This document shows, in pieces, positions 1 to 64,000 of a stretch of DNA of 64,000 bases; within the stretch, counting starts at the first letter, position 1; each line of letters begins with the position of its first letter. The notes beneath the pieces are model-generated. The model had not been told where the DNA came from. It saw only the letters and a program-made list of their open reading frames with translations, and made no database searches. A program made the position numbers and the translations under genes. The stretch covers positions 169,693 through 233,692 of the forward strand of contig PAPV01000013.1 of the NCBI GenBank assembly GCA_002709075.1. The letters are read 5' to 3'. The stretch is from Rhodospirillaceae bacterium. GTDB lineage: Bacteria > Pseudomonadota > Alphaproteobacteria > MPNO01 > UBA2964.

Positions 1-238
1 GGTGTCGCCAAGACGCGATATGATGGCCAGTGGGTCGAATGAAAAGACCAAGTTTCATTTCTGCCATGGTAGAACCCCCAATCTAAAATACATTAAAACA
101 ATATGGTGAATTTAAAAAGCTAGCAAGGTTTTGCGTTGAATAAGCAACGTAATCCACTGCCAAACGCACATATTTTTTCTGCAGTTAGGGTAATTATTAT
201 TCTGGATTAGATCCTATTGTTATTAGCCAAAGAAGGTT

Positions 239-1261
239 TTATTTTTGACTATAGCGCACAAGACCATCGCTACAATGTTCTTTATACAGCTTTCCCTCTG
301 CGAGTAGTCTATTAGCATGAGCTAATGCTTCACCAACAGCAAATCCGATTTGGTCTTCACTTAATTCTCGTGAAAATATCACAGGTAACATTTCAGTTGC
401 TGTCGATGGCGTGGTGCAGAATTCAAATGCTGCGTTTAATCTTTTGTTATGATGTTTTATTAGCGAGTCAATACGGTCGTGAAGTCCGTAAAAGGGACGT
501 TCGTGTGATGGCAAAATTAATGCATCATCAGCTAATTGTTTAAATTTAGATAGACTTAGCAAATAAAGCCCTAATGGATCTCCATCCGGCTCATGGCACT
601 GTAGCGAGATATTTGTAGTAATTCGAGGCAGAATTTGATCCCCTGAAATTAGCAGATTGCGATCAGAGCACCAAAGACTACAATGTTCTGGAGAATGACC
701 TGCCCCAGTAATCACTCGCCAATTATCGCCATTAATATTTATATCCTCTCCTTCAATTATTCTTGTAAAAATAGGAGGAAGAGGAAAATTAATATTAAGA
801 AAATCCGGTCTGGTATTGTTGTAGCCTGTTAGACTAGTCTCGCTCATGCCATTTGCTTTAAGAAATTTCATTCTGGCATCGAGGTCGGATGTTGGTCCAT
901 TTTTTTGATTAAGTTGAGCATGAGCCCATTCTGAATATGTCATCCATATTTGTGCTTTCCATTCATCCGCAAACCAACCAGCGAGTGACAAATGATCTGG
1001 ATGGAAGTGCGTGACAATTACACGTACTATCGGCTTTTTTCCTAGCAAGTCTGAAAAGAAAGCAGCCCAGTGATCGATAGTAGTTTTTGTATTGTACCCG
1101 GTGTCAACCAATGTCCAGCCACCTGCATCTTCCAATAACCACAAGTTGACGTGATCAAGTGAGAACGGAAGTGGCATTCGCAGCCAGAATATGCCAGGAG
1201 CGACCTCCATTGACTCTCCGTATGCTATTTTTGAAAAAGGATAATCAGGATGAGTAGCCAT
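239..1261 (-). CDS. MBL-fold metallo-hydrolase
   Basis: 340-aa ORF with HFHPDH (HxHxDH) metallo-beta-lactamase motif and downstream His/Asp ligands. Confidence 0.8.
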   Translation of the reverse strand: MATHPDYPFSKIAYGESMEVAPGIFWLRMPLPFSLDHVNLWLLEDAGGWTLVDTGYNTKTTIDHWAAFFSDLLGKKPIVRVIVTHFHPDHLSLAGWFADEWKAQIWMTYSEWAHAQLNQKNGPTSDLDARMKFLKANGMSETSLTGYNNTRPDFLNINFPLPPIFTRIIEGEDININGDNWRVITGAGHSPEHCSLWCSDRNLLISGDQILPRITTNISLQCHEPDGDPLGLYLLSLSKFKQLADDALILPSHERPFYGLHDRIDSLIKHHNKRLNAAFEFCTTPSTATEMLPVIFSRELSEDQIGFAVGEALAHANRLLAEGKLYKEHCSDGLVRYSQK

Positions 1262-1318
1262 TCTTTAGTCTCTAATTAAATTCTTTAACTGCAGTATGGC
1301 AGCACAACTTATTAATCT

Positions 1319-2002
1319 CTAATCGCTTTTTTCGTAGCCTTTATTTTCGGCAACCACTTGTTCGTCAGAAGAAGATGAGGGTATGATTTTTATATCAGTA
1401 TTGGGGTTATTTAGTTGGGTTGTACCTGTAATATTATTTCGTGTCTTCTCTTTTTCTTTCTGGCGTTTCGCTGTTCGCTCTGCAGCGCGTCGCGCTTTCT
1501 CTATCTCGGTTGACAAGTCTTCTCGAGAGCAGATCCCCAGTGCTACAGGATCTTGTGCTTTTATATTGGCTATATTCCAATGTGTTCGATCACGTACAGC
1601 ATTGATGGTAGTTTTGGTGGTTCCTATCAGTCTACCAATCTGTCCATCCGTCAGTTCAGGAAAATTCCGCACCAGCCAGGCTATACCGCTTGGTCTGTCA
1701 TGTCGCTTTGCAACTGGAGTGTATCGCGGACCTTTTGTACGAGAGCGAGGTCGGGGAACTTTAGCCTCTGCTAACCTAAGTCCCAATTTTGGGTCTGCCG
1801 TGCAGCGCTTAATTTCTTCATGTGTAAGTTGACCGGCAACTATAGGATCCAACCCTGTCATGCCGATAGCGACCTCACCATCAGCGATTCCCTGTACTTC
1901 CAAAAGATGAAGATTACAAAAATCGGCTACCTGATCGAAAGTAAGCGCGGTGTTTTCAATCAGCCAAACTGCTGTAGCTTTTGGCATGAGAACTTGAGAC
2001 AT
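1319..2002 (-). CDS. DUF1013 domain-containing protein (conserved alphaproteobacterial)
   Basis: N-terminus MPKATAVWLIENTALTFDQVADFCNLH.LEV..IADGE and central KGPRYTPV..R.DRP.AI.WLV motif typical of DUF1013 proteins; basic C-terminal tail. Confidence 0.65.
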   Translation of the reverse strand: MSQVLMPKATAVWLIENTALTFDQVADFCNLHLLEVQGIADGEVAIGMTGLDPIVAGQLTHEEIKRCTADPKLGLRLAEAKVPRPRSRTKGPRYTPVAKRHDRPSGIAWLVRNFPELTDGQIGRLIGTTKTTINAVRDRTHWNIANIKAQDPVALGICSREDLSTEIEKARRAAERTAKRQKEKEKTRNNITGTTQLNNPNTDIKIIPSSSSDEQVVAENKGYEKSD

Positions 2003-2107
2003 TTTTACTCCTTTTAAATCAAATTGTGCTTCAAAAAACCCGGCGAAAAATAATCGAAAGAAGTGCCGGAAATTAGATGCAAATACACCCTAAGCATTAA
2101 CAATAAG

Positions 2108-3142
2108 TTACATAGTTAATACGATTTTACCTATATGTGAACCGCTGTCCATCAATCTGTGTGCATCGGAAGCGTGCAATAAATCAAAGGTCTTGAATAT
2201 TTGCGGTCTTATTTTACCATTTTCAAAATGCGGCCACACTTCTCTATGTACTTCATCAGCAATAATGGCTTTTAATTTGGTTTCTCTCGCACGGAGAGTT
2301 GATCCTGTGAAAATCAATTGTTTCATCATGATCAAATGGACTGGAATTTCCGCCTTGCTGCCTTTTTGAGTGGCGATTTGAACTAGCCTACCGCGGTATG
2401 CGAGTGCATTAAGATTCTTTCCAACGTAGTCACCTCCTACCATATCCAAGATAATGTCTACTCCGTTACCACAAGTCTCTGCCTTTATAAAATCGACGAA
2501 ATCTTGTTTGTGATAATTAATAACGTGATGTGCCCCTAGATCTCTGCAGGCAGAACATTTGGCGTCAGTGCCGGCAGTGGCAAATATCTTTGCTCCGTAT
2601 TCGTTTGCAAGTTGGATCGCAGCAGTGCCAATACCGCCAGAACCTCCATGAATTAATATGCTTTCCTCGCTTCGCAGCTTTGCTCTCGTTATAATATTAT
2701 CCCAAACAGTAAAAAAAGTCTCAGGTATCGCCGCTGCTTCAACCATTGAAAACCCCTCAGGTATCGGTAAGCATAAGTCTTTATGGACAGCACAATATTC
2801 AGCGTAGCCACCGCCAGCGACTAGGGCGCAAATTTTAGCTCCAACTTTTGGCGTTTTAATATTTTCAGAATTTGCAATCACGGTTCCCGCAATTTCAAGT
2901 CCTGGTATTTTGGTAACACCCTTTGGTGGAGGGTATTTACCCATCCTTTGCATTACATCAGGTCTGTTTACTCCGGCGGCAGATACTTTTATAAGAACTT
3001 CATCATGTTGGAGATTTGGTAATGATTTTATTTCTGGTTTTAAGACTTCTGGTCCTCCGGGTTTAACAATCCTGATTGCAGTCATGAATTTCGGTAGTGC
3101 TTCGATGTCTTTATTTTCTCTCGGCATTTCGATGGCTTTCAA
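2108..3142 (-). CDS. qor: NAD(P)H:quinone oxidoreductase, zinc-type MDR family
   Basis: 344 aa; PGGPEVL N-terminal motif, GGSGGIGTAAIQLA Rossmann motif of quinone oxidoreductase/zeta-crystallin family. Confidence 0.8.
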   Translation of the reverse strand: MKAIEMPRENKDIEALPKFMTAIRIVKPGGPEVLKPEIKSLPNLQHDEVLIKVSAAGVNRPDVMQRMGKYPPPKGVTKIPGLEIAGTVIANSENIKTPKVGAKICALVAGGGYAEYCAVHKDLCLPIPEGFSMVEAAAIPETFFTVWDNIITRAKLRSEESILIHGGSGGIGTAAIQLANEYGAKIFATAGTDAKCSACRDLGAHHVINYHKQDFVDFIKAETCGNGVDIILDMVGGDYVGKNLNALAYRGRLVQIATQKGSKAEIPVHLIMMKQLIFTGSTLRARETKLKAIIADEVHREVWPHFENGKIRPQIFKTFDLLHASDAHRLMDSGSHIGKIVLTM

Positions 3143-3180
3143 GTTATAAAAGGTATCTTAAGTTTCACTGATATTTAGAA

Positions 3181-3381
3181 ATGGAGTGCTTTATGATAAT
3201 TGAGGAAGATAACGAGCCGAAGCCAAGCAATGTTTTCACCCCGCTTGTGCTGGACACGATGTCAATTGATCAACTTAAAAACTATATTCGAGTTCTAAAA
3301 GAAGAAATGCGTCGAGTGCAATGCGAAATATCAAAAAAATCTACTTTAATGCAGGAGGCTGAGTCTCTGTTTAAAAGTTAA
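3181..3381 (+). CDS. DUF1192 domain-containing protein
   Basis: 66-aa ORF, acidic N-terminus followed by a short coiled-coil (DQLKNYIRVLKEEMRRVQCEI) as in alphaproteobacterial DUF1192. An alternative ATG at 3193 has a better GGAG spacing. Confidence 0.5.
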   Translation: MECFMIIEEDNEPKPSNVFTPLVLDTMSIDQLKNYIRVLKEEMRRVQCEISKKSTLMQEAESLFKS

Positions 3382-3425
3382 ATTTGATATCTCCATTGAT
3401 ATCTCCATAGGAACGGAATCATCGT

Positions 3426-3650
3426 CTACTCTAATCCAAATCCCTCAAATTTTTTATTAAATTTTGCCACCTGAGTGTCTTGTGTATTTATACGAGTTGC
3501 TCCACCAGTCCAAGCAGGGGGAGTATTTGGATCAATATCCAGTTTCATCGTATCACCCGTTTTTCCCCAGGTCGATCGTGTTTGGATTTTTGTTCCCTCC
3601 GTCATTACGACAGTTATTTCATGATAGTCAGGATGTATATCTTTTTTCAT
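3426..3650 (-). CDS. rpmE: 50S ribosomal protein L31 (Cys-less alphaproteobacterial form)
   Basis: [10 protein letters not shown]...RSTWGK...PAWTGG...KFNKKF signature; GGAGGAAAAG Shine-Dalgarno immediately upstream of ATG at 3650 (ORF track extends to 3668). Confidence 0.9.
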
Positions 3651-4055
3651 CTTTTCCTCCAAAAACAAATGAGCTTATACAGCGAATACTTTAGATTATG
3701 CAAGAGCTTGATGCGGATTTAAAAATCAGAAATTAAGAACTTTCATTAGAACATTCATATACTTAAACTTCCATAGGTTCCCTAGTTACCAAAAAAAAAT
3801 CATAATATTTAGTTATTGGTTTCAAATTTCGATGCTAAGATCCTTGTTTGATAAAATTGTAATTCCATTAATCACATCCTAATCCAAGAAAATCTGACGA
3901 TTACAAAAGTGCACTCCCAGTTATTTAACCCTCATTAATGGTATTTTTTATAATAGAAACAGAGGATTTGAAAACTTTTCTAGATTTTCTTCTACCTGTT
4001 GAGTAATTGCGATTACATATTTTTGAGTTTGTATTTTACAAACATTCCTAGCGTG

Positions 4056-5393
4056 CTAACGACTAGTTAGCTTTAATTCAATTCGCCGATTTCGTTTGCG
4101 CGAATCCATGGTTGTTGTTTTATCGATTGGGTGAAACTCCCCGTACCCAGCTGCAACTAGTCGTTTCGCAGGTAGTCCGTTTGCAATAAGCAATTTAACA
4201 ACTGATATCGCTCTAGCAGTTGACAATTCCCAATTAGACGGAAATTTCTCAGTATTAATTGGAAGACGATCTGTATGTCCGTCAACTTGAAGTACCCAAT
4301 CAATGTTTGAGGGAATTTGTTCAGAAATTTTTAATAGGGTTTGAGCGAGTTTTACGATTTTTAAACGCCCAGAGTCCCTGATTTCTGATGATGCAGAGGC
4401 AAATAGCACTTCAGATTGGAAAATAAACCGGTCACCTGAAATTCGAATATCTTGCCGCGTTCCAATAATATCTCTTAATTTTCCAAAAAATTCAGATCTA
4501 TATCGGGAGAGTTCCTGCACTTTACTTGCGAGTGCTGCATTTAGCTTTTTTCCTAAATTGGTAATTTGTATTTTCTGTTTTATTGAGTTTGCTTCAGAGG
4601 ATTGCAGAAGTTTAGAAATTATTTCCAGTCTTTGTTTTAAAGCTGATATTTGACGGTTTAGCAAATTGATTTGAGTTTTTGACTGGTCTGATAATTCTTT
4701 TTCTTTTCGAAGGTATTTTTCTATTACAGAATTTTCTTTGGTAATTCTCTCCAAAAGTACTTGTGTTTCCTTTGCTTTCTTTTTAGCACTTGATGTGAGT
4801 TCAACCTGCTTGGAAAGTCGAACGCGCAAAGACCTACTTTTGTTTTTTAGGTCATCAATCAATGTGCTCTGGCTTAACGCCTCCTTTTTTAAAACACGCT
4901 GAGTTTGTTTTAACGAAGCGACATCTCCGCCCAGAATTTCTAATTTTTTTATTTGTGTTTTAATTTTAGCTTGATCTGCTTCAATGTCCTTAAATGCATT
5001 GGCGAGGTCAATTGAAGCATCAGCTACCTCTTTTTGGGATTGAAGAAGCGTTTCACGTAGTTCTTTATTTTGGTTTAATGCCGTGGACAAACTACTGCCC
5101 AACTCATCTCTGGCATTTTTAGATTTTTCGAGATCAGAAATTAGACCCGCTATTTGTTTATTCAACATATCGTTGTTGTTTTTTTCTATCGCAAATAATT
5201 TAGAAATTTCTGCTAGCTTCTGGTTTAATTGGCTTAATGCCTTGTCTCGTCCGAGTAGCATGTCCGAAAGGAAATTTTGGCCTATTGTGAAAACCATTAG
5301 TAAAAATATAGTTATTATTAGCAGAGCTGAAATTGCATCAACAAACCCAGGCCATATATTCGGTATTGATCGGCGTCTGTTACGAGTCTGCAT
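4056..5393 (-). CDS. MotB/OmpA-family protein with a long coiled-coil linker (stator-like peptidoglycan-binding subunit)
   Basis: N-terminal basic stretch plus single TM (NIWPGFVDAISALLIITIFLLMVF, conserved Asp as in the MotB plug/TM). About 270 aa of heptad-rich Q/K/E/L sequence. C-terminal OmpA/MotB domain (DGHTDRLP...NWELSTARA...NRRIELKL). Confidence 0.75.
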   Translation of the reverse strand: MQTRNRRRSIPNIWPGFVDAISALLIITIFLLMVFTIGQNFLSDMLLGRDKALSQLNQKLAEISKLFAIEKNNNDMLNKQIAGLISDLEKSKNARDELGSSLSTALNQNKELRETLLQSQKEVADASIDLANAFKDIEADQAKIKTQIKKLEILGGDVASLKQTQRVLKKEALSQSTLIDDLKNKSRSLRVRLSKQVELTSSAKKKAKETQVLLERITKENSVIEKYLRKEKELSDQSKTQINLLNRQISALKQRLEIISKLLQSSEANSIKQKIQITNLGKKLNAALASKVQELSRYRSEFFGKLRDIIGTRQDIRISGDRFIFQSEVLFASASSEIRDSGRLKIVKLAQTLLKISEQIPSNIDWVLQVDGHTDRLPINTEKFPSNWELSTARAISVVKLLIANGLPAKRLVAAGYGEFHPIDKTTTMDSRKRNRRIELKLTSR

Positions 5394-5411
5394 TAAATTA
5401 CAGCCTTACAT

Positions 5412-6566
5412 TTATTGACTGCCGCTTCTCTCCGCAGCGGCTGCAATGGTGCGTGAAAGGACGCGAATTTCATCGCGTAATTCTGAAATTGTTTCAGACC
5501 TGCCCTGGGCCAATTCCTTCGACAAGCGGCTTAAGTGCATATCTATATTCTTAACACCAGTCAGCATGTCATTAAATTTTCTGGTTTGCGAAACAGTATT
5601 TTCATTAATTTTTTGTATTAACGGTTTTAATTCGATATGTGTATTAGAAATATTTGTAAGCTCGCTTCTTTCAGCCCTAATTTCTTCCGTAAATACCCCG
5701 ATCACTTCGGTAAGTTTTATTAGATTTTGATCGGCAGAAATTCTAGTACTTTCAGTGTGCCCCAGCGTCCGTTGGAGTTTCTCCAAACTATCTGCTGTTT
5801 GCCCCAGTAGCGCCTCAACATAGGCAGGAATGCTGGCATCTTCATTACGCACATTAATAGAGCCAACAGATCGACGCGTTTGACATGCTAACCAATTTTC
5901 AATGTTATTGTAAAAATTATTTTGTGCTTGCCCAAATTGTAGTTCTAAAAAACCTAATATTAATGAACCAGCCAGACCAAAAAGCGAGGAACTAAAAGCA
6001 ATACTCATCCCTGCCAATGGAGCCTGTAATCCTTTTTTAAGGTCGCTAAAAACATTATTAAAATTACCGTCACCTACACTGAGACCAGCAATTACGCTGC
6101 CAACGGAGTCAATTGTTTCTAACAACCCCCAAAAAGTACCTAAAAGCCCTAAAAAGATCAGCAAACCTATCAGATAACGCGATAGATCCCTGGATTCCTC
6201 CAAACGGGCATTTAATCCGTCGAGTAATGATCTTTGAGTTGATGCCGATAATGAGGTTTCTGCCCCTTTCTCGCCTAGCACAGACGCGATAGGTGCAAGT
6301 AGATGAGGGGTGTTTTGTTTGTGTATCGAAGAATTTCCTTCGGATCTATATTTCTGTAACCAATTAGTTTCTTGCATTAATCGATAGGTTTGACGAAAAA
6401 TATGTATGGCACCAAGAACCAATATTCCGAGAATAAGGCCATTTAGCGAGGGACTTGCTTGGAAAAAATTCCAAATTGTTGACGATAGGAAGCCAACCGC
6501 CATAAAAATTATCAAAAGAAAAAGGATCATTCGAATAAGATAATGCAGCGGATTTTTCATTCCCAT
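5412..6566 (-). CDS. MotA/TolQ/ExbB proton-channel family protein with a C-terminal coiled-coil tail
   Basis: Four predicted TM helices (two N-terminal, two central). Family motif LGLLGTFWGLLETI in TM3. About 180-aa charged coiled-coil C-terminus. TAATG-proximal junction with the downstream MotB-like gene. Confidence 0.7.
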   Translation of the reverse strand: MGMKNPLHYLIRMILFLLIIFMAVGFLSSTIWNFFQASPSLNGLILGILVLGAIHIFRQTYRLMQETNWLQKYRSEGNSSIHKQNTPHLLAPIASVLGEKGAETSLSASTQRSLLDGLNARLEESRDLSRYLIGLLIFLGLLGTFWGLLETIDSVGSVIAGLSVGDGNFNNVFSDLKKGLQAPLAGMSIAFSSSLFGLAGSLILGFLELQFGQAQNNFYNNIENWLACQTRRSVGSINVRNEDASIPAYVEALLGQTADSLEKLQRTLGHTESTRISADQNLIKLTEVIGVFTEEIRAERSELTNISNTHIELKPLIQKINENTVSQTRKFNDMLTGVKNIDMHLSRLSKELAQGRSETISELRDEIRVLSRTIAAAAERSGSQ

Positions 6567-6623
6567 TTCACTCGACAGTCATCTATATTATGTTTCGTGT
6601 TCTTCGCTTATTGAACTCAACCA

Positions 6624-7712
6624 TCAGCGTTTCTTTAATAAAAGATCAACACGATTGGCTTTACCCCCATTCACCCGGGAGCCAAGAGCCCGCACATCAA
6701 TGCGAGTACTTCTAATGCCGGCACCAATCAGGCGAGAACGGACAGCAAGTGCGCGAGATAGGGATAGCCGCCTCGCTTGACTTTCGGACTTTCCATCGAT
6801 GCTTGCGTAGGCCATAAGCTGAATTCTAAGTGTGGGATCGGAATTTAGTTTTTTAGAAACTTCTTTTAAGGACAACTCGCTATCTGTTTCAATTTTAGCG
6901 GATCCGACAGCAAATTTAATTTGCCTAATGCTCTCAGTCTTCGAAATACCTGGTTCCAATGCTGCTACAGCAGCAGAGGTTTTTTTGTTAGGAATTTTCG
7001 ACACCGGCATGCTGGAAAACTTTGAAAGATTTTTTTTCTGTTTGTCTACAATTGGGGCATTTGGAACCCGAGGGGCAGCGGGCCCTGTAGTGGTCGCTGT
7101 ATTTTTTATCTCTTGCTTGCGGCGTACTTTTTTGACTCGGGATGTGTCAGTCGACAAGATTTTGTTTAATTTGGAAACGGATATCGATGCTTTTGTCTTT
7201 TGTTGGGGAAGCTTGGAACGAGAAGGCGTCTTTTTCGTAGCAGAAAATTTTGAAGACTGGGAAACTTTTTTTCTAGATATGCGTTTTTTCTTACTCGTTG
7301 GCGGACTTAACAAAGACAAGTCCTGCTTTTTTTTTGTTGAGGTAAATCCGATCTGACCAGCAGGCGGAACAAAGCGCCCGTTGCGTATTATAGGAAATCT
7401 TGGAGCTCTCGGTATTTTTTTAAAGGAGGGTTGATAAGTATTGGATATAGATAATTGTGTAGTCCCGCTCTGAACAGAGTTCCTCAGAGTTTTGTTTGCA
7501 CAAACATTACTAATATGCCTAGAAGCTGCTTTTCCTAACAAGGTTGAGGGAACATTGGGCGCAGTCCCAAGGTTTTCTAAAACACAATAATCAACCGATA
7601 CACTCTGTGCTATAACATTGGTTTTTGGAAACATAAAACCAACAGTTAGTATAAAAAAATACAACATTATTATAACTCTAGTAGAATTTCCTTTATTTTT
7701 GATTGCCCGCAT
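6624..7712 (-). CDS. Secreted lysine-rich protein with degenerate OmpA-like C-terminal domain
   Basis: Signal peptide (K-rich n-region, hydrophobic core, VIAQS). Long K/S/T/P-rich low-complexity linker. C-terminal LS.SRALAVRSRLIGAGI...NRVDLLL resembles an OmpA-like fold but lacks the GHTD motif. Start at ATG 7712 with GAGGGG RBS (ORF track extends to 7808). Confidence 0.55.
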   Translation of the reverse strand: MRAIKNKGNSTRVIIMLYFFILTVGFMFPKTNVIAQSVSVDYCVLENLGTAPNVPSTLLGKAASRHISNVCANKTLRNSVQSGTTQLSISNTYQPSFKKIPRAPRFPIIRNGRFVPPAGQIGFTSTKKKQDLSLLSPPTSKKKRISRKKVSQSSKFSATKKTPSRSKLPQQKTKASISVSKLNKILSTDTSRVKKVRRKQEIKNTATTTGPAAPRVPNAPIVDKQKKNLSKFSSMPVSKIPNKKTSAAVAALEPGISKTESIRQIKFAVGSAKIETDSELSLKEVSKKLNSDPTLRIQLMAYASIDGKSESQARRLSLSRALAVRSRLIGAGIRSTRIDVRALGSRVNGGKANRVDLLLKKR

Positions 7713-7823
7713 ATGTAAAATCCCCTCAATTAGTTTGGGGTGAATACAATTTGATCCAACCCCTTGGCAGGTATTTTCCCAACAATAGCGCAGCAGCCGT
7801 CTTCTCACAACAAAATTGAGTGT

Positions 7824-8633
7824 TCACATAGACTTTAGCTTGTTTCTTAGTCCTTTCCTCAAAAGATTACCTATTGAATTATATAATGCGCTGTTTGTGG
7901 CTAAAATTGATTTCCCGTTTGCAGCATCACCTCTACCATCAAGGTCACTCACCATCCCGCCGGCTTCACGGACAATTAATATCCCAGCTGCTACATCCCA
8001 AGGCGATAAACCAAATTCCCAAAATCCATCATATCGTCCGGCTGCAACGTAGGCCAGATCGAGTGCAGCGGAGCCAAATCTTCTTACGCCAGCTGTGTAT
8101 TCCATAACCAAAGGAAGCATCGCCATCATTTCTTCTTTTCCACCACGTCCTAGAAAAGGAATGCCGGTGGCCAAAACTGCATCAGAGAGAGAGCCACGCG
8201 CTGAAACCCTTATCCGCTGATTTTTTATGTATGCACCATGACCCTTAGCGGCCCAAAAAAATTCATCGCGCACTGGATCAAAAATTATTCCTTCGATCAC
8301 TTCTCCTTTGTGTGCATGAGCTATAGAAATACAAAAATGTGGAATAGCATGTAAAAAATTTGTTGTACCGTCCAGTGGATCAACAATCCATTGATCAATA
8401 GCTTTTGTGTCTCCAATTAATCCCGATTCTTCTAACAGCAAAGAAAAGTTGGGGTGAGCGGCTTCGAGTTCGCGTTTTAAAATATTCTCCGCCCGACGAT
8501 CTGCTTCTGAAACAAAATCAGCCGGGCCTTTTCTCGATACTTGCAAATGCTCTACTTCATTAAAGTCATGGATAAGACTACGAGCGGCTTTTCGTGCCGC
8601 TCCATCCATAATATTTATAATGGCCGGACGCAT
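7824..8633 (-). CDS. suhB: Inositol monophosphatase family protein
   Basis: WIVDPLDGTTNFLHAIPHF and GSAALDLAYVAAGRYDGFWE motifs of IMPase/SuhB. Confidence 0.85.
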   Translation of the reverse strand: MRPAIINIMDGAARKAARSLIHDFNEVEHLQVSRKGPADFVSEADRRAENILKRELEAAHPNFSLLLEESGLIGDTKAIDQWIVDPLDGTTNFLHAIPHFCISIAHAHKGEVIEGIIFDPVRDEFFWAAKGHGAYIKNQRIRVSARGSLSDAVLATGIPFLGRGGKEEMMAMLPLVMEYTAGVRRFGSAALDLAYVAAGRYDGFWEFGLSPWDVAAGILIVREAGGMVSDLDGRGDAANGKSILATNSALYNSIGNLLRKGLRNKLKSM

Positions 8634-8674
8634 CTGAAAAATCCCAATTTTATGTTGCCATTTTTTAAAATGTT

Positions 8675-9241
8675 TTATTCCTTTGCTCTTTCAACGTATG
8701 AGCAGTCACTTGTGCTAACGACAATTTTTGTTCCCGTCTCTACATGGGGTGGCACCATAACCCTGATACCATTCTCTAGGATGGCTGGTTTATAAGATGA
8801 AGACGCAGTTTGACCTTTCACCACAGCATCCGCTTCTGCTACTGTTAAAATAACCGAGGCCGGAGGTGAGAAACTGACCACGGTGCCTTCAACTGTATCA
8901 ACTGATACTTCCATTCCATCATTTATAAAAGGCTTAGCTTCTCCTGCCATATCCAGATTCACTGTAAACTGTTCATAGGTTTCTGTGTCCATTAAGGTTA
9001 CTAAATCATCTTCTATAAAAAGCACGGTGCAAGTTTTTTCCTCTGTCATAAGTTTTTCGACAGTTTCTTGTGTTCTAAATCTCACATTGGTTTTAATTCC
9101 CGTACTCACGTCACGCATATCAATCGCTATGAAAGCATTGCCTTTACCTGGTAAAATAAGATCATATTTTAAAACACTGTAGCGCTTTCCTTCGTGCTCA
9201 ATTACATGATTAGGGCGAAGACTGTTCGCATTTACTTTCAT
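8675..9241 (-). CDS. efp: Elongation factor P
   Basis: 188 aa; full-length EF-P similarity; modification loop LPGKGNA carrying the conserved lysine. Confidence 0.95.
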   Translation of the reverse strand: MKVNANSLRPNHVIEHEGKRYSVLKYDLILPGKGNAFIAIDMRDVSTGIKTNVRFRTQETVEKLMTEEKTCTVLFIEDDLVTLMDTETYEQFTVNLDMAGEAKPFINDGMEVSVDTVEGTVVSFSPPASVILTVAEADAVVKGQTASSSYKPAILENGIRVMVPPHVETGTKIVVSTSDCSYVERAKE

Positions 9242-9285
9242 TTGAATTTTTCCGAATTTACTTTGGTCAAATCATAGCATTACCG

Positions 9286-10362
9286 TCAATTTGGTTCAAT
9301 CTCATCGAAATATTTGTGTTTTTTGCCTGAAATATCCTCTGCAATCCACTCTCCTTCAGATTTGGATTCTATCCAACAGTGTCCGGCTGGAACTTTTCCA
9401 TGTCCACCTGGAATATCAAGCACATAAACCGGTTGCGCAATACCTGATAATCGGCGACGCAACCATTTCATTAATTTACGACCGCTGGACAATGTGGTTC
9501 TAAAATGTGAAGTACCCTTTGCCAAATCGCCGTGGTGCAGGTAATAGGGTTTAACACGATTTTCAATAAGGGTTCGAAAAAGATTTTCTAAATCTTTTGG
9601 TGTATCGTTAACACCTTTCAGTAACACAGTTTGGCTAAGCATCGGGATTCCATTATCAATAAGTTTTGCGATGGCAACACTTGCTTTTGAGTCTAATTCA
9701 TCAGCGTGATTGGAATGCAGAACAAGCCAGATGGGTTTTTTAGTTTTCAATGCATTTATCATTTCGTTATCAATACGAATGGGATCGAGTGCAGGAACTC
9801 GACTATGAATGCGTATCGTTCGCACATGTGGAATCTTATTAAGCCGAATTAGTATTTTTGACAGACGGGAAGGAGATAGAATCAAAGGGTCTCCCCCTGT
9901 GAGTATCACCTCCCAAATATCAGGATTTTCTTCAATATAGGAAAAAGCGGTATTGAGTTTTTCATCTGTTAACAAACCGTCTCCAACACTATGCCTTCTA
10001 AAGCAAAACCGGCAATATACCGGACAAGCGAGAACTGGCATTAGTAAAACTCTGTCGGGATATCTATGAATGATTCCGGATACTGGTGAGTGTTTGCGAT
10101 CGCCGATGGGATCTGGAAACTCATTTTCCATTAAGGTGTTTTCTGACGGGTTTGGTACAAACTGCCTTATCAGTGGGTCGTTTGTATTTCGTCCTTGTAG
10201 ACGCGATGCTAAATAGGCTGGGATGCCAATTGGCAGTGCTAGTGCTGCTTCGGTACAAGCAGGCTCGTCAGCCTTTTTAATTAGGTCAGCTGTAAGCAGA
10301 CCATTAGTGTTGGCAATTCGTTTCCTACGCCTACTATGGACAATATTTCTTACAATGCTCAT
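9286..10362 (-). CDS. epmB: EF-P beta-lysylation protein, lysine 2,3-aminomutase family (radical SAM)
   Basis: CPVYCRFCFRR radical-SAM KamA-type cysteine motif; adjacent to efp. Confidence 0.85.
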   Translation of the reverse strand: MSIVRNIVHSRRRKRIANTNGLLTADLIKKADEPACTEAALALPIGIPAYLASRLQGRNTNDPLIRQFVPNPSENTLMENEFPDPIGDRKHSPVSGIIHRYPDRVLLMPVLACPVYCRFCFRRHSVGDGLLTDEKLNTAFSYIEENPDIWEVILTGGDPLILSPSRLSKILIRLNKIPHVRTIRIHSRVPALDPIRIDNEMINALKTKKPIWLVLHSNHADELDSKASVAIAKLIDNGIPMLSQTVLLKGVNDTPKDLENLFRTLIENRVKPYYLHHGDLAKGTSHFRTTLSSGRKLMKWLRRRLSGIAQPVYVLDIPGGHGKVPAGHCWIESKSEGEWIAEDISGKKHKYFDEIEPN

Positions 10363-10394
10363 TTTATGCTATTCGAAGTTATTGGAACTAAGTT

Positions 10395-11459
10395 ATGAAT
10401 GACAGCAACCAAAAATTAGCGCAATCCCCTTGGTGGGATAGCGACTTAGTTGCCCACAAGCTTTCTGGTCTGAAGAACCGAAATATTATTTCTGCAGCAT
10501 TGCGTGAATGGTTTATAGAACATGAATTTACTGAAGTGGAAACTTCTTATTTACAGCTATCCCCGGGTCTTGAACCTCACCTGACTGCATTTGAAACTAA
10601 ATTTATAGAGCCATTTGAGGAAGATGGTAAAACTTTGTTTCTCCACACTTCGCCTGAATATGCGATGAAAAAGCTTCTGGTTGGTGGAATGGATAAAATA
10701 TTTCAGTTTGCACGTTGTTTTCGAAATTGTGAACGCTCGGCTATACATCATCCAGAATTTACAATGTTAGAATGGTATCAGACGTCTGAGAGTTTTTTGG
10801 AGGGTGCCCTGAGCGCAGAAAAATTGATTAAAATAGCAGCTAACACTGTAGGTGTTGATACTATTCAACGAAATGAAAAAAATTGTGATTTAACAAAGGA
10901 ATTCTGCTGGTTGACCGTTCAACATGCATTTGACTTATATGCAGCTATTGATTTGCGCGCGACTCTTGAAGATCCTCTATACCCTAATGCTGTTTTGTTC
11001 GAACGTTTGGCTGTTGAGGCAGGAGTGAGGGTTGCAGAGGATGATGATTGGACTGCAATTTTTGATAGAATTTTTTTGGAAAAAATTGAACCAAATCTTG
11101 GATTAGAAGTTCCCACAATCCTATACAATTGGCCTCTCCCTTTGGCCGCTTTGGCTAAACCGTTGAAACATGATTACTGTTTTTGCGAACGGTTTGAAAT
11201 TTATGTGGCGGGAATTGAACTTGCCAATGGCTTCGGAGAGCTAACAGATGCCAGGGAGCAGCGACGTCGTTTTGAAGCCGAACAAAATATTAAACGTAAG
11301 ATGGCCATTAAACCATACCCAATAGATGAAGAATTCCTAACAGCACTTGAAATCGGTTTGCCGGAGTCCGCTGGAGTAGCTATGGGTTTTGATCGTTTGG
11401 TAATGCTATTAACAGGAGCAGAAGAAATTCAAGATGTAATATGGTGCCCAATGAAGTAA
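10395..11459 (+). CDS. epmA: EF-P--(R)-beta-lysine ligase (LysRS class II paralog GenX/PoxA)
   Basis: Class II aaRS catalytic-core motifs (FRNCERSAIHHPEFTMLEWY; GFGELTDAREQRRRFE), no anticodon-binding domain, divergent from epmB-efp. Confidence 0.85.
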   Translation: MNDSNQKLAQSPWWDSDLVAHKLSGLKNRNIISAALREWFIEHEFTEVETSYLQLSPGLEPHLTAFETKFIEPFEEDGKTLFLHTSPEYAMKKLLVGGMDKIFQFARCFRNCERSAIHHPEFTMLEWYQTSESFLEGALSAEKLIKIAANTVGVDTIQRNEKNCDLTKEFCWLTVQHAFDLYAAIDLRATLEDPLYPNAVLFERLAVEAGVRVAEDDDWTAIFDRIFLEKIEPNLGLEVPTILYNWPLPLAALAKPLKHDYCFCERFEIYVAGIELANGFGELTDAREQRRRFEAEQNIKRKMAIKPYPIDEEFLTALEIGLPESAGVAMGFDRLVMLLTGAEEIQDVIWCPMK

Positions 11460-11512
11460 ATTGTCATGATATATTTTTTTAAAAATATAAACGGGTTATT
11501 ATAGTCTAGAGA

Positions 11513-12160
11513 TTAGCCGACAAGAATGTTGTTAAATATTTTAACCGCTGCCTCTGGTCCATCTTTGTATCCCCAGACCCCATTGGAAACAGCTATGAAA
11601 TCTGCGCCCGCTCTGATAATGGTTTCACAATTCTTTACTGTAATTCCGCCAATGGCTACGCACGGGACAGTGGTTGTTTCAGACCAGTCGGTCAGGATGT
11701 TTATTTTAGGTGTAAACCTACGAACTTTGGTTGAACTCTTAAAAAAAGCACCAAATGCAACATAATCTGCCCCCGCTTCGCTTGCTTGCATCGCTAAGTG
11801 AGTGGAATCATGACAAGTCACCCCTACAATTGCATGATCCCCAACCATTTTGCGAGCTTTTTCATAAGGCATATCCGATTGACCTATGTGAATGCCGTCG
11901 CAACCAAATTCAGCCGCAATTTTAACATTATCATTTAGAATGAAGGCAACATCATACTTTTGAACCAATGGCATCAGCTTCTCAGTTGTTCTACGAAGTG
12001 CGTCGTCGGAGTCCTTGAGTCGCAATTGAACGCAAGCGATATCCCCTGCGTTAAGAGTTGCTTCAAGGATTTCAGAAAATTTTTTCGTTGCTTTCCCTCC
12101 GATGTCAGGCGGAGTAATAAGATAAAGTCGGCATGGATAGAGCTTTTCTTTTTTTGTCAT
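11513..12160 (-). CDS. thiE: Thiamine-phosphate synthase
   Basis: 215 aa; LYLITP N-terminal motif and GADYVAFGAFF...GG TIM-barrel phosphate-binding motifs of ThiE. Confidence 0.85.
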   Translation of the reverse strand: MTKKEKLYPCRLYLITPPDIGGKATKKFSEILEATLNAGDIACVQLRLKDSDDALRRTTEKLMPLVQKYDVAFILNDNVKIAAEFGCDGIHIGQSDMPYEKARKMVGDHAIVGVTCHDSTHLAMQASEAGADYVAFGAFFKSSTKVRRFTPKINILTDWSETTTVPCVAIGGITVKNCETIIRAGADFIAVSNGVWGYKDGPEAAVKIFNNILVG

Positions 12161-12181
12161 TAAAATCTTTGCAAATATTAT

Positions 12182-13102
12182 TTACATTTTGCCACTATAA
12201 ATTTTAATAATGTTATTCAGCATATCGAGCGCGTCTTCACGTTTGCGTTGAAAGGTGTTTCTTCCAATTATTGAGCCATTTCCACCTCCATCGCGAATGG
12301 CTCGAACTTCATCATATATACCTTCCAAATCTTTGGCTTCGCCACCGGAAAAAACGACAATCCGCCTTCCGGCAAAGCAACTTTGTACGACATGATTAAT
12401 TCTAGATTTTAAGATTGCAACATCAATTTTTTGTGAATTATATACTTTTGATGCTGCATCTAAAAACATAAATTCTGTGGGTGGTTTTACTTTAATAATG
12501 TGAGCGCCAAGTAACGCGGCCATATGGGCTGCATAAGCGCAGACATCCATTGCCGTCTCGCCCTCCCGAGTTACGATCCCACCACGGGGGTAAGACCATA
12601 TAACAACCGCCAGTCCGCATGACTTAGCTTCCTCAGCCAGTTCACGTATTTCTTCAATAAGTGCATATTGATCCTCTGACCCAGGGTAAATAGTGAAACC
12701 AATTGCTGCGCAACCCAAACGCAGCGCATCTCCAACGCTGGCCGTGACCGCTTGATCCTTGTTAGTAGATAGGGAGTTAGCACTGTTGCACTTTAATATT
12801 GTTGGGACTGCGCCAGCAAAAGTGTCGGCGCCTGCCTCTAATAATCCCAGTGGGGCTGCAAATGCGGACAATCCTGCGTCAACAGCAAGTTGATAATGAT
12901 AATGTGGGTCATATCCCGCTGGATTAGGAGCAAAACTTCTTGCCGGCCCGTGCTCGAATCCTTGATCAACCGGTAAAATTACTAACTTACCCGAACCGCC
13001 TAAACGGCCGTGCATTAGAATACGGGCAAGGTTTCCTTTCGTTCCTGGGTTATCCGCTTCATACCCAACGAGAATTTTTTTTACTTTTTGTGTGATCTTC
13101 AT
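12182..13102 (-). CDS. fbaB: Class I fructose-bisphosphate aldolase (DhnA/FbaB archaeal type)
   Basis: ILPVDQGFEHGP motif and overall DhnA-family similarity (Schiff-base Lys-containing KVK region). Confidence 0.75.
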   Translation of the reverse strand: MKITQKVKKILVGYEADNPGTKGNLARILMHGRLGGSGKLVILPVDQGFEHGPARSFAPNPAGYDPHYHYQLAVDAGLSAFAAPLGLLEAGADTFAGAVPTILKCNSANSLSTNKDQAVTASVGDALRLGCAAIGFTIYPGSEDQYALIEEIRELAEEAKSCGLAVVIWSYPRGGIVTREGETAMDVCAYAAHMAALLGAHIIKVKPPTEFMFLDAASKVYNSQKIDVAILKSRINHVVQSCFAGRRIVVFSGGEAKDLEGIYDEVRAIRDGGGNGSIIGRNTFQRKREDALDMLNNIIKIYSGKM

Positions 13103-13196
13103 CCGTTTCTCCCAATCAATCTTAACAGACTAATTTTGCCTATCATTAAATCACTATTTTGCAATACAACCTGTTTAAAGTATGTTCCTTTAAGGC

Positions 13197-13622
13197 TCAA
13201 CTGATTCCAAACCAAATACGACAGTCATCTTCAGGACTTGAACTGAAAGTAAGATTTAATGTCTTCGGTACATGCCTAAAAAGAGCAACATTCTCTTCTG
13301 CGGCAATCTGCTGAATTTTATTTTCGACTGATGAATTTGCTGTCAAAGCGATTGCTTTGACACCCGATCTTATTGCCGCCAAAGCATCACCTGGTGCTGC
13401 TCCACAGTCTAATACAGCTTGAAGGGTTAGTTCTGGGAACTCCATGTTAATTTGATATGATAACTCCAAAAACCACAATGGCCCCATGTGAGCACTAGCA
13501 CCCCGTGCACTCCATATTGTTGCATTGTGCCCGTAACCAACTGCAGCTCGGCATACCGCGCGAGCGTCTCCAATGCCGTGTATAACAACAGGGCGGTTTG
13601 TGTTAAGTATACGGTAAGTCAT
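13197..13622 (-). CDS. Hypothetical protein (141 aa)
   Basis: ORF with codon usage consistent with neighbours; no family recognised. Confidence 0.4.
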   Translation of the reverse strand: MTYRILNTNRPVVIHGIGDARAVCRAAVGYGHNATIWSARGASAHMGPLWFLELSYQINMEFPELTLQAVLDCGAAPGDALAAIRSGVKAIALTANSSVENKIQQIAAEENVALFRHVPKTLNLTFSSSPEDDCRIWFGIS

Positions 13623-13854
13623 GAATTCGACTTTTTAAATTGTATATAACTATATCTATAGAACCAAATAGCACTTTTCTCAAATATCAGATGGCATAAA
13701 AGATTTAAAATGACTGGAATATTAGTCTACGTGATGCTTTAGAACAGTTGTCTATCCGATTGAATTTGATAAAAATATTATGATCTTTGTTGACCTGAGG
13801 GGCGTAGCAAGCTTATCTTAAAGGTCAATTTTTCTTGACCTTATTTGCTTTCTG

Positions 13855-14091
13855 ATGAGAGGCATAACCATTTCTAGCTTAAACGAAACACAAGATAGAT
13901 TACATAGGGCTCTGGACACACTTGAGGAGGCAGTTGAGAGAATCGTTTCAGGTACCGGTTCCGAGGAGTTGCGTAAAGAGCTTCACGAGATTCGTAATCG
14001 CTGTGAGTTTCTTGAGGAGAGACACTCTAAGATTTCTACTCAACTCGATCAAGTCATAGGACGGATGCATAAGATACTGAGGATGGAGTAA
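13855..14091 (+). CDS. DUF4164-like small coiled-coil protein
   Basis: 78-aa coiled-coil ORF, TAATG-overlapped with zapA. This is the conserved alphaproteobacterial position of DUF4164 upstream of zapA. Confidence 0.55.
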   Translation: MRGITISSLNETQDRLHRALDTLEEAVERIVSGTGSEELRKELHEIRNRCEFLEERHSKISTQLDQVIGRMHKILRME

Positions 14092-14402
14092 TGCCCCAAG
14101 TTGAGGTAACAATAAATAATCGGATTTATCAGATTGCTTGTGATGAAGGACAAGATGAACATTTAAAACGTCTGGCGGAATATGTAGACAAGCGAGTGCA
14201 GGAACTTGTTTCTGCTTTAGGCCAAGTTGGGGACTCCAGACTAATTGTAATGGCAAGTCTGTTAATTGCTGATGAATTATCTGAAACATACGCAAAACTT
14301 CAAAACGCTGCCAGCATAAAAACTGAAGATGCTGTTATTAATGTGACTGAATTAGCTGCACAACGAATCGAACATATTGCAGCTAAGCTAGAAGCCGTTT
14401 AA
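14091..14402 (+). CDS. zapA: Cell division protein ZapA
   Basis: 103 aa; V.V.I..R.Y.I.CDEGQ.EHL...A..VD ZapA N-terminal signature. Confidence 0.8.
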   Translation: MPQVEVTINNRIYQIACDEGQDEHLKRLAEYVDKRVQELVSALGQVGDSRLIVMASLLIADELSETYAKLQNAASIKTEDAVINVTELAAQRIEHIAAKLEAV

Positions 14403-14409
14403 CTTAACC

Positions 14410-14575
14410 TTGGGTGTGGCTGCGTGACACGCGAGAGGTATTAATCTCCGGGGCCTAACAACACCTAACGGGAGCCGTCTCTGTCGGAATCTTGGTTTCG
14501 TTATATGGCGCCCACCTGCGAAAGCGGGCCTAGGTGGATTGTAAATCGGACGTTCTTGTGGCTACGCCTTTTTTT
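14410..14575 (+). ncRNA. ssrS: 6S RNA (SsrS) candidate
   Basis: 238-nt GC-rich structured intergenic region between zapA and the 5-formyltetrahydrofolate cyclo-ligase gene. This is the conserved 6S RNA locus in alphaproteobacteria and E. coli. It contains internal stem CCACCTGCG-AAAG-CGGGCCTAGGTGG and ends in a T-run. Boundaries approximate. Confidence 0.45.
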
Positions 14576-14640
14576 ATTGATTTAAAAATATTTATCTGGG
14601 CAAAAAAATTCAAGTTCATTGTAGTATTAACAACGCTAAA

Positions 14641-15219
14641 ATGCAGCTTTCCAAACGGATGCGGCAAGTTCGCCGTCGGGCGTACAAAAGCCTTGGTTCC
14701 GTTCAAGGAAAATTAATTTCTGAAAAGTTTGATGAAGCGCTTCAAAAAGGTTTATCAATACAATCTGGTGATATTGTGGCAGGCTTTTGGCCAATTAAGG
14801 ATGAAATTGATATCAGATATCTTTTAAAATCATTGTGCGAAAAGAGAATTGAAGTTTGTCTTCCGATTGTTGGTAAGCAAAGGACTTCGATGGCGTTCAG
14901 GCTTTGGAAACCAGGAGATCAGCTTGAAGTTGGCAAAATGGGATTATTGCAGCCAAGTCGAAAAAGACGGTTGGTAGAACCAGAGACTCTTATTGTTCCC
15001 ACGCTGGCCTATGACCAATTAGGTAGAAGGCTGGGGTACGGAGGTGGATACTATGATGCAACACTGTCTGAACTTCGTAGTCGTCGATCTGTTACGGCTG
15101 TCGGAGTAGCATTTGAAGCCCAGCAGGTTCCTGTTGTGCCGAATGATTCTAGTGATGAAACTCTGGACTGGATAATAACAGAAAAGGAGGCAAAAGTTAT
15201 TAATATGGGGCTTGAGTAG
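14641..15219 (+). CDS. 5-formyltetrahydrofolate cyclo-ligase
   Basis: 192 aa; LAYDQLGRRLGYGGGYYDATL C-terminal signature of MTHFS/YgfA. Confidence 0.85.
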   Translation: MQLSKRMRQVRRRAYKSLGSVQGKLISEKFDEALQKGLSIQSGDIVAGFWPIKDEIDIRYLLKSLCEKRIEVCLPIVGKQRTSMAFRLWKPGDQLEVGKMGLLQPSRKRRLVEPETLIVPTLAYDQLGRRLGYGGGYYDATLSELRSRRSVTAVGVAFEAQQVPVVPNDSSDETLDWIITEKEAKVINMGLE

Positions 15220-15220
15220 C

Positions 15221-16045
15221 ATGAGAATTTTAATGTGTGGAGACGTTGTAGGGCGTCCTGGTCGGAGGGTTATCTGTGACACTTTGTCTCGTCTCAGAGA
15301 TGAGTTGCAATTAGATTTTATAATTGTGAATGGAGAAAATGCGGCCGGCGGATTTGGGATAACTCCAAAAATCTGTCAGCAATTTTTGGATGCTGGTGCC
15401 GATGTGATTACTACCGGTAATCATGTTTGGGATCAGAGAGATATTCGGCCGCATTTTGCAAATGAGAGGCGTTTATTACGACCTCATAATTATCCTGAAA
15501 CAGATCCAGGAGGAGGAGTTGAGGTTTTTAAAACGCAACATAATCACAGTATTCTAGTTCTTCATTTTATGGCTGTTCTTTTTATGACCCCGCTGAGTGA
15601 TCCGTTCGCAGGAATCGAGAAGGAATTATTGAACTGGCGTTTATCTTCGTCAGTTGATGCAATAATTTTAGACTTTCATGGAGAAGCAACGAGCGAAAAA
15701 ATGGCAATGGGGCACATGTTGGATGGCCGGGTCTCTGCAGTTGTTGGAACGCACAGTCATGTGCCAACAGCGGATGCTCAGATTCTGCCAAAAGGGACCG
15801 CTTATATTAGCGATGTAGGAATGTGTGGTGATTACAATTCCGTTATAGGAATGAAGAAAGATGCCTCAATCGGTAGGTTTCGAAAACAAGTTCCTGTGTC
15901 CAAATTAGAGGTGGCGCTTGGTGAAGCGACTTTGTGTGCAGTTTTGATCGAAACAAATGATAAAACTGGATTAGCAAAAAGGGTGGCGCCGGTAAGAATC
16001 GGAGGAAGACTGGCACCCGAGATGCCGAATTGGGCAAAATCTTAA
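15221..16045 (+). CDS. YmdB-like metallophosphoesterase (TIGR00282 family)
   Basis: MRILMCGDVVGRPGRR...VNGENAAGGFGIT N-terminal motif; start taken at ATG 15221 after upstream stop (ORF track TTG 15212). Confidence 0.8.
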   Translation: MRILMCGDVVGRPGRRVICDTLSRLRDELQLDFIIVNGENAAGGFGITPKICQQFLDAGADVITTGNHVWDQRDIRPHFANERRLLRPHNYPETDPGGGVEVFKTQHNHSILVLHFMAVLFMTPLSDPFAGIEKELLNWRLSSSVDAIILDFHGEATSEKMAMGHMLDGRVSAVVGTHSHVPTADAQILPKGTAYISDVGMCGDYNSVIGMKKDASIGRFRKQVPVSKLEVALGEATLCAVLIETNDKTGLAKRVAPVRIGGRLAPEMPNWAKS

Positions 16046-16354
16046 TTTATGCAGAATAGAAATTCATCCGAAATTATGTCGTCACATATCAAAACTGTAC
16101 CATGCATAACTAATAATTCCGATTTCATCACCCTTATTATTTGATGGTCCTTGAACAATTTTAGTAACTATATTTTTTGTTTTAAGGAAAATTTTTTAAG
16201 GAATTTAAAATTTTAACCCTATTTCTGCCACATTTGTCTTTTCAATTTCGTTTTTAATTGAATGGAATTATCAAAACATGGAGAAAATGCAGTATGCTTC
16301 ACAGGACCACATGTGGTACAAAAAGTATATTGAATAACAAATTGTAGAAACATC

Positions 16355-17104
16355 ATGGCGGGTCATTCGAAATTTAAAAATATTATGCACCGCAAGGGCG
16401 CGCAAGATGCCAAGCGAGCAAAAATATTTACTCGGTTAATAAGGGAGATACAAGTTGCGGCAAGAATGGGTTTGCCCGATCCGGAAATGAACCCTCGCCT
16501 CAAAAGTGCGGTAGTTGCTGCCAAAGCTGCTAACATGCCTAATGATAACATTGAGAGGGCAATAAAGCGTGCATCAGGTAACGGAGACGAGCAAAATTTT
16601 GAAGAAATTCGTTATGAGGGATATGGTCCAGGTGGGGTTGCAGTAATTGTGGAAGCGCTTACAGATAACCGAAACAGAACAGCAAGCGAGGTCAGGTCAG
16701 CTTTTTCAAAACATGGCGGATCACTAGGTGAAACTAACAGCGTCAGTTATCAGTTCGAACGCATTGGTATGATTACATTAAACGGAAATGCTGGGAATGA
16801 AGATGATATATTTGAGGCAGCTTTTGATGCTGGTGCAGTGGATGTGGAGTCCGGGGATGATATGCATCAGATCACGTGTGTTCCAGAAGACCTACACTCC
16901 GTGCAAGATTTGTTATCGGAGAAATTTGGAGAGTTAGAACAGAGCACTCTCACGTGGAAACCGCAATCTACTGTCTTAGTAGATGAGGAAAACATACAAA
17001 AACTTTTTAAGCTTTTTGAGACCCTCGATGAAAGTGATGATGTTCAGAATATTTCTGCAAACTATGAAGTCGACGATGCAGTTCTCGCACGTCTAACTGC
17101 CTGA
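16355..17104 (+). CDS. yebC: YebC/PmpR family DNA-binding transcriptional regulator
   Basis: [28 protein letters not shown] invariant N-terminus. Confidence 0.95.
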
Positions 17105-17123
17105 CTATTGAGGGGTAGTATTT

Positions 17124-17627
17124 TTGATTATTATCGGACTTGATCCTGGACTGCGTGCCACCGGATGGGGTGTAATCCTTGTTGAAGGAAATCGAATCTC
17201 GCATTTATCGAATGGAACTATTTCGGTACCGATTAAACCTGGTTTGGGCGAACGCCTTGCATGTCTTCACCGTGGATTGGAAAAGCTAATGCGTGATTAT
17301 ACTCCAGATGAGGCGGCAGTTGAGGAAACTTTCGTAAATCGAAATGCTTCCTCAACACTCAAGTTAGGTCAAGCACGTGGTGTCGTTATGGCGGTTCCAT
17401 CATTGTGTGGCGTACGTGTGTTCGAGTATGCCGCTACTAAAGTAAAACAGTCGTTGGTTGGTTCGGGACATGCCAAGAAGGGGCAGGTTATGGCTATGGT
17501 AAGAACCTTTTTGCCAAGTGCAGTTGTTGAAAAGTCGGATGCAGCAGATGCTCTCGCAGTCGCAATTTGTCATGCACATTTGCGGCAGACAACTCATCGC
17601 ATTTCAATAATGGGTACTGAGCAATGA
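17124..17627 (+). CDS. ruvC: Crossover junction endodeoxyribonuclease RuvC
   Basis: MIIIGLDPGLRATGWGVI start (TTG codon, GAGGGG RBS), catalytic Asp/Glu pattern; ATGA overlap with ruvA. Confidence 0.9.
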   Translation: MIIIGLDPGLRATGWGVILVEGNRISHLSNGTISVPIKPGLGERLACLHRGLEKLMRDYTPDEAAVEETFVNRNASSTLKLGQARGVVMAVPSLCGVRVFEYAATKVKQSLVGSGHAKKGQVMAMVRTFLPSAVVEKSDAADALAVAICHAHLRQTTHRISIMGTEQ

Positions 17628-18229
17628 TAGCAAAACTCTCTGGTGTTGTAGAAGATATTGGGCAGGACGAGGTCATTATTGATGTGAATGGGGTTGGTTA
17701 TCTGGTTTTCTGTTCCTCGCGAACACTTTCCAAACTAACAAAGAGCAAAACTGCCGTAAGCCTTTTCATAGTTACACATGTAAGGGAAGACCATATTCAT
17801 TTGTATGGCTTTGAAGATAAATTAGAAAAAGAGTGGTTCAACTTGTTGACGACAGTGCAGGGTGTGGGGGCAAAGGTTGGCCTTGCCATATTGGGAGTAC
17901 TTTCACCGACGGAAATAGCTAGTAGCCTTATGTTACAGGATAAAGTTGCACTATCGCAGGCACAGGGGGTGGGTTCGCGACTAGCTGAACGAATTATATC
18001 AGAACTTAAAGACAAGTTTAGCGGTATCCCGCTCAATTCGGATATGGATTATTCAGAAACTTCAACATTGAAAAAGGTGGAAATAACTGATGCGGTATCT
18101 GCGTTGGTCAATTTGGGTTACAGGCAAACTGATGCGTTCGTAGCCGTTTCAAAAGTCGTTCATGAATTTGATCCGAAAGTAGGTGTTGAAGAGCTTGTTC
18201 GTGCGGCGTTAAAGGATCTTAGTTCATGA
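17624..18229 (+). CDS. ruvA: Holliday junction branch migration protein RuvA
   Basis: MIAKL.G.V...G...[10 protein letters not shown] start and C-terminal domain III. Confidence 0.9.
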
Positions 18230-19272
18230 ATGAAAAACGGTTAATTATTCCTGAAAAAGTCGAGGGCGATAGTGTTGATGTCGCCCTAAGACCTCAGAAA
18301 TTTAACGATTTTGTTGGACAAAAGAATTTGAAACAAAATCTTCGTGTTTTTGTGGAAGCGGCAAATAGTCGTGGGGATGCCATGGACCATGTATTATTCC
18401 ATGGCCCTCCTGGTCTCGGCAAAACTACTTTAGCACAGATTGTTGCCCGCGAATTAGGTGTGGGGTTTCGTGCAACTTCTGGTCCAGTAATTTCTAAGGC
18501 TGGAGATCTCGCAGCCATTTTGACTAATCTGGAACCAAGAGATGTATTGTTTATTGATGAAATTCATCGCTTATCGCATGTAGTTGAGGAAGTTCTGTAT
18601 CCTGCAATAGAGGACTTTCAGCTTGATTTAATTATTGGCGAGGGTCCCGCCGCGCGTTCCATGAGGATTGATCTTGTTCCATTTACGCTTATTGGTGCAA
18701 CGACAAGATCCGGATTATTAACAACTCCTCTTAGGGAAAGATTCGGTATCCCCTTGCGGCTTGATTTTTATCAGGTTGAGGAATTAGAAATCGTCGTTCG
18801 TAGAGCTGCTAGGCTTATGAAGTTGAAAATCAATGATGGCGGAGCTAGTGAAATTGCCAGGAGGTCTCGTGGCACACCACGTATCGCTGGACGACTGCTC
18901 CGTCGAGTGCGCGATTTTGCAGTGGTTGGAAAAGTAGAAAGAATTACTGCAGACGTGGCAGATGAGGCTCTTTCTCGTCTTGAGGTTGACCAACTTGGAC
19001 TGGATTTGATGGATAGAAGATACCTATGCTGTATTGGCGAAAATTACGATGGTGGTCCCGTTGGCGTTGAGACATTATCGGCTGCTTTATCAGAGCAAAG
19101 AGATGCACTGGAGGAAATCATCGAGCCGTTTTTAATTCAAAAGGGCCTTTTGCAGCGCACCTCTCGCGGACGGTTGCTTACAAAATTTGGCCGCAGCCAT
19201 ATTGGATTAAAAATGCAGATGAACGATACTCAATTAGAACTGCTGGATCGAACTGGAGAGGTGCATGATTGA
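18226..19272 (+). CDS. ruvB: Holliday junction branch migration helicase RuvB
   Basis: Walker [12 protein letters not shown], Walker [10 protein letters not shown], arginine finger. Confidence 0.95.
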
Positions 19273-19702
19273 CCCACAATCATCTATGAGGGTGATTCAT
19301 ACTCATCCTATTCGGATATATTATGAAGATACTGATTGCGCAGGGGTAGTTTATTATTCGAATTATTTACGCTTTGCTGAGAGGGCGCGAACTGAGATGT
19401 TTCGTGGAATTGGATTTTCAAATATAGAATATTCAAAGTGCGAAGGTATCACGTTTGCCGTGCGAAGATGTGATGCTGAATATCTAAAACCAGCTTTTCT
19501 CGACGACTTGGTAGAAGTTGATACTGGAAATCTTGATCTTCAAGGTGCTAGTTTTTGGATTAATCAAAACGTTCGTCGCTATCGCGATTTGTTGGTAACG
19601 ATGCGTATTCGGCTTGCTTGCGTCGATAAAGAGGGTCAAGTGTCTCGGATACCAAAACAGTTATTAACTAATCTGCAAAAACTTAATAGAACGGTTTCTT
19701 AA
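19265..19702 (+). CDS. ybgC: Tol-Pal-associated acyl-CoA thioesterase YbgC (4HBT family)
   Basis: Hotdog-fold 4HBT motif [19 protein letters not shown]; position directly upstream of tolQ. Confidence 0.85.
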
Positions 19703-19723
19703 ATTTAAAATGAGAATTTAATT

Positions 19724-20440
19724 ATGGAAAAAGAAGTGTTGTCCTCTGCAATATTATCAGGATCGGTTTCTAATGATATGTCAGTTTGGGGATTATTTCT
19801 TCAGGCTGATATGGTAGTGAAGGTGGTGTTAATTCTTCTGATCATCGCATCGTTGTGGAGTTGGGCTATTATTTTTGAGAAGACTTTAAGGCTTAGAAAA
19901 TTATGGTCGCGAGCTGATTCATTTGAAGAAGTATTTTGGTCTGGTGGCTCTCTTGATGATCTTTTTGATCGTACGTCAAAACGCCCAGCCGACCCAATGT
20001 CTTCCATTTTTAATGCTGCGATGAGAGAATGGCGAAGATCTTCTTCCCGTGCAATCACCGATAATGCGGGACTTGCACAGCGCATAGAGCGGGTGATGTA
20101 TGTTACCCTTGGTAGGGAGATGGATAATGCTGAAAAGCATATGACTTTCCTGGCGTCGGTTGGGTCAACCGCTCCATTCATTGGTTTATTTGGAACGGTT
20201 TGGGGAATAATGGATAGTTTTCAGGCAATCGCTATGACTAAAGACACCTCTCTCGCTGTAGTTGCACCGGGTATAGCTGAGGCTTTATTTGCCACAGCGC
20301 TTGGTCTTGTGGCTGCTATCCCAGCTGTTCTTGCGTATAATAAATTCTCCAATGAATTTGGACGTTATTCTGCGCGGTTAGAAGCATTTTCGAGCGAGTT
20401 TGGTGCTATTATTTCCCGTCAGCTAGAAGAAAACACGTAA
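19724..20440 (+). CDS. tolQ: Tol-Pal system protein TolQ
   Basis: Three TM segments, GLFGTVWGIMDSF motif. Confidence 0.9.
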   Translation: MEKEVLSSAILSGSVSNDMSVWGLFLQADMVVKVVLILLIIASLWSWAIIFEKTLRLRKLWSRADSFEEVFWSGGSLDDLFDRTSKRPADPMSSIFNAAMREWRRSSSRAITDNAGLAQRIERVMYVTLGREMDNAEKHMTFLASVGSTAPFIGLFGTVWGIMDSFQAIAMTKDTSLAVVAPGIAEALFATALGLVAAIPAVLAYNKFSNEFGRYSARLEAFSSEFGAIISRQLEENT

Positions 20441-20442
20441 CG

Positions 20443-20895
20443 ATGGCATTTGTTCTTCCACCAGAAAATTCTCGTGCAGTAAGTTCAAGACGTCGCAAAA
20501 GGCCGCCTATGAGCGAAATAAATGTTACGCCTTTTGTTGATGTCATGCTGGTGCTTCTGATAGTTTTTATGGTCACAGCACCTCTCTTGACAGTAGGTGT
20601 ACCAGTCGATCTGCCCACAAGTTCGGCAAAACAGATTGGGGGCAATGATGAGCCATTGGTGGTAACTGTAAATAGTGATGGTAAAATTTTCTTACAGGAT
20701 ACTAGCCTTCGAGTCGATCAACTGATTCCTCGGCTTTCTGCAATCATGGAAAATAGGAAGAACACACGCATTTTTCTTCGTGGGGATAAAAGGATTTCTT
20801 ATGGTAAGATCATGGTTGTTATGGGTGCCCTCAATCAGGCGGGATTTCGACGCGTAGCGCTTATAACAGAAACTAAAGTACCCGTTTCTCGTTAA
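20443..20895 (+). CDS. tolR: Tol-Pal system protein TolR
   Basis: SEINVTPFVDVMLVLLIVFMV ExbD/TolR N-terminal TM motif. Confidence 0.9.
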   Translation: MAFVLPPENSRAVSSRRRKRPPMSEINVTPFVDVMLVLLIVFMVTAPLLTVGVPVDLPTSSAKQIGGNDEPLVVTVNSDGKIFLQDTSLRVDQLIPRLSAIMENRKNTRIFLRGDKRISYGKIMVVMGALNQAGFRRVALITETKVPVSR

Positions 20896-20916
20896 AGTGG
20901 CAGAGAATGGTGATTT

Positions 20917-21768
20917 ATGCATCGAGCGTTAGTTTATTCAATAACTTTTCATTCGGTGGTTGTTTTCATCGCATGGATTGGTGTTCCTGCACTTTTAAGT
21001 CCACCGCAAGTTATTTCAAACAATATTCCAGTAGAATTAGTATCTATGAGTGATATAAAACCGCCCAAAACTCGACCAAAATCAAACCCGGCAATTAAAC
21101 AAAAACGTGTGATGCCTCAAATAAAAAAAACGGCTTCGATCCAATCTTCATCAAGCGAAATCAAAATTCCCAGTCCCCCGCCAAAAAAACCTAAATTGAA
21201 GCCCAAATTAAAAACTGAAATAAAGCGTAAGAAATTTCGAAGAGCACCGCCTCAACCAAAACGAAAACCAAAGGTAGATAGCCGACCTAGCAAGAAGGTC
21301 AAAAAGAGAGAGGATAGACTTGCATCAATATTGAAAAATCTTGCATTAGCAAAGAAGAATGCGCAAAATTCACGGCAGTCAAAGCAAATTTCTAAACCTG
21401 AAATCAGTCATAGCAATAAAAAAAACGTATTTTCCATAGATAGAAGAAGACAAACTACGGAGCTGGCATTAAAAGTAAAGGATCAACTGACTCCGTGTTG
21501 GAATATACCCGCTGGTGCAAAGGGGTTACAAAATATGAAGGTTATATTGCGTATTAGGCTGAATCCAGATGGATCATTGCGTGCGGCACCAAATGTGTTG
21601 GATCGTTCTAGAATGACAAAAGATTCTTTCTTCAGGGCCGTTGCTGAGAGTGCGGTACGCTCCTTGCAGCACCCACGCTGTATGCCACTTCAGTTGCCTT
21701 TGACCCAATATGATTTGTGGAAGGATATCACCTTTAACTTTGATCCAAGTGAAGCTCTCGGCCAATAG
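20917..21768 (+). CDS. tolA: Tol-Pal system protein TolA (lysine/proline-rich linker)
   Basis: N-terminal TM, K/P-rich low-complexity central region, TolA/TonB-like C-terminal domain; operon position. Confidence 0.7.
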
Positions 21769-21778
21769 GACATGTCAG

Positions 21779-23116
21779 ATGATATTACTTAAAATGTTCC
21801 GTAAATTATTGCAGCTCGTTTTCTTTTGCGTTGTTGTAACTTTTTTTATTAAACCAATAGCAGCGCAATTGCGAGTAGATATCACTAGCGGCAATCCACA
21901 ACCTTTACCTATTGCGGTGGCCGAATTTTTTGGCTCTGGACCGGAGACCGAAGTACTTGCAAAGAAAATCACCGAGGTGATTTCGAGTGATCTGGAGAGA
22001 TCTGGCTTGTTTCGCCTTATCAAACGCAAGGCTTTTATTCAGGACAGAAGTTCATTACGCGTGCGACCACAGTTTCCTTCGTGGCGACAAATAAACGCAC
22101 AGGCTCTGTTAGTTGGTAGTGCAAAAACACAGCCAAGTGGGCAAATAAGAGTAGATTTTCGTCTTTGGGACGTGTTTTCAGCACAACAGTTGATTGGCAG
22201 AAGATTGGAAACTGACCCTGCTAATTGGCGTCGCATAGCCCACATCATTGCGGACGTAATTTACAAGAGGATTACTGGAGAAAACGGGTACTTTGATACT
22301 CGTGTCGTTTACATTGCCGAAACCGGCCCCGCACAGAAACGTATCAAACGCCTTGCGATAATGGATCAGGACGGTGCAAATTTAAGGTATTTAACAAATG
22401 GCAAATCTTTAGTTCTTACACCTAGATTTTCGCCGACGGCGCAAGAAATCACCTATTTAGCCTATGAAAACGATCTCCCTAGAGTTTATGTATATAATAT
22501 TGACACTGGACAGCAAGAACTTTTGGGTGACTTTCCCGGGATGAGCTTTGCTCCGAGATTCTCACCAGATGGAAATGAAGTCATAATGTCGGTGGCGCGT
22601 GATGGAAATTCTGATATTTTTACTATGGATTTGCGAACAAGAGAAATGCGTAGACTAACACGTCACCCAGCTATAGATACATCACCATCTTTTTCCCCAA
22701 GTGGTAAAAACGTCGTGTTTAACTCTGATCGAGGCGGCGAACAACAATTATATGTTATGAATACTATTGAGAGGAAAGCAAAGAGAATAAGCTTTGGCTC
22801 GGGCCGCTACGCAACACCAGTATGGTCACCCAGAGGAGATCTTATAGCTTTTACAAAAATAAGTGGAGGATCTTTTGCTATAGGAGTAATGCGTCCTGAT
22901 GGATCTGGTGAAAGACTTCTTGCTCGCGGTTTTTTGACAGAGGGTCCCACTTGGGCACCTAATGGCAGAGTGTTAATGTTTTTTAGGAAAAATCGAGGTC
23001 GATCGGGTCGCACTCAACCCAGACTCTTTTCGATTGATTTAACAGGATTTAATGAAAGAGAAATTCCAACTCCGACATCTGCATCAGACCCTGCTTGGTC
23101 TCCATCAAAACCTTAG
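21779..23116 (+). CDS. tolB: Tol-Pal system beta-propeller protein TolB
   Basis: Signal peptide then repeated propeller blades (SP.FSPDG..), WD40-like repeats. Start set to ATG 21779 after the tolA stop; the ORF track start 21710 overlaps tolA. Confidence 0.9.
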
Positions 23117-23249
23117 AACTTTTTGTTTTTTTAATTACAAATTTAAATTTAGGGATTAAAATCTTGCTTGATGTCTTAAGAAGGAAAGTTAGGGTAAGGA
23201 AATTTGATTTATAGTTGATTCCAATACAAATCGTAAAAGGACATATCTC

Positions 23250-23789
23250 ATGCATTTAAAATTAATTTTGATGATTATTACAGGGATTGCCTTGTTGGGT
23301 TGTGAGACAACACCGCAAACTTCAGGGACTTACACGGGAACTGGATCTGTGTCAGATTCGGGGGGTGGCGGAAAGGACTCTTCGATAAGTTCTTCGGATT
23401 TGGCATCAGCAATCCAAGGCAAACGTCTTGGCTTGGGGTCTCAGGAAGATCTTGTGGTTAATATTGGCGACAGAGTATTTTTTGAGACTGATAGTTTCCA
23501 ACTGTCACAGGCAGCCCGTCGAATAGTCGAAAAACAGGCCAAATGGATAAAGCGGTACCCATCTGTTAAAATGAGTATTGAAGGTCACGCGGATGAACGT
23601 GGTACGCGTGAATACAATTTGGCACTCGGTGAACGGAGGGCAACTGCTGTAAGAGACTATCTGATTGCATTGGGAATAAATCCCAACAGAGTTCGCACAA
23701 TTAGTTTTGGTAAAGAGAGGCCAGTTGATGCTCGGTCAGTACCGGAAGCATGGTCAAAGAATCGTAGAAGCGTCTCCATTGTTAAATAA
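23250..23789 (+). CDS. pal: Peptidoglycan-associated lipoprotein Pal
   Basis: Lipobox LLGC; OmpA C-terminal domain (F..DS..L...A...V..QA.W....P.....IEGHADERGT.EYNLALGERRA.AV). Confidence 0.9.
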   Translation: MHLKLILMIITGIALLGCETTPQTSGTYTGTGSVSDSGGGGKDSSISSSDLASAIQGKRLGLGSQEDLVVNIGDRVFFETDSFQLSQAARRIVEKQAKWIKRYPSVKMSIEGHADERGTREYNLALGERRATAVRDYLIALGINPNRVRTISFGKERPVDARSVPEAWSKNRRSVSIVK

Positions 23790-23836
23790 TTTTCAAGCTT
23801 GTAGAAATTTTAACTCCCTCTGATAGGTAGATTTAA

Positions 23837-24673
23837 ATGAGGTCATTTTGGTTGTTTTCATTTATTCTGAGTACATCAATTACCATGATATTCTATAATG
23901 GAAGTGCCAACGCACAATCTGGTAATGCAATGCAGGCTACTCAAGTTAGGCAAGGTGAAAGAATTGATCAGCTTGAAAATGAAATCCGGCGCCTTACGGG
24001 TCAGAACGAGGCTTTAATCCACAAGATTGATAAAATCTCTAAAACCTTAAAATCTGTGACGGACCAACTGACAAGTGCAACAAAAAAAGAAGATCAAAAA
24101 TCAGACAATGTGCAAGAAGCCATCGGTTTTGATTTAGACCCCCAAGAAAAACCTAGAAAGACCATTTTGAGTGCCGGTGAGAATCAGGTCGAAAGTACGA
24201 CTCCAGTGATTAATAAGTCAGATTCAAGGAGGCTTGCTATCCAAACAAAAAAATCAGATTCCTATTCTGAGGTGAGACAAGAGGTTCCCCCCGAAAAACT
24301 TTACAAACAAGCTCAAGATCTGATTTTGAAGTCGCAGAAATTTTCTCAAGCACAGGCAATATTAAATAAATTTATCCAAAAGTATAAGACACATCCACTA
24401 ACCCCCAATGCGTATTATTGGTTGGGGCGCACTCATTTTGTCATGAACGATTTCCAAAATGCAGCTTTCGCATTCGCCGAAGGATTTAAAAAGTTTAGAA
24501 AATCTGAAAAAGCACCGGCAAATTTACTAAATCTTGGTATGGCACTAGCAAGTTTAGGAAGCAAGAAGGAGGCTTGTGAAGCTTGGACGCAACTCACAAA
24601 ATCCTACCCCAAGGCACCTGCGTCAGTGAAACGCAGGGTGGGCAGAGAGCAGCGTCGAGAAAAATGCACATAG
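23837..24673 (+). CDS. cpoB: Cell division coordinator CpoB (YbgF), TPR protein
   Basis: Signal peptide, N-terminal coiled coil (RIDQLENEIRRLTGQNE), C-terminal TPR-like repeats; last gene of the tol-pal cluster. Confidence 0.8.
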   Translation: MRSFWLFSFILSTSITMIFYNGSANAQSGNAMQATQVRQGERIDQLENEIRRLTGQNEALIHKIDKISKTLKSVTDQLTSATKKEDQKSDNVQEAIGFDLDPQEKPRKTILSAGENQVESTTPVINKSDSRRLAIQTKKSDSYSEVRQEVPPEKLYKQAQDLILKSQKFSQAQAILNKFIQKYKTHPLTPNAYYWLGRTHFVMNDFQNAAFAFAEGFKKFRKSEKAPANLLNLGMALASLGSKKEACEAWTQLTKSYPKAPASVKRRVGREQRREKCT

Positions 24674-24703
24674 ATTTACTATTGAGCCGATTGCACAATC
24701 CTC

Positions 24704-25996
24704 GTGCATAGCGTCGATAAAATATTTGAACGAGCCATGGTGAAGTTTGGCTCCTTTGAACCGCACCCTCACGTAGCGGTTGCATTTTCTGGTGGAGGAG
24801 ACAGCACTGCTCTTCTTCATTTACTAGTCAATTGGATTAACCGATGCGACGGCAAAGTTACTGCTTTAGTTGTCGATCATGGTTTGCGCGATGGGTCAGC
24901 AAAAGATGCAGGTCTTGCTAGAGATCATGCTATAAAGGCTGGTGTTACTTGCCATGTGCTGAATTGGCGCGGTCCGAAACCAACTAGTGCGATTCAGGCA
25001 TCTGCAAGAAAAGTTAGGTACCAACTCTTGGGAGATTGGTGTCTCAGGAATGGAGTGCTGCATCTTGCCCTAGGCCATCAGTTAGATGACCAAATGGAGA
25101 CTGTTTGCATGAGAGCCAGCCGTGGCAGCGGGCCCGATGGATTGGCAGGAATGACAGAACAGAGGGAAACAGAATGGGGCCGTATTGTAAGACCTCTATT
25201 GTCAGTAAATCGCTCTAAACTTCGCCACTTTTTAAAAAAAAGAAATATTTCATGGATAAACGACCCATCAAATGATGATCACACGTTTGAAAGAGTTCGG
25301 GTTCGCCAAGAGATAAAAAAAAGAAAATATTTTTCTCATGACTTGAATGCGAGGCGCACTTCAAGAAAATCTCTTGATTATGAAGCTGCTAAATTTCTTG
25401 CAGTTGGAGCAATGATATCGCCATTCGGATATGCGATGATTTGTTTGGATACCTTCAATGACGTATCCGTTGACGGCAAGCGACGAGTTATCAGCGGACT
25501 ATGTGCAACGATAGGTGGCCTTGAATACAACCCACGTCGGAAGTCTATAGATGCAGTTGTGGATTCAATAAATAAAAGAGAATTTGTAAGCCGTACACTA
25601 GGCGGTTGTATTTTTCTAAAGGTAACTGATGACATACTTATTGTACGTGAGGCAGAAAGGTGTCCGGTGGAGGGTTTCTTGGGTAAAAATATCCAAATTT
25701 GGGATAGAAGGTTTGTATTTAGTAAAACATCTGTAAGCGCTGGGATTTCTGTAGGACCTTTAATATTAGCTAAGTCTGAAATCTTTGGAGAAATACGACG
25801 AAGCTATCCCAACATCCGCAATGTTCCTGAAGTAGCTTTGAGAGCTCTTCCAGCTTTCTTCAAAGCGGATAAACTTCTTGCAGTACCGCATTTGCGCTAT
25901 GGTAGGTCTAGTCGGTATGGTAGGCTTTCAAGGGCACAAGTAGTTTTTAGGCCGAAACGATCTGCTTCTAATGCTCCGTTTACGGTTGTTAAATGA
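24704..25996 (+). CDS. tilS: tRNA(Ile)-lysidine synthetase
   Basis: PP-loop SGGGDSTALL motif; 430-aa length; conserved position upstream of ftsH. Confidence 0.85.
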   Translation: MHSVDKIFERAMVKFGSFEPHPHVAVAFSGGGDSTALLHLLVNWINRCDGKVTALVVDHGLRDGSAKDAGLARDHAIKAGVTCHVLNWRGPKPTSAIQASARKVRYQLLGDWCLRNGVLHLALGHQLDDQMETVCMRASRGSGPDGLAGMTEQRETEWGRIVRPLLSVNRSKLRHFLKKRNISWINDPSNDDHTFERVRVRQEIKKRKYFSHDLNARRTSRKSLDYEAAKFLAVGAMISPFGYAMICLDTFNDVSVDGKRRVISGLCATIGGLEYNPRRKSIDAVVDSINKREFVSRTLGGCIFLKVTDDILIVREAERCPVEGFLGKNIQIWDRRFVFSKTSVSAGISVGPLILAKSEIFGEIRRSYPNIRNVPEVALRALPAFFKADKLLAVPHLRYGRSSRYGRLSRAQVVFRPKRSASNAPFTVVK

Positions 25997-26066
25997 AGAA
26001 ATAGTACCATCTAATAAGAAGAATGATGTTAATACAAAGTAATATAGTCGGGTAGAGGATTTAATA

Positions 26067-28001
26067 GTGGGTAATTTAGGAAAAAATTTAGTGTTATGGG
26101 TTGTAATAGGTGCCCTTCTCATCGTGCTTTTCAATATGTTTCAACAGCCTACCGGCGGGGATGGCAGAATCGGTATACCATTTTCTGATTTTGTAGCAGA
26201 GGTTGGAAATGGTCAGGTGCGTGAAGTCACCATTCAGGGAAACAACATCGAGGGTACATACACCGATGGGCGAGGATTCCAAACCTACGCACCCAATGAC
26301 CCGGATCTTGTTCAGCGGCTGACTAACAAGGGTGTTGTTATTAAAGCGAAACCCGTAGATGACGGTTCCCCTAGTATACTGCAAATACTCATATCCTGGT
26401 TCCCAATGTTGTTGCTTATTGCAGTTTGGATATTTTTTATGAGGCAAATGCAATCCGGTGGCGGCAAGGCAATGGGATTTGGTAAGTCAAAGGCGAAACT
26501 TTTGACAGAAAAATCAGGCAGGGTCACCTTTGAAGACGTTGCAGGAATTGACGAGGCCAAAACCGAGCTTGAAGAAGTGGTTGAATTTCTGCGTGACCCA
26601 CAAAAATTTCAAAGGCTTGGTGGAAAAATTCCCAAAGGGGTTTTATTGGTGGGACCTCCTGGTACAGGAAAGACGTTGTTAGCTAGAGCTATAGCTGGTG
26701 AAGCAAATGTACCCTTTTTTACAATTTCCGGCTCGGATTTTGTGGAAATGTTTGTTGGAGTTGGCGCTAGCCGGGTTAGAGATATGTTTGAACAAGGAAA
26801 GAAAAATGCGCCATGTTTGGTATTCATCGATGAAATCGACGCTGTTGGTAGACATCGCGGAGCTGGATTAGGTGGGGGTAACGATGAACGTGAACAGACA
26901 CTGAACCAGCTTCTGGTTGAGATGGACGGTTTTGAGGCAAATGAGGGGGTAATTCTGATTGCCGCCACTAACAGACCAGATGTATTAGACCCAGCCTTGC
27001 TAAGGCCGGGAAGATTTGATCGTCAAGTCGTAGTTCCTAATCCAGATATTCTTGGCCGTGAGAAAATTCTTAAAGTTCACATGCGCAATGTTCCAGCAGC
27101 GCCAAACGTTGACCCGCGAACTATAGCCAGAGGTACCCCTGGGTTCTCCGGTGCTGATTTGGCAAATCTAGTAAATGAAGCAGCATTATTAGCTGCTAGG
27201 CGTGACAAGCGTCTGGTAACTATGGAAGAATTTGAAGATGCCAAAGATAAGGTTTTAATGGGCGCTGAACGCCGATCTATGGTGATGAGTGAGGAAGAAA
27301 AAGAATTAACCGCTTATCATGAAGCTGGTCATGCAATTGTAGGCTTGCATGTGCCGAAACATGATCCGCTGCACAAAGTTACCATAATCCCGCGAGGTCG
27401 AGCCCTTGGTGTTACAATGAACTTGCCGGAAAAAGACCAATTATCAATGTCGAAAACACAACTTACCTCACGTATTGCTTCAATGTTCGGCGGTCGTGTG
27501 GCTGAAGAAATGATTTTTGGAGAGGCTAACGTCACTACTGGCGCTAGTAATGATATTATGCAAGCAACCGGACTTGCTCGCCGAATGGTTACAGAATTCG
27601 GATTTAGTGAAAAATTAGGTCCTCTTCTGTATAGCGACAATCAGGAGGAAGTTTTTCTCGGCCACTCTGTTACTCAGCAAAAGAACAATTCCGATGCGAC
27701 TACAGAAATTATTGATCAGGAAGTTAGACGTATTGTTGAAGAAGGTGAAAAAACGGCCAAAGTCGTGCTGAAGGAATTTAGCGACGAATTAGAAATTTTG
27801 GCAAAGGCACTGTTAGAATACGAAACATTGTCGGGCGACGATGTTGAAGCGCTTCTAAAAGGAGAATCCATAGTTCGGCCCGCCGCAGATGATCTGCCTC
27901 CGGATCCGCGTGGTAAATCTTCAGTGCCCACTGCCGGCAAGAGAAAAAAACGGGGTGGTGATAGTGGATCAGGTATGGAACCTGAACCACAAGGCACTTA
28001 A
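26067..28001 (+). CDS. ftsH: ATP-dependent zinc metalloprotease FtsH
   Basis: Two TM segments, Walker [17 protein letters not shown] zinc motif; GTG start. Confidence 0.95.
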
Positions 28002-28260
28002 TAGCTGAATAGCTTTATCTACCTTTGTGAAAACGCATTTTCTTCCATGTTTGCCTGAAAATTTTGATTTTCATGGTAATTATGAAGTGCCAGTTGTTAT
28101 TTTTCCAGCGCGATTGAGTCGGAGAAATAATTTAAGTGCGTGTGATATTTTACCATTGGTGGGTAGTAATATCGATTTTAGTCATCTTGAAATGTATATG
28201 GTAGAGAAGAATGGTAGTCTGTATTTTTGTCGGGCCACCCCTGGTCAAGCAGCAGAGTGG

Positions 28261-29139
28261 ATGGCAAATCACGGGCTACAAAATTTATATGAAACCTTTC
28301 TTGGTCGCTTAACAAAAACCCGCAAACCATACGCAGGATTGCGACTCGATCAACCCCGCATCATGGGTATCATAAATGTAACTCCGGATAGTTTTTATGC
28401 TGCTAGCAGAGTGGAGTCGGTTTCTGCGGTGGATGTCGCTCTTAGAATGGTTGATGAGGGTGTAGACATCATAGATATTGGCGGTGAATCTACTCGGCCA
28501 AATAGCTCTCCCACTTCAATTCAAGAGGAATTTGACCGCGTTTTACCGGTAGTAGAACGTCTTAAAGATTGTGGTGCCGTAATTTCTGTCGATACTAGAA
28601 GAACGTCCTTAATGGATGCGGTTATTCAAGCAGGCGCAACAGTAATAAATGATGTAAATGGTCTGCGTGACGAGGGTGCTGTTGAACTTATTGCACAAAA
28701 TCCAAAGGTTTCAGCAGTCTTGATGCATTCAGTTGGGACGCCAAACACTATGCAAGATAGTCCATTCTATTTCAATACGAGATATCAGATTTTTTGCTAT
28801 CTTATGAACCGAGTTGATATTTGCGAAAAATTGGGTATCGCGAGAGAGAGGCTAGCAGTCGATCCCGGGTTTGGCTTTGGAAAATCTACTATGCATAATA
28901 TGGATATACTTCAACGTATTAGTGTGTTCCATGGGACTGGATGTGCGGTTTTATCGGGATTATCGAGAAAATCTTTTATAGGTGATCTAATTAATGAGGA
29001 AAATGTCAGTGCCCGTCTTCCAGCGACGATAGCCGCAACTGTAACTGCTCAATCCCAAGCTGTTCAATTGCATCGGGTTCACGATGTTAAGCAAGTAAAA
29101 CAAGCTTTGTTATTTAATCATCGCTTAATGTACGACTAA
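28261..29139 (+). CDS. folP: Dihydropteroate synthase
   Basis: IMGIINVTPDSF and DIGGESTRP pterin-binding motifs. Start placed at ATG 28261 (293 aa). The ORF track allows an in-frame GTG extension to 28027. Confidence 0.75.
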   Translation: MANHGLQNLYETFLGRLTKTRKPYAGLRLDQPRIMGIINVTPDSFYAASRVESVSAVDVALRMVDEGVDIIDIGGESTRPNSSPTSIQEEFDRVLPVVERLKDCGAVISVDTRRTSLMDAVIQAGATVINDVNGLRDEGAVELIAQNPKVSAVLMHSVGTPNTMQDSPFYFNTRYQIFCYLMNRVDICEKLGIARERLAVDPGFGFGKSTMHNMDILQRISVFHGTGCAVLSGLSRKSFIGDLINEENVSARLPATIAATVTAQSQAVQLHRVHDVKQVKQALLFNHRLMYD

Positions 29140-29213
29140 GGATTGAATTATATCAGTGCTTGCTATTTTGACCAGTGACTGTTTAAAAGAATATGGTCTT
29201 AAAGGATTTCAGT

Positions 29214-30560
29214 ATGGTAAACAAATATTTTGGAACCGACGGTGTTCGAGGCACAGCTAACTGTTACCCTATGACTCCTGATATGGCTTTGAAGATTGGA
29301 ATGGCTGCAGGAAAGGTTTTTACCTGTGGTGACCATCGACATACCGTTGTAATTGGAAAAGATACTAGATTGTCGGGCTATATGTTTGAACCAGCACTAG
29401 TATCTGGGTTTGTGGGAATGGGGATGGATGTGATTCTGTTAGGTCCTTTGCCGACTCCAGCAGTTGCAATGATGACGCGCAGCCTTAGAGCAGATCTTGG
29501 GGTAATGATTTCAGCCTCGCACAATCAATATTCAGATAATGGAATTAAGTTTTTTGGCCCTGACGGATATAAATTATCCGATGAAAAAGAGCATGAGATT
29601 GAAGGGTTGATTGACGAGGGAGTGGAAAAGTGGCTTGTAGATCCATCTAAACTTGGTCGTGCCAAAAGATTAGAAGATGCGGAAGGCCGGTATATCGAAT
29701 TTGCAAAAAATACTTTCCCAAAGGGACTGAGACTTGATGGGCTCAAAATTGTAATTGATTGCGCCCACGGAGCTGCATACAAAGTAGCGCCGGCGGCACT
29801 TTGGGAGCTTGGTGCGGATGTGATTAAGGTTGGGGCTGCACCTGACGGATTCAATATTAATAGGGAATGCGGCAGTACCAATACTAAGTTGATGAAAGAG
29901 ACTGTCCTAGAGAACAATGCGGATATTGGTATTGCACTTGATGGGGATGCTGATCGAGTTGTGATAGCTAACGAAAAAGGAAAATTAGTTGATGGTGACC
30001 AGTTAATGGCAGTCATTGCAAGATCTTGGTCTGAATCAGGTCGTCTCCGAGGCTCTGGAGTGGTCGCAACAGTAATGTCCAATCTTGGGTTAGAAAAGTT
30101 TTTAGATAGGTTAGGTTTACGTTTGGTCAGGGCACAGGTTGGAGATCGTTATGTTGTAGAGTCAATGCTTGAGTCGATGATCAATGTTGGTGGAGAACAG
30201 TCAGGACACATTATATTGCATGATTATAATTCGACTGGTGACGGTTTGGTGGCTGCTCTTCAAACTTTGGCCGTTATTGTTAGTAAGAATGCTCCTGCAA
30301 GTGAGGTGTGTTCCGTATTTAAGCCTGTGCCACAAATTTTACGTAATGTTTATTTTGATGGTGTGGAGCCCCTTAAACAACCACAAGTTAAGAGAGCGAT
30401 AGAAATCGGTCGGAAGATGCTTGGAGCGAATGGCCGATTGCTTATACGTTTGTCCGGAACGGAACCAGTGCTTCGGATTATGGCAGAAGGTGAGGACAAA
30501 AATTTGGTAGGGGATGTTGTGGACAAAATTTCTGTTTCTGTCACCAGAGGAAAAAATTAG
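29214..30560 (+). CDS. glmM: Phosphoglucosamine mutase
   Basis: [11 protein letters not shown]-terminus, [14 protein letters not shown] phosphoserine motif; conserved ftsH-folP-glmM order. Confidence 0.9.
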
Positions 30561-30609
30561 TTAGCATGTGGGTTGATGTAATAGTCAAGAAAAATTTTGA
30601 GGTTTGTAT

Positions 30610-31410
30610 ATGCGTGGACGAGTTTTTATAATAGCAGGCTCTGATTCAGGTGGCGGAGCTGGTATACAAGCAGATATTAAAACAGTCAGCGCACTTGATG
30701 GTTTTGCGGCAACTGCGATAACCGCATTGACTGCTCAAAATACTCAGGGAGTGCATGGTGTTCACCCAGTGCCAACTCAATTCATTAAGAAACAGATTGA
30801 TGTAGTACTTTCAGATATTGGAGCAGACTGTATAAAAATTGGTATGTTGCATGATACACCTACTATAGAGACTGTTACGGAAGTCCTCAGGAGTACGGCT
30901 GCGGAAATTCCATTAGTTGTCGACCCTGTGATTACTGCCAAGGGAGGGGGACGCCTTTTAGCGGAGGACTCTATTTCGGCTTTACTTAAAGAGCTTGTCC
31001 CATTAGCAACATTGTTGACCCCAAATATTCCTGAGGCTGAAGCGCTTACTAACTTGCAGGCAACGGATGAACTCTCCCTTCAGAAAATGGGTGCAGAATT
31101 GTTATCAAAGGGGGCACATGCGGTTTTACTGAAAGGCGGTCATCTGCCCGGATCACTAATAAGCGATTACTTATTTACCTCGAAGGGAGTAAAAGAATAT
31201 CAGAATTCGCGCATTGACACGAATCATACTCATGGAACGGGCTGTACCCTCGCCTCAGCCATCGCGGCGGGGGTCGCGGTAGGCTTGAGTTTATTCGATG
31301 CTGTGGAAAGAGCGGAAAAATACTTGCAAAAAGCAATTATTAGTGCGCCAGGGTTTGGAGCCGGACATGGTCCAATAAATCATACCCACACGTTTGGAAG
31401 TAAGATTTAG
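30610..31410 (+). CDS. thiD: Hydroxymethylpyrimidine/phosphomethylpyrimidine kinase
   Basis: IAGSDSGGGAGIQADIKT N-terminal motif and ribokinase-family C-terminal GTGCTLASAIAAG motif. Confidence 0.85.
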   Translation: MRGRVFIIAGSDSGGGAGIQADIKTVSALDGFAATAITALTAQNTQGVHGVHPVPTQFIKKQIDVVLSDIGADCIKIGMLHDTPTIETVTEVLRSTAAEIPLVVDPVITAKGGGRLLAEDSISALLKELVPLATLLTPNIPEAEALTNLQATDELSLQKMGAELLSKGAHAVLLKGGHLPGSLISDYLFTSKGVKEYQNSRIDTNHTHGTGCTLASAIAAGVAVGLSLFDAVERAEKYLQKAIISAPGFGAGHGPINHTHTFGSKI

Positions 31411-31457
31411 TTCTACAGAAACTCGCTTTATTTTTAAATATGCTTAAGTTAGGGCTC

Positions 31458-31919
31458 TTATTTGCCCTTATTTATGATACCTCGCAGAACTGCATGGTAT
31501 CCTTTCACAGCTTCCTCACCTGCCGCGAGATACGCGCGCGCAACTATTTCACGCTGTGTTTGAGTTAAACGGCGTTCGAGATCCTCTCCTTTTTCTGTGA
31601 GCTCCAGCAAGCGTTGTCTTCGGTCTCTGCTGCCTTGGCGTTGCATGATAAAATTTTCTTTTACTAGCTGACTGAGGACTCGTGATAAGCTTTGTTTGGT
31701 TATTCTTAATATAAAAAGTAGTTCTGATACATTGATGCCCGGATGACGTCCAACGAAATAAATTACACGATGATGGGCCCGACCGAATCCATACTCTGCA
31801 AGTATTGCATCCGGTTCTGCCGTGAAATCACGATAAGCGTAAAAAATTAGTTCTATACTCTGCCTTAACTCATCTTCAGTGAAGGAAAACGGTTTCGTAG
31901 TATGGTTTATGTCAGTCAT
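31458..31919 (-). CDS. MarR family transcriptional regulator
   Basis: Winged-HTH region INVSELLFILRITKQSLSRVLSQLVKENFI..Q....DRRQRLLELTEKG; divergent from ilvE. Confidence 0.75.
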   Translation of the reverse strand: MTDINHTTKPFSFTEDELRQSIELIFYAYRDFTAEPDAILAEYGFGRAHHRVIYFVGRHPGINVSELLFILRITKQSLSRVLSQLVKENFIMQRQGSRDRRQRLLELTEKGEDLERRLTQTQREIVARAYLAAGEEAVKGYHAVLRGIINKGK

Positions 31920-32014
31920 ATTGACATATATGCAGGTCAATGATAATCGAAGCAACATGTTTTTTGTTAACGGTGTTCTGGCACCGTCGGTTTTTTGGGG
32001 GGGTCAAGACGCCA

Positions 32015-32881
32015 ATGATCAATTTTGATGATCAAGACGGTTTAATTTGGTATGATGGGGCTTTGCGTCCATGGCGTGACGTTGATATTCACGTCCTTAC
32101 TCACGGGTTACATTATGGAAGCTGTGTTTTCGAGGGCGAACGTGTATACAATAACAAAATTTTTAAGTTACGGGAGCATACAGAAAGACTTTTTCAGTCT
32201 GCAAAAGCTCTAGGAATTGAAATTACATGGACCCCCGATCAGCTTGAGCAAGCAACACTGGAGACTGTAAAAGCACAGGGGTTTGCAGATGCTTATGTTC
32301 GTCCCGTGGTTTGGCGTGGCAGTGAAATGATGGGTGTATCCGCCCAAGAGACACAAATTCATGTTGCAATTGCTGTTTGGGAATGGCCATCTTATTTTTC
32401 TCCTGAAGCAAGATTAAAAGGAATTAAGCTGAAATGGGCACCTTGGAAGCGCCCTTCTCCTGAGTGTGCTCCAGTACACGCCAAAGCTGCTGGTCTTTAT
32501 ATGATTTGTACCTTATCCAAACATGACGCGGAAGCAGATGGGTTCGATGATGCTCTGATGCTCGATTGGAGAGGGCAATTAGCAGAAACCACCGGGGCTA
32601 ATCTCTTTCTGGTAATCGATGGGGCAATTCATACTCCGACACCTGACTGTTTTTTAGACGGTATTACGCGAAGGTCTGTAATTCATCTCGCACGGAAGCG
32701 GAACTACAAAATTATCGAGCGTGCGATAATGCCTAGCGAGTTGGAGGACGCTGATGAAATTTTCGTTACCGGCACCGCTGCTGAGGTCACACCAGTTGGA
32801 AAAATTGGTTCCATGAGTTTTTCAATTGGGCCCATCACAAAGTCTCTGCTAGAAGATTATGATGAGTTAGTTAGAGTTTAA
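32015..32881 (+). CDS. ilvE: Branched-chain amino acid aminotransferase (class IV)
   Basis: LTHGLHYGSCVFEGERVY and EIFVTGTAAEVTPV motifs of IlvE; start at ATG 32015. Confidence 0.85.
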   Translation: MINFDDQDGLIWYDGALRPWRDVDIHVLTHGLHYGSCVFEGERVYNNKIFKLREHTERLFQSAKALGIEITWTPDQLEQATLETVKAQGFADAYVRPVVWRGSEMMGVSAQETQIHVAIAVWEWPSYFSPEARLKGIKLKWAPWKRPSPECAPVHAKAAGLYMICTLSKHDAEADGFDDALMLDWRGQLAETTGANLFLVIDGAIHTPTPDCFLDGITRRSVIHLARKRNYKIIERAIMPSELEDADEIFVTGTAAEVTPVGKIGSMSFSIGPITKSLLEDYDELVRV

Positions 32882-32908
32882 GCCGTTTGTTATTACAGCT
32901 TAATCTGA

Positions 32909-33370
32909 TTAATACTTAATAATATTTTGCCAGCGTTCATCAGCTTCTCTATCCTCTTCTTTGGCTTCAACCCAACGCGTTCCCCTGACAGTTTTTTCTT
33001 TTTTCCAAAATGGCGCTCCGTTTTTTAGGCGGTCTATAAGAAACTGACAACTTTCAAACGCTGCACTCCTATGAGCTGAGGTCGTAATAACCAACACTAT
33101 TTGATCTCCTGGGTTTAATTCTCCATACCGATGAATTATAAGAAGATTTTCTAATGACCAACGATCTAATGCTTCGCATTCAAGTTTTTGTAATATTTTC
33201 TCGGTCATACCCGGGTAATGTTCGAGTGTCATAGTAAGAATTTCTTCGCCATCCGAATTTTCTCGTACCAAACCAACAAAGCTGGCAACTCCTCCTATAT
33301 TGATGTTGCCAGTTGTTAACAATTTGAGTTCAACCGAAATATCAAAATCAGTTTTCTGAATTTTGATCAA
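32909..33370 (-). CDS. moaE: Molybdopterin synthase catalytic subunit MoaE
   Basis: 153 aa with MoaE fold motifs (GAVASFVGLVRE..., LVITTSAHRSAAFE). Confidence 0.85.
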   Translation of the reverse strand: MIKIQKTDFDISVELKLLTTGNINIGGVASFVGLVRENSDGEEILTMTLEHYPGMTEKILQKLECEALDRWSLENLLIIHRYGELNPGDQIVLVITTSAHRSAAFESCQFLIDRLKNGAPFWKKEKTVRGTRWVEAKEEDREADERWQNIIKY

Positions 33371-33374
33371 ATTA

Positions 33375-33626
33375 TTATCCCCCGGTCATGGGAGGAAACA
33401 ATGCCACTTCCTCTGCTTTAGAAATTGGGGTGTCTACCGTACCAATTTCTTGGTCAACCGCTACTCGAATTTGGGAGATATTACCTAATGCACTCTCATG
33501 GCTAGGCCCCCTAGAACAAAGAAATGTTATTAAGTCAGAAACAATTTTGACATCAGGGGGTAGGTCAATTGTTTCACCTCCGATACCGATTTTAGATTTT
33601 ACCCATCCGAAGTATAGAATTTTCAT
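33375..33626 (-). CDS. moaD: Molybdopterin synthase sulfur carrier subunit MoaD
   Basis: 83 aa ending in Gly-Gly; located between moeA and moaE. Confidence 0.8.
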   Translation of the reverse strand: MKILYFGWVKSKIGIGGETIDLPPDVKIVSDLITFLCSRGPSHESALGNISQIRVAVDQEIGTVDTPISKAEEVALFPPMTGG

Positions 33627-34879
33627 TAGGTTATCTCTGAGAAAGGAGTAAAGTTCACCATCATGCCCGGCTCAATTTTGGTTAAATTTTCGGGCAAATC
33701 TATAAGTCCATCGGATGCTACCAGAGACGACAAAATACCAGCCCCATTTTTTGAAAATTTATGAGCTTCCGAAATTCCTTGTTTGTTAATTTTAAGCGAT
33801 ACCCCAATCCATTCTCTAAGTCCAGCCTTTTTGCGATACGAGAAATGAGCTGGCACTTGAAAACAAAGGGGTTGGGTATTTTTTGCCCCGCTAAGCAGTA
33901 GGAGTGCAGGTCGAGCAATCTGCAGAAATGTTATAATCCCGGCTGCCGGATTTCCAGGCAGGCCAATGAATGGTGTTTTTTCAATTTGACCAAGTGCTAA
34001 TGGACGTCCTGGACGAATTGCAATTCGCCAAAAATAAAGGCTCCCGAGAGACGCTGCTGCTTCCCGAATATGATCTTCATCGCCAGATGAAACACCGGCT
34101 GAAGTGATAATAACATCGTATTGCTCAGCGGCATTGTATAGTGCTTCTTCTATATCTTGCAGTTTGTCAGGAAGAATTCCTAAATCCTCTACTTTACATC
34201 CGAGACTTAAAAGAAGCGCGTTTATAGAGTAACGGTTGGAGTCAAAAATACAACCTTCTCTAGGGTTTTCACCTACGTCTAATATTTCGTCCCCCGAGGA
34301 AAATAATGCTATCCGCAGCTGTTTGAACATTTTTAATTGTTTTCGCGAAATAGAGGCTGCTTGGCCAATATGTGCTGCCTGAAGTTTTTGACCTTTGTGC
34401 AGAAAAATATCACCTTTATTTAAGTCTTCTCCAGCTTTGCGGCGATTAATTCCTGAACTTACTCCGGGTGGGACAGAAATATCGTTGCCAATCTGTACAC
34501 AGTCTTCTTGCATAATAACTGTGTCCAGTCCAAATGGAATTGGGGCCCCGGTAAAGATACGCCAAGTCTCGCCTGCATTTGTCAAGTTTTTGGTTGGGTG
34601 ACCAGCGGTGACCCTACCAATAACTTTAAGTTTTGTTGATTTTTTTGGGTTCAGATCTTTGTGCCGAAAAGCATATCCATCTACCGCCGCATTATCAAAT
34701 CGGGGTACAGGGTTTGGTGCGACAATATTCTCGGCCAGAATTCGCCCGACAGAGTTTGAAAGAGATACCAGTTCACTGTCGACAATTGGACCAAGTCTTT
34801 CCTTCAGCATTTTAAGTGCCTCACTGACGGTAATTAACGGTTTTCCACAAGAGAAACAATCGTTTATAAGCTGTCGCAT
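33626..34879 (-). CDS. moeA: Molybdopterin molybdotransferase MoeA
   Basis: 417 aa; MoeA N-terminal and MoCF-biosynthesis domains (ITSAGVSSGDEDH, GLPGNPAA). Confidence 0.85.
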   Translation of the reverse strand: MRQLINDCFSCGKPLITVSEALKMLKERLGPIVDSELVSLSNSVGRILAENIVAPNPVPRFDNAAVDGYAFRHKDLNPKKSTKLKVIGRVTAGHPTKNLTNAGETWRIFTGAPIPFGLDTVIMQEDCVQIGNDISVPPGVSSGINRRKAGEDLNKGDIFLHKGQKLQAAHIGQAASISRKQLKMFKQLRIALFSSGDEILDVGENPREGCIFDSNRYSINALLLSLGCKVEDLGILPDKLQDIEEALYNAAEQYDVIITSAGVSSGDEDHIREAAASLGSLYFWRIAIRPGRPLALGQIEKTPFIGLPGNPAAGIITFLQIARPALLLLSGAKNTQPLCFQVPAHFSYRKKAGLREWIGVSLKINKQGISEAHKFSKNGAGILSSLVASDGLIDLPENLTKIEPGMMVNFTPFSEIT

Positions 34880-34891
34880 TTCATGGTTCTC

Positions 34892-35401
34892 CTATAATAT
34901 GTGCCCTAGAGGACATGCTCGGCTCATTATTAATTTAGTAATGGCCGGAACATCTTCCAACGAGTAGTGTGGTCTTGTAGGGTTTAACAAAGATACATCG
35001 GTGGCAACGGCGATTATATTCCGGTCTGCAGGCCACATTTGGGGTTTTTTTAATGATGGTCGGTAAACTTCAAGCTTTGGATAGGGCTCGTGTTTAAAAC
35101 CCTCAATTAGTAATATGTCGACTGGACTAAGCTTCTCAATAAGTTGCGCGAGTGTCGGTTCACAATCTTTTGTGTTCTCATGAATAAGAACCCATCTGTG
35201 TGAGGAAGAAATTAAAATCTCTCTGGCCCCAGATTTTCGGAAACGAAACGAGTCTTTGCCTTTTTGATCTATATCGAAATTGTGGTGGGCATGTTTGATA
35301 GTTGCTACTGTTAATTTATGTTTCTTTAACGCCGGAATAAGTTTGGTGATCAAGGTAGTTTTACCGCTGCCACTCCAACCAGTAATTCCAAAAAGCTTCA
35401 T
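34892..35401 (-). CDS. mobB: Molybdopterin-guanine dinucleotide biosynthesis adapter MobB
   Basis: GITGWSGSGKTTL P-loop; 169 aa. Confidence 0.85.
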   Translation of the reverse strand: MKLFGITGWSGSGKTTLITKLIPALKKHKLTVATIKHAHHNFDIDQKGKDSFRFRKSGAREILISSSHRWVLIHENTKDCEPTLAQLIEKLSPVDILLIEGFKHEPYPKLEVYRPSLKKPQMWPADRNIIAVATDVSLLNPTRPHYSLEDVPAITKLIMSRACPLGHIL

Positions 35402-35976
35402 AGGCTTTCGTTGTTTTTATCTATTTCATCTATCTGGCGTATACCAAGGCGTAAATAATCGTACCCTGTAATCATTGTTAGTGTAGCGGCTATCCACAGA
35501 CACCACTCACCCACAAATTGAGTGGGTAATGCATACGGTCCATAAGGACCAATTATCAGAAGCCCAATCGCTAACATTTGGAGAGCGGTTTTACACTTTG
35601 CAAGAGTAGAAACTGGAACTTTATTGTTTACACCCGCAAGAAACTCTCTTAAACCAGAAACCACTATTTCACGGCATAAGATGACTACTGCTGGCAATAG
35701 GGTCGCCCCGGAAATTTGACCAAAGCCAGTTAAAAGCAATAACGTGGCGGAAACTAAAAGTTTATCTGCTATTGGATCAAGAAACTTACCGAAAGCTGAT
35801 TGTTGGCTCCAAGCTCTTGCAAGATAACCGTCAAGGAAATCGGTAAGTGCTGCGATTGCAAAAAGCCCACAGGCAAGCCATTGTCCCAGTGGTGTTTGTA
35901 AGTAGAATAATGCAACTATACCAGGAATTACAATTATCCTTCCAAGAGTCAGCATATTTGGAACGCTTTTGAGCAT
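35398..35976 (-). CDS. pgsA: CDP-diacylglycerol--glycerol-3-phosphate 3-phosphatidyltransferase
   Basis: NMLTLGRI N-terminus and CDP-alcohol phosphotransferase motif D..DG..AR....S..G..LDP.AD. Confidence 0.85.
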   Translation of the reverse strand: MLKSVPNMLTLGRIIVIPGIVALFYLQTPLGQWLACGLFAIAALTDFLDGYLARAWSQQSAFGKFLDPIADKLLVSATLLLLTGFGQISGATLLPAVVILCREIVVSGLREFLAGVNNKVPVSTLAKCKTALQMLAIGLLIIGPYGPYALPTQFVGEWCLWIAATLTMITGYDYLRLGIRQIDEIDKNNESL

Positions 35977-36046
35977 AAAGATGACAACCTGTGATTTCCT
36001 GAGTTAAGAAGGAAATGTACAATATTTCTGTATTTTTACTAGATTA

Positions 36047-37945
36047 TCACTGCGTGTGGAAGAATTCATAAATTTTCCTTGCAAGTGAGCTGTTTACTCC
36101 TTTCACTGACTCGAGATCTGTGAGCCCGGCCTCTTTTACAGCTTTTGCAGACCCAAAATGATGCAAAAGCGCTTTCTTTCTTATTGCTCCAACCCCTTCA
36201 ATTTGATCAAGCGGAGATCGTGATATTGTTCTTTGGCGACGCATCTGATGACTATTGATGGCAAATCTATGTGCTTCATCTCTGAGTCTTTGAAGAAAAT
36301 AAAGAACTGGGTTATCATGCTCAATCATAAAGGGTGCACGCTTTCCGGTGTGAAACCTCTCTCTACCGGCATTTCGATCAAGCCCTTTTGATATGCCTAC
36401 TGCTACCAAGTCATCTAGATTTAATTTGGTTAAAACCTTTCGAACGGTGTTTAAATGGCCTTCTCCACCATCTATAAGTACTAGGTCAGGCCAATTATCT
36501 GATGTTCTAAATGGATCCTCTTTTAGCGCTCTGGTGAAACGACGAGTCATAACCTCTCTCATCATGGCATAATCATCACCTGAGGAAGTGTCAGTCATTT
36601 GTAAATTAAATCTTCGGTAATTATTTTTTGCGAAACCTTCAGTTGTAAAAACCACCATTGCTCCAACCGGATTTGCTCCAGAAATGTGACTGTTATCATA
36701 AATTTCAATTCGTTTGAGTGTCGAAGTAACCCCAAAAAGTTTTGCCACATCTTTCATTAATCGAATTTGAGTGGAGTTTTCAGCCATTTTCCGAGCCAAT
36801 GCCTCACGCGCATTTTCCGCAGCGCGAATGACAAGATTATTGCGCATACCTTTTGAAGGGGCTGTTATCGAAACTTTTCTATTAATCTGTTCAGATAACG
36901 CCTCTTTTAAAAGTGTTACCTCTGCAGGTTTCGTGTTAACTAATATGGTGGGAGGAGGATTTTTATTTGAGTAAAATTGTCCGATAAATGCGGCGATGAT
37001 TGTGTTCTTCTTCAAATCCGCCGTTCTAGACGGGAAGTAAGTACGATTTCCAAAGTTTTGGCCACCGCGAAAGAAAAAGACCTGTACGCATGCCTGCCCC
37101 CCTATCGTTTCAAGTGCTATCACATCAGCATCGCCGAGTTTTGCAACATTAATATCTTGATGACTTTGTATTTGAGTAAGTGCTTTGATACGATCGCGCA
37201 GAGATGCAGCATTTTCAAACTCTAACGACTCAGATGCTAGTTGCATCCGGTCCGATAGACTTTCCTGCAAATTACGGTTCTTTCCGTTGAGAAAATTTCG
37301 TGCTTCATTAACGATGTTGGCATATTCCTTTTTATCCACTAATCCAACACAAGGACCTGCGCATCGTCTAATTTGGTATTGCAAACATGGGCGAACCCGA
37401 CTTTTAAAAACTGTGTCCGAACAATTTCTCAAAGGGAATGCCTTTTGCAACGCTGACAATGTCCTGTTCACTGCTCCCGTTGAAGCAAATGGGCCGAAAT
37501 GTTCTCCTTTTTTATTTGGTACGCCACGATGTTTTATCAGTTGAGGCCATAAGCTTTTACTTGTCAAAAGGATGTAGGGAAAAGATTTGTCATCACGTAA
37601 TAGAATATTGTAATGAGGCTTTAACTCTTTGATTAAGTTGCTTTCCAGTAACAGTGCTTCTGTTTCCGTATGAGTAGCAATTACCTCTATATTTTCGGTT
37701 GCGGCAATCATTCTCTGAATTCTGAGAGGATGCTGATCAGGCTTAGTGTAGGCGTTTACACGACGTTTAAGATTTCGTGCTTTGCCCACATATAGTATTG
37801 TGCCCGACTTGTCGATCATCCGATAAACGCCTGGATTTGAAGAGAGTGTTTTCACTACTTGACGAATAACCCCAGCGCCATGTTTTAAAGATGGCGCTTG
37901 TCTATTTTTTTTGGATTTAGACGAAACTATAGATTTTTCCGGCAT
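36047..37945 (-). CDS. uvrC: Excinuclease ABC subunit C
   Basis: GIY-YIG N-terminus (GVYRMID..G.ILYVGKA.NLK.R), UvrBC motif, RNase H-like and HhH C-terminus. Confidence 0.95.
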   Translation of the reverse strand: MPEKSIVSSKSKKNRQAPSLKHGAGVIRQVVKTLSSNPGVYRMIDKSGTILYVGKARNLKRRVNAYTKPDQHPLRIQRMIAATENIEVIATHTETEALLLESNLIKELKPHYNILLRDDKSFPYILLTSKSLWPQLIKHRGVPNKKGEHFGPFASTGAVNRTLSALQKAFPLRNCSDTVFKSRVRPCLQYQIRRCAGPCVGLVDKKEYANIVNEARNFLNGKNRNLQESLSDRMQLASESLEFENAASLRDRIKALTQIQSHQDINVAKLGDADVIALETIGGQACVQVFFFRGGQNFGNRTYFPSRTADLKKNTIIAAFIGQFYSNKNPPPTILVNTKPAEVTLLKEALSEQINRKVSITAPSKGMRNNLVIRAAENAREALARKMAENSTQIRLMKDVAKLFGVTSTLKRIEIYDNSHISGANPVGAMVVFTTEGFAKNNYRRFNLQMTDTSSGDDYAMMREVMTRRFTRALKEDPFRTSDNWPDLVLIDGGEGHLNTVRKVLTKLNLDDLVAVGISKGLDRNAGRERFHTGKRAPFMIEHDNPVLYFLQRLRDEAHRFAINSHQMRRQRTISRSPLDQIEGVGAIRKKALLHHFGSAKAVKEAGLTDLESVKGVNSSLARKIYEFFHTQ

Positions 37946-38169
37946 AAATTTGAGCCTCAGTTAATACCCTGATTGATTGTTTGGCGGCTGATCTACCTCA
38001 AATGAAGAACCTTTTGACGCTATAAGTTGCAATAATATAACTTCGTTGCCGATATATAATGATCCATAATAATATTAAAAACAGATTCCGTAACATCGGT
38101 ATAGTAATCAATAAAATTTGTACTGTGATATAGGGTTACACCTGTCAAAGATAAATTTTTAAATTTGAT

Positions 38170-38583
38170 TCACCAATTTCCTCTACATATTTCTACCCCA
38201 ACGCTTCCCGCATCCTCGAAAGCGTTTATTTTTGCTATTTGAATTTTAACTGAATGTACTCTTTTGTCAGCTAGACATATTTGTGCCACTTTTTCAGCTA
38301 GTGTTTCAACTAAATTAATGTGCCCTTCAGCAACTAGTTTTTTTACTGATTCTATTACGTCTTCATAATTTACAACGTCGGATAATTGATCTTTAATCGA
38401 AATACAATCGTTACTGACTTCCATATCCAAATTAATCCGTATAAGTTGCCGCGTGTTTTTTTCATGAGAATGCACACCTATTAAGGCCGACAGAATCAAA
38501 TCGTGAACGAAAACACGCTGCGTATTTGGTTGAGAGAAGTCCTTGGGTAATTTCTGTATTGTTTTACATTCACTCATTGTCAT
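38170..38583 (-). CDS. folB: Dihydroneopterin aldolase
   Basis: Pattern match to FolB (I.GVHSHE....Q...I.LDMEV...D...V.NYEDV...V...V...LVETLAE.VA..L.....V..V.I.I.K). Confidence 0.7.
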   Translation of the reverse strand: MTMSECKTIQKLPKDFSQPNTQRVFVHDLILSALIGVHSHEKNTRQLIRINLDMEVSNDCISIKDQLSDVVNYEDVIESVKKLVAEGHINLVETLAEKVAQICLADKRVHSVKIQIAKINAFEDAGSVGVEICRGNW

Positions 38584-38604
38584 TCTGTTCTCTAAAATTT
38601 ATAA

Positions 38605-39375
38605 CTATTCCTGCGGACAATCTTTATTTCCAGAATATTCCCAGCCTAAATGCTGTCCCCCATCAAGTGCGATCATTTGTCCTGTCATTGATTTCGAAGA
38701 CAAAATAAATCGTACCGCAGAGGCTATTTCATTGGGCGTCGCACCTTTTTGTAGAGGCGTCGCTCTCGATTGTGCCTGAAAATCTTCTTTAGTTTGTCTT
38801 TTGGACTGCAATGTAGGTCCTGGTCCTATAGCATTAACACGAATTCTGGGAGCTAGTGCGAGTGCAAGTGATTGGGTAAGAGACCAAAGGCCAGCTTTGC
38901 TTGTGGCATACGATATAAACCAAGGAGTAGGGCTCCACACACGCTGGTCTATTATGTTGACGATGTTACCAGACTGCTGTTCGTTGAGACACTTGAAGAA
39001 TTCTTGCGAGAGAAACAGGGGTGCGCTTAAATTAACCGCCATGTGCTTAGCCCATGAAGTTTCAGTAATCTGGCCAACTTGGTCCATATCAAATACTGAA
39101 GCATTATTTATCAAACACGTAATCGGTCCAAGTGCTTCTGTCGCTCGCTTTACGAGGGTTAGCATTTCCGTGTAGACGTCGAGCCTAGCGTCAAGTGACA
39201 CAACCTTTATCTGTTTACTAGATAAATTTTTAGCGAGGATTTTTGCATCTTCTATTGAATTGTGACAGTGAATTGCTACGTTCCACCCATTTGACACGAG
39301 ATTCTCAACAATTGCTTTTCCTATGCGTTTTGCACCACCCGTAATAAGACAATTTTTGAGCGAATTTGATTCCAT
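38605..39375 (-). CDS. SDR-family oxidoreductase, pteridine reductase (PTR1/FolM)-like
   Basis: ITGGAKRIGKAI (TGxxxRIG) cofactor motif, characteristic of PTR1/FolM rather than classical TGxxxGIG SDRs; immediately upstream of folB. Confidence 0.65.
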   Translation of the reverse strand: MESNSLKNCLITGGAKRIGKAIVENLVSNGWNVAIHCHNSIEDAKILAKNLSSKQIKVVSLDARLDVYTEMLTLVKRATEALGPITCLINNASVFDMDQVGQITETSWAKHMAVNLSAPLFLSQEFFKCLNEQQSGNIVNIIDQRVWSPTPWFISYATSKAGLWSLTQSLALALAPRIRVNAIGPGPTLQSKRQTKEDFQAQSRATPLQKGATPNEIASAVRFILSSKSMTGQMIALDGGQHLGWEYSGNKDCPQE

Positions 39376-40351
39376 ACCATTTTAATTAAGTAGCAAAAAA
39401 GCAAGTTCAAGAAGTGGCCCACAAAATTTGTACAACGATAGGGCTTTTGAAAAATAATTTTATTATTTTAAGTCTCATATCCCATGAAAAAAGATATTCC
39501 GTGAGGTAAAAAAATAGCTATTCCATCTCTTTTGACTTTTCTAAGTGCAATCTACAGTGGCATTATTCTTCAGGGAATATTTTGCGTAGACCTTAATGTT
39601 TGCGGTTCTTTTTTACTACATAATAGATCAAATGGGATCAAAGCAGAAGATTTAGAATAGCAGACTGAATTTAGTAAAAGGTTGAAGGGCGTCAAAGGAC
39701 ACCTCTTAGTATTTTAGCGACAGCGTCAGAAAGTAGCTGTAGAGCTTTTCCAGGGTCGGCATCTCATGCATTTGTCGCAGATTTTTTGTATTGACGCCCC
39801 CATCCTAAAAGCGCATTTTTTTGAAAATCAATTCTTTACGTTATTGAAAATGCATAGCACGTTTATATCCAACGCTGATATCAATTTTACCAGAATTAGT
39901 CCAAAACCCGAGACGGCATAAATAAATTTCTATCGCTCTTTGTCACAAAAAAATAGTTTAAAGTCTATTTTGTACCGTGATCCCTGTTGTTATTACGGCA
40001 GCGTTAATTTTCAATTTTCTTTAGAGGGCTTAGGGCTTAATCTTTGGAAATAATCGATCTGAGTGCATATCCCGAATAAAACTATATGTCCATTGGTCGA
40101 ATAACGAACATAATCGCCTGATTTAAAATTCATCACATTGTAGCAAAGAGCTACAGGATCGGATGGTGTCTTCGCCAATTATATAATGTAAATAGTCTAT
40201 CAATACCTTTAAGCCCGAGCGCAGGTATTTGTAAAGTTAAACTCAATTTTACAGAGCCGTACACTCCGTACTTTTGCAGGATTTATTTGAATGCTCTTAA
40301 TGTAGAATCCCAGGCCCTGATATTAATTGGCCATACTCACTTTGGTTAGAA

Positions 40352-42463
40352 TTACCCTGATCTTTTTTTATCTTTATTTGCGTTGGCAGCGCGTATTCTC
40401 GCTGCGAGACGTTTGGGACCAATTGGTGCTGTCTCTATAATCCCTAGATCTAAACCCTCGAGGCGTTTTATTTCATCGCGCAAACTAGCCGCTTCCTCAA
40501 ATTCTAGATTAGCGGCCGCCTCTCTCATTTGATCATTTAAACTTGCAATGTGAACTGATAGGTTATTTCCCGCCATACACGCATTACTATCTGTCTCTAT
40601 GTTTACTGTGAAATGATCATTTTCGTATACTGTACGCAATACGTCTCCGATTTCTTTTCGTACTGACTCAGGGGTTATTCCATGTATTTGATTATATGTA
40701 TGTTGTTTCTCTCTCCTACGATTCGTCTCGTTAATGGCATGATCAATTGATTTAGTAATCTTGTCTGAATATAAAATTACACGTCCCTCAACATTTCGAG
40801 CTGCCCGGCCAATTGTTTGTATAAGAGATGTTGACGATCGCAGAAACCCTTCTTTGTCCGCATCTAAAATTGCTACCAAAGCGCATTCAGGAATATCAAG
40901 ACCTTCTCGAAGAAGATTGATACCGATTAAGACGTCAAATGTACCCAGTCGCAGATTTCGAATAATTTCTATCCGCTCTAAAGTATCAATGTCTGAATGC
41001 AGATATCTAACCTTAATACCTGTTTCCTGCATGTACTCCGTCAGATCTTCAGCCATCTTTTTTGTTAATGTCGTAACCAAAACGCGTTGGGATTTTTCAG
41101 CGCATTTACGTGCTTCATACAATAAATCATCCACCTGTCCTTCAACAGGACGTAAAATACAAACAGGATCAGTCAAACCGGTTGGACGAATTACCTGTTC
41201 GATGAAAATTCCACCAGTTTGTTCAAGTTCCCATGGACCAGGGGTTGCTGATACAAAAATTGATTGCGGCCTCATTCTGTTCCATTCTTCGAATTTGAGT
41301 GGTCGATTATCGACACACGAAGGTAATCGAAACCCGAATTCTGATAGCGTAGTTTTTCGATTGTAATCCCCTCTGTACATGCCACCTAATTGAGGAACAG
41401 TGACGTGACTTTCGTCGACAATCAGGAGCGCATCATCAGGAAGATACTCAAATAGAGTTGGAGGTGGAAATCCTGGTGCTCTTCCAGTTAAGTAACGGGA
41501 ATAGTTTTCGATTCCGGCACAGTGTCCGGCGGTTTCCATCATCTCTATGTCAAAGACCGTTCGTTGCTCGAGTCTTTGCGCTTCAAGCAATTTGTTTTGT
41601 TTTTCGAGCTCATCGAGCCGCAATTTTAGTTCGATTTTTATTTGTTTAATTGCCTGCCGAAGTGTTGGTCTCGGCGTTACATAGTGGCTATTCGGATATA
41701 CTGTAATTTGTTTTAGGCTAGCAGAAGTTTTTCCAGTAAGTGGATCAAACTCCGAAATTGACTCAACTTCTTCACCAAAAAAAGATAATCTCCATGCTCT
41801 ATCTTCATAATGTACGGGGAAAACTTCGACTAAGTCCCCGCGCACTCTGAAAGTACCCCTAACAAAGTTTTGATCATTTCGGCGGTACTGCAATTCAACC
41901 AATCGACGCAAAAGGCTATCACGGTCAATAGTTTGCCCTTTCTCAATTCTTATGGTCATTTCAGAATAGGTTTCAACCGATCCTATACCGTATATGCATG
42001 ATACCGATGCTACAATTATTACATCGCGCCTTTCGAGTAGAGCGCGGGTAGCGGAATGCCGCATGCGATCGATTTGTTCATTTATAGACGCATCTTTCTC
42101 TATGTACGTGTCCGTTCGTGGTACGTAAGCTTCTGGTTGGTAATAATCGTAATAAGAAACAAAGTATTCAACGGCATTATTAGGGAAAAAAGTCTTCATT
42201 TCCCCATAGAGTTGAGCGGCAAGGGTTTTATTAGGTGCTAAGATTAATGCTGGTCTTCCAAGTTCTAAGATTGTGTGCGCTATTGTAAACGTTTTCCCTG
42301 ATCCGGTAACACCCAGTAAAACCTGATCTTTATCACCCTCGTTGAAACCGCTGATGATTTGTTTTATTGCTTGTGGTTGGTCCCCTGCTGGATCAAATTC
42401 TGAAGTCAAACTGAAGGAGGCTCGCTCTCCGGTTATGGGTCTTTCATTAATTACTATATTCAT
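40352..42463 (-). CDS. uvrB: Excinuclease ABC subunit B
   Basis: [10 protein letters not shown] Walker A, DESHVT helicase motif II, C-terminal UvrB/UvrC interaction coiled coil. Confidence 0.95.
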
Positions 42464-42750
42464 TTTTCAAGATAAAAGAGTGTGTTCAAATTAGGCGGAT
42501 TGCTAAATTATTACAATATTCAACATTTGAATAATACATGATACCGAATTTTACTTTTTAAAGAGTTAATATCCGAATAGTTAGGAGCAATGAATGAGTT
42601 AATTTATATAAAATAAGAACCTGTGTTTCTGACCTCCAATTGCTATTTGTATGACTAAAATATATTTATTTTTCTTACATATCCTGTTTAAGTTTCGCTA
42701 ATTGTTACTAATAAAAGAATGCAGAGCAAACCTTGGAATATAACCATTTT

Positions 42751-44244
42751 TTATTGGTTAGGATTTTCAGGAAATACTAACGATTTTATTGATACGGGAA
42801 CTGCCCCAGACCCCTTCAGTTCAGCGCCAATATCGATATATTGAAACTCATTCAATGTAATACCATCAATAGAGATTATAGGGCCAGTATAATTAATTTC
42901 ATAGCGCGCATGATTCCCAAATACCCTACCTATGTCTCCACTGCACACTAAAATCAATGGTTTTCCGTCAGTTAATACCTCTTGCATCCCTTTAATAACT
43001 CCCGAGATAAAAGATTCAATTCGACCATACACAGCAGATCCATTCCAATCAAAACATAGAGCAACGGGACAGTTTGTTGTGTTTAAACTAAAGGTGTTTA
43101 GTGTGTTAAGAATTGTAGAACAAATAGCATTTTGATCAATTTCGTCAGTTTCGAGCATAAAGTTAGGTGCTATTACAGGTATGTTTTTTTGTGGAAGTAT
43201 GTCAGCCGGATGAATGAAATTAGTTGTTCCTGATAAATTTATTTTGTATTGAGATAATCCCACCACTGTGGCCCGAATACTTTCCACTGGTTCCATAATA
43301 TTTAGATCATGGGCAACAGCCATTGACTTAATTGCGGATGCGAGTTTGGATCCAACATCTATGTTTTGCTGCGTGGAATAATCATAAATATATTCTGCGA
43401 CTCCTCCTGAAAAAGTAACAGCATCAATTGTTCCATTCCATTTGATTGGGGGTAGCCTGTGCAAGTTTTTTGTAAGTCTGGATAGCGGCTTCTGAAGTAT
43501 GATTTCAGTTAGAACAATCCCCATTTTTTTCGCTACCCTTTCAAGGGACTCATCTGTAATATTTGTTCCAAGAACTGGTTGTAATCCGATTTCTTCAAAA
43601 ATTAAGTCTGCATTTTTTTCTATCCTGCAGATACAGCCATTGTCGTTGATAGCGATAAGTCTTGCACCGATATCAACAGTTGTTAAATCGATGATCTCGC
43701 CGTTAGAACAAATAGCAATCTTGGTGGTGCCTCCTCCAATATCTACATTCATAATTGTAGCACCAGTTTCTCTCGAATTAATTATCGCTCCAGATCCATG
43801 CGCCGCCATAATGGCTTCAAGCCGATCACCTGCAGCTACCGATATAAAATTTCCAGTTTCTAAAGAAAATAGCTCACCCAGCATTTGAGCATTTTTTTTT
43901 TCTAAAGCTGTGCCAGTGAGAATCAGAGCGCCTGTGTCCACTTCACGAGGTGATAAATTGGCTGCTTTATACTGTTTTTCAAGAAAGTCGCGTAAAGCAA
44001 ACTCATCAATAATATCCCTGTCTGAGAAAGGCGTTAGGAGAATCTCAGACTCATAAAGCAAACTTCTTTTTGATACCACAAATTGATCGGATGACCGTTT
44101 CATTTCGATTTCGGAAAATACTATATGGCAAGTTGCAGACCCTATGTCTATTCCTACGCTAGTAAGAGTTGTTTGTTGTTCGTCTGCGATATTATGCCCT
44201 GCACCTGCAAAAATAATTCTTCCATTGTCACTTTGCTGTTCCAT
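42751..44244 (-). CDS. EutA-like ASKHA-family ATPase (ethanolamine ammonia-lyase reactivase homolog)
   Basis: SVGIDIGSATCHIVFS N-terminal actin-fold phosphate-1 motif, NVDIGGGTTK phosphate-2 motif, C-terminus VPVSIKSLVFPE. All colinear with E. coli EutA (SVGIDLGTTTTQVIFS / NIDIGGGTS / VPVTVKSLAFPS). Confidence 0.7.
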   Translation of the reverse strand: MEQQSDNGRIIFAGAGHNIADEQQTTLTSVGIDIGSATCHIVFSEIEMKRSSDQFVVSKRSLLYESEILLTPFSDRDIIDEFALRDFLEKQYKAANLSPREVDTGALILTGTALEKKNAQMLGELFSLETGNFISVAAGDRLEAIMAAHGSGAIINSRETGATIMNVDIGGGTTKIAICSNGEIIDLTTVDIGARLIAINDNGCICRIEKNADLIFEEIGLQPVLGTNITDESLERVAKKMGIVLTEIILQKPLSRLTKNLHRLPPIKWNGTIDAVTFSGGVAEYIYDYSTQQNIDVGSKLASAIKSMAVAHDLNIMEPVESIRATVVGLSQYKINLSGTTNFIHPADILPQKNIPVIAPNFMLETDEIDQNAICSTILNTLNTFSLNTTNCPVALCFDWNGSAVYGRIESFISGVIKGMQEVLTDGKPLILVCSGDIGRVFGNHARYEINYTGPIISIDGITLNEFQYIDIGAELKGSGAVPVSIKSLVFPENPNQ

Positions 44245-44247
44245 TTA

Positions 44248-45480
44248 CTATCCACCACTGGAGAAATTCCAAGTGGTATGCTTGTCGTAATATCTGTTTT
44301 CCATTTGATTTTTTGCTCCATTTTTGCTGCATGCTAATTCAAATTCCTCGCGTATGGCCGGATCCTCCATCCAATAAGGTATGGATGTGCCACCAGGTTT
44401 GTTTACCTCTAATACTCCCTCATCGCTCACAAATTCGCCTGGGACGCCGGCTTGCTGGACGCGATGATTATTTGGACCATACCAAGCTAAAATTCGGAGA
44501 GGTTTTTCGCTGCAATTAAAGTGCTGATGAAACCAGCGAATACGTCGGATTGGACAAGCAGAAATCATGCCAACTGCCTCGTACTCAAGTCTCATTACTT
44601 GATCAGCATCGCCATTTTGGCCTGGTGTTGGGCCTAAATCTTCCGGCCAAGTATTACAATAACCCTGACCAGCTATAGATAAAAATACAGCCGCTTCGCC
44701 AGGGTAATACGCTCGCGAATACCGACCTGGAGGATATTCGCTAATGTATTGGTAAAATTTGTTATTGGCCATTTTTGGCTCAATCCTTCGATACCCGGGG
44801 GTGCGGCGATTATCCTTGTAGAGTTCTGTGGAAAAGATATTTGGAATAATGTTTGTTCTCCGCATGGCAAGCCCTCTAGAACAATCTTCTTCAGACCCGC
44901 TAGCAGTCTTGAAACTCTTTTCATCAGGATTGAAGCGCTTTTGAAATAACAACGTGCTGTTGAAAATAATATCCTCATCATCAAACAAGTTGAATACGTT
45001 TGGAGCAGATGTGCCAGCGAGGAGCAGTGCAGGGGTATTTGATGAATTTACTATTTTATGCCTAGCGTTTAACGGAATTGCGAAAAGTGATCCTTTTTCC
45101 CACTCAAATAATTCTGGTTTCTTTTCTTCATTTATCCAAATTTCTGTCGTACCTCTACCTTCTAATACAAAGACAACTTTTTCATAAATATGACGCTCTG
45201 TTTTCAAAGCTCCTGCTTTTGGGACTTCAACTAAATAAGAGCCCCATAGACCTTCCGTCCCAAAAAGCTGGATAAAAGCCCCTCGTCCCCCCATGCGTTT
45301 CCAGTTTCCCAGTGCGACATTTTGTAAGCAGGGAATGGAAATATCCCGAACAATGGGAATTTCTTGTTCTGACATAAACGTATCATATGGGGTTGGGCGT
45401 CTCTGCCATGCGGGGCTTCCAGCATACAAATCGCCATTTGGTTCGTGCCAATGTGGGGCGCCTGCGATATCATGTGGCAT
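44248..45480 (-). CDS. Bicupin-domain protein of unknown function
   Basis: 410 aa; two cupin-like modules, second with HQH....E metal-binding-type motif; 4-nt spacing to the upstream EutA-like gene. Confidence 0.45.
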   Translation of the reverse strand: MPHDIAGAPHWHEPNGDLYAGSPAWQRRPTPYDTFMSEQEIPIVRDISIPCLQNVALGNWKRMGGRGAFIQLFGTEGLWGSYLVEVPKAGALKTERHIYEKVVFVLEGRGTTEIWINEEKKPELFEWEKGSLFAIPLNARHKIVNSSNTPALLLAGTSAPNVFNLFDDEDIIFNSTLLFQKRFNPDEKSFKTASGSEEDCSRGLAMRRTNIIPNIFSTELYKDNRRTPGYRRIEPKMANNKFYQYISEYPPGRYSRAYYPGEAAVFLSIAGQGYCNTWPEDLGPTPGQNGDADQVMRLEYEAVGMISACPIRRIRWFHQHFNCSEKPLRILAWYGPNNHRVQQAGVPGEFVSDEGVLEVNKPGGTSIPYWMEDPAIREEFELACSKNGAKNQMENRYYDKHTTWNFSSGG

Positions 45481-45854
45481 TGCAAATAGTTCCTGGTTTT
45501 ATACACAAGTTTATAAGAAAAAAAGTACACTGCAATTTTTTAAAAAAATAAAAAGTTAATTATCAATTTATTGAATCAAACATCTACGTAAGAAAAAAAC
45601 CCATGTGTTTATTCTGTACGTGTTAATTTCAAAGGAATTTATCCTTTTTTATTATGGTCAAATGAGCATACATGATAACTTATTTACGTCGATTTGTTTT
45701 TTTATGCATGCTTAAGAAAGTATTTGTTATTGTCATTGACCTATGTTTCGTAGAAAATATTGTAAAAAATTGAGGTGCTCCATTGGTAGCTATTTTTTCG
45801 AGTGATTAATGTAGTGATATTGAGACTGATTAAAAACGAAATCAAATATATTAA

Positions 45855-47075
<1,221 letters not shown>

Positions 47076-47308
47076 TATATTTGTTGACTAAGTAATATGC
47101 AAACTTCAGTAATTTTTTTTTAACCTCATCTAAAAGATTGATTTCGAATTTTGTATTATAAATTTGCAGGTGATTGTTTTTTTAAGAACTAGCCTCTATA
47201 TGTTTAAGTGTTAATGCGATTATAGGTTAAAAGCTTCCAAATTATTCACAAATTTTTGTTTTCTTATCCCAATAAACAATTTTTGGGTTATTACGATTAG
47301 CGTTTGGT

Positions 47309-48271
47309 ATGTTAATAAGGTCGAAAAGAGGTTGGGAATTACCTGAGTCAGATGCCACCGACGAAAGGATTTTCCACTCTCGAAGAAACTTAATTAAGGG
47401 TTTGGCATCCGGCGCTGTGCTTGCAGCGAGTATGCCTGTTTTCGGAAAAACAACCGAGAACGAAAATCTAAATTATTCTTTTTCAGTTCCCGTAAAAAAT
47501 AACAGATATAAATTAGATAGGGAACTAACGCCGCATAAACTCGCAACCACATATAATAATTTTTACGAATTTGGCTCACACAAACAAATTTCCGCAGATG
47601 CTCAGAAATTGAAGACGCATCCTTGGATGATTACAATCGATGGATTGGTCGAGGAAAAGATCAAAATAAATGCTCATGAGCTTTTTAAGCATTTTAATTT
47701 TGAGGAGAGAGTATATCGCTTCCGTTGCGTTGAAGCATGGTCTATGGCGTTACCTTGGATCGGGTTTCCGTTGGCGGAACTGGTTAAAATGGCTAAGCCT
47801 ACATCTGATGCGAAGTATTTGGTTATGCGAAGTTTTCAAGATCCAAAGATAGCAAGTGGCCAGCGACAATTTTGGTATCCTTGGCCTTATTTAGAAGCAC
47901 TGACCGTTGCAGAAGCTAAAAACGAGTTAGCGTTTATCGCTACCGGTGTTTATGGAAAACCCATACCTAATCAAATGGGGGCTCCATTACGATTGGTAGT
48001 ACCGTGGAAATATGGATTTAAATCCATAAAGTCGATTATAAGCTTTACTTTTACCAAGATAAGGCCAAAAACTTTTTGGGAAACAATACAACCTGCAGAG
48101 TACGGTTTTTGGGCTAATGTGAATCCTTTGGTGAGCCACCCACGTTGGAGCCAAAAAACTGAGAGACCACTTGGCAAGACTACAAGGATTAAAACCTTGT
48201 TGTATAATGGTTATGAGGAATATGTAGCTTATATGTATAAAAATCTTGTTACCGAAAATTTATTTCGTTGA
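47309..48271 (+). CDS. msrP: Protein-methionine-sulfoxide reductase catalytic subunit MsrP (YedY), molybdopterin-binding
   Basis: Twin-arginine signal (SRRNLIKGLASGAVLAA), RFRCVEAWSMALPWIGFPL and VPWKYGFKSIKSI motifs nearly identical to E. coli MsrP. Confidence 0.9.
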   Translation: MLIRSKRGWELPESDATDERIFHSRRNLIKGLASGAVLAASMPVFGKTTENENLNYSFSVPVKNNRYKLDRELTPHKLATTYNNFYEFGSHKQISADAQKLKTHPWMITIDGLVEEKIKINAHELFKHFNFEERVYRFRCVEAWSMALPWIGFPLAELVKMAKPTSDAKYLVMRSFQDPKIASGQRQFWYPWPYLEALTVAEAKNELAFIATGVYGKPIPNQMGAPLRLVVPWKYGFKSIKSIISFTFTKIRPKTFWETIQPAEYGFWANVNPLVSHPRWSQKTERPLGKTTRIKTLLYNGYEEYVAYMYKNLVTENLFR

Positions 48272-48282
48272 GATAAAAAAAA

Positions 48283-48304
48283 CCCGGGCATCAAGATGCC
48301 CGGG
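48283..48304. terminator. Bidirectional rho-independent terminator between convergent msrP and lysR
   Basis: Perfect 10-bp stem CCCGGGCATC-AA-GATGCCCGGG. A-run of 8 on the plus side gives a U8 tract for the minus-strand (trxB-lysR) transcript, and TTT follows on the plus side. Confidence 0.7.
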
Positions 48305-48537
48305 AGTTTAACAGGGAGGCTTTACGTCATAAGACGTAGGATCCGAAGACCCTTTTTCGAGTTACCTCGAAAACTAAAGGCGGTCAGTTCAAAACCCGTG
48401 AACCGCCTAATTCGCTAAACATTTATACTTTTTTTGTCGATTCACATCCAGATTAAATATCGAGAATCTGATATGCAAAAATTGCATATCACTAAATAAA
48501 CCTTTTTATTTCATGCCCTTATGAATACTTAGGAATC

Positions 48538-49431
48538 TTATCTTTTGTCCTCTTTTATGCGCCGCAAAAGGAAATCTCGTAATACAACAATTCTCCTTGA
48601 ATTGCGCATTTCTTCTGGATATACAAAATAAGCTTGGTACTGCGGTCCTTCGTGTTCTGGTAGAACTGGAACTAAACCACTCGTCATGTTTGCCATATAG
48701 TCTGGCAACGAAGCAATGCCCATGCCAGCGGCGCAGGCGCGAAAAATTCCGTATATATTATTGACTCGTAGAGCAGGATAATGCTCCTTGGAATTATTAC
48801 TAGCTGCATCTAGCAACCAATTAATGTTGGTTACGGTTGAATAGTAGGTTTCATCATAAGCAAGCAATTTGTGACCTTTTAGGTCCTCTAGTCGATGAGG
48901 CATACCCCAACGTTCCAAATAATCAGGTGCTGCATATGCTGCATGTTTCAGGGTAAAAAGTGGCCTCTGTATTAAATCCGGCTGTTCTGGCCTCTCCAGG
49001 CGGATAGCAACATCTGCTTGTCGCATCGATAGATTAAGTTGATCTTCACGAACAATTAAAGAAATCGCTATCTCCGGATACATTTCAACAAAGTCTTTGA
49101 GGCGCTCTGTCAGCCACATTGAGCCAAAGGCCACACTGGTTGTAATGCGTAAGGGGCCGCTCGGTCTATCAAGAGACTCTCCAATTGCGGCTTCAGCATC
49201 TCGGACACGAGTCGCTAGCTCCTGTGCTGTTTCATACAATGTCTCCCCTTGTTCAGTTAAAGCAAGACCTCGCGCATGTCTGTGAAACAAAGCAACACCT
49301 AGCGACTGTTCTAATGCACTTATTTGACGGCTTATTGATGACTGCGTTAAGCGGAGTCTCTCACTAGCGTGAGTGAAACTTCCTGCCTCAGCGACAGTAT
49401 GAAAAATCCTAAGCTTATCCCAGTTTAACAC
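48538..49431 (-). CDS. LysR family transcriptional regulator
   Basis: N-terminal HTH (FTHASERLRLTQSSISRQISALE) and LysR substrate-binding domain. Confidence 0.85.
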   Translation of the reverse strand: MLNWDKLRIFHTVAEAGSFTHASERLRLTQSSISRQISALEQSLGVALFHRHARGLALTEQGETLYETAQELATRVRDAEAAIGESLDRPSGPLRITTSVAFGSMWLTERLKDFVEMYPEIAISLIVREDQLNLSMRQADVAIRLERPEQPDLIQRPLFTLKHAAYAAPDYLERWGMPHRLEDLKGHKLLAYDETYYSTVTNINWLLDAASNNSKEHYPALRVNNIYGIFRACAAGMGIASLPDYMANMTSGLVPVLPEHEGPQYQAYFVYPEEMRNSRRIVVLRDFLLRRIKEDKR

Positions 49432-49441
49432 TGAAATTTAA

Positions 49442-50389
49442 CTACTTTGTTGGTTCAGAAAGATATTTTTCTACCTCTAGTGCAGCCATGCAGCCGGTGC
49501 CTGCTGCTGTTACTGCTTGGCGAAAGATCTTGTCTTGTACATCTCCCGCAGCAAAAACACCCGAAATATTTGTCGCAGTGCTATCTGGAGCAGTGATTAT
49601 GTATCCTTCTCTATCCATTGATATTTTGCCCGAGAAGATATCAGTGGATGGTGTGTGTCCTATGGCAATAAATAAGCCATGAACTGATAATTCATTTATT
49701 TCATTTGTCTTAACATTGCGTAATTTAATTGCTGTAACCCCTAGGGGGTTCTCATCACCAATAATTTCCTCCACCACACAGTCCCATATTGTCTGTATTT
49801 TTTCGTGTTCTAAAAGTCTTTGTTGCAGAATTTTTTCAGCTCTTAACTGACTCCTACGATGGATAAGTGTGACTTTATCCGCGTGGGTGGTAAGGTAAAG
49901 TGCTTCTTCCACCGCGGTATTTCCACCCCCGACTACAGCAACCTCTTTCCCACGATAAAAAAAACCGTCGCATGTTGCGCACGCGGAAACGCCGTATCCC
50001 TTGAATTTATCTTCTGATTCAAGACCCAACCATCGCGCCTTTGCTCCAGTTGCTACAATAACTGTATCAGCAGTAAAGGTATTACCTGAATCTGCGACTG
50101 CCGTGAACGGTTTTTTAGAAAAATCAATCGAGGTAATTAAGTCATTGAATATTTCTGTGCCGACGTGTTCCGCTTGCATCCGCATCTGCTCCATGAGCCA
50201 TGGTCCTTGTATCACGTCAGCAAATCCAGGAAAGTTTTCAACATCGGTAGTGATTGTCATCTGGCCTCCGGGTTCCATTCCGGATATTAACCTAGGTTGA
50301 AGGTTGGCTCGCGCCGTGTATATCGCTGCGGTGTAACCCGCCGCACCGGATCCGATAATGAGTACGGGTGAATGATATTTTTCGGTCAT
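49442..50389 (-). CDS. trxB: Thioredoxin-disulfide reductase
   Basis: GSGAAGYTAAIY FAD motif, redox CATCDG motif, GGGNTAVEEALYL NADPH motif. Confidence 0.95.
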   Translation of the reverse strand: MTEKYHSPVLIIGSGAAGYTAAIYTARANLQPRLISGMEPGGQMTITTDVENFPGFADVIQGPWLMEQMRMQAEHVGTEIFNDLITSIDFSKKPFTAVADSGNTFTADTVIVATGAKARWLGLESEDKFKGYGVSACATCDGFFYRGKEVAVVGGGNTAVEEALYLTTHADKVTLIHRRSQLRAEKILQQRLLEHEKIQTIWDCVVEEIIGDENPLGVTAIKLRNVKTNEINELSVHGLFIAIGHTPSTDIFSGKISMDREGYIITAPDSTATNISGVFAAGDVQDKIFRQAVTAAGTGCMAALEVEKYLSEPTK

Positions 50390-50404
50390 TTTTGCACCAG
50401 AGAG

Positions 50405-52300
50405 TTAAAATCCAAACATATGATCTAGACTGAAGGGGCCTTCCTCCGAGATCAGGCCGTGATAACCAAATAGGCGACAGCTTGTATCTCTTACAATTAT
50501 ATAAGATCCTGCGCCAGCTCGATCGAGGTCTTTATCTTTAAATAATTCGGAAATTCTTCTCAGCCGCGAGCCTCCACAGGGTATGCTTAATTTTACTTCC
50601 ACTATCTTTTTACCGTTTGGGTTTATCAGTGATAAGGAGGTATTGGAGTCATCATGCCATGGACTAGAAGCCGGATAGAGTAAATGGAGGAATGTGTCGA
50701 TTCCTGTTATGTCAACTCTCAGAAAAAGCCTAGTACTGAGCCCCGGCGGACGACTTGAGTAACTTTGCGGTTCATTCTTAAAGGTAAGGATAGTGTTAAA
50801 AATATGAGCGCCAAAGCTTGTTTCTGCTGTGTGACATGTTTCTTTATTTTCATATCGAAATAGGCCGTGAAGCCAGCCATCCACATCCGTGCCGTAAGTA
50901 AAATCATATATTAATTCTACGTGACCATATCTTTCATTGGTAAGAAAATTTGATGTCTCTAAAATTTCTTTATGACTGCGCGGTAATAATCCAAACTTAT
51001 GCGTAGCTATCTTATTGCCGTTGGGATCGAAAATAAGTGCTGCAATTGGAAGTTTGTTCTGCGCTGTAGACATTGGGGTAGGCAGTAAAGTAGAGCGCCA
51101 GACTCTTGCGGGTAAAATTGGAGCTGGCAGGATAAAACCTTTACCGACTAAATGTGTTAACTCCCTAATTTTAGGATCAGGTTTAAGATCAGCCCGTTCA
51201 ACATTTACATGGGCTATTCTTCGAACAGTTGGCCCCCCAGTTATCTCATATCTGGGCCTCACAAAATGCTTTCCAGCTTGTATTTCAATCTGCTGAGGCC
51301 ACATAGCGTTTGGCAACAAATCACCTATAGAGAGTGAGTAAGTTCCAAAGGATGGCACCTCCGTTTTAACTCTACAAATCTCAGCAGTACCCATTACATT
51401 TATGCCAATTTCGCCGGATGGAATACTGCACGGATGTGAGTTTTGTATCCAAAGTATTACGGTCTCACCTTTTCTTGGGGCAGGAAGTCCAGCATAAAAA
51501 TCTGATGGCCAAGCATTAGAATCGTGAGTGCAGGTTAAAAATTTTTGATTTTTACAGAAAATATCAAGAGCATATTTTACCACATCATGCCCCTGAACTC
51601 CCGAGAACTGAACGAACAACTGTCCAGTAAATTCCGGGAGGTTAAATCGCTCTCGAACTTTAGCGCTATCAATGGATATACTCATTCCAGCACCTTCAAT
51701 TTTTTCTGACCATTGGGCAATATTTTTACCTGCCTGATCGAATAGAATTAGATGTAACTTTACGTTTGTCGCACCGTAATTTGACCAGTAGTTGGCCGTA
51801 GTCAAACGTGTGGACATCCCGGATTCTTCTCGAAAGAAAGCGTAATTTGTTGCGAAATTTTCTTTGCTTAAATACGTTGATTTATTGGTTAACCAATTTT
51901 CGTCTACACGCATATCATCAAAACTTATAATATTGGCACCGTGCGGTATCAGGTGGTTTATGTGGTGTCTAAGTGGTTCTACGTCAAAGGCCGCAATAAA
52001 TATTGTTTTAGCGCCTGAATTTTGTAATTCCGTTACGGGTTCAGCAGATTGATTTGCAAGGAGAGATCCGATTCTTTCTATATCTTGAACGAAGGTGGCG
52101 ACAAATTTTACCGCACTGGTATTATAAAATTCAGAAAAACTTGAATATAATCCCAATGGGTCATAAAGAGCGGATGGTACTTCTTTTTCTAACTGCCTTA
52201 TAAGTTTTGAAGCTTTTTCTTTAACAGCAGGATGGCTAATTGCTTTATAGAAAATATTGCCGCCTTTTATATTACTAAAGGTTTGGATTTTGTGACCCAT
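50405..52300 (-). CDS. Hypothetical cytoplasmic protein (631 aa), no recognised domain
   Basis: Long ORF with uniform codon usage, no TM segments. TAATG stop/start overlap with the upstream 2OG-Fe(II) oxygenase-like gene implies translational coupling. Confidence 0.5.
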   Translation of the reverse strand: MGHKIQTFSNIKGGNIFYKAISHPAVKEKASKLIRQLEKEVPSALYDPLGLYSSFSEFYNTSAVKFVATFVQDIERIGSLLANQSAEPVTELQNSGAKTIFIAAFDVEPLRHHINHLIPHGANIISFDDMRVDENWLTNKSTYLSKENFATNYAFFREESGMSTRLTTANYWSNYGATNVKLHLILFDQAGKNIAQWSEKIEGAGMSISIDSAKVRERFNLPEFTGQLFVQFSGVQGHDVVKYALDIFCKNQKFLTCTHDSNAWPSDFYAGLPAPRKGETVILWIQNSHPCSIPSGEIGINVMGTAEICRVKTEVPSFGTYSLSIGDLLPNAMWPQQIEIQAGKHFVRPRYEITGGPTVRRIAHVNVERADLKPDPKIRELTHLVGKGFILPAPILPARVWRSTLLPTPMSTAQNKLPIAALIFDPNGNKIATHKFGLLPRSHKEILETSNFLTNERYGHVELIYDFTYGTDVDGWLHGLFRYENKETCHTAETSFGAHIFNTILTFKNEPQSYSSRPPGLSTRLFLRVDITGIDTFLHLLYPASSPWHDDSNTSLSLINPNGKKIVEVKLSIPCGGSRLRRISELFKDKDLDRAGAGSYIIVRDTSCRLFGYHGLISEEGPFSLDHMFGF

Positions 52301-52947
52301 TAGCCGATATCTCTCTTTGAGTTTTGGGTGAATGGATTGATTTTTTTAAGCATAGCAGAAATCTTGTGTCTCCGAATTTCGCGCTGAAGAACTTTTCGAC
52401 TCGTTACCCAATTTAATTGTATGACCTTGCGCATCCCATGAAATTGTTCGTGTCCATGCCATGAACGTTCGCTGCGACGAAAGGCTAACAACGTACCAGC
52501 CTCCGGAGGTACTTCGGCTGCATAATCCTGTAAATTATCCGCGGAGCGAAGAACACGCAATCTTCCACCAGAATTTGTCCACTCTGTATTCATGTAAATT
52601 AGTAACGTAAGTATTTTGGATGGAGTATCGGTATGAATCCGTCCATCTTTAAGCTGACTAAAACCTCGAACTGTAGCAGTGAGAGGTCGGCCAGTTAGAT
52701 CGATTCCGAATTTTTCTGCGAAGGCCATTTGGACACTTTTCCCAGACATTTCTGAAATTAATTCGGTAAATGCAGCTCCTGCCTTAACACTTGATATTGC
52801 GAAACTCCCTGCTGAGGGTAGAGAGGGATAGTCATTATCAATTTTTTTTATAGCTTCGGATTTTAAAAAACCAGGGACAATCAAATACTCATATGGGTCG
52901 GTGTTTAACGGCGTAGCCGCGAATTTTTTTAAATTAATCGCTGTCAT
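52300..52947 (-). CDS. 2OG-Fe(II) oxygenase-family protein (small, ~215 aa)
   Basis: HxD (RIHTDT) ... H (SWHGH) ... R (MRKV) arrangement on a double-stranded beta-helix scaffold typical of small prolyl-hydroxylase/PhyH-like 2OG oxygenases. Confidence 0.55.
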   Translation of the reverse strand: MTAINLKKFAATPLNTDPYEYLIVPGFLKSEAIKKIDNDYPSLPSAGSFAISSVKAGAAFTELISEMSGKSVQMAFAEKFGIDLTGRPLTATVRGFSQLKDGRIHTDTPSKILTLLIYMNTEWTNSGGRLRVLRSADNLQDYAAEVPPEAGTLLAFRRSERSWHGHEQFHGMRKVIQLNWVTSRKVLQREIRRHKISAMLKKINPFTQNSKRDIG

Positions 52948-53023
52948 ATTTAATAACCCACATGTAAAAAAGCATTTCGTTCAAAACAGTCATAATTGGG
53001 TGATGCACAAATTTCAAATATTA

Positions 53024-53983
53024 TCAACAAGCAAGTTTTAAGCGGGACTTAATTTTAGATGCAATCTGATCAAGATTGTCTACTTTTTCATGATGCCAAT
53101 TCTCAAATATGCCATCAAACTTCCTTGTTATTCCTCGTTCTACAAGCATTTTGTGAAAACAATCAAATTTCGAAGAGTGTCCGTCAAGATTAAAAATATA
53201 TACTGGTTTGGTTGTACTTGCTGCTTCTGTTACCATGTTCACTGAATCATTTGTTACAACAAAACCATCTGCCAATGCCAGAATTCCGAAATACGGATTC
53301 TCACCAAGACCATTCCAAATTTTATGTGGCACACCAGACAGTCCACTTCTAAATATTTCCAGGTTTGCTTGATCAGTGCGGCGTGAGGGTGTAACCACAA
53401 TCCCACCGCCAGATAACTTTACTGCAGTTTTAAGTAATTCAATAAGTTTTTGACAATTTTTTCTTGTCATTTGAAAACTGTTGTTAGAGCCGCCCAAAAG
53501 AACCGCAATCAGAGGTTTGGGTAAAATTGAATATTCGCGGTAAAATTTTTGTGCAGCTAAATTCAGCCGTGTATCGGTTATTCGGTGGAAAGCACCAGTC
53601 ATATTTATCGTGTTTGGAGCAGTTAAGTTATCGTGTATTGGTGCAATCACTAAGTCAAATTTTTTAAGAGACACACGCGGATGTTGTATCTGAATAGTTT
53701 GGGTTTTATTTTCTGACGCATGTTTTATAGCAACTGATATTGCAACTGTTTGTCGTCCGGATGCGACCAAGATGTCTGGCCAAGGAGGAGATAGTGTATC
53801 GCTTTTCGATTCCAGCGTTGAGAATGGAAATAGCCAAAGCTGAGGGGGAAGATGTGTCCATGGAAAGCGCGGAAATACTCTTTTGACCTGACTGTTGAGT
53901 CCAAGTCTTTCAACAAGTCCGAGGCATTGGCTTTCCATTCCAACTTTGCCATCACTTAATATCCAGCATGTTGGGTTCGTCAT
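53024..53983 (-). CDS. ELM1/DUF1022-family putative nucleotide-sugar transferase
   Basis: 319 aa; resembles alphaproteobacterial mitochondrial-fission-ELM1-like GT-B fold proteins (CWILSDGKVGMESQCLGL..., VTPSRRT motif). Confidence 0.6.
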   Translation of the reverse strand: MTNPTCWILSDGKVGMESQCLGLVERLGLNSQVKRVFPRFPWTHLPPQLWLFPFSTLESKSDTLSPPWPDILVASGRQTVAISVAIKHASENKTQTIQIQHPRVSLKKFDLVIAPIHDNLTAPNTINMTGAFHRITDTRLNLAAQKFYREYSILPKPLIAVLLGGSNNSFQMTRKNCQKLIELLKTAVKLSGGGIVVTPSRRTDQANLEIFRSGLSGVPHKIWNGLGENPYFGILALADGFVVTNDSVNMVTEAASTTKPVYIFNLDGHSSKFDCFHKMLVERGITRKFDGIFENWHHEKVDNLDQIASKIKSRLKLAC

Positions 53984-54081
53984 TTTTGAAAATACTTCGA
54001 TAGTTTGATTGGATTGAAATAAAATTTCATGATCTTATAATAGAAGTTCTTTATGCTGACAGCAATGCAGGACAATTCTTT

Positions 54082-54555
54082 GTGGTGAGAGATAAACTCG
54101 ATCGTATTGATTTACAAATTTTGCAGTATTTGCAAGACAATGGACGTATTACAAATGTTGATTTGGCATCAAAGATCGGTATTTCGTCTCCACCGTGCTT
54201 GCGCCGAGTCAGAGTACTTGAGAATAATGGCTCTATTCGTGGTTATCACGCTGATATAAACCCCGAATCACTTGGATATGGTGTTTTGGTCTTTGCTCAG
54301 GTTGGACTACACAGTCAGGCCGAGGCTGATCTTGCAGCGTTTGAGAGCTTAACGCGCTCTTGGGAGGAAGTACGAGAAGTTCACATGCTTGCGGGTGAAA
54401 CTGATTTTTTATTAAAAATTGTTGCGATTGACTGGGACTCTTATCAACGTTTTTTGACACAAAAATTAACACCTGCTCCAAATGTGAGTGTTATCAAATC
54501 GTCCCTCGCAATAAGGTCGGCTGTCCAGCGCCCGGGGGTTCCTATAAAAATATAA
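54082..54555 (+). CDS. lrp: Lrp/AsnC family transcriptional regulator
   Basis: LDRIDLQILQYLQDNGRITNVDLASKIGISSPPCLRRVRVLE HTH and RAM domain. Confidence 0.85.
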   Translation: MVRDKLDRIDLQILQYLQDNGRITNVDLASKIGISSPPCLRRVRVLENNGSIRGYHADINPESLGYGVLVFAQVGLHSQAEADLAAFESLTRSWEEVREVHMLAGETDFLLKIVAIDWDSYQRFLTQKLTPAPNVSVIKSSLAIRSAVQRPGVPIKI

Positions 54556-54574
54556 ACAGATTAAGTAGTGGCAG

Positions 54575-55048
54575 TTATTTAAACACCACTTTCAAAATTT
54601 CATATCCCTTTGCTCCTTTTGGGGTGTTGACCTCTATCATATCGCCCACTGCTTTTCCGATCATAGCCCGCGCAAGAGGAGCTGAGAAAGAGAGAAATCC
54701 CGTTTCGATACTGGCTTCATGCTCTCCGACGATTTGATATGTTATTTCTTCATCTGTATCTTCATCTGCTACTGTAACGGTAGCGCCGAATTTGATAGTA
54801 TTTCCAGAGAACTGACTGGGATCTATGACCTCCGAATTAGCTATTTTTTCTTCAATCTCATTTAATCGACCCTCAATGAAGCCTTGGCGTTCTTTAGCCG
54901 CATGATATTCTGCATTTTCTGATAAATCACCGTGTTCTCTTGCAGTGGCAATCGCTTTAATTACATCCGGGCGTTCTTTTGTTTTGAGCCTTTTAAGCTC
55001 TGACTCAAGCCTCTGGAATCCTTCAAGTGTCATCGGGACTTTATCCAT
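54575..55048 (-). CDS. greA: Transcription elongation factor GreA
   Basis: MDKVPMT..G...L..EL..LK...RP N-terminal coiled coil and FKBP-like C-terminal domain. Confidence 0.95.
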   Translation of the reverse strand: MDKVPMTLEGFQRLESELKRLKTKERPDVIKAIATAREHGDLSENAEYHAAKERQGFIEGRLNEIEEKIANSEVIDPSQFSGNTIKFGATVTVADEDTDEEITYQIVGEHEASIETGFLSFSAPLARAMIGKAVGDMIEVNTPKGAKGYEILKVVFK

Positions 55049-55128
55049 ATCAATTCCCCAAACAAAAATGAGTTCCTAGGATCTTAATCCTGGGAGCTAA
55101 ATTATAGACTAATTTCGTGTTTATTAGT

Positions 55129-58100
55129 CTATACCGACGCATCAAGATAGAATTGGATGGGCATAACTTCAAGTAAATCTGAACGTAAGGCCGTAATTGC
55201 TGCGACTGCAGCCCGTGCTCCAGCGATTGTCGTGTAATATGGTATTTGATTTTTTACAGCAGCCTGCCGCAAACTCCTACTATCAATAATTTCTTTAGCT
55301 CCGTCAGCTGTATTTATCACGAGATCAACTTCACCATTTTGTAAAGCATCAACTATATGGGGTTGTCCTTCGCCAACCTTGTTAATTCTTTCGACTGTTA
55401 TTCCTTCTGAAGTTAAAGCAGTTGCTGTACCACTCGTAGCTATTAGTTTGAAATTCATAGCACTGAGCTGTCTTGCAAGTGTTTTTGCGGCGAATTTATC
55501 TAGATCCTTGACAGAAATAAAAATGTTTCCCGAGCTAGGCAATTTTTGTCCGGCAGCAATTTGGGATTTGGCAAATGCCCGACCGAAATCTTTATCAATT
55601 CCCATTACTTCGCCTGTTGATTTCATTTCTGGTCCAAGTAAGGCGTCAACGCCAGGAAAACGTGTAAAAGGGAAAACTGCTTCCTTAACTGCCACATAAT
55701 CAAAATTTTTAGTAATTTTATATTTATTCAATTGATGTTTCAGCGAAGCGCCAGATATCAAACAAGCTGCCACTTTTGCAATTGGCAAACCAGTTGCTTT
55801 GGCAACAAAGGGAACTGTACGACTGCCTCTAGGATTTACTTCCAGTATATAGATAGTTTCATCTTTTATGGCGTATTGAACATTCATAAGTCCAATCACC
55901 CCTAAAGCGTTTGCAAGGGCTTCGGTTTTCCGTTTTATGTCGTCGATTATTGCTGTGGTTAATGAATAAGGGGGTAGTGAACACGCAGAATCACCAGAGT
56001 GGATTCCTGCTTCTTCAATATGTTCCATAATACCCGCAACATACACGTTGCCCGACCTGTCTGACAGCGCATCAACGTCTATTTCAATTGCATCACGAAG
56101 ATACCGATCAATAAGTACGGGATTGTTTCCTGAATAGTGGACTGCTCGTTTGATATACAGTTTCAGTTCAGCTTCATTATGAACAATTTCCATCGCCCTC
56201 CCTCCCAAAACATAGGAAGGACGGATAAGAACGGGATAACCGATTTCATTGGCAATTTGTAATGCTTCACTTTCGCTATGGGCTATGCCGTTTTCTGGTT
56301 GTAAAAGACCTAAATCGTTACAAAGCTTTTGGAAGCGTTCTCGATCTTCTGCGAGGTCAATAGCATCTGGCGATGTTCCCAAAATTTGCAACCCTGCGTT
56401 CTCTAGTGCAGTAGCCAGTTTCAGTGGTGTTTGGCCTCCAAATTGCAAAATCACCCCTAAAACTGTACCATTTTGTTGTTCGCAATTCACAATTTCCATT
56501 ACTTCTTCCCCTGTGACCGGCTCGAAATAAAGTCGATCAGATGTATCGTAATCAGTTGATACAGTTTCAGGGTTACAATTTATCATAATAGCTTCGAATC
56601 CGGCGTCACGAAGTGCATAAACTGCGTGAACACAGCAATAATCGAACTCGATACCTTGACCAATACGGTTTGGCCCACCACCCAAAATAATGATTTTCTT
56701 TTTGCGGCTAGGTTTTGACTCACATTCGGATTTGCCAAATCCATTTCTTTCGTAAGTAGAATAAAGGTAAGGCGTAACAGATGGGAATTCTGCCGCGCAG
56801 GTGTCAATGCGTTTAAAAACTGGCCTAACTCCTAACGCTTGGCGATTCCTGGTAACCGCCTCTTCTGACAAACCGCAAAGGGTTGCTAAACGACTATCGG
56901 AAAAGCCTCTTGATTTTATATTAAGCATATCAGTGGTGTTTTGGGGAAAACCGGTCTTTTGTATGTGTTTTTCAATGCTAACAATTTCCCGAATTTGTTC
57001 TAAAAACCATAGATCGAAATGACATAATGCTTGGACTTCTTCAATCGGAATATCTAATCTAAAAGCTTGAGCAATCTTTAATATCCTATCTGGTTGTGGT
57101 TTAGTGATCTCCTCACGTAGTTTACTGGTTACATTTTCTATCGACGTTTCGTTATCAATTATTACCTCGTCTAAACCCGTAAGGCCGGTTTCCATTGATC
57201 TAAGAGCCTTTTGCAAAGATTCCTGGAAATTTCTTCCAACCGCCATGACCTCACCAACAGATTTCATCGATGTGGTTAGTAATGCTTCGGTTCCCGGAAA
57301 TTTTTCGAATGTAAAACGAGGAATTTTTGTCACTACATAGTCTATACTTGGTTCAAAGGATGCTGGCGCTGCGCCTCCTGTAATATCATTTCGTAGTTCG
57401 TCGAGTGTGTAACCGACTGCTAATTTGGCCGCAATCTTTGCTATTGGAAATCCTGTTGCTTTAGAAGCCAAAGCCGAAGAGCGTGAAACCCTAGGGTTCA
57501 TCTCAATAACTACCATTCTCCCATCGCGTGGATTAATAGCAAATTGAACATTGGAGCCTCCAGTATCTACACCTATCTCACGCAACACTGATATCGATGC
57601 GTTACGCATTATTTGGTATTCTTTATCTGTGAGCGTCAGAGCGGGTGCTACCGTTATAGAGTCACCAGTATGAACACCCATTGGGTCAACATTTTCTATG
57701 GAACAGATGATGATGCAATTATCGGCATGATCTCGTACCACTTCCATTTCAAATTCTTTCCAACCAACTACCGACTCTTCAATTAAAACTTCTTGAGTTG
57801 GTGATGCATCAAGACCACTCTGGGTGATCGAAAAAAATTCATCCTCATTATATGCAATGCCTCCTCCTGTACCACCCAGAGTGAAAGATGGTCGGATGAT
57901 TGCCGGCAGTCCTGTAACGCCAAGAATCTTTCTTGCTTCATCCATGTTAGTGGCGATTGAACCGCGAGCACATTCCAAACCGATGGTTTCCATGGCTTCT
58001 TTAAATTCTTCGCGAGACTCTGCTTTTTTAATTGCAGAAAGATTAGCCCCAATCAGTTCCACATCGAACTCTTTTAGTATTCCAGTTTCAGCCAGTGCGA

Positions 58101-58398
58101 GTGCAGCATTAAGCCCCGTCTGCCCTCCCATTGTGGGCAGAATAGCATCAGGTTTTTCTTTTTGGATAATACGAGCAACAAAATCTGGTGTAATTGGTTC
58201 TATATATGTAGCATCGGCAAGTTCTGGGTCAGTCATAATTGTTGCCGGATTTGAATTCACCAAAATTATTCGATATCCCTCTTCCTTCAATGCTTTGCAA
58301 GCTTGGGTGCCAGAATAATCAAATTCACAGGCCTGCCCTATTATTATTGGGCCAGCACCAATGATCAGAATCGAATTTATATCCATACGTTTAGGCAT
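55129..58398 (-). CDS. carB: Carbamoyl-phosphate synthase large subunit
   Basis: [30 protein letters not shown] start; duplicated ATP-grasp modules; MGS-like C-terminus. Confidence 0.95.
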
Positions 58399-59535
58399 CT
58401 ATTTTTTTCCCAAGGTAGATACAAATCGTTCGAAAAGGTGCTGGCTATCCTGCGGACCTGGGGATGCTTCAGGATGATATTGTACAGAAAAAACTGGTTT
58501 ATCTCTTAGAGCTATTCCCTCCACTGTGTTGTCGAATAGTGATGTGTATGTTTCGGTTACTTCAGGTGGAAGTGATTCTCTATTTACAACAAATCCATGA
58601 TTCTGACTTGTGATCTCAACTTTGCCTGTTTTTAAATTTTTCACTGGATGGTTTGCTCCTCGATGCCCCATCTTCATTTTGGAGGTCTTTGCGCCAAGTG
58701 CCAATGATAAAAGCTGGTGACCAAGGCAGATCCCAAAAATAGGAATATCCCTCTCTAGTAGAGACTTAATCATTGGAACAGCATAAATTCCTGTTGCTGC
58801 TGGATCGCCGGGGCCGTTCGAAAGGAAGATTCCATCTGGAGAAAAACTTAGAATTTCCTCTGCTGAGGAATACGCTGGTACGACAGTAATTTCACATCCG
58901 GAGTTGGCAAGACACCTTAAAATATTGTGTTTGACCCCAAAATCTACGGCAATAATTTTATGTATAGCATGTTTTTGTCTCACAATTCCTTTTTTTCGAG
59001 TCCATTTACATTCATCCCAATTGTAGGCTTGCGAGCAGGACACCTCTTTAGCTAGATCTAATCCTGAGAGTCCGCTCCATGACTGTGCTTCAGAGACAAG
59101 TGCTTCAACATTTATTTTTTCTTTTGAATGGGCTACCGCAGCAACTGGTGCACCATTGTCGCGGATAAGACGTGTAATATGTCGAGTATCCAGCCCGCAG
59201 ATTCCGATGAGATTGTTTTTTTTTAACCATTCGTTGAAATGCTTAGTTGCTCTCCAACTACTCGGTTTTGTTATGTCCTCGCGTAAAACTAACCCACGTG
59301 TCACTGGAGTGTGTGTCTCCATGTCTTCTGTATTTGCACCAACATTTCCGATGTGCGGAAAGGTAAAATTTATAATTTGTCCTGAATATGAGGGATCTGT
59401 TAGTATTTCTTGATAGCCTGTCATTGAAGTGTTAAAGCATATTTCGCCAGTCGACATGCCAAAGGAACCAATTCCATAACCCCGAAAAACCTGCCCGTCT
59501 GCAAGTGCAAGGGCTGCTGTAAACTTATTTTTCAT
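58399..59535 (-). CDS. carA: Carbamoyl-phosphate synthase small subunit (glutamine amidotransferase)
   Basis: GICLGHQLL class I GATase Cys motif, HPE catalytic His/Glu; immediately upstream of carB. Confidence 0.95.
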   Translation of the reverse strand: MKNKFTAALALADGQVFRGYGIGSFGMSTGEICFNTSMTGYQEILTDPSYSGQIINFTFPHIGNVGANTEDMETHTPVTRGLVLREDITKPSSWRATKHFNEWLKKNNLIGICGLDTRHITRLIRDNGAPVAAVAHSKEKINVEALVSEAQSWSGLSGLDLAKEVSCSQAYNWDECKWTRKKGIVRQKHAIHKIIAVDFGVKHNILRCLANSGCEITVVPAYSSAEEILSFSPDGIFLSNGPGDPAATGIYAVPMIKSLLERDIPIFGICLGHQLLSLALGAKTSKMKMGHRGANHPVKNLKTGKVEITSQNHGFVVNRESLPPEVTETYTSLFDNTVEGIALRDKPVFSVQYHPEASPGPQDSQHLFERFVSTLGKK

Positions 59536-59766
59536 ATTGTTTTTCCGGGCATGACGGCTCTTTCGTTTTAGTCAGGCGTCGGCACAGCACAATCTTCTCA
59601 ACGTTCTAACCGGACTTTACCTGAATTACGGAAAATTACTCCGGCCGTCAAGTTTAGATGTGCTTGTTGTTGTCCTCGTTAAGCACACTTCATACTTTTA
59701 TATGAAACAATATACTAAATATTGCCTTTCGATATTGTTTCATGTAAACTCTTCACCTTGCATCCT

Positions 59767-60240
59767 ATGAGCAGGAAGAAAATGCTACGTGACGCTATAA
59801 GCGGTGAATTAAAAGATGCGATGAGGTCGAAAGACACTCTAAAAACCGCTACACTCCGACTGATTATTGCTGCAATCCAAGATCGCGACATAGCAGTGCG
59901 CACTGATGGGAATCCAGATGGTATAAGTGACGATGAAGTTATGAAAGTGCTTCAAACGATGGTCAAACAGCGTCAGGAAAGCATAAAAATGTATGAGAAA
60001 GGTAATCGGCCCGAGCTTGCTGCTCAAGAAGCTCAAGAGATTTCGATCATTAGGTCATTCATGCCAGAACAAATGTCAAATACTGAGATTGAAGAAGCGG
60101 TTAATCAGCTTCTCATTGAAACAGGAGCATCTAGTTTGAAAGACATGGGGTCTTCAATGGCGGCCCTTCGCAAACGATACGCTGGTCGGATGGATTTTGG
60201 CAAAGCGAGTGAAATCTTAAAAGCTTCGTTGGCTGGATAA
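59767..60240 (+). CDS. GatB/YqeY domain-containing protein
   Basis: L...I...LKDAM.SKD..K..TLRL..AAI.D.DI YqeY signature. Alternative ATG at 59782 has an AGGAAG RBS; the ORF track start 59722 is probably too long. Confidence 0.75.
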   Translation: MSRKKMLRDAISGELKDAMRSKDTLKTATLRLIIAAIQDRDIAVRTDGNPDGISDDEVMKVLQTMVKQRQESIKMYEKGNRPELAAQEAQEISIIRSFMPEQMSNTEIEEAVNQLLIETGASSLKDMGSSMAALRKRYAGRMDFGKASEILKASLAG

Positions 60241-60306
60241 ACTGCAGTTGGCCAAGTCCTGCTTCTGTCGTAAGTTTATACTTTAAAATCATTAACTGGT
60301 CGCTCA

Positions 60307-62118
60307 ATGAGTTTTCCGTCGTCATTTCTCGATGAAATTCGCTCCCGTGTTGTGCTACGAGAGTTGATAGGCAGGCACGTAAAATTGATCCGCAAGGGTC
60401 ACGAATATAGCGGTCTTTGCCCCTTTCACAATGAAAAGACCCCGTCTTTCACTGTAAGTGAGGAAAAAGGATTTTTTCATTGTTTTGGATGTGGAGCACA
60501 CGGAGATGCCATCGGGTATGTTATGCGGTTTGAAAATCTTACCTTCCCTGAGGCTGTTAAGAGGCTTGCGCAAGAAATAGGAATTTCTGTGCCGAACGTC
60601 TCGCCAGAGGAACTGAAAAGTGAAAAAATTCGTTCTTCTCTTTATGACGTTATGGAAAAAGCATGCCATTTCTTTGAAAAATCATTAAAATCGCCACAAG
60701 GGGCAAACGCGCTCAAATATTTGCGGGGCCGAGGATTGGACGATGATGACATCTCTCGCTTTCGGTTAGGTTATGCTCCTGAGAGCAGAAACATTCTCAA
60801 ACAGGCCCTAATTTCAGCGTCCGTTTCGGAGTCTTTGCTAATTGACTCAGGGCTTCTGATTAAGTTGGAAAATCGAGGAATGTCTTATGAGAGATTTCGT
60901 AATCGTGTTATATTTCCGATATCGGATCAAGGAAGTCGAATTATAGGCTTTGGTGGTCGAGCTTTGGGGGATGTTCAGCCGAAGTATTTAAACTCTCCTG
61001 ACACTGCTCTTTTTCAGAAGGGAAGTATTTTATACAATATCAAAACGGGCAGATCAGCCTCGGTTGCTGCGGGGAGGGTCATTGTTGTTGAGGGGTATAT
61101 GGATGTAATCGCCCTAGCCAGAGCCGGGATTAAAGAGGCTGTTGCAACACTCGGAACTGCATTAAGTGAACGCCAGCTCGCATTGCTCTGGAAAATTGAG
61201 CCAGAACCTGTTCTTTGTTTCGATGGCGACAATGCCGGAGTTCTGGCTGCATATCGTGCAGCAGAAAGAGCATTGCCCTTGTTGCAACCGGGAAAGTCAC
61301 TGCGTTTTATTTTTCTTCCCTCTGGAGAGGATCCAGACACTCTGTTAAAATCTGCTGGTCGTGATGCGATGGAAGAAATTTTGGGCAACGCTAGCACTTT
61401 ATCTCAGGTGATTTGGAATATGGAGGCTGCGCAACAGACTCTGGACACACCAGAAAGATTAGCTGGTTTTGAACACCGGCTTGAAAAGCATGCTCGTTCT
61501 ATTGTGGATAAGAAAGTACAATACCAGTATCGGATTTCTTTCCGAGCAAAACTAAGCCAGATGACAAGTAAAATGTTTTCTCAAAAATCTCTGCGGGGCG
61601 CCAATTCTAATCAACAGTCAGGGGCAACGAATTTTACTTATAAGGCGCGAAACCCGCCTGAGACACTTGCAAAACGGCGTGAGGAAGCTGTTTTAGCGAC
61701 TGTTATACGTCAGCCAGCTTTGTTAGATGGATATGCTGAGGCAATTGGCAAACTCGAGTTTTCTGACCCAGAGTTGAACAGGGTTCGTCAGGAAATTTTA
61801 ACATTTTATGCTTCGTCTCCGGATCTTGACAGAAAGATGCTTATGGAGCACCTACGTCTATGTGGATTTAATTCAACAACAGGGGTGATTCTTTTTGCAG
61901 ATACGCTTATAAAGCCCGGTCAGAGTGAGATACAAATGGTAGACGGTACAGTTATGACAGAGATGGCTCAACTGAGAGTTATGTTGTCTGAACTCATACA
62001 AGGGGCACGTCTGGAAGAAGCTCAAAGACGTTACGAAGCTGACCCAAATGATGAGAATTTGGCTCGTTTGTTGGAGTGTAAGAAGGTTACAATGGACAGT
62101 TACAGGGGAAATATTTGA
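60307..62118 (+). CDS. dnaG: DNA primase
   Basis: Zinc-ribbon CPFHNEKTPSF...CFGCGAHGD, TOPRIM (VVEGYMDVIAL; FDGDNAG), C-terminal DnaB-interaction domain. Confidence 0.95.
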   Translation: MSFPSSFLDEIRSRVVLRELIGRHVKLIRKGHEYSGLCPFHNEKTPSFTVSEEKGFFHCFGCGAHGDAIGYVMRFENLTFPEAVKRLAQEIGISVPNVSPEELKSEKIRSSLYDVMEKACHFFEKSLKSPQGANALKYLRGRGLDDDDISRFRLGYAPESRNILKQALISASVSESLLIDSGLLIKLENRGMSYERFRNRVIFPISDQGSRIIGFGGRALGDVQPKYLNSPDTALFQKGSILYNIKTGRSASVAAGRVIVVEGYMDVIALARAGIKEAVATLGTALSERQLALLWKIEPEPVLCFDGDNAGVLAAYRAAERALPLLQPGKSLRFIFLPSGEDPDTLLKSAGRDAMEEILGNASTLSQVIWNMEAAQQTLDTPERLAGFEHRLEKHARSIVDKKVQYQYRISFRAKLSQMTSKMFSQKSLRGANSNQQSGATNFTYKARNPPETLAKRREEAVLATVIRQPALLDGYAEAIGKLEFSDPELNRVRQEILTFYASSPDLDRKMLMEHLRLCGFNSTTGVILFADTLIKPGQSEIQMVDGTVMTEMAQLRVMLSELIQGARLEEAQRRYEADPNDENLARLLECKKVTMDSYRGNI

Positions 62119-62203
62119 TGCCGAGGGCATTTTTTAAATAGACTTTCTTGATTATTATAACGATATGCAGAGTGCATCGGGATTTTTTGATCGAGAAAAC
62201 TAC

Positions 62204-64000
62204 TGGAGGCGGTATGGCGACAAAAACAGCAACTAAAAAAGCTGACCTAAAAGAAAATCAGGGGGAAGTGCAGGACTCTCCGTTAATCGAGTCTACTGAC
62301 TCTGAAGTAAAAAAATTACTAAAAATTGGAAAAGAAAGAGGATTCATAACATATGATGAACTCAATAAGGCTCTTCCGCAGGAGGAAGTTTCCTCTGAAC
62401 AGATAGAGGATATTACCTCACAGCTTTCCGAAATGGGAATTAATGTTGTGGAGGATGAAGATTCTGATGACACAAATGAGGTGTATGTAAAACCAGAAAA
62501 ATCCGGCGATACGAATACAAAAACGGCTAACACTGGAGATGAAGATCTTGGTCGCACTGATGATCCAGTCAGGATGTATCTCAGAGAAATGGGGACCGTC
62601 GAGCTACTCTCACGTGAAGGTGAAATCGAAATTGCAAAACGTATCGAGGCAGGCCGTGAGAAAATGATAAGTGGTTTGTTCGAAAGTCCCTTGACCCAGT
62701 GGGCGATAGTGCGTTGGCGCGATGCTCTCAAGGAAGAACTAGTGCTTCTTCGGGATATAATTGATTTGGATGCAACGTACGGTGGGTCGAATTCGGAAGT
62801 GCCTCAGATTATAGCTGAAGATCCTGAAAAACTTGAAGACGATGAAGAAGAAGAAGACGAAGACGAAGACGAAGAAGACAGAATTGATGATGAGGATGAT
62901 GAAGATTCTGTAAACAATCTCCCCCTCTCAATGCTTGAGGCGACATTAAGACCACAGGTTATGGATGTTTTTGACAAGGTAGCTAAGCTGCAAAAACGAG
63001 CCAAAAATATGAGAGATAAAAAGCTACTTTGCGTGAGGGAAGGTTCCGAATTTAAACGTGCATCTGAGCGACGTTTGGAAAAAATCGAGGAAGAACTTAT
63101 CGATCTGTTAGAACCTGTGAAGTTGAATAACACATCGATTGAGGTTTTGGTTGGTGAACATTACAATCACAACCGCCGATTGGTTGGGTTAGAGAGCAAG
63201 CTTTTACGGATGGCGACTAAAGCCAAGGTAAAACGAAAGAGTTTCATGGATCGGTATTTTGGTTCGGAATTAGATCCGAGATGGTTGCAGCGGATTGCAC
63301 ATCTTTCGGAGAGAGGTTGGAAGCCATTCGTACAAAAGAATCGTGAACAAATAAAAGAAATACGGACAGAGATCGCCGGTATTGCCGCAGATGTCGGAGT
63401 GCCTCTAGACGAATTTCGTAAGATCGTGAACAAAATACAACGCGGTGAAAGAGAAGCAGCCCGCGCAAAAAAGGAAATGGTTGAAGCAAATCTCCGCTTA
63501 GTAATTTCGATTGCTAAAAAATATACAAATCGGGGTCTTCAATTCCTCGATCTCATACAAGAAGGTAATATTGGCCTTATGAAAGCAGTGGATAAGTTTG
63601 AATATCGTCGCGGCTATAAGTTTTCGACATATGCAACTTGGTGGATCCGTCAGGCAATTACTAGGTCGATTGCCGATCAGGCTCGGACCATACGTATTCC
63701 GGTTCATATGATCGAAACTATTAATAAACTGGTGCGCACATCGAGGCAGATTCTTCACGAGATCGGTAGGGAACCAACCCCTGAGGAATTGGCCAGCCGT
63801 CTTGCGATGCCCCTTGAGAAGGTACGCAAGGTGTTAAAGATTGCCAAGGAACCTATCAGCCTTGAAACACCAATTGGTGATGAGGAAGATTCGCATTTAG
63901 GTGATTTTATTGAAGATAAAAATGCAGTTCAACCTTTAGATGCTGCAATTCAAGGGAATTTACGTGAAACAACCACACGTGTTTTGGCAAGTTTAACTCC
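62204..64000 (+). CDS. rpoD: RNA polymerase sigma factor RpoD (5' part; continues beyond window end)
   Basis: GGAGG RBS then ATG 62204. Region 1.1/1.2, acidic D/E-rich insertion, region 2 ([59 protein letters not shown]) and region 3 all in frame. Not on the ORF track because no stop occurs in the window. Confidence 0.9.

What the first reader, a model, noticed from the sequence alone, without database searches (positions are those of the whole stretch)
4056..7808. Three-gene stator-like operon: MotA/TolQ/ExbB-family channel with coiled-coil tail, MotB-like protein with a ~270-aa coiled-coil linker, and a lysine-rich OmpA-like protein
Tol-Pal (tolQR at 19.7 kb) is present elsewhere in the window, so this is an additional proton-channel/stator pair and not the TolQR copy. 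The A subunit has a 2+2 TM topology with a short cytoplasmic loop and a C-terminal coiled-coil tail. That arrangement resembles ZorA-type and other 5:2 rotary motors rather than canonical TolQ (3 TM) or flagellar MotA (long TM2-TM3 loop). The B subunit keeps the MotB plug/TM with the conserved Asp and a canonical PG-binding OmpA domain. Between them it inserts about 270 residues of heptad-rich sequence, far longer than any flagellar MotB linker. A third co-transcribed gene encodes a secreted K-rich protein with a degenerate OmpA fold. Position after suhB and apparent co-orientation suggest a conserved envelope function, but the domain architecture matches no well-described stator system.
Basis: partly seen in the sequence, partly recalled or inferred. 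Interest (0 to 1): 0.75.

Follow-up and report, generated by a model that had tools for sequence, protein, structure and literature searches.

The report
Uncharacterised wall-anchored proton motor of Alphaproteobacteria
These genes encode a non-flagellar, cell-wall-anchored relative of the flagellar, Tol and Zorya ion motors that is conserved at the same chromosomal spot across Alphaproteobacteria, has an unusually long coiled-coil stalk and a coiled-coil tail, and has no mechanistic study that I could find.

Summary
The three minus-strand genes are real. A (6566-5412) has four membrane helices, an ExbB/TolQ/ZorA-type fold and a 140-residue heptad tail. B (5393-4056) has a MotB/TolR-type membrane helix with an invariant Asp, about 270 residues of unbroken heptads and a MotB-type peptidoglycan-binding domain. 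C starts at ATG 7712, not 7808. It is a secreted protein with a conserved N-terminal motif, a low-complexity linker and a degenerate OmpA-like domain.

The pair is not Tol: tolQRB-pal-cpoB is confirmed at 19.7-24.7 kb. It is not flagellar: no MotA model matches, no flagellar genes lie nearby, and the same pair sits between suhB and rpmE in Sinorhizobium meliloti. It is not Zorya: scores fall below the cut-off, it is syntenic and core, and none was found in viral contigs. A and B are adjacent in 78 of 80 related genomes, and at least 596 species carry A. C is present in 47 of 65.

The host is a Rhodospirillaceae MAG, not Rhizobiales.

The only experiments I found concern probable orthologues called motA/motB in non-flagellated Komagataeibacter hansenii. 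Overexpression there gave elongated, chained cells and polar GFP foci.

Most likely this is a peptidoglycan-anchored 5:2 proton motor with an envelope or cell-separation role. It is a new variant of a known kind.

The parts
5412..6566 (-). Gene A: 384-aa channel (rotor) subunit of the MotA/ExbB/TolQ/ZorA superfamily
5946..6542 (-). A residues 9-207: four membrane helices and the short cytoplasmic loop. Includes the invariant GLLGTFWG (Thr144) and AFSSSLFGL (Ser192/194) channel motifs.
   Evidence: Hydropathy. pLDDT 80-93. Invariant columns. hhalign to the window's TolQ TM2/TM3.
5415..5846 (-). A residues 241-384: cytoplasmic coiled-coil tail of about 21 nm if it is one helix, ending in the conserved GRxExVSELRxEIRVLSRT motif
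   Evidence: Single heptad register over 241-366. a/d hydrophobicity 0.68/0.55 in the family alignment. Conserved C-terminal columns. AlphaFold confidence here is low (pLDDT about 50).
4056..5393 (-). Gene B: 445-aa MotB-like anchor (stator) subunit, starting 18 nt after the stop codon of A
   Evidence: ORF. NCBIfam NF006543 scores 401.7 bits against a 305 cut-off. A-B adjacency in 78 of 80 loci, mostly 3-30 nt apart.
5283..5354 (-). B residues 14-37: single membrane helix with the invariant WPGFVDA motif. Asp19 (nt 5337-5339) is the presumed proton-carrying residue.
   Evidence: Invariant columns. Aligns to the TolR FVD motif.
4464..5282 (-). B residues 38-310: periplasmic coiled coil of about 270 residues (about 40 nm if straight). 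Both ends are conserved; the middle varies in length by heptads.
   Evidence: AlphaFold helices 14-172 and 179-310. One register over 38-294. a/d pattern. Homologue lengths fall in two residue classes modulo 7 in 102 of 120 cases. Indels lie in the middle of the alignment.
4065..4445 (-). B residues 317-443: MotB-type OmpA-like peptidoglycan-binding domain. DGHTD, SNWELSxARA and NRRIE are invariant, and the family-specific C-terminus is IE[LF]KLTxR.
   Evidence: Pfam OmpA E=6e-17. Foldseek hits MotS, MotB, PomB and TagL at TM about 0.8. Invariant columns. C-terminal motif in 119 of 120 homologues.
6624..7712 (-). Gene C: 362-aa secreted accessory protein. The ORF extends to a GTG at 7808, but the start is ATG 7712.
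   Evidence: GAGGGG ribosome-binding site before the ATG. The exact 362-aa protein is in the collection (P0438). Present upstream of A in 47 of 65 loci, and overlaps A by 4 nt in some.
7608..7712 (-). C signal peptide, predicted cleavage after VIA
   Evidence: Hydrophobic segment. Orthologues show the same AxA-Q type site.
7548..7604 (-). C mature N-terminal motif SVSVDYCVLENLGTAPNVP. Family consensus is SVxVDLSVLDxLGPxP. It is a candidate docking peptide.
   Evidence: Recurs directly after the signal peptide in most C orthologues.
6915..7547 (-). C low-complexity linker: Lys/Ser/Thr-rich here, Pro/Ala-rich in GC-rich relatives
   Evidence: Composition.
6675..6914 (-). C degenerate OmpA-like domain. 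ARRLSLxRA is kept, but the canonical Thr-Asp and the Asn before LSxxRA are replaced.
   Evidence: Pfam OmpA E=3e-10, covering 2-82 of 98. Alignment of 53 orthologues.

Best explanation
A and B form a non-flagellar, peptidoglycan-anchored, proton-driven motor of the 5:2 class (A5B2). It is a vertically inherited housekeeping system of Alphaproteobacteria.

Shown here:
- A has the ExbB/TolQ/ZorA fold. It carries the invariant Thr/Ser pair in the two inner helices.
- B has the invariant membrane Asp and an intact MotB-type peptidoglycan-binding domain.
- The two genes are almost always adjacent and sit at a conserved housekeeping locus.
- Both long helical regions are true heptad coiled coils.

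Inferred:
- Two B helices sit inside a ring of five A subunits.
- The B dimer continues from the membrane into a parallel coiled coil of about 40 nm, whose far end binds the cell wall.
- Proton flow through Asp19 then turns the A ring, and its five 140-residue cytoplasmic tails, around the fixed B axle. This is the ZorAB logic with a short tail and a very long stalk.
- C is a periplasmic accessory. It would dock through its conserved N-terminal peptide and reach the wall or outer membrane with its extended linker and modified OmpA-like domain.

The biological output is not shown. My best guess is a Tol-like role in envelope organisation or cell separation, possibly at the poles. That guess rests on probable orthologues in non-flagellated Komagataeibacter hansenii. 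Overexpression there gives elongated, chained cells. Disruption changes cellulose architecture. GFP fusions are polar.
For: Fold and channel residues:
- Fold of A.
- Invariant residues of A. Invariant residues of B.
- Alignment of A to the window's TolQ and of B to its TolR.
- B exceeds the NCBIfam NF006543 cut-off.
- The B peptidoglycan-binding domain is closest to stator B-subunit domains.

Coiled coils:
- Continuous registers and a/d profiles.
- Length of B varies in heptad steps.

Conservation:
- At least 596 species genomes carry A.
- 500 clusters at 50% identity score E<1e-30.
- A-B are adjacent in 78 of 80 loci, and suhB is upstream in 54 of 65.
- S. meliloti has the same suhB-A-B-ABC-rpmE order, with A 40% and B 46% identical.
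- No relatives were found in viral contigs.

Phenotypes:
- PMC6570709, PMC6315621 and PMC7347698.
- Link to this family: the cloning primers translate to a MotB ending EFRLTDR* and starting MARRSR. The ending fits the C-terminus pattern shared by 119 of 120 B homologues, and the start resembles the family's Arg-rich N-terminus.
Against: - Stoichiometry, rotation and proton dependence were not tested. No multimer prediction was available.
- Pfam MotA_ExbB is sub-threshold, and a sequence profile finds no solved stator. Membership therefore rests on fold and short motifs.
- The tail of the A model has low confidence (pLDDT about 50), and a poorly conserved, low-confidence segment at 233-247 separates it from the motor. 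Rigid torque transmission is doubtful.
- A 40-nm rod is far longer than the membrane-to-wall gap of about 9 nm quoted for E. coli (PMC11946911). B length also varies from about 314 to 661 aa between species. The geometry must therefore involve a hinge, a tilt, or passage through the wall. The invariant Gly48-Arg49 is a candidate hinge. AlphaFold places a break at 173-178, which could also mean a hairpin.
- The Komagataeibacter data are overexpression and materials phenotypes. The MotB-GFP fusion puts GFP in the periplasm, and polar foci of overexpressed fusions are a common artefact.
- Orthology of the Komagataeibacter genes is inferred from termini, sizes and annotation, not from full sequences.
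Confidence: 0.6

Rival explanations
1. Periplasmic-output machine, like Tol, Ton or GldLM. The A ring is held still or merely harvests protons. The work is delivered outward, through the long B coiled coil and/or through C, to the wall or outer membrane. Possible tasks are tensioning or positioning the envelope at division sites or poles.
For: - The most elaborate and most conserved extra parts are periplasmic: a 270-residue coil with conserved ends, and C with a conserved docking-like peptide, a Pro/Ala-rich extended linker like those of TonB/TolA, and an OmpA-like domain.
- The A model has a low-confidence, poorly conserved segment between motor and tail.
- The cell-chaining phenotype resembles Tol defects (PMC6315621).
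Against: - B keeps every canonical peptidoglycan-binding residue, which marks an anchored stator, not a rotor.
- C is missing in many genomes that keep A-B, including S. meliloti.
- Coil length varies several-fold, which is hard to reconcile with a fixed trans-envelope reach.
- The length and C-terminal motif of the A tail are tightly conserved, which implies a cytoplasmic partner.
Confidence: 0.25
2. Passive structural tether. The pair no longer works as a motor. It simply links the inner membrane to the wall through a long coiled coil, acting as a spacer or scaffold.
For: - Long coiled coil plus OmpA-like anchor.
- Pfam motor model below threshold.
Against: - The proton-path residues are invariant across families only 40-55% identical overall: B Asp19, A Thr144, A Ser192/194, and the GLLGTFWG helix. 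That is not expected without ion-coupled function.
- A pure spacer would not vary from about 170 to 450 coil residues between species.
Confidence: 0.1
3. It is the organism's flagellar stator, as NCBI names A 'flagellar motor protein MotA' and JGI names B 'chemotaxis protein MotB'.
For: - Source annotations.
- Four-helix topology as in MotA.
- The B domain is closest to MotS/MotB/PomB domains, and NCBIfam MotD scores E=4.5e-32 but far below its cut-off.
Against: - No MotA model hits A.
- The cytoplasmic loop is only about 70 aa, leaving little room for a MotA-type rotor-contacting domain.
- No flagellar genes lie in the part of the window examined or in the locus flanks examined.
- S. meliloti has this pair at suhB/rpmE with no flagellar genes nearby. 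By established knowledge its flagellar motA, motB and motC lie in the flagellar regulon.
- Probable orthologues exist in K. hansenii, which has no flagellar or pilus genes (PMC6315621, PMC6570709).
Confidence: 0.03
4. It is a Zorya-type (ZorAB) anti-phage system or a remnant of one.
For: - The best HMM hits for A are ZorA models: PADLOC ZorA3 E=4e-12 and NCBIfam ZorA_2 E=1.4e-4. ZorB3 hits B at E=1e-23.
- Coiled-coil cytoplasmic tail.
Against: - NCBIfam ZorA_2 scores 21 bits against a cut-off of 100.
- The PADLOC matches cover only the two inner helices, or only the OmpA domain.
- No ZorC, ZorD or ZorE-like genes are nearby.
- The locus is core, syntenic and housekeeping across an entire class, not a patchy defence island.
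- None was found in viral contigs.
- ZorA has 3 membrane helices and a tail of about 500 aa, and ZorB has no linker (PMC11946911). Here there are 4 helices, a 140-aa tail and a 270-aa linker.
Confidence: 0.03

Closest known systems
ZorAB, the motor of the Zorya anti-phage system (PDB 8QYD, 8VVN; PMC11946911)
   Same: - Best HMM similarity.
- Thr/Ser selectivity pair plus the B Asp.
- B anchored by a pre-formed peptidoglycan-binding domain that follows the membrane helix through continuous helix.
- A carries a C-terminal coiled-coil tail in the cytoplasm.
   Different: - 4 rather than 3 membrane helices.
- Tail about 140 aa rather than about 500 aa, and preceded by a low-confidence, poorly conserved segment.
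- B has a 270-aa coiled coil, whereas ZorB has none.
- No ZorC/D effectors.
- Core syntenic housekeeping gene pair rather than a mobile defence island.
- Below the NCBIfam ZorA cut-off.
TolQ-TolR(-TolA)/Pal
   Same: - The inner-helix motifs align (GLLGTFWG against GLFGTVWG), and FVD of B aligns to TolR.
- An OmpA-like partner protein is encoded alongside.
- Cell chaining on perturbation in Komagataeibacter resembles Tol phenotypes.
   Different: - A genuine Tol-Pal operon is present separately in the window.
- TolQ has 3 helices and no tail.
- TolR has no coiled coil and no OmpA domain.
- C is not a lipoprotein and lacks the Pal binding residues.
- There is no TolA or TolB analogue.
Flagellar stators MotAB, PomAB and MotPS
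   Same: - Four-helix topology of A.
- One-helix B with Asp.
- MotB-type peptidoglycan-binding domain (TM about 0.8 to MotS/MotB/PomB).
- Gene order A then B.
   Different: - The A cytoplasmic loop is only about 70 aa, leaving little room for a MotA-type rotor-contacting domain.
- No MotA HMM match.
- No Pfam MotB_plug match.
- Linker of 270 heptad residues.
- Not linked to flagellar genes.
- Present where flagella are absent.
Komagataeibacter hansenii 'MotA/MotB' (Jacek et al. 2018, 2019; PMC6315621, PMC6570709)
   Same: - Probable orthologues: 348-aa four-helix A and 321-aa B with an OmpA-like domain, in adjacent genes.
- Best BLAST partners carry the same annotations as this family.
- The primer-derived ends of MotB (MARRSR......EFRLTDR*) fit the family: the C-terminus matches its pattern and the start resembles its Arg-rich N-terminus.
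- These are the only experimental data I found.
   Different: - Shorter coil.
- Studied for cellulose material properties, with no mechanistic, structural or stoichiometric work.
GldLM/PorLM and SiiAB (other non-flagellar 5:2 motors)
   Same: - The B-type subunit continues from the membrane as a long rigid periplasmic dimer (GldM).
- SiiA has a MotB-like peptidoglycan-binding domain.
   Different: - GldM is the rotating output and has no wall anchor.
- Neither has a coiled-coil stalk or an A-subunit tail.
- Different taxa and gene contexts.
- Not compared by computation here; this rests on my own knowledge and PMC12204202.

Membership tests
MotA/ExbB/TolQ/ZorA superfamily (A subunit of 5:2 motors) | Characteristic helical fold with two inner membrane helices | tested here: met
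   [not shown]
MotA/ExbB/TolQ/ZorA superfamily (A subunit of 5:2 motors) | Pfam PF01618 above gathering score | tested here: not met
   19.7 bits against a 22.9 cut-off, E=7e-4. Some homologues pass, e.g. P0189 at 28.1 bits. This is a remote subfamily, not a non-member.
MotA/ExbB/TolQ/ZorA superfamily (A subunit of 5:2 motors) | Conserved polar Thr/Ser in the inner helices facing the B-subunit Asp | tested here: met
   Thr144, Ser192 and Ser194 are invariant in 54 sequences. They align to the TolQ GT and TA(L) positions.
MotA/ExbB/TolQ/ZorA superfamily (A subunit of 5:2 motors) | A5B2 stoichiometry and ion-driven rotation | not testable with these tools
   Only single-chain prediction was available.
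MotB/ExbD/TolR/ZorB-type B subunit | Single N-terminal membrane helix with the essential Asp, encoded directly downstream of A | tested here: met
   Invariant WPGFVDA. Aligns to TolR FVD. Adjacent to A in 78 of 80 loci.
OmpA-like peptidoglycan-binding domain (B) | Pfam PF00691 above cut-off, with the diaminopimelate-binding Asp and Arg | tested here: met
   62.3 bits against 27.2. DGHTD, LSxARA and NRRIE are invariant. Actual binding to peptidoglycan was not tested.
NCBIfam NF006543 (PRK09039.1-2, 'peptidoglycan-binding protein') | Score above the curated equivalog cut-off | tested here: met
   401.7 bits against 305. Four sister models, PRK09039.1-1, -3, -4 and -5, match strongly but below their cut-offs.
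Flagellar MotAB | Match to MotA family models, and a large cytoplasmic rotor-contacting domain between helices 2 and 3 | tested here: not met
   [not shown]
Flagellar MotAB | Genomic or functional association with flagellar genes | tested here: not met
   Housekeeping neighbours in the window, in 80 loci and in S. meliloti. Probable orthologues occur in non-flagellated K. hansenii (PMC6570709).
Zorya ZorAB | Score above the ZorA family cut-off | tested here: not met
   NF033915 scores 21 bits against 100. The PADLOC hits are partial, about 80 residues.
Zorya ZorAB | Co-encoded ZorC/D (or E, F, G) effectors, and patchy defence-island distribution | tested here: not met
   No such neighbours. 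PADLOC gives nothing for C. Synteny is conserved class-wide. None in viral contigs.
Tol-Pal TolQR | Match to the TolQ/TolR equivalogs, within a tolQRAB-pal operon | tested here: not met
   A and B do not hit TIGR02796 or TIGR02801. The true TolQ and TolR at 19724-20895 do.

The most novel reading that the evidence does not exclude
This would be a housekeeping counterpart of Zorya that is universal in Alphaproteobacteria. It would be a wall-anchored rotary motor whose short pentameric coiled-coil tail turns in the cytoplasm, at cell poles or division sites. Rotation would report or enforce the state of the envelope: wall integrity, wall distance or wall growth, sensed through the 25-65 nm heptad-quantised stalk and the accessory protein C. 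That would make it a fourth physiological use of 5:2 motors, beside motility, Ton/Tol force transduction and phage defence. It might also be the kind of ancestor from which Zorya was recruited.
Probability: 0.25. Interest if true: 0.85.

Novelty: new variant of a known kind. Interest (0 to 1): 0.62.

Why it matters
Ion-driven 5:2 motors are known to power flagella, Ton/Tol force transduction, gliding and type IX secretion, SPI-4 secretion, and Zorya defence. This pair is another such motor, and it differs from those in several ways.

- It appears to be core to a whole bacterial class. That class includes tractable organisms such as Sinorhizobium, where the B orthologue in strain 1021 is CAC47355.1/Q92JX6. 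It also occurs in Azospirillum and in industrial Komagataeibacter.
- Its combination of parts has not been described together: a ZorA-like tail and a 40-nm periplasmic coiled coil that changes length only in whole heptads.
- I found no mechanistic study.
- It is routinely mis-annotated as a flagellar MotA/MotB.

Working out its output would add a new function to the motor family. It could also reveal an alphaproteobacterial envelope or polarity mechanism. It would explain the cell-shape and cellulose phenotypes already exploited in Komagataeibacter engineering. The question is directly testable by deletion, Asp-to-Asn mutation, tail truncation and cryo-EM.

Tried and rejected
- A sequence profile of A against all PDB sequences found only generic coiled coils and no stator. 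Membership therefore had to come from fold comparison.
- Rfam and promoter/terminator scans of 3.0-9.5 kb gave nothing useful.
- I looked for informative domain fusions in unusually long A homologues (557-614 aa). They show only longer helical tails and one weak HAMP hint.
- Extra Pfam domains precomputed for B homologues (PF24161 and others) were not reproduced in a fresh scan, which gave only generic coiled-coil matches below their cut-offs.
- Genes downstream of B in other genomes are not conserved parts of the system: an ABC exporter on the opposite strand, an MFS transporter, a small heat-shock protein.
- Cluster look-up of distant representatives gave no named model-organism proteins.
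Reviews and phylogenies of 5:2 motors (PMC9389320 was not opened; PMC12505986; PMC12204202), the Brucella envelope review and the S. meliloti Tol/Rgs paper do not mention this family. Two searches failed on syntax, and two were too broad to help.
- The AlphaFold database fold library was unavailable.
- The hairpin reading of the B coil, based on the AlphaFold break at 173-178, is considered less likely. The heptad register is continuous across the break and indels come in single heptads. It is not excluded.
- The mod-7 signal is weaker in the 80 genome loci, where I had to guess start codons.

Full report
**What is in the sequence**

Three co-oriented ORFs lie on the minus strand between suhB (8633-7824) and rpmE (3668-3426). 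They are C (7808/7712-6624), A (6566-5412) and B (5393-4056). A and B are 18 nt apart. C ends 57 nt before A.

The surroundings are housekeeping genes. On one side are a quinone oxidoreductase and L31. On the other are suhB, efp, an epmB-like radical-SAM gene, epmA, thiE and fructose-bisphosphate aldolase. Further on come ruvB and a complete tolQ-tolR-(tolA)-tolB-pal-cpoB operon at 19.7-24.7 kb. Every recognisable Tol member scores above its NCBIfam equivalog cut-off.

An identical A protein is recorded from a 'Rhodospirillaceae bacterium' metagenome-assembled genome.

**Subunit A**

- *Topology.* Hydropathy gives four helices in a 2+2 arrangement, a loop of about 70 residues between helices 2 and 3, and a C-terminal extension of 175 residues.
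- *Sequence models.* They barely see the family. Pfam MotA_ExbB scores 19.7 bits against a 22.9 cut-off. The only NCBIfam hit is ZorA_2 at 21 bits against 100. PADLOC ZorA models match at up to E=4e-12, but mostly only over residues 128-207. A family profile finds no stator among PDB sequences.
- *Channel residues.* hhalign against the window's own TolQ lines up GLLGTFWG with GLFGTVWG and AFSSSLFGL with ALFATALGL. Thr144, Ser192 and Ser194 are invariant in 54 homologues. They correspond to the Thr147/Ser184 filter described for ZorA (PMC11946911).
- *Tail.* It keeps one heptad register from residue 241 to 366. The family-wide a/d hydrophobicity is 0.68/0.55. It ends in a strongly conserved GRxExVSELRxEIRVLSRT motif. 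Total A length is nearly constant, 378-387 aa among the nearer homologues.

**Subunit B**

- *Membrane helix.* The N-terminus is Arg-rich, followed by one membrane helix with the invariant WPGFVDA motif. Asp19 aligns with the TolR aspartate.
- *Coiled coil.* The helix runs straight into about 270 residues of heptads with a single register over 38-294 and a clean a/d profile. AlphaFold gives helices 14-172 and 179-310.
- *Conservation along the coil.* Both ends are conserved. The middle is variable and carries the indels.
- *Length quantisation.* The lengths of 120 homologues fall almost entirely into two residue classes modulo 7 (102 of 120). The coil therefore grows and shrinks by whole heptads. 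That fits a continuous parallel coiled coil better than a hairpin.
- *Wall-binding domain.* The C-terminal domain is a canonical OmpA-like domain (E=6e-17). DGHTD, SNWELSxARA and NRRIE are invariant. The nearest solved structures are the periplasmic domains of MotS, MotB, PomB and the T6SS anchor TagL (TM about 0.8).
- *Database family.* B exceeds the curated cut-off of NCBIfam NF006543, 'peptidoglycan-binding protein'.
- *Not shown.* Pfam MotB_plug is not detected.

**Protein C**

The start is ATG 7712, which has a GAGGGG ribosome-binding site. The exact 362-aa product is in the protein collection.

Orthologues share four features:
- a signal peptide;
- a conserved motif directly after the cleavage site, consensus SVxVDLSVLDxLGPxP, here SVSVDYCVLENLGTAPNVP;
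- a low-complexity linker, Pro/Ala-rich in GC-rich genomes and Lys/Ser-rich in this AT-rich one;
- an OmpA-like domain that keeps ARRLSLxRA but has lost the canonical Thr-Asp and Asn.

'Degenerate OmpA-like' is therefore a fair description. The Lys-richness is compositional, not a family trait.

**Distribution and context**

- A has more than 8000 detectable homologues. It has 500 clusters at 50% identity with E<1e-30.
- In the 80 best loci, all Rhodospirillales-type or Acetobacteraceae apart from a few apparently mis-binned contigs, B follows A in 78. The gap is mostly 3-30 nt.
- suhB is upstream in 54 of 65 loci, efp in 46 of 61, and C in 47 of 65. rpmE is downstream in 30 of 59.
- Genes between B and rpmE in other genomes are unrelated: an ABC exporter on the other strand, an MFS transporter, a small heat-shock protein.
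- A chromosome-sized Sinorhizobium meliloti record shows the order suhB - A (368 aa) - B (342 aa) - ABC - rpmE, with thiE nearby and no flagellar genes. A is 40% identical (E=3e-62) and B 46% identical. The B orthologue in strain 1021 is CAC47355.1/Q92JX6, annotated 'hypothetical protein signal peptide'.
- No relative was found in viral contigs.

The pair is therefore ancient, vertically inherited and core. It is not a defence island.

**Literature**

Reviews and phylogenies of 5:2 motors do not describe this family.

The only experiments I found are from Jacek and co-workers on 'motA' (348 aa, four helices) and 'motB' (321 aa, OmpA-like) of Komagataeibacter hansenii. This Acetobacteraceae species has no flagellar or pilus genes.
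- Overexpression gave elongated cells in chains or filaments and about three-fold greater colony spreading.
- Cellulose from overexpressing strains was looser.
- MotA-GFP and MotB-GFP appeared at one or both poles.
- Disruption gave denser cellulose.

The sources are PMC6315621, PMC6570709 and PMC7347698.

I could not fetch those protein sequences. The published cloning primers, however, translate to a MotB that starts MARRSR and ends EFRLTDR-stop. In this family 119 of 120 B homologues end in IE[LF][KR]LTx[RK], and the family N-terminus is similarly Arg-rich. The authors' best BLAST partners also carry the same annotations as the Sinorhizobium orthologues. I therefore treat the Komagataeibacter genes as probable orthologues.

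Two caveats apply. The phenotypes come from overexpression. A C-terminal GFP on B would sit in the periplasm, so the polar foci need confirmation.

**Mechanism**

*Shown:*
- the superfamily fold of A;
- the invariant ion-path residues;
- an intact wall anchor on B;
- tight genetic coupling of A and B;
- two real coiled coils;
- a core, non-flagellar, non-Tol, non-Zorya context.

*Inferred:*
- an A5B2 assembly;
- proton flow through Asp19;
- B2 fixed to peptidoglycan;
- the A ring and its five tails rotating in the membrane and cytoplasm, as in ZorAB.

*Geometry is the main puzzle.* The coil would be about 40 nm if straight. Across species the range is roughly 25 to over 60 nm. The membrane-to-wall gap quoted for E. 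coli is about 9 nm. The stalk must therefore hinge, tilt, or pass through the wall. The invariant Gly48-Arg49 just outside the membrane is a candidate hinge. Whatever the geometry, the variable middle behaves as a spacer between two conserved functional ends.

*Output.* It is unknown. The conserved tail length and end motif argue for a cytoplasmic partner. The conserved periplasmic parts and C argue for an envelope task. The Komagataeibacter phenotypes point to cell separation and the poles.

I give 0.6 to the motor explanation with an envelope or cell-separation role. I give 0.25 to a variant in which the work is delivered outward. A passive tether gets 0.1. The flagellar and Zorya readings get about 0.03 each.

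**Verdict**

This is a member of an existing but mechanistically uncharacterised database family. It is widely mis-annotated as flagellar MotA/MotB. Its architecture combines four-helix A topology, a short ZorA-like tail, a heptad-quantised long stalk on a MotB-like anchor, and an optional secreted OmpA-like partner. I did not find that combination described in the motor literature I could search. I rate it a new variant of a known kind, with interest 0.62.

Noticed in passing
window 8675-11459: efp lies next to an epmB-like lysine-2,3-aminomutase-type gene (TIGR03822, above cut-off) and a divergent epmA (EF-P lysine aminoacylase). This is a complete-looking EF-P beta-lysylation set. The same trio recurs beside suhB in several related loci, e.g. 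L003, L024, L034 and L047.
   Followed up: partly
window 3669-4055: The spacer between B and rpmE is 387 bp, AT-rich (about 33% GC), and has no ORF or Rfam match. In S. meliloti and about 20 related loci this slot holds an ABC exporter gene on the opposite strand. In other loci it holds an MFS transporter or a small heat-shock protein. The window's lineage seems to have lost that gene.
   Followed up: partly
B homologues P0271-P0390; loci L001-L080: Lengths of B homologues are quantised in steps of seven residues (438, 445, 452... 522, and a parallel series offset by one). This is an unusually clean example of coiled-coil length evolving by whole heptads. The range across species is about 314-661 aa.
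   Followed up: partly
window 7548-7604 and C orthologues in L007-L066: A short conserved peptide, SVxVDLSVLDxLGPxP, lies at the mature N-terminus of C, followed by a long disordered linker. The arrangement resembles the docking 'boxes' of the Ton/Tol systems. Its partner is unknown.
   Followed up: no
P0164 (614 aa), P0121, P0122, P0178, P0232: Some A homologues are 557-614 aa long. One has a weak C-terminal HAMP match (E=0.002). These could be longer tails, fusions or gene-calling artefacts.
   Followed up: partly
L011, L030, L056; L081: Contigs carrying the typical alphaproteobacterial efp-suhB-C-A-B-rpmE locus are labelled Gammaproteobacteria, Patescibacteria and Mycobacteriaceae MAGs, which probably reflects mis-binning. 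The PLSDB record CP090106.1 is labelled 'plasmid pSymB', but it is a 3.7-Mb record that carries chromosomal housekeeping genes.
   Followed up: no
window 3181-3381 (+): A 66-aa ORF between the quinone oxidoreductase and rpmE has tblastn matches (42-52% identity) near the same genes in L010 and L041. It may be a real small gene.
   Followed up: no
window 20917-21768: The ORF in the TolA position of the tol operon matches no NCBIfam model at E<1e-5. It is presumably a divergent TolA.
   Followed up: no

Follow-up and report, generated by a model that had tools for sequence, protein, structure and literature searches.

A KdoT-type transferase gene and its conserved partner as a candidate LPS inner-core glycosylation cassette in Alphaproteobacteria

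What do an ELM1-like sugar transferase, a small Fe(II)/2-oxoglutarate (2OG) oxygenase and a 631-residue protein, here called X631, do together next to the gene for thioredoxin reductase? Their genes lie in the window, the whole 64,000-nucleotide stretch of Rhodospirillaceae DNA that we analyzed. Among the proteins of Rhodospirillales-type Alphaproteobacteria, X631 is one of the better conserved, but Pfam and NCBIfam have no family for it, no relative has a solved structure and no role has been proposed. An earlier reading of the locus, made from the DNA letters (the sequence-only reading), suggested a protein- or glycan-modification system, for example hydroxylation followed by glycosylation, with a possible redox link. 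We find that the genes for ELM1 and X631 travel together in many bacterial lineages, which points to cell-envelope (LPS core) glycosylation rather than to a thioredoxin-linked redox system. We give a probability of about 0.5 to a cassette that glycosylates the LPS inner core, in which X631 is a new obligate partner and the oxygenase an accessory hydroxylase.

Gene order and transcription of the locus

Five genes are closely packed on the minus strand, in the order ELM1, 2OG oxygenase, X631, trxB and lysR (Table 1). The sequence-only reading had placed the first three correctly, including their coordinates and their co-orientation with trxB-lysR, and the overlap it described between the oxygenase stop and the X631 start is indeed present. 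ELM1, the oxygenase and X631 each have thousands of homologues whose N-termini agree with the called starts; all three are real genes and not chance ORFs.

The ELM1-oxygenase gap is 76 nt. Downstream, 15 nt separate X631 from trxB and 10 nt separate trxB from lysR. The sole convincing terminator-like structure is the hairpin after lysR; the other match is weak and falls within the trxB coding region. This hairpin is the probable 3′ end of the transcription unit, with lysR as its apparent final gene, and trxB is probably co-transcribed with X631. At the opposite edge, the promoters of the module and of the divergent lrp gene must lie in the 98-nt intergenic region 53984-54081, which contains a plus-strand promoter-like site at 54014-54041.

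Table 1. Features of the locus, in positions of the window
Feature	Positions	Strand	Description
Lrp/AsnC regulator gene (lrp)	54082..54555	+	PF13412 + PF01037; divergent; upstream edge of module
ELM1-like gene (ELM1/DUF1022, PF06258)	53024..53983	-	319 aa; KdoT-family putative inverting GT-B glycosyltransferase
Small Fe(II)/2-oxoglutarate oxygenase gene	52300..52947	-	215 aa; PF13640, P4H/'SM-20-related' type
TAATG stop/start overlap, oxygenase stop and X631 start	52300..52304	-	Direct sequence reading; translational coupling
X631 gene	50405..52300	-	631-aa soluble protein, unnamed family
trxB (thioredoxin-disulfide reductase)	49442..50389	-	TIGR01292, 410 bits vs cut-off 343
LysR-family regulator gene (lysR)	48538..49431	-	PF00126 + PF03466
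Intrinsic-terminator-like hairpin 3′ of lysR	48283..48304	-	9-bp stem, 7 GC pairs, T-run

The transferase, the oxygenase and X631

None of the three proteins has a TM-like segment (maximum 19-residue Kyte-Doolittle mean ≤1.26), as had been noted for X631. To our knowledge, A. baumannii KdoT is the only characterized bacterial member of the ELM1 family. The window ELM1 matches PF06258, the Pfam family proposed for it, over its full length (E 2.6e-95, 319.5 bits, cut-off 27), with protein residues 15-315 aligned to model positions 2-304 of 304. The earlier suggestion of a GT-B nucleotide-sugar transferase agrees with the biochemistry of the family, shown to be that of a CMP-Kdo transferase (PMC12856342). 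Family membership and the model of KdoT predict a GT-B fold of two Rossmann-like domains for ELM1 (PMC12856342). KdoT, a PF06258 protein, transfers Kdo from CMP-Kdo to Kdo2-lipid IVA in vitro and adds a third Kdo to Kdo2-lipid A; its SRRT motif has been defined, and R180 of this motif is required for activity (PMC12856342). A homologue from Rickettsia, which is alphaproteobacterial, restores the core in an A. baumannii kdoT mutant (PMC12856342, PMC10936431).

The SRRT motif of the window ELM1, S200-R201-R202-T203 ('TPSRRTD'), which in this family belongs to the C-terminal domain, is invariant in 14/14 aligned X631-linked ELM1 proteins, those from divergent contexts included, as is the N-domain pair H117-D118 (14/14). 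The corresponding conserved H-D pair of KdoT is H109/D110, and the H109A and D110A mutants stay active (PMC12856342); by this mutagenesis the pair is a nonessential family signature. The likeness to KdoT thus comes from the Pfam family and from the SRRT and H-D motifs, and the specificity of ELM1 is a prediction, as PF06258 may contain several specificities.

The oxygenase matches the 2OG-FeII_Oxy family PF13640, as the sequence-only reading had expected (E 1.7e-10, 42.1 bits, cut-off 27). Its active site is intact: an alignment of 16 homologues shows no variation at H105-x-D107, H164/H166 or R173, and the features by which the superfamily is recognized, an HxD...H facial triad and a basic residue (R173) for the 2OG C5 carboxylate, are present. 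Among PDB sequences it matches 9blq, a 'putative hydroxylase' (E 7.6e-13), and some sources call it an 'SM-20-related protein' (EGLN/P4H type). We rejected its identification as KdoO (PF11004) or LpxO (PF05118), since Pfam at E ≤0.1 returned only PF13640 and PF13661, and as the cyclophane-peptide 2OG oxygenase YhhC (NF041706), for which it scored 28.8 bits against a curated cut-off of 150. In PADLOC, a collection of anti-phage defense systems, the oxygenase gave only a generic 2OG-domain match and ELM1 gave none.

X631 matched nothing in Pfam-A, NCBIfam, PDB sequences, PADLOC or PHROGs and had no global fold match in the PDB, in keeping with the view that it lies outside known enzyme families. 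The statement that none of the three proteins has an obvious named orthologue has been overtaken for ELM1, as its family now includes KdoT, and some sources give the oxygenase the name mentioned above. The X631 family is widespread: clustering at 90% identity gives more than 4,640 clusters and clustering at 50% identity 758 representatives, and the family occurs in 593 species or more; the best 150 matches were all X631-like proteins or fragments. About 30% of the protein is invariant (190 columns among 31 sequences), including the C-terminal DHMFGF. When members as little as 35% identical are included, 59 columns are still invariant, mostly H, D, R, N, Y and W. Identity across orders is 50-60%, above that of the neighboring ELM1 (about 40-50%).

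The AF2 model of this soluble 71-kDa protein is confident and compact (pLDDT 84.6, pTM 0.88). It consists of a Rossmann-like N-domain (about 16-130) and four beta-sandwich domains (about 146-262, 268-370, 391-500 and 534-631), with a conserved loop of low model confidence at 503-524. To judge by its invariant columns and this predicted structure, the conservation of X631 is enzyme-grade. Foldseek returned only generic Ig/FnIII-like arrays (TM about 0.1), GH2 accessory domains among them, and no recognizable catalytic fold, whether glycosyltransferase, kinase, hydrolase or other; the N-domain showed a weak likeness to the Rossmann domain of Rex (TM 0.44). We know of no LPS enzyme with this architecture.

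X631 neighborhoods across genomes

We counted linkage within 5 kb at 115 X631 loci with adequate flanks. ELM1 was found at 97 of these (84%), directly abutting X631 at 28, and trxB at 70%. The oxygenase was found at only 51 (44%). The conserved core is therefore ELM1 plus X631 instead of all three genes, and the oxygenase, missing from over half of the loci, is accessory to the module. A lack of co-occurrence in other genomes would have counted against the sequence-only reading, but the module does recur in many, though not as an invariable trio.

In X631 members 35-45% identical to the window protein, ELM1 lies immediately upstream, with gaps of 0-25 nt or an overlap (L081, L083, L084/85, L086 and L091), and these pairs have no trxB, lrp or oxygenase beside them. 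A soil clade carries the bare ELM1-X631 pair amid unrelated genes, and in another clade (L092, L108 and L133) the order is permuted to oxygenase-X631-ELM1. No ELM1 was found near X631 at L082 and L090, or within 7 kb in Azospirillum-type loci, where X631 sits beside trxB.

The block carB-greA-lrp-ELM1-(oxygenase)-X631-trxB-lysR-msrP-aatA is collinear in many Rhodospirillales-type genomes; lrp precedes ELM1 in most of these loci, and lysR follows trxB in most related loci. Such collinearity is what would be seen if the genes formed no functional module and were neighbors by frozen synteny alone. We consider this highly improbable, as ELM1 and X631 abut in at least four unrelated genomic contexts and also occur in permuted order, and stop/start overlaps and gaps of 0-25 nt recur. 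Frozen synteny is largely refuted for ELM1-X631 and still stands for trxB and lysR.

This distinction bears on the proposed redox link, in which X631, with or without the oxygenase, would work with thioredoxin reductase, either as a thioredoxin-dependent enzyme or as a redox-regulated factor. The short X631-trxB gap, the lack of a terminator before the end of lysR, the frequency of trxB near X631 and the Azospirillum loci that keep X631-trxB without ELM1 all fit such a link. However, our alignments show neither a CxxC nor any other cysteine pair conserved in X631, and only Cys608 is near-universal; trxB was not found near any X631 member ≤45% identical to the window protein with readable flanks; and the bare pair of the soil clade also lacks it. 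As trxB-lysR and carB-greA-lrp belong to one long common synteny block, the adjacency can be inherited rather than functional. We therefore judge the redox link, as the sequence-only reading proposed it, very unlikely: the adjacency is confined to this block and is lost in divergent ELM1-X631 lineages. The trxB association is probably inherited synteny, and trxB is probably not a functional part of the module. Its conspicuous position is a guilt-by-association trap.

The distribution of the oxygenase bears on another possibility, cytoplasmic protein hydroxylation-glycosylation, in which the oxygenase would hydroxylate X631 or another protein and ELM1 would glycosylate it, possibly for O2/redox sensing with trxB. 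The 'SM-20-related' name and matches to P4H-like PDB entries, the translational coupling of oxygenase to X631 and the solubility of all three proteins are compatible with this scheme. So are features of X631 in close relatives, namely the conserved, flexible loop and the proline motifs GLPAP (271-275), LPAPxLP (391-397) and LPTPM (406-410), invariant in alignment A1. However, the ELM1-X631 pair persists without the oxygenase, and no X631 position was ≥95% conserved in oxygenase-positive and ≤50% conserved in oxygenase-negative loci (66 vs 59 sequences). The proline motifs are partly changed in divergent members, whose readable loci show no oxygenase, and the sole characterized bacterial enzyme of the ELM1 family uses a lipid-linked sugar, not a protein, as acceptor (PMC12856342). 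We regard this pathway as very unlikely. Also very unlikely is that X631, rather than being an LPS enzyme, is itself the target or sensor of an oxygenase-then-ELM1 pathway, a prokaryotic counterpart to the hydroxyproline glycosylation of Skp1 that might report O2 or redox state to trxB-lysR. In a less radical version, X631 may found a new enzyme fold class, catalyzing a step on Kdo2-lipid A. Of the protein- or glycan-modification idea, the glycan half is reasonable in light of KdoT, and protein hydroxylation-then-glycosylation, with no oxygenase-specific X631 residue, is unfavored.

Several loci place the pair among envelope genes. L081 has an LpxL-type lipid A acyltransferase, a GT2, a Wzy_C O-antigen ligase and a GT4 as neighbors; at L083, a WecA-like Glycos_transf_4 gene lies directly upstream, and epimerase, GT4 and AsnB genes lie downstream. 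In Stellaceae-type loci, a PAP2 phosphatase and a PMT_2/ArnT-like GT-C stand between ELM1 and X631, and at L087 AsmA adjoins ELM1. A polysaccharide deacetylase is among the general polysaccharide neighbors at some loci. Envelope-glycan neighbors are limited to a handful of lineages (three, plus AsmA in a fourth).

These neighbors can also be read in terms of a different glycoconjugate of the envelope or cytoplasm (another glycolipid, a capsule or polysaccharide primer, or a soluble metabolite), with ELM1 moving a sugar other than Kdo and X631 binding or processing carbohydrate. The ELM1-X631 linkage is strong, yet neutral as to substrate, and the WecA-like, epimerase, GT4, AsnB and deacetylase genes are general polysaccharide genes. 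Carbohydrate-active proteins commonly contain beta-sandwich arrays in which aromatic, His and acidic residues are conserved, and the GH2 accessory domains among the Foldseek matches are in line with such a role. On the other side, the aligned X631-linked ELM1 proteins all retain the SRRT motif, with which KdoT positions the carboxylate of Kdo, and lipid A-specific neighbors (LpxL-like; PAP2 with ArnT-like) are present. We consider a non-Kdo glycoconjugate possible, if doubtful.

A possible inner-core pathway and its known counterparts

We favor the inner-core reading, and we hold it about an even bet that what is conserved as a functional unit is the gene pair for an ELM1/KdoT-family glycosyltransferase and X631, to which the accessory hydroxylase was added in the lineage of the window. 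Counting against an LPS role, the window and most Rhodospirillales-type loci have housekeeping neighbors (carAB, greA, lrp, trxB, uvrB/C and dnaG) and not LPS genes, LPS-gene contexts occur in few lineages, and some X631 loci have no ELM1 nearby.

In the pathway that we infer, ELM1 would be a peripheral inverting GT-B enzyme at the cytoplasmic face. The sugar that it transfers to the Kdo2-lipid A inner core would be anionic, and most likely Kdo donated by CMP-Kdo. The SRRT arginines would position the donor carboxylate, as in A. baumannii KdoT. X631 would be an obligate partner in this step, either as a second enzyme working on the same lipid-linked intermediate or as a subunit that presents or locks the substrate; such a partnership would parallel the co-dependence of KdoT and GnaT in vivo. 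Where present, the oxygenase may hydroxylate the product or the donor sugar, resembling KdoO in function and not in descent. The trxB and lysR genes would be co-transcribed neighbors retained from an older alphaproteobacterial gene order, outside the chemistry.

Through its tie to a KdoT-type transferase, X631 can be placed in a specific context that experiments can address. Only recently was KdoT shown to be an exception to the rule that all inner-core Kdo is added by WaaA. Should ELM1 and X631 work jointly at the inner core, many marine and soil Alphaproteobacteria would come within the range of KdoT-type chemistry, LPS assembly would gain a new protein class, and the role of bacterial ELM1 proteins would be nearer an answer.

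Four known systems offer comparisons. Plant ELM1 (Arabidopsis, Marchantia) recruits DRP3 to mitochondrial fission sites; the window ELM1 shares its Pfam family, whereas the plant protein is an adaptor on the outer mitochondrial membrane. In Dictyostelium and Toxoplasma, Skp1 undergoes prolyl hydroxylation and glycosylation by the P4H PhyA, Gnt1 and further glycosyltransferases. The window likewise encodes a cytoplasmic P4H-type oxygenase, a soluble glycosyltransferase and a conserved soluble protein together, and this pathway is the model for the hydroxylation-then-glycosylation idea, but the oxygenase is often absent from X631 loci and the ELM1 family is known to act on lipid-linked Kdo, not hydroxyproline.

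KdoO, a Kdo 3-hydroxylase, and LpxO, a lipid A acyl hydroxylase, are Fe(II)/2OG dioxygenases that modify Kdo2-lipid A. The window oxygenase is also an Fe(II)/2OG enzyme with an intact HxD...H motif, encoded beside a Kdo-transferase-type gene, and it could plausibly add a hydroxyl group to an inner-core sugar or an acyl chain. Unlike KdoO and LpxO, it belongs to neither of their families, is small and of P4H/'SM-20-related' type, and is dispensable at more than half of the loci.

In A. baumannii, KdoT (A1S_2903) and GnaT/LpsB extend Kdo2-lipid A with KdoIII and then with GlcNAcA, independently of WaaA (PMC10936431, PMC12856342). The KdoT locus differs from that of the window in three ways: the KdoT partner GnaT is a GT4 enzyme, whereas X631 has no glycosyltransferase fold; the window genes lie amid housekeeping genes and not in a core-OS cluster; and the window has an additional 2OG oxygenase. 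Like KdoT, the window ELM1 is a soluble or peripheral PF06258 ('ELM1-like') protein of about 320 aa with an invariant SRRT motif and a conserved H-D pair, and its gene forms a tight pair with another whose product the same step probably requires.

Gene organization and conserved core of the locus

The genes encoding the putative sugar transferase ELM1 (DUF1022), a small Fe(II)/2OG oxygenase, the 631-residue protein X631, thioredoxin reductase (trxB) and a LysR regulator are packed closely on the minus strand at 48.5-54.0 kb (see table). The oxygenase stop codon overlaps the X631 start codon (TAATG), the remaining gaps in the run are 76, 15 and 10 nt, and the only convincing terminator-like hairpin lies past lysR. 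A divergent Lrp/AsnC gene precedes ELM1, with greA, carB and carA beyond it. None of the ELM1, oxygenase and X631 proteins contains TM-like segments. The sequence-only reading of the locus was right in all checkable details, including gene coordinates, overlap and lack of TM segments.

We also recorded other features of the window. A gene for an MsrP/YedY-type molybdopterin oxidoreductase with a twin-arginine-like N terminus (SRRNLIKGLA) lies near lysR; since no ORF of at least 80 aa separates the two, there is no MsrQ-like gene there. Many related loci also conserve msrP and an aminotransferase gene downstream of lysR. Between uvrB and an aspartate-aminotransferase-like gene, a gene for a 410-aa protein in which a cupin is the only domain detected is immediately followed by one for a EutA-like protein (PF06277, E 1.9e-115, 497 aa); the nearest large neighbours of this pair are not ethanolamine-utilisation genes. 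Rfam RF00013 identifies a gene for 6S/SsrS RNA (52.8 bits versus a gathering score of 46.4) inside a 1.5-kb stretch that lacks ORFs of at least 150 aa. The 64 kb yielded no tRNA genes.

Coordinates of features in the window and in related X631-bearing loci
Feature	Sequence	Position	Strand	Remark
ELM1-like gene	window	53983..53024	-	319 aa
Oxygenase gene	window	52947..52300	-	215 aa
X631 gene	window	52300..50405	-	631 aa
X631 residues 1-14	window	~52259-52300	-	MxLxIETFSNVKGG
X631 residues 503-524	window	~50729-50794	-	EPQSYxGxPPGLS
trxB	window	50389..49442	-	
lysR	window	49431..48538	-	
Terminator-like hairpin	window	48304..48283	-	past lysR
msrP	window	47309-48271	+	
Cupin/EutA-like pair	window	42751-45480	-	
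6S/SsrS RNA gene	window	14414-14568	+	
Stretch around 6S/SsrS RNA gene	window	13103-14640		
PAP2 and PMT_2/ArnT-like insertion	L020	3850-6904		
Permuted cassette	L092	3549-6983		
zf-CHCC gene	L081	6626-6835		
zf-CHCC gene	L084	2381-2593		

Loci from other genomes were collected with an alignment-based scan, single-sequence peptide patterns having retrieved none. At least 593 GTDB species representatives encode X631, and the 80 best loci come mostly from Rhodospirillales-type Alphaproteobacteria (Azospirillum, Nitrospirillum, Rhodocista, Pelagibius, Inquilinus, Tistlia, Kiloniellales and Stellaceae among them). The order carB-greA-lrp(-)-ELM1-(oxygenase)-X631-trxB-lysR recurs in these 80 loci, which made it necessary to rule out that synteny alone accounts for the association. 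We pooled 115 loci with at least 1.5 kb on each side of X631: 97 of them (84%) have ELM1 within 5 kb of X631, directly abutting it in 28; 80 (70%) have trxB this close and 51 (44%) the oxygenase. The three genes that had been proposed to form a module thus do co-occur in other genomes, ELM1 far more often than the oxygenase.

Divergent X631 members (35-45% identity) occupy unrelated locations and keep ELM1 immediately upstream, without trxB or the oxygenase. In L081, ELM1-X631-mnmC lies beside LpxL-like, GT2, Wzy_C, GDSL and GT4 genes; L084 and L085 share this core, there with a stop/start codon overlap. L083 reads WecA-like GT, ELM1, X631, Fic, with epimerase, GT4 and AsnB genes farther on, and L086 and L091 carry the pair by itself. 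In a soil clade, the bare pair lies amid GGDEF/EAL, aldo-keto reductase, MFS, polysaccharide deacetylase or ABC transporter genes. One clade (L092, L108 and L133) has the permuted order oxygenase-X631-ELM1 without trxB, which indicates that the genes were rearranged yet kept together. Stellaceae-type loci (L020 and equivalent regions of L023, L034, L037, L055, L062, L063 and L065) carry genes for a double-PAP2 membrane phosphatase and a PMT_2/ArnT-like GT-C between ELM1 and X631; the inserted genes resemble those for lipid A dephosphorylation and sugar addition. In three lineages the pair is thus flanked or interrupted by envelope-glycan genes; in a fourth (L087) ELM1 adjoins AsmA, 4 kb from X631. 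Exceptions were Azospirillum-type loci, in which PadR, Rrf2 and cysK precede X631-trxB and ELM1 is absent within 7 kb, and L082 (MFS and SDR neighbours) and L090 (flagellar neighbours), where ELM1 is not nearby.

From the pooled counts, the divergent contexts and the permuted order, we conclude that ELM1 and X631 make up the conserved cassette, with the oxygenase as a lineage-specific accessory and trxB and lysR as neighbours by descent. Pure synteny is largely refuted for ELM1 and X631, which are genetically locked together, and stands for trxB and lysR.

Three further observations concern these loci. A TMEM164-family membrane protein gene lies directly upstream of the permuted cassette in L133. 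In both L081 and L084, whose GC contents differ (66% versus 48%), ELM1 has a small zf-CHCC (PF10276) gene as its divergent neighbour and X631 is followed by mnmC, suggesting a second stable context for the cassette. Loci with alphaproteobacterial-type neighbours also occur in MAGs labelled Anaerolineae, Competibacteraceae and Methylophilaceae (L014, L053, L054 and L058, with the order oxygenase-ELM1-X631 in L054 and L058); these could reflect binning contamination or horizontal transfer.

ELM1 and the oxygenase

As anticipated from sequence alone, both smaller proteins matched the expected Pfam families. ELM1 covers the whole PF06258 model (E 2.6e-95), and a sequence search for relatives of known structure detected none. 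Our literature search on DUF1022, ELM1 in LPS and "SM-20-related protein" found only two papers, both on A. baumannii. In 2024 a link was drawn between the ELM1-like protein A1S_2903 and the third Kdo of the inner core (PMC10936431). The enzyme reconstituted in 2025, named KdoT, uses CMP-Kdo to add KdoIII to Kdo2-lipid A without need of WaaA; it has an invariant SRRT motif, in which R180 is required for activity, as well as a conserved pair, H109-D110, and core synthesis can be restored by a Rickettsia homologue (PMC12856342). The window ELM1 contains TPSRRTD (SRRT = S200-T203) and H117-D118, and the SRRT motif and H-D pair are invariant in 14/14 aligned X631-adjacent ELM1 proteins, including those from very different genomic contexts. 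Comparison by family profile and motifs shows ELM1 to be a KdoT-family protein with the functional motif intact and, on this sequence evidence, a new member of that family.

The oxygenase is an ordinary small 2OG enzyme of PF13640 (42.1 bits against a cut-off of 27), in which H105-x-D107, H164/H166 and R173 are invariant across 16 homologues. An identical protein is on deposit as hypothetical protein CMM44_08080 from a marine Rhodospirillaceae MAG, which assigns the window to this group, and JGI labels homologues "SM-20-related protein." Profile searches ruled out KdoO, LpxO and YhhC. The nearest solved relatives are 9blq, a "putative hydroxylase" (E 7.6e-13), and the P4H-like 9ei6. This P4H likeness, together with LPAP-type motifs that are invariant among close relatives of X631, would fit the sequence-only proposal that a protein is hydroxylated and then glycosylated. 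We consider that proposal very unlikely, as the oxygenase is often absent and a residue search found no X631 position conserved specifically in oxygenase-containing loci.

The X631 family

X631, in which the sequence-only reading could place no motif, proved equally intractable to database searches: alone, it matched nothing in Pfam, NCBIfam, PDB sequences, PADLOC or PHROGs. Neither the single sequence nor a 31-sequence profile gave a meaningful hit to PDB chains, and a Pfam scan of all 31 members returned only noise. Clusters at 90% identity that match X631 number more than 4,640, and the 120 best listed are 53-67% identical to the window protein. An exhaustive HMM search of 1.84 billion representatives gave 758 matches. 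All of the top 150 listed are X631-like, with ~25 full-length and the others fragments or frameshifted products, and they include no other architecture, no ELM1-X631 fusion and no remote family that could lend X631 a function.

The 31-sequence alignment has 190 invariant columns. After adding members down to 35% identity, 59 invariant positions remain, mostly His, Asp, Arg, Asn, Tyr, Trp and Gly, including H259-D260-x-N262, R348-x-R350-Y351, H364-x-N366..R369, W476-x-H478, H499..N502, E510-P-Q-x-Y514, R609-L-F-G and D626-H627. We conjecture that the invariant Arg, His, Asn and Tyr residues may be suited to binding carboxylated or phosphorylated sugars. The only near-universal cysteine is C608. 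The suggestion of a redox-linked function, made because trxB is adjacent, fails because X631 lacks a conserved cysteine pair and trxB is gone from all divergent contexts with readable flanks; we regard it as most improbable.

The AlphaFold2 model from the 31-sequence alignment is confident and compact (pLDDT 84.6, pTM 0.88), with a predicted alpha/beta N-domain (~16-130) followed by four beta-sandwich domains, among which hhalign detected no significant internal repeat. Residues 1-14, which are conserved and unstructured in the model, and an almost invariant loop at 503-524 both have pLDDT <50 and are candidates for folding induced by a partner or substrate. When the full model was compared with the PDB by Foldseek, the only matches were to complement C3 MG-ring, GH2 accessory and transglutaminase barrel domains (TM ~0.1), which we rejected as generic beta-sandwich similarity. 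Since these matches swamped the search, the N-domain was modelled separately; its best match, the Rex NAD(H)-binding domain, was too weak for assignment (TM 0.44), and the glycine-rich nucleotide loop is missing. The novelty is X631: a large family with enzyme-grade conservation and no relative found, tied to a KdoT-type transferase.

Proposed function and relation to known systems

We infer that ELM1 would work on the cytoplasmic side of the inner membrane, moving Kdo or another anionic sugar onto the Kdo2-lipid A inner core. X631 would be an obligate partner in this step, either catalysing a second reaction on that intermediate or acting as a subunit that presents substrate. Where present, the oxygenase may hydroxylate the added sugar or an adjacent group. 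We give this LPS-core reading of the pair, for which the LPS-gene contexts come from a handful of lineages, a probability of roughly 0.5; that the same pair acts on another glycoconjugate is possible, if rather unlikely.

The proposed dependence of ELM1 on X631 resembles the in vivo co-dependence of KdoT and its partner GnaT in A. baumannii (PMC10936431, PMC12856342), and the role suggested for the oxygenase is akin to hydroxylation by KdoO of other bacteria. Compared with KdoT-type inner-core assembly, the module described here would differ in its partner, X631.
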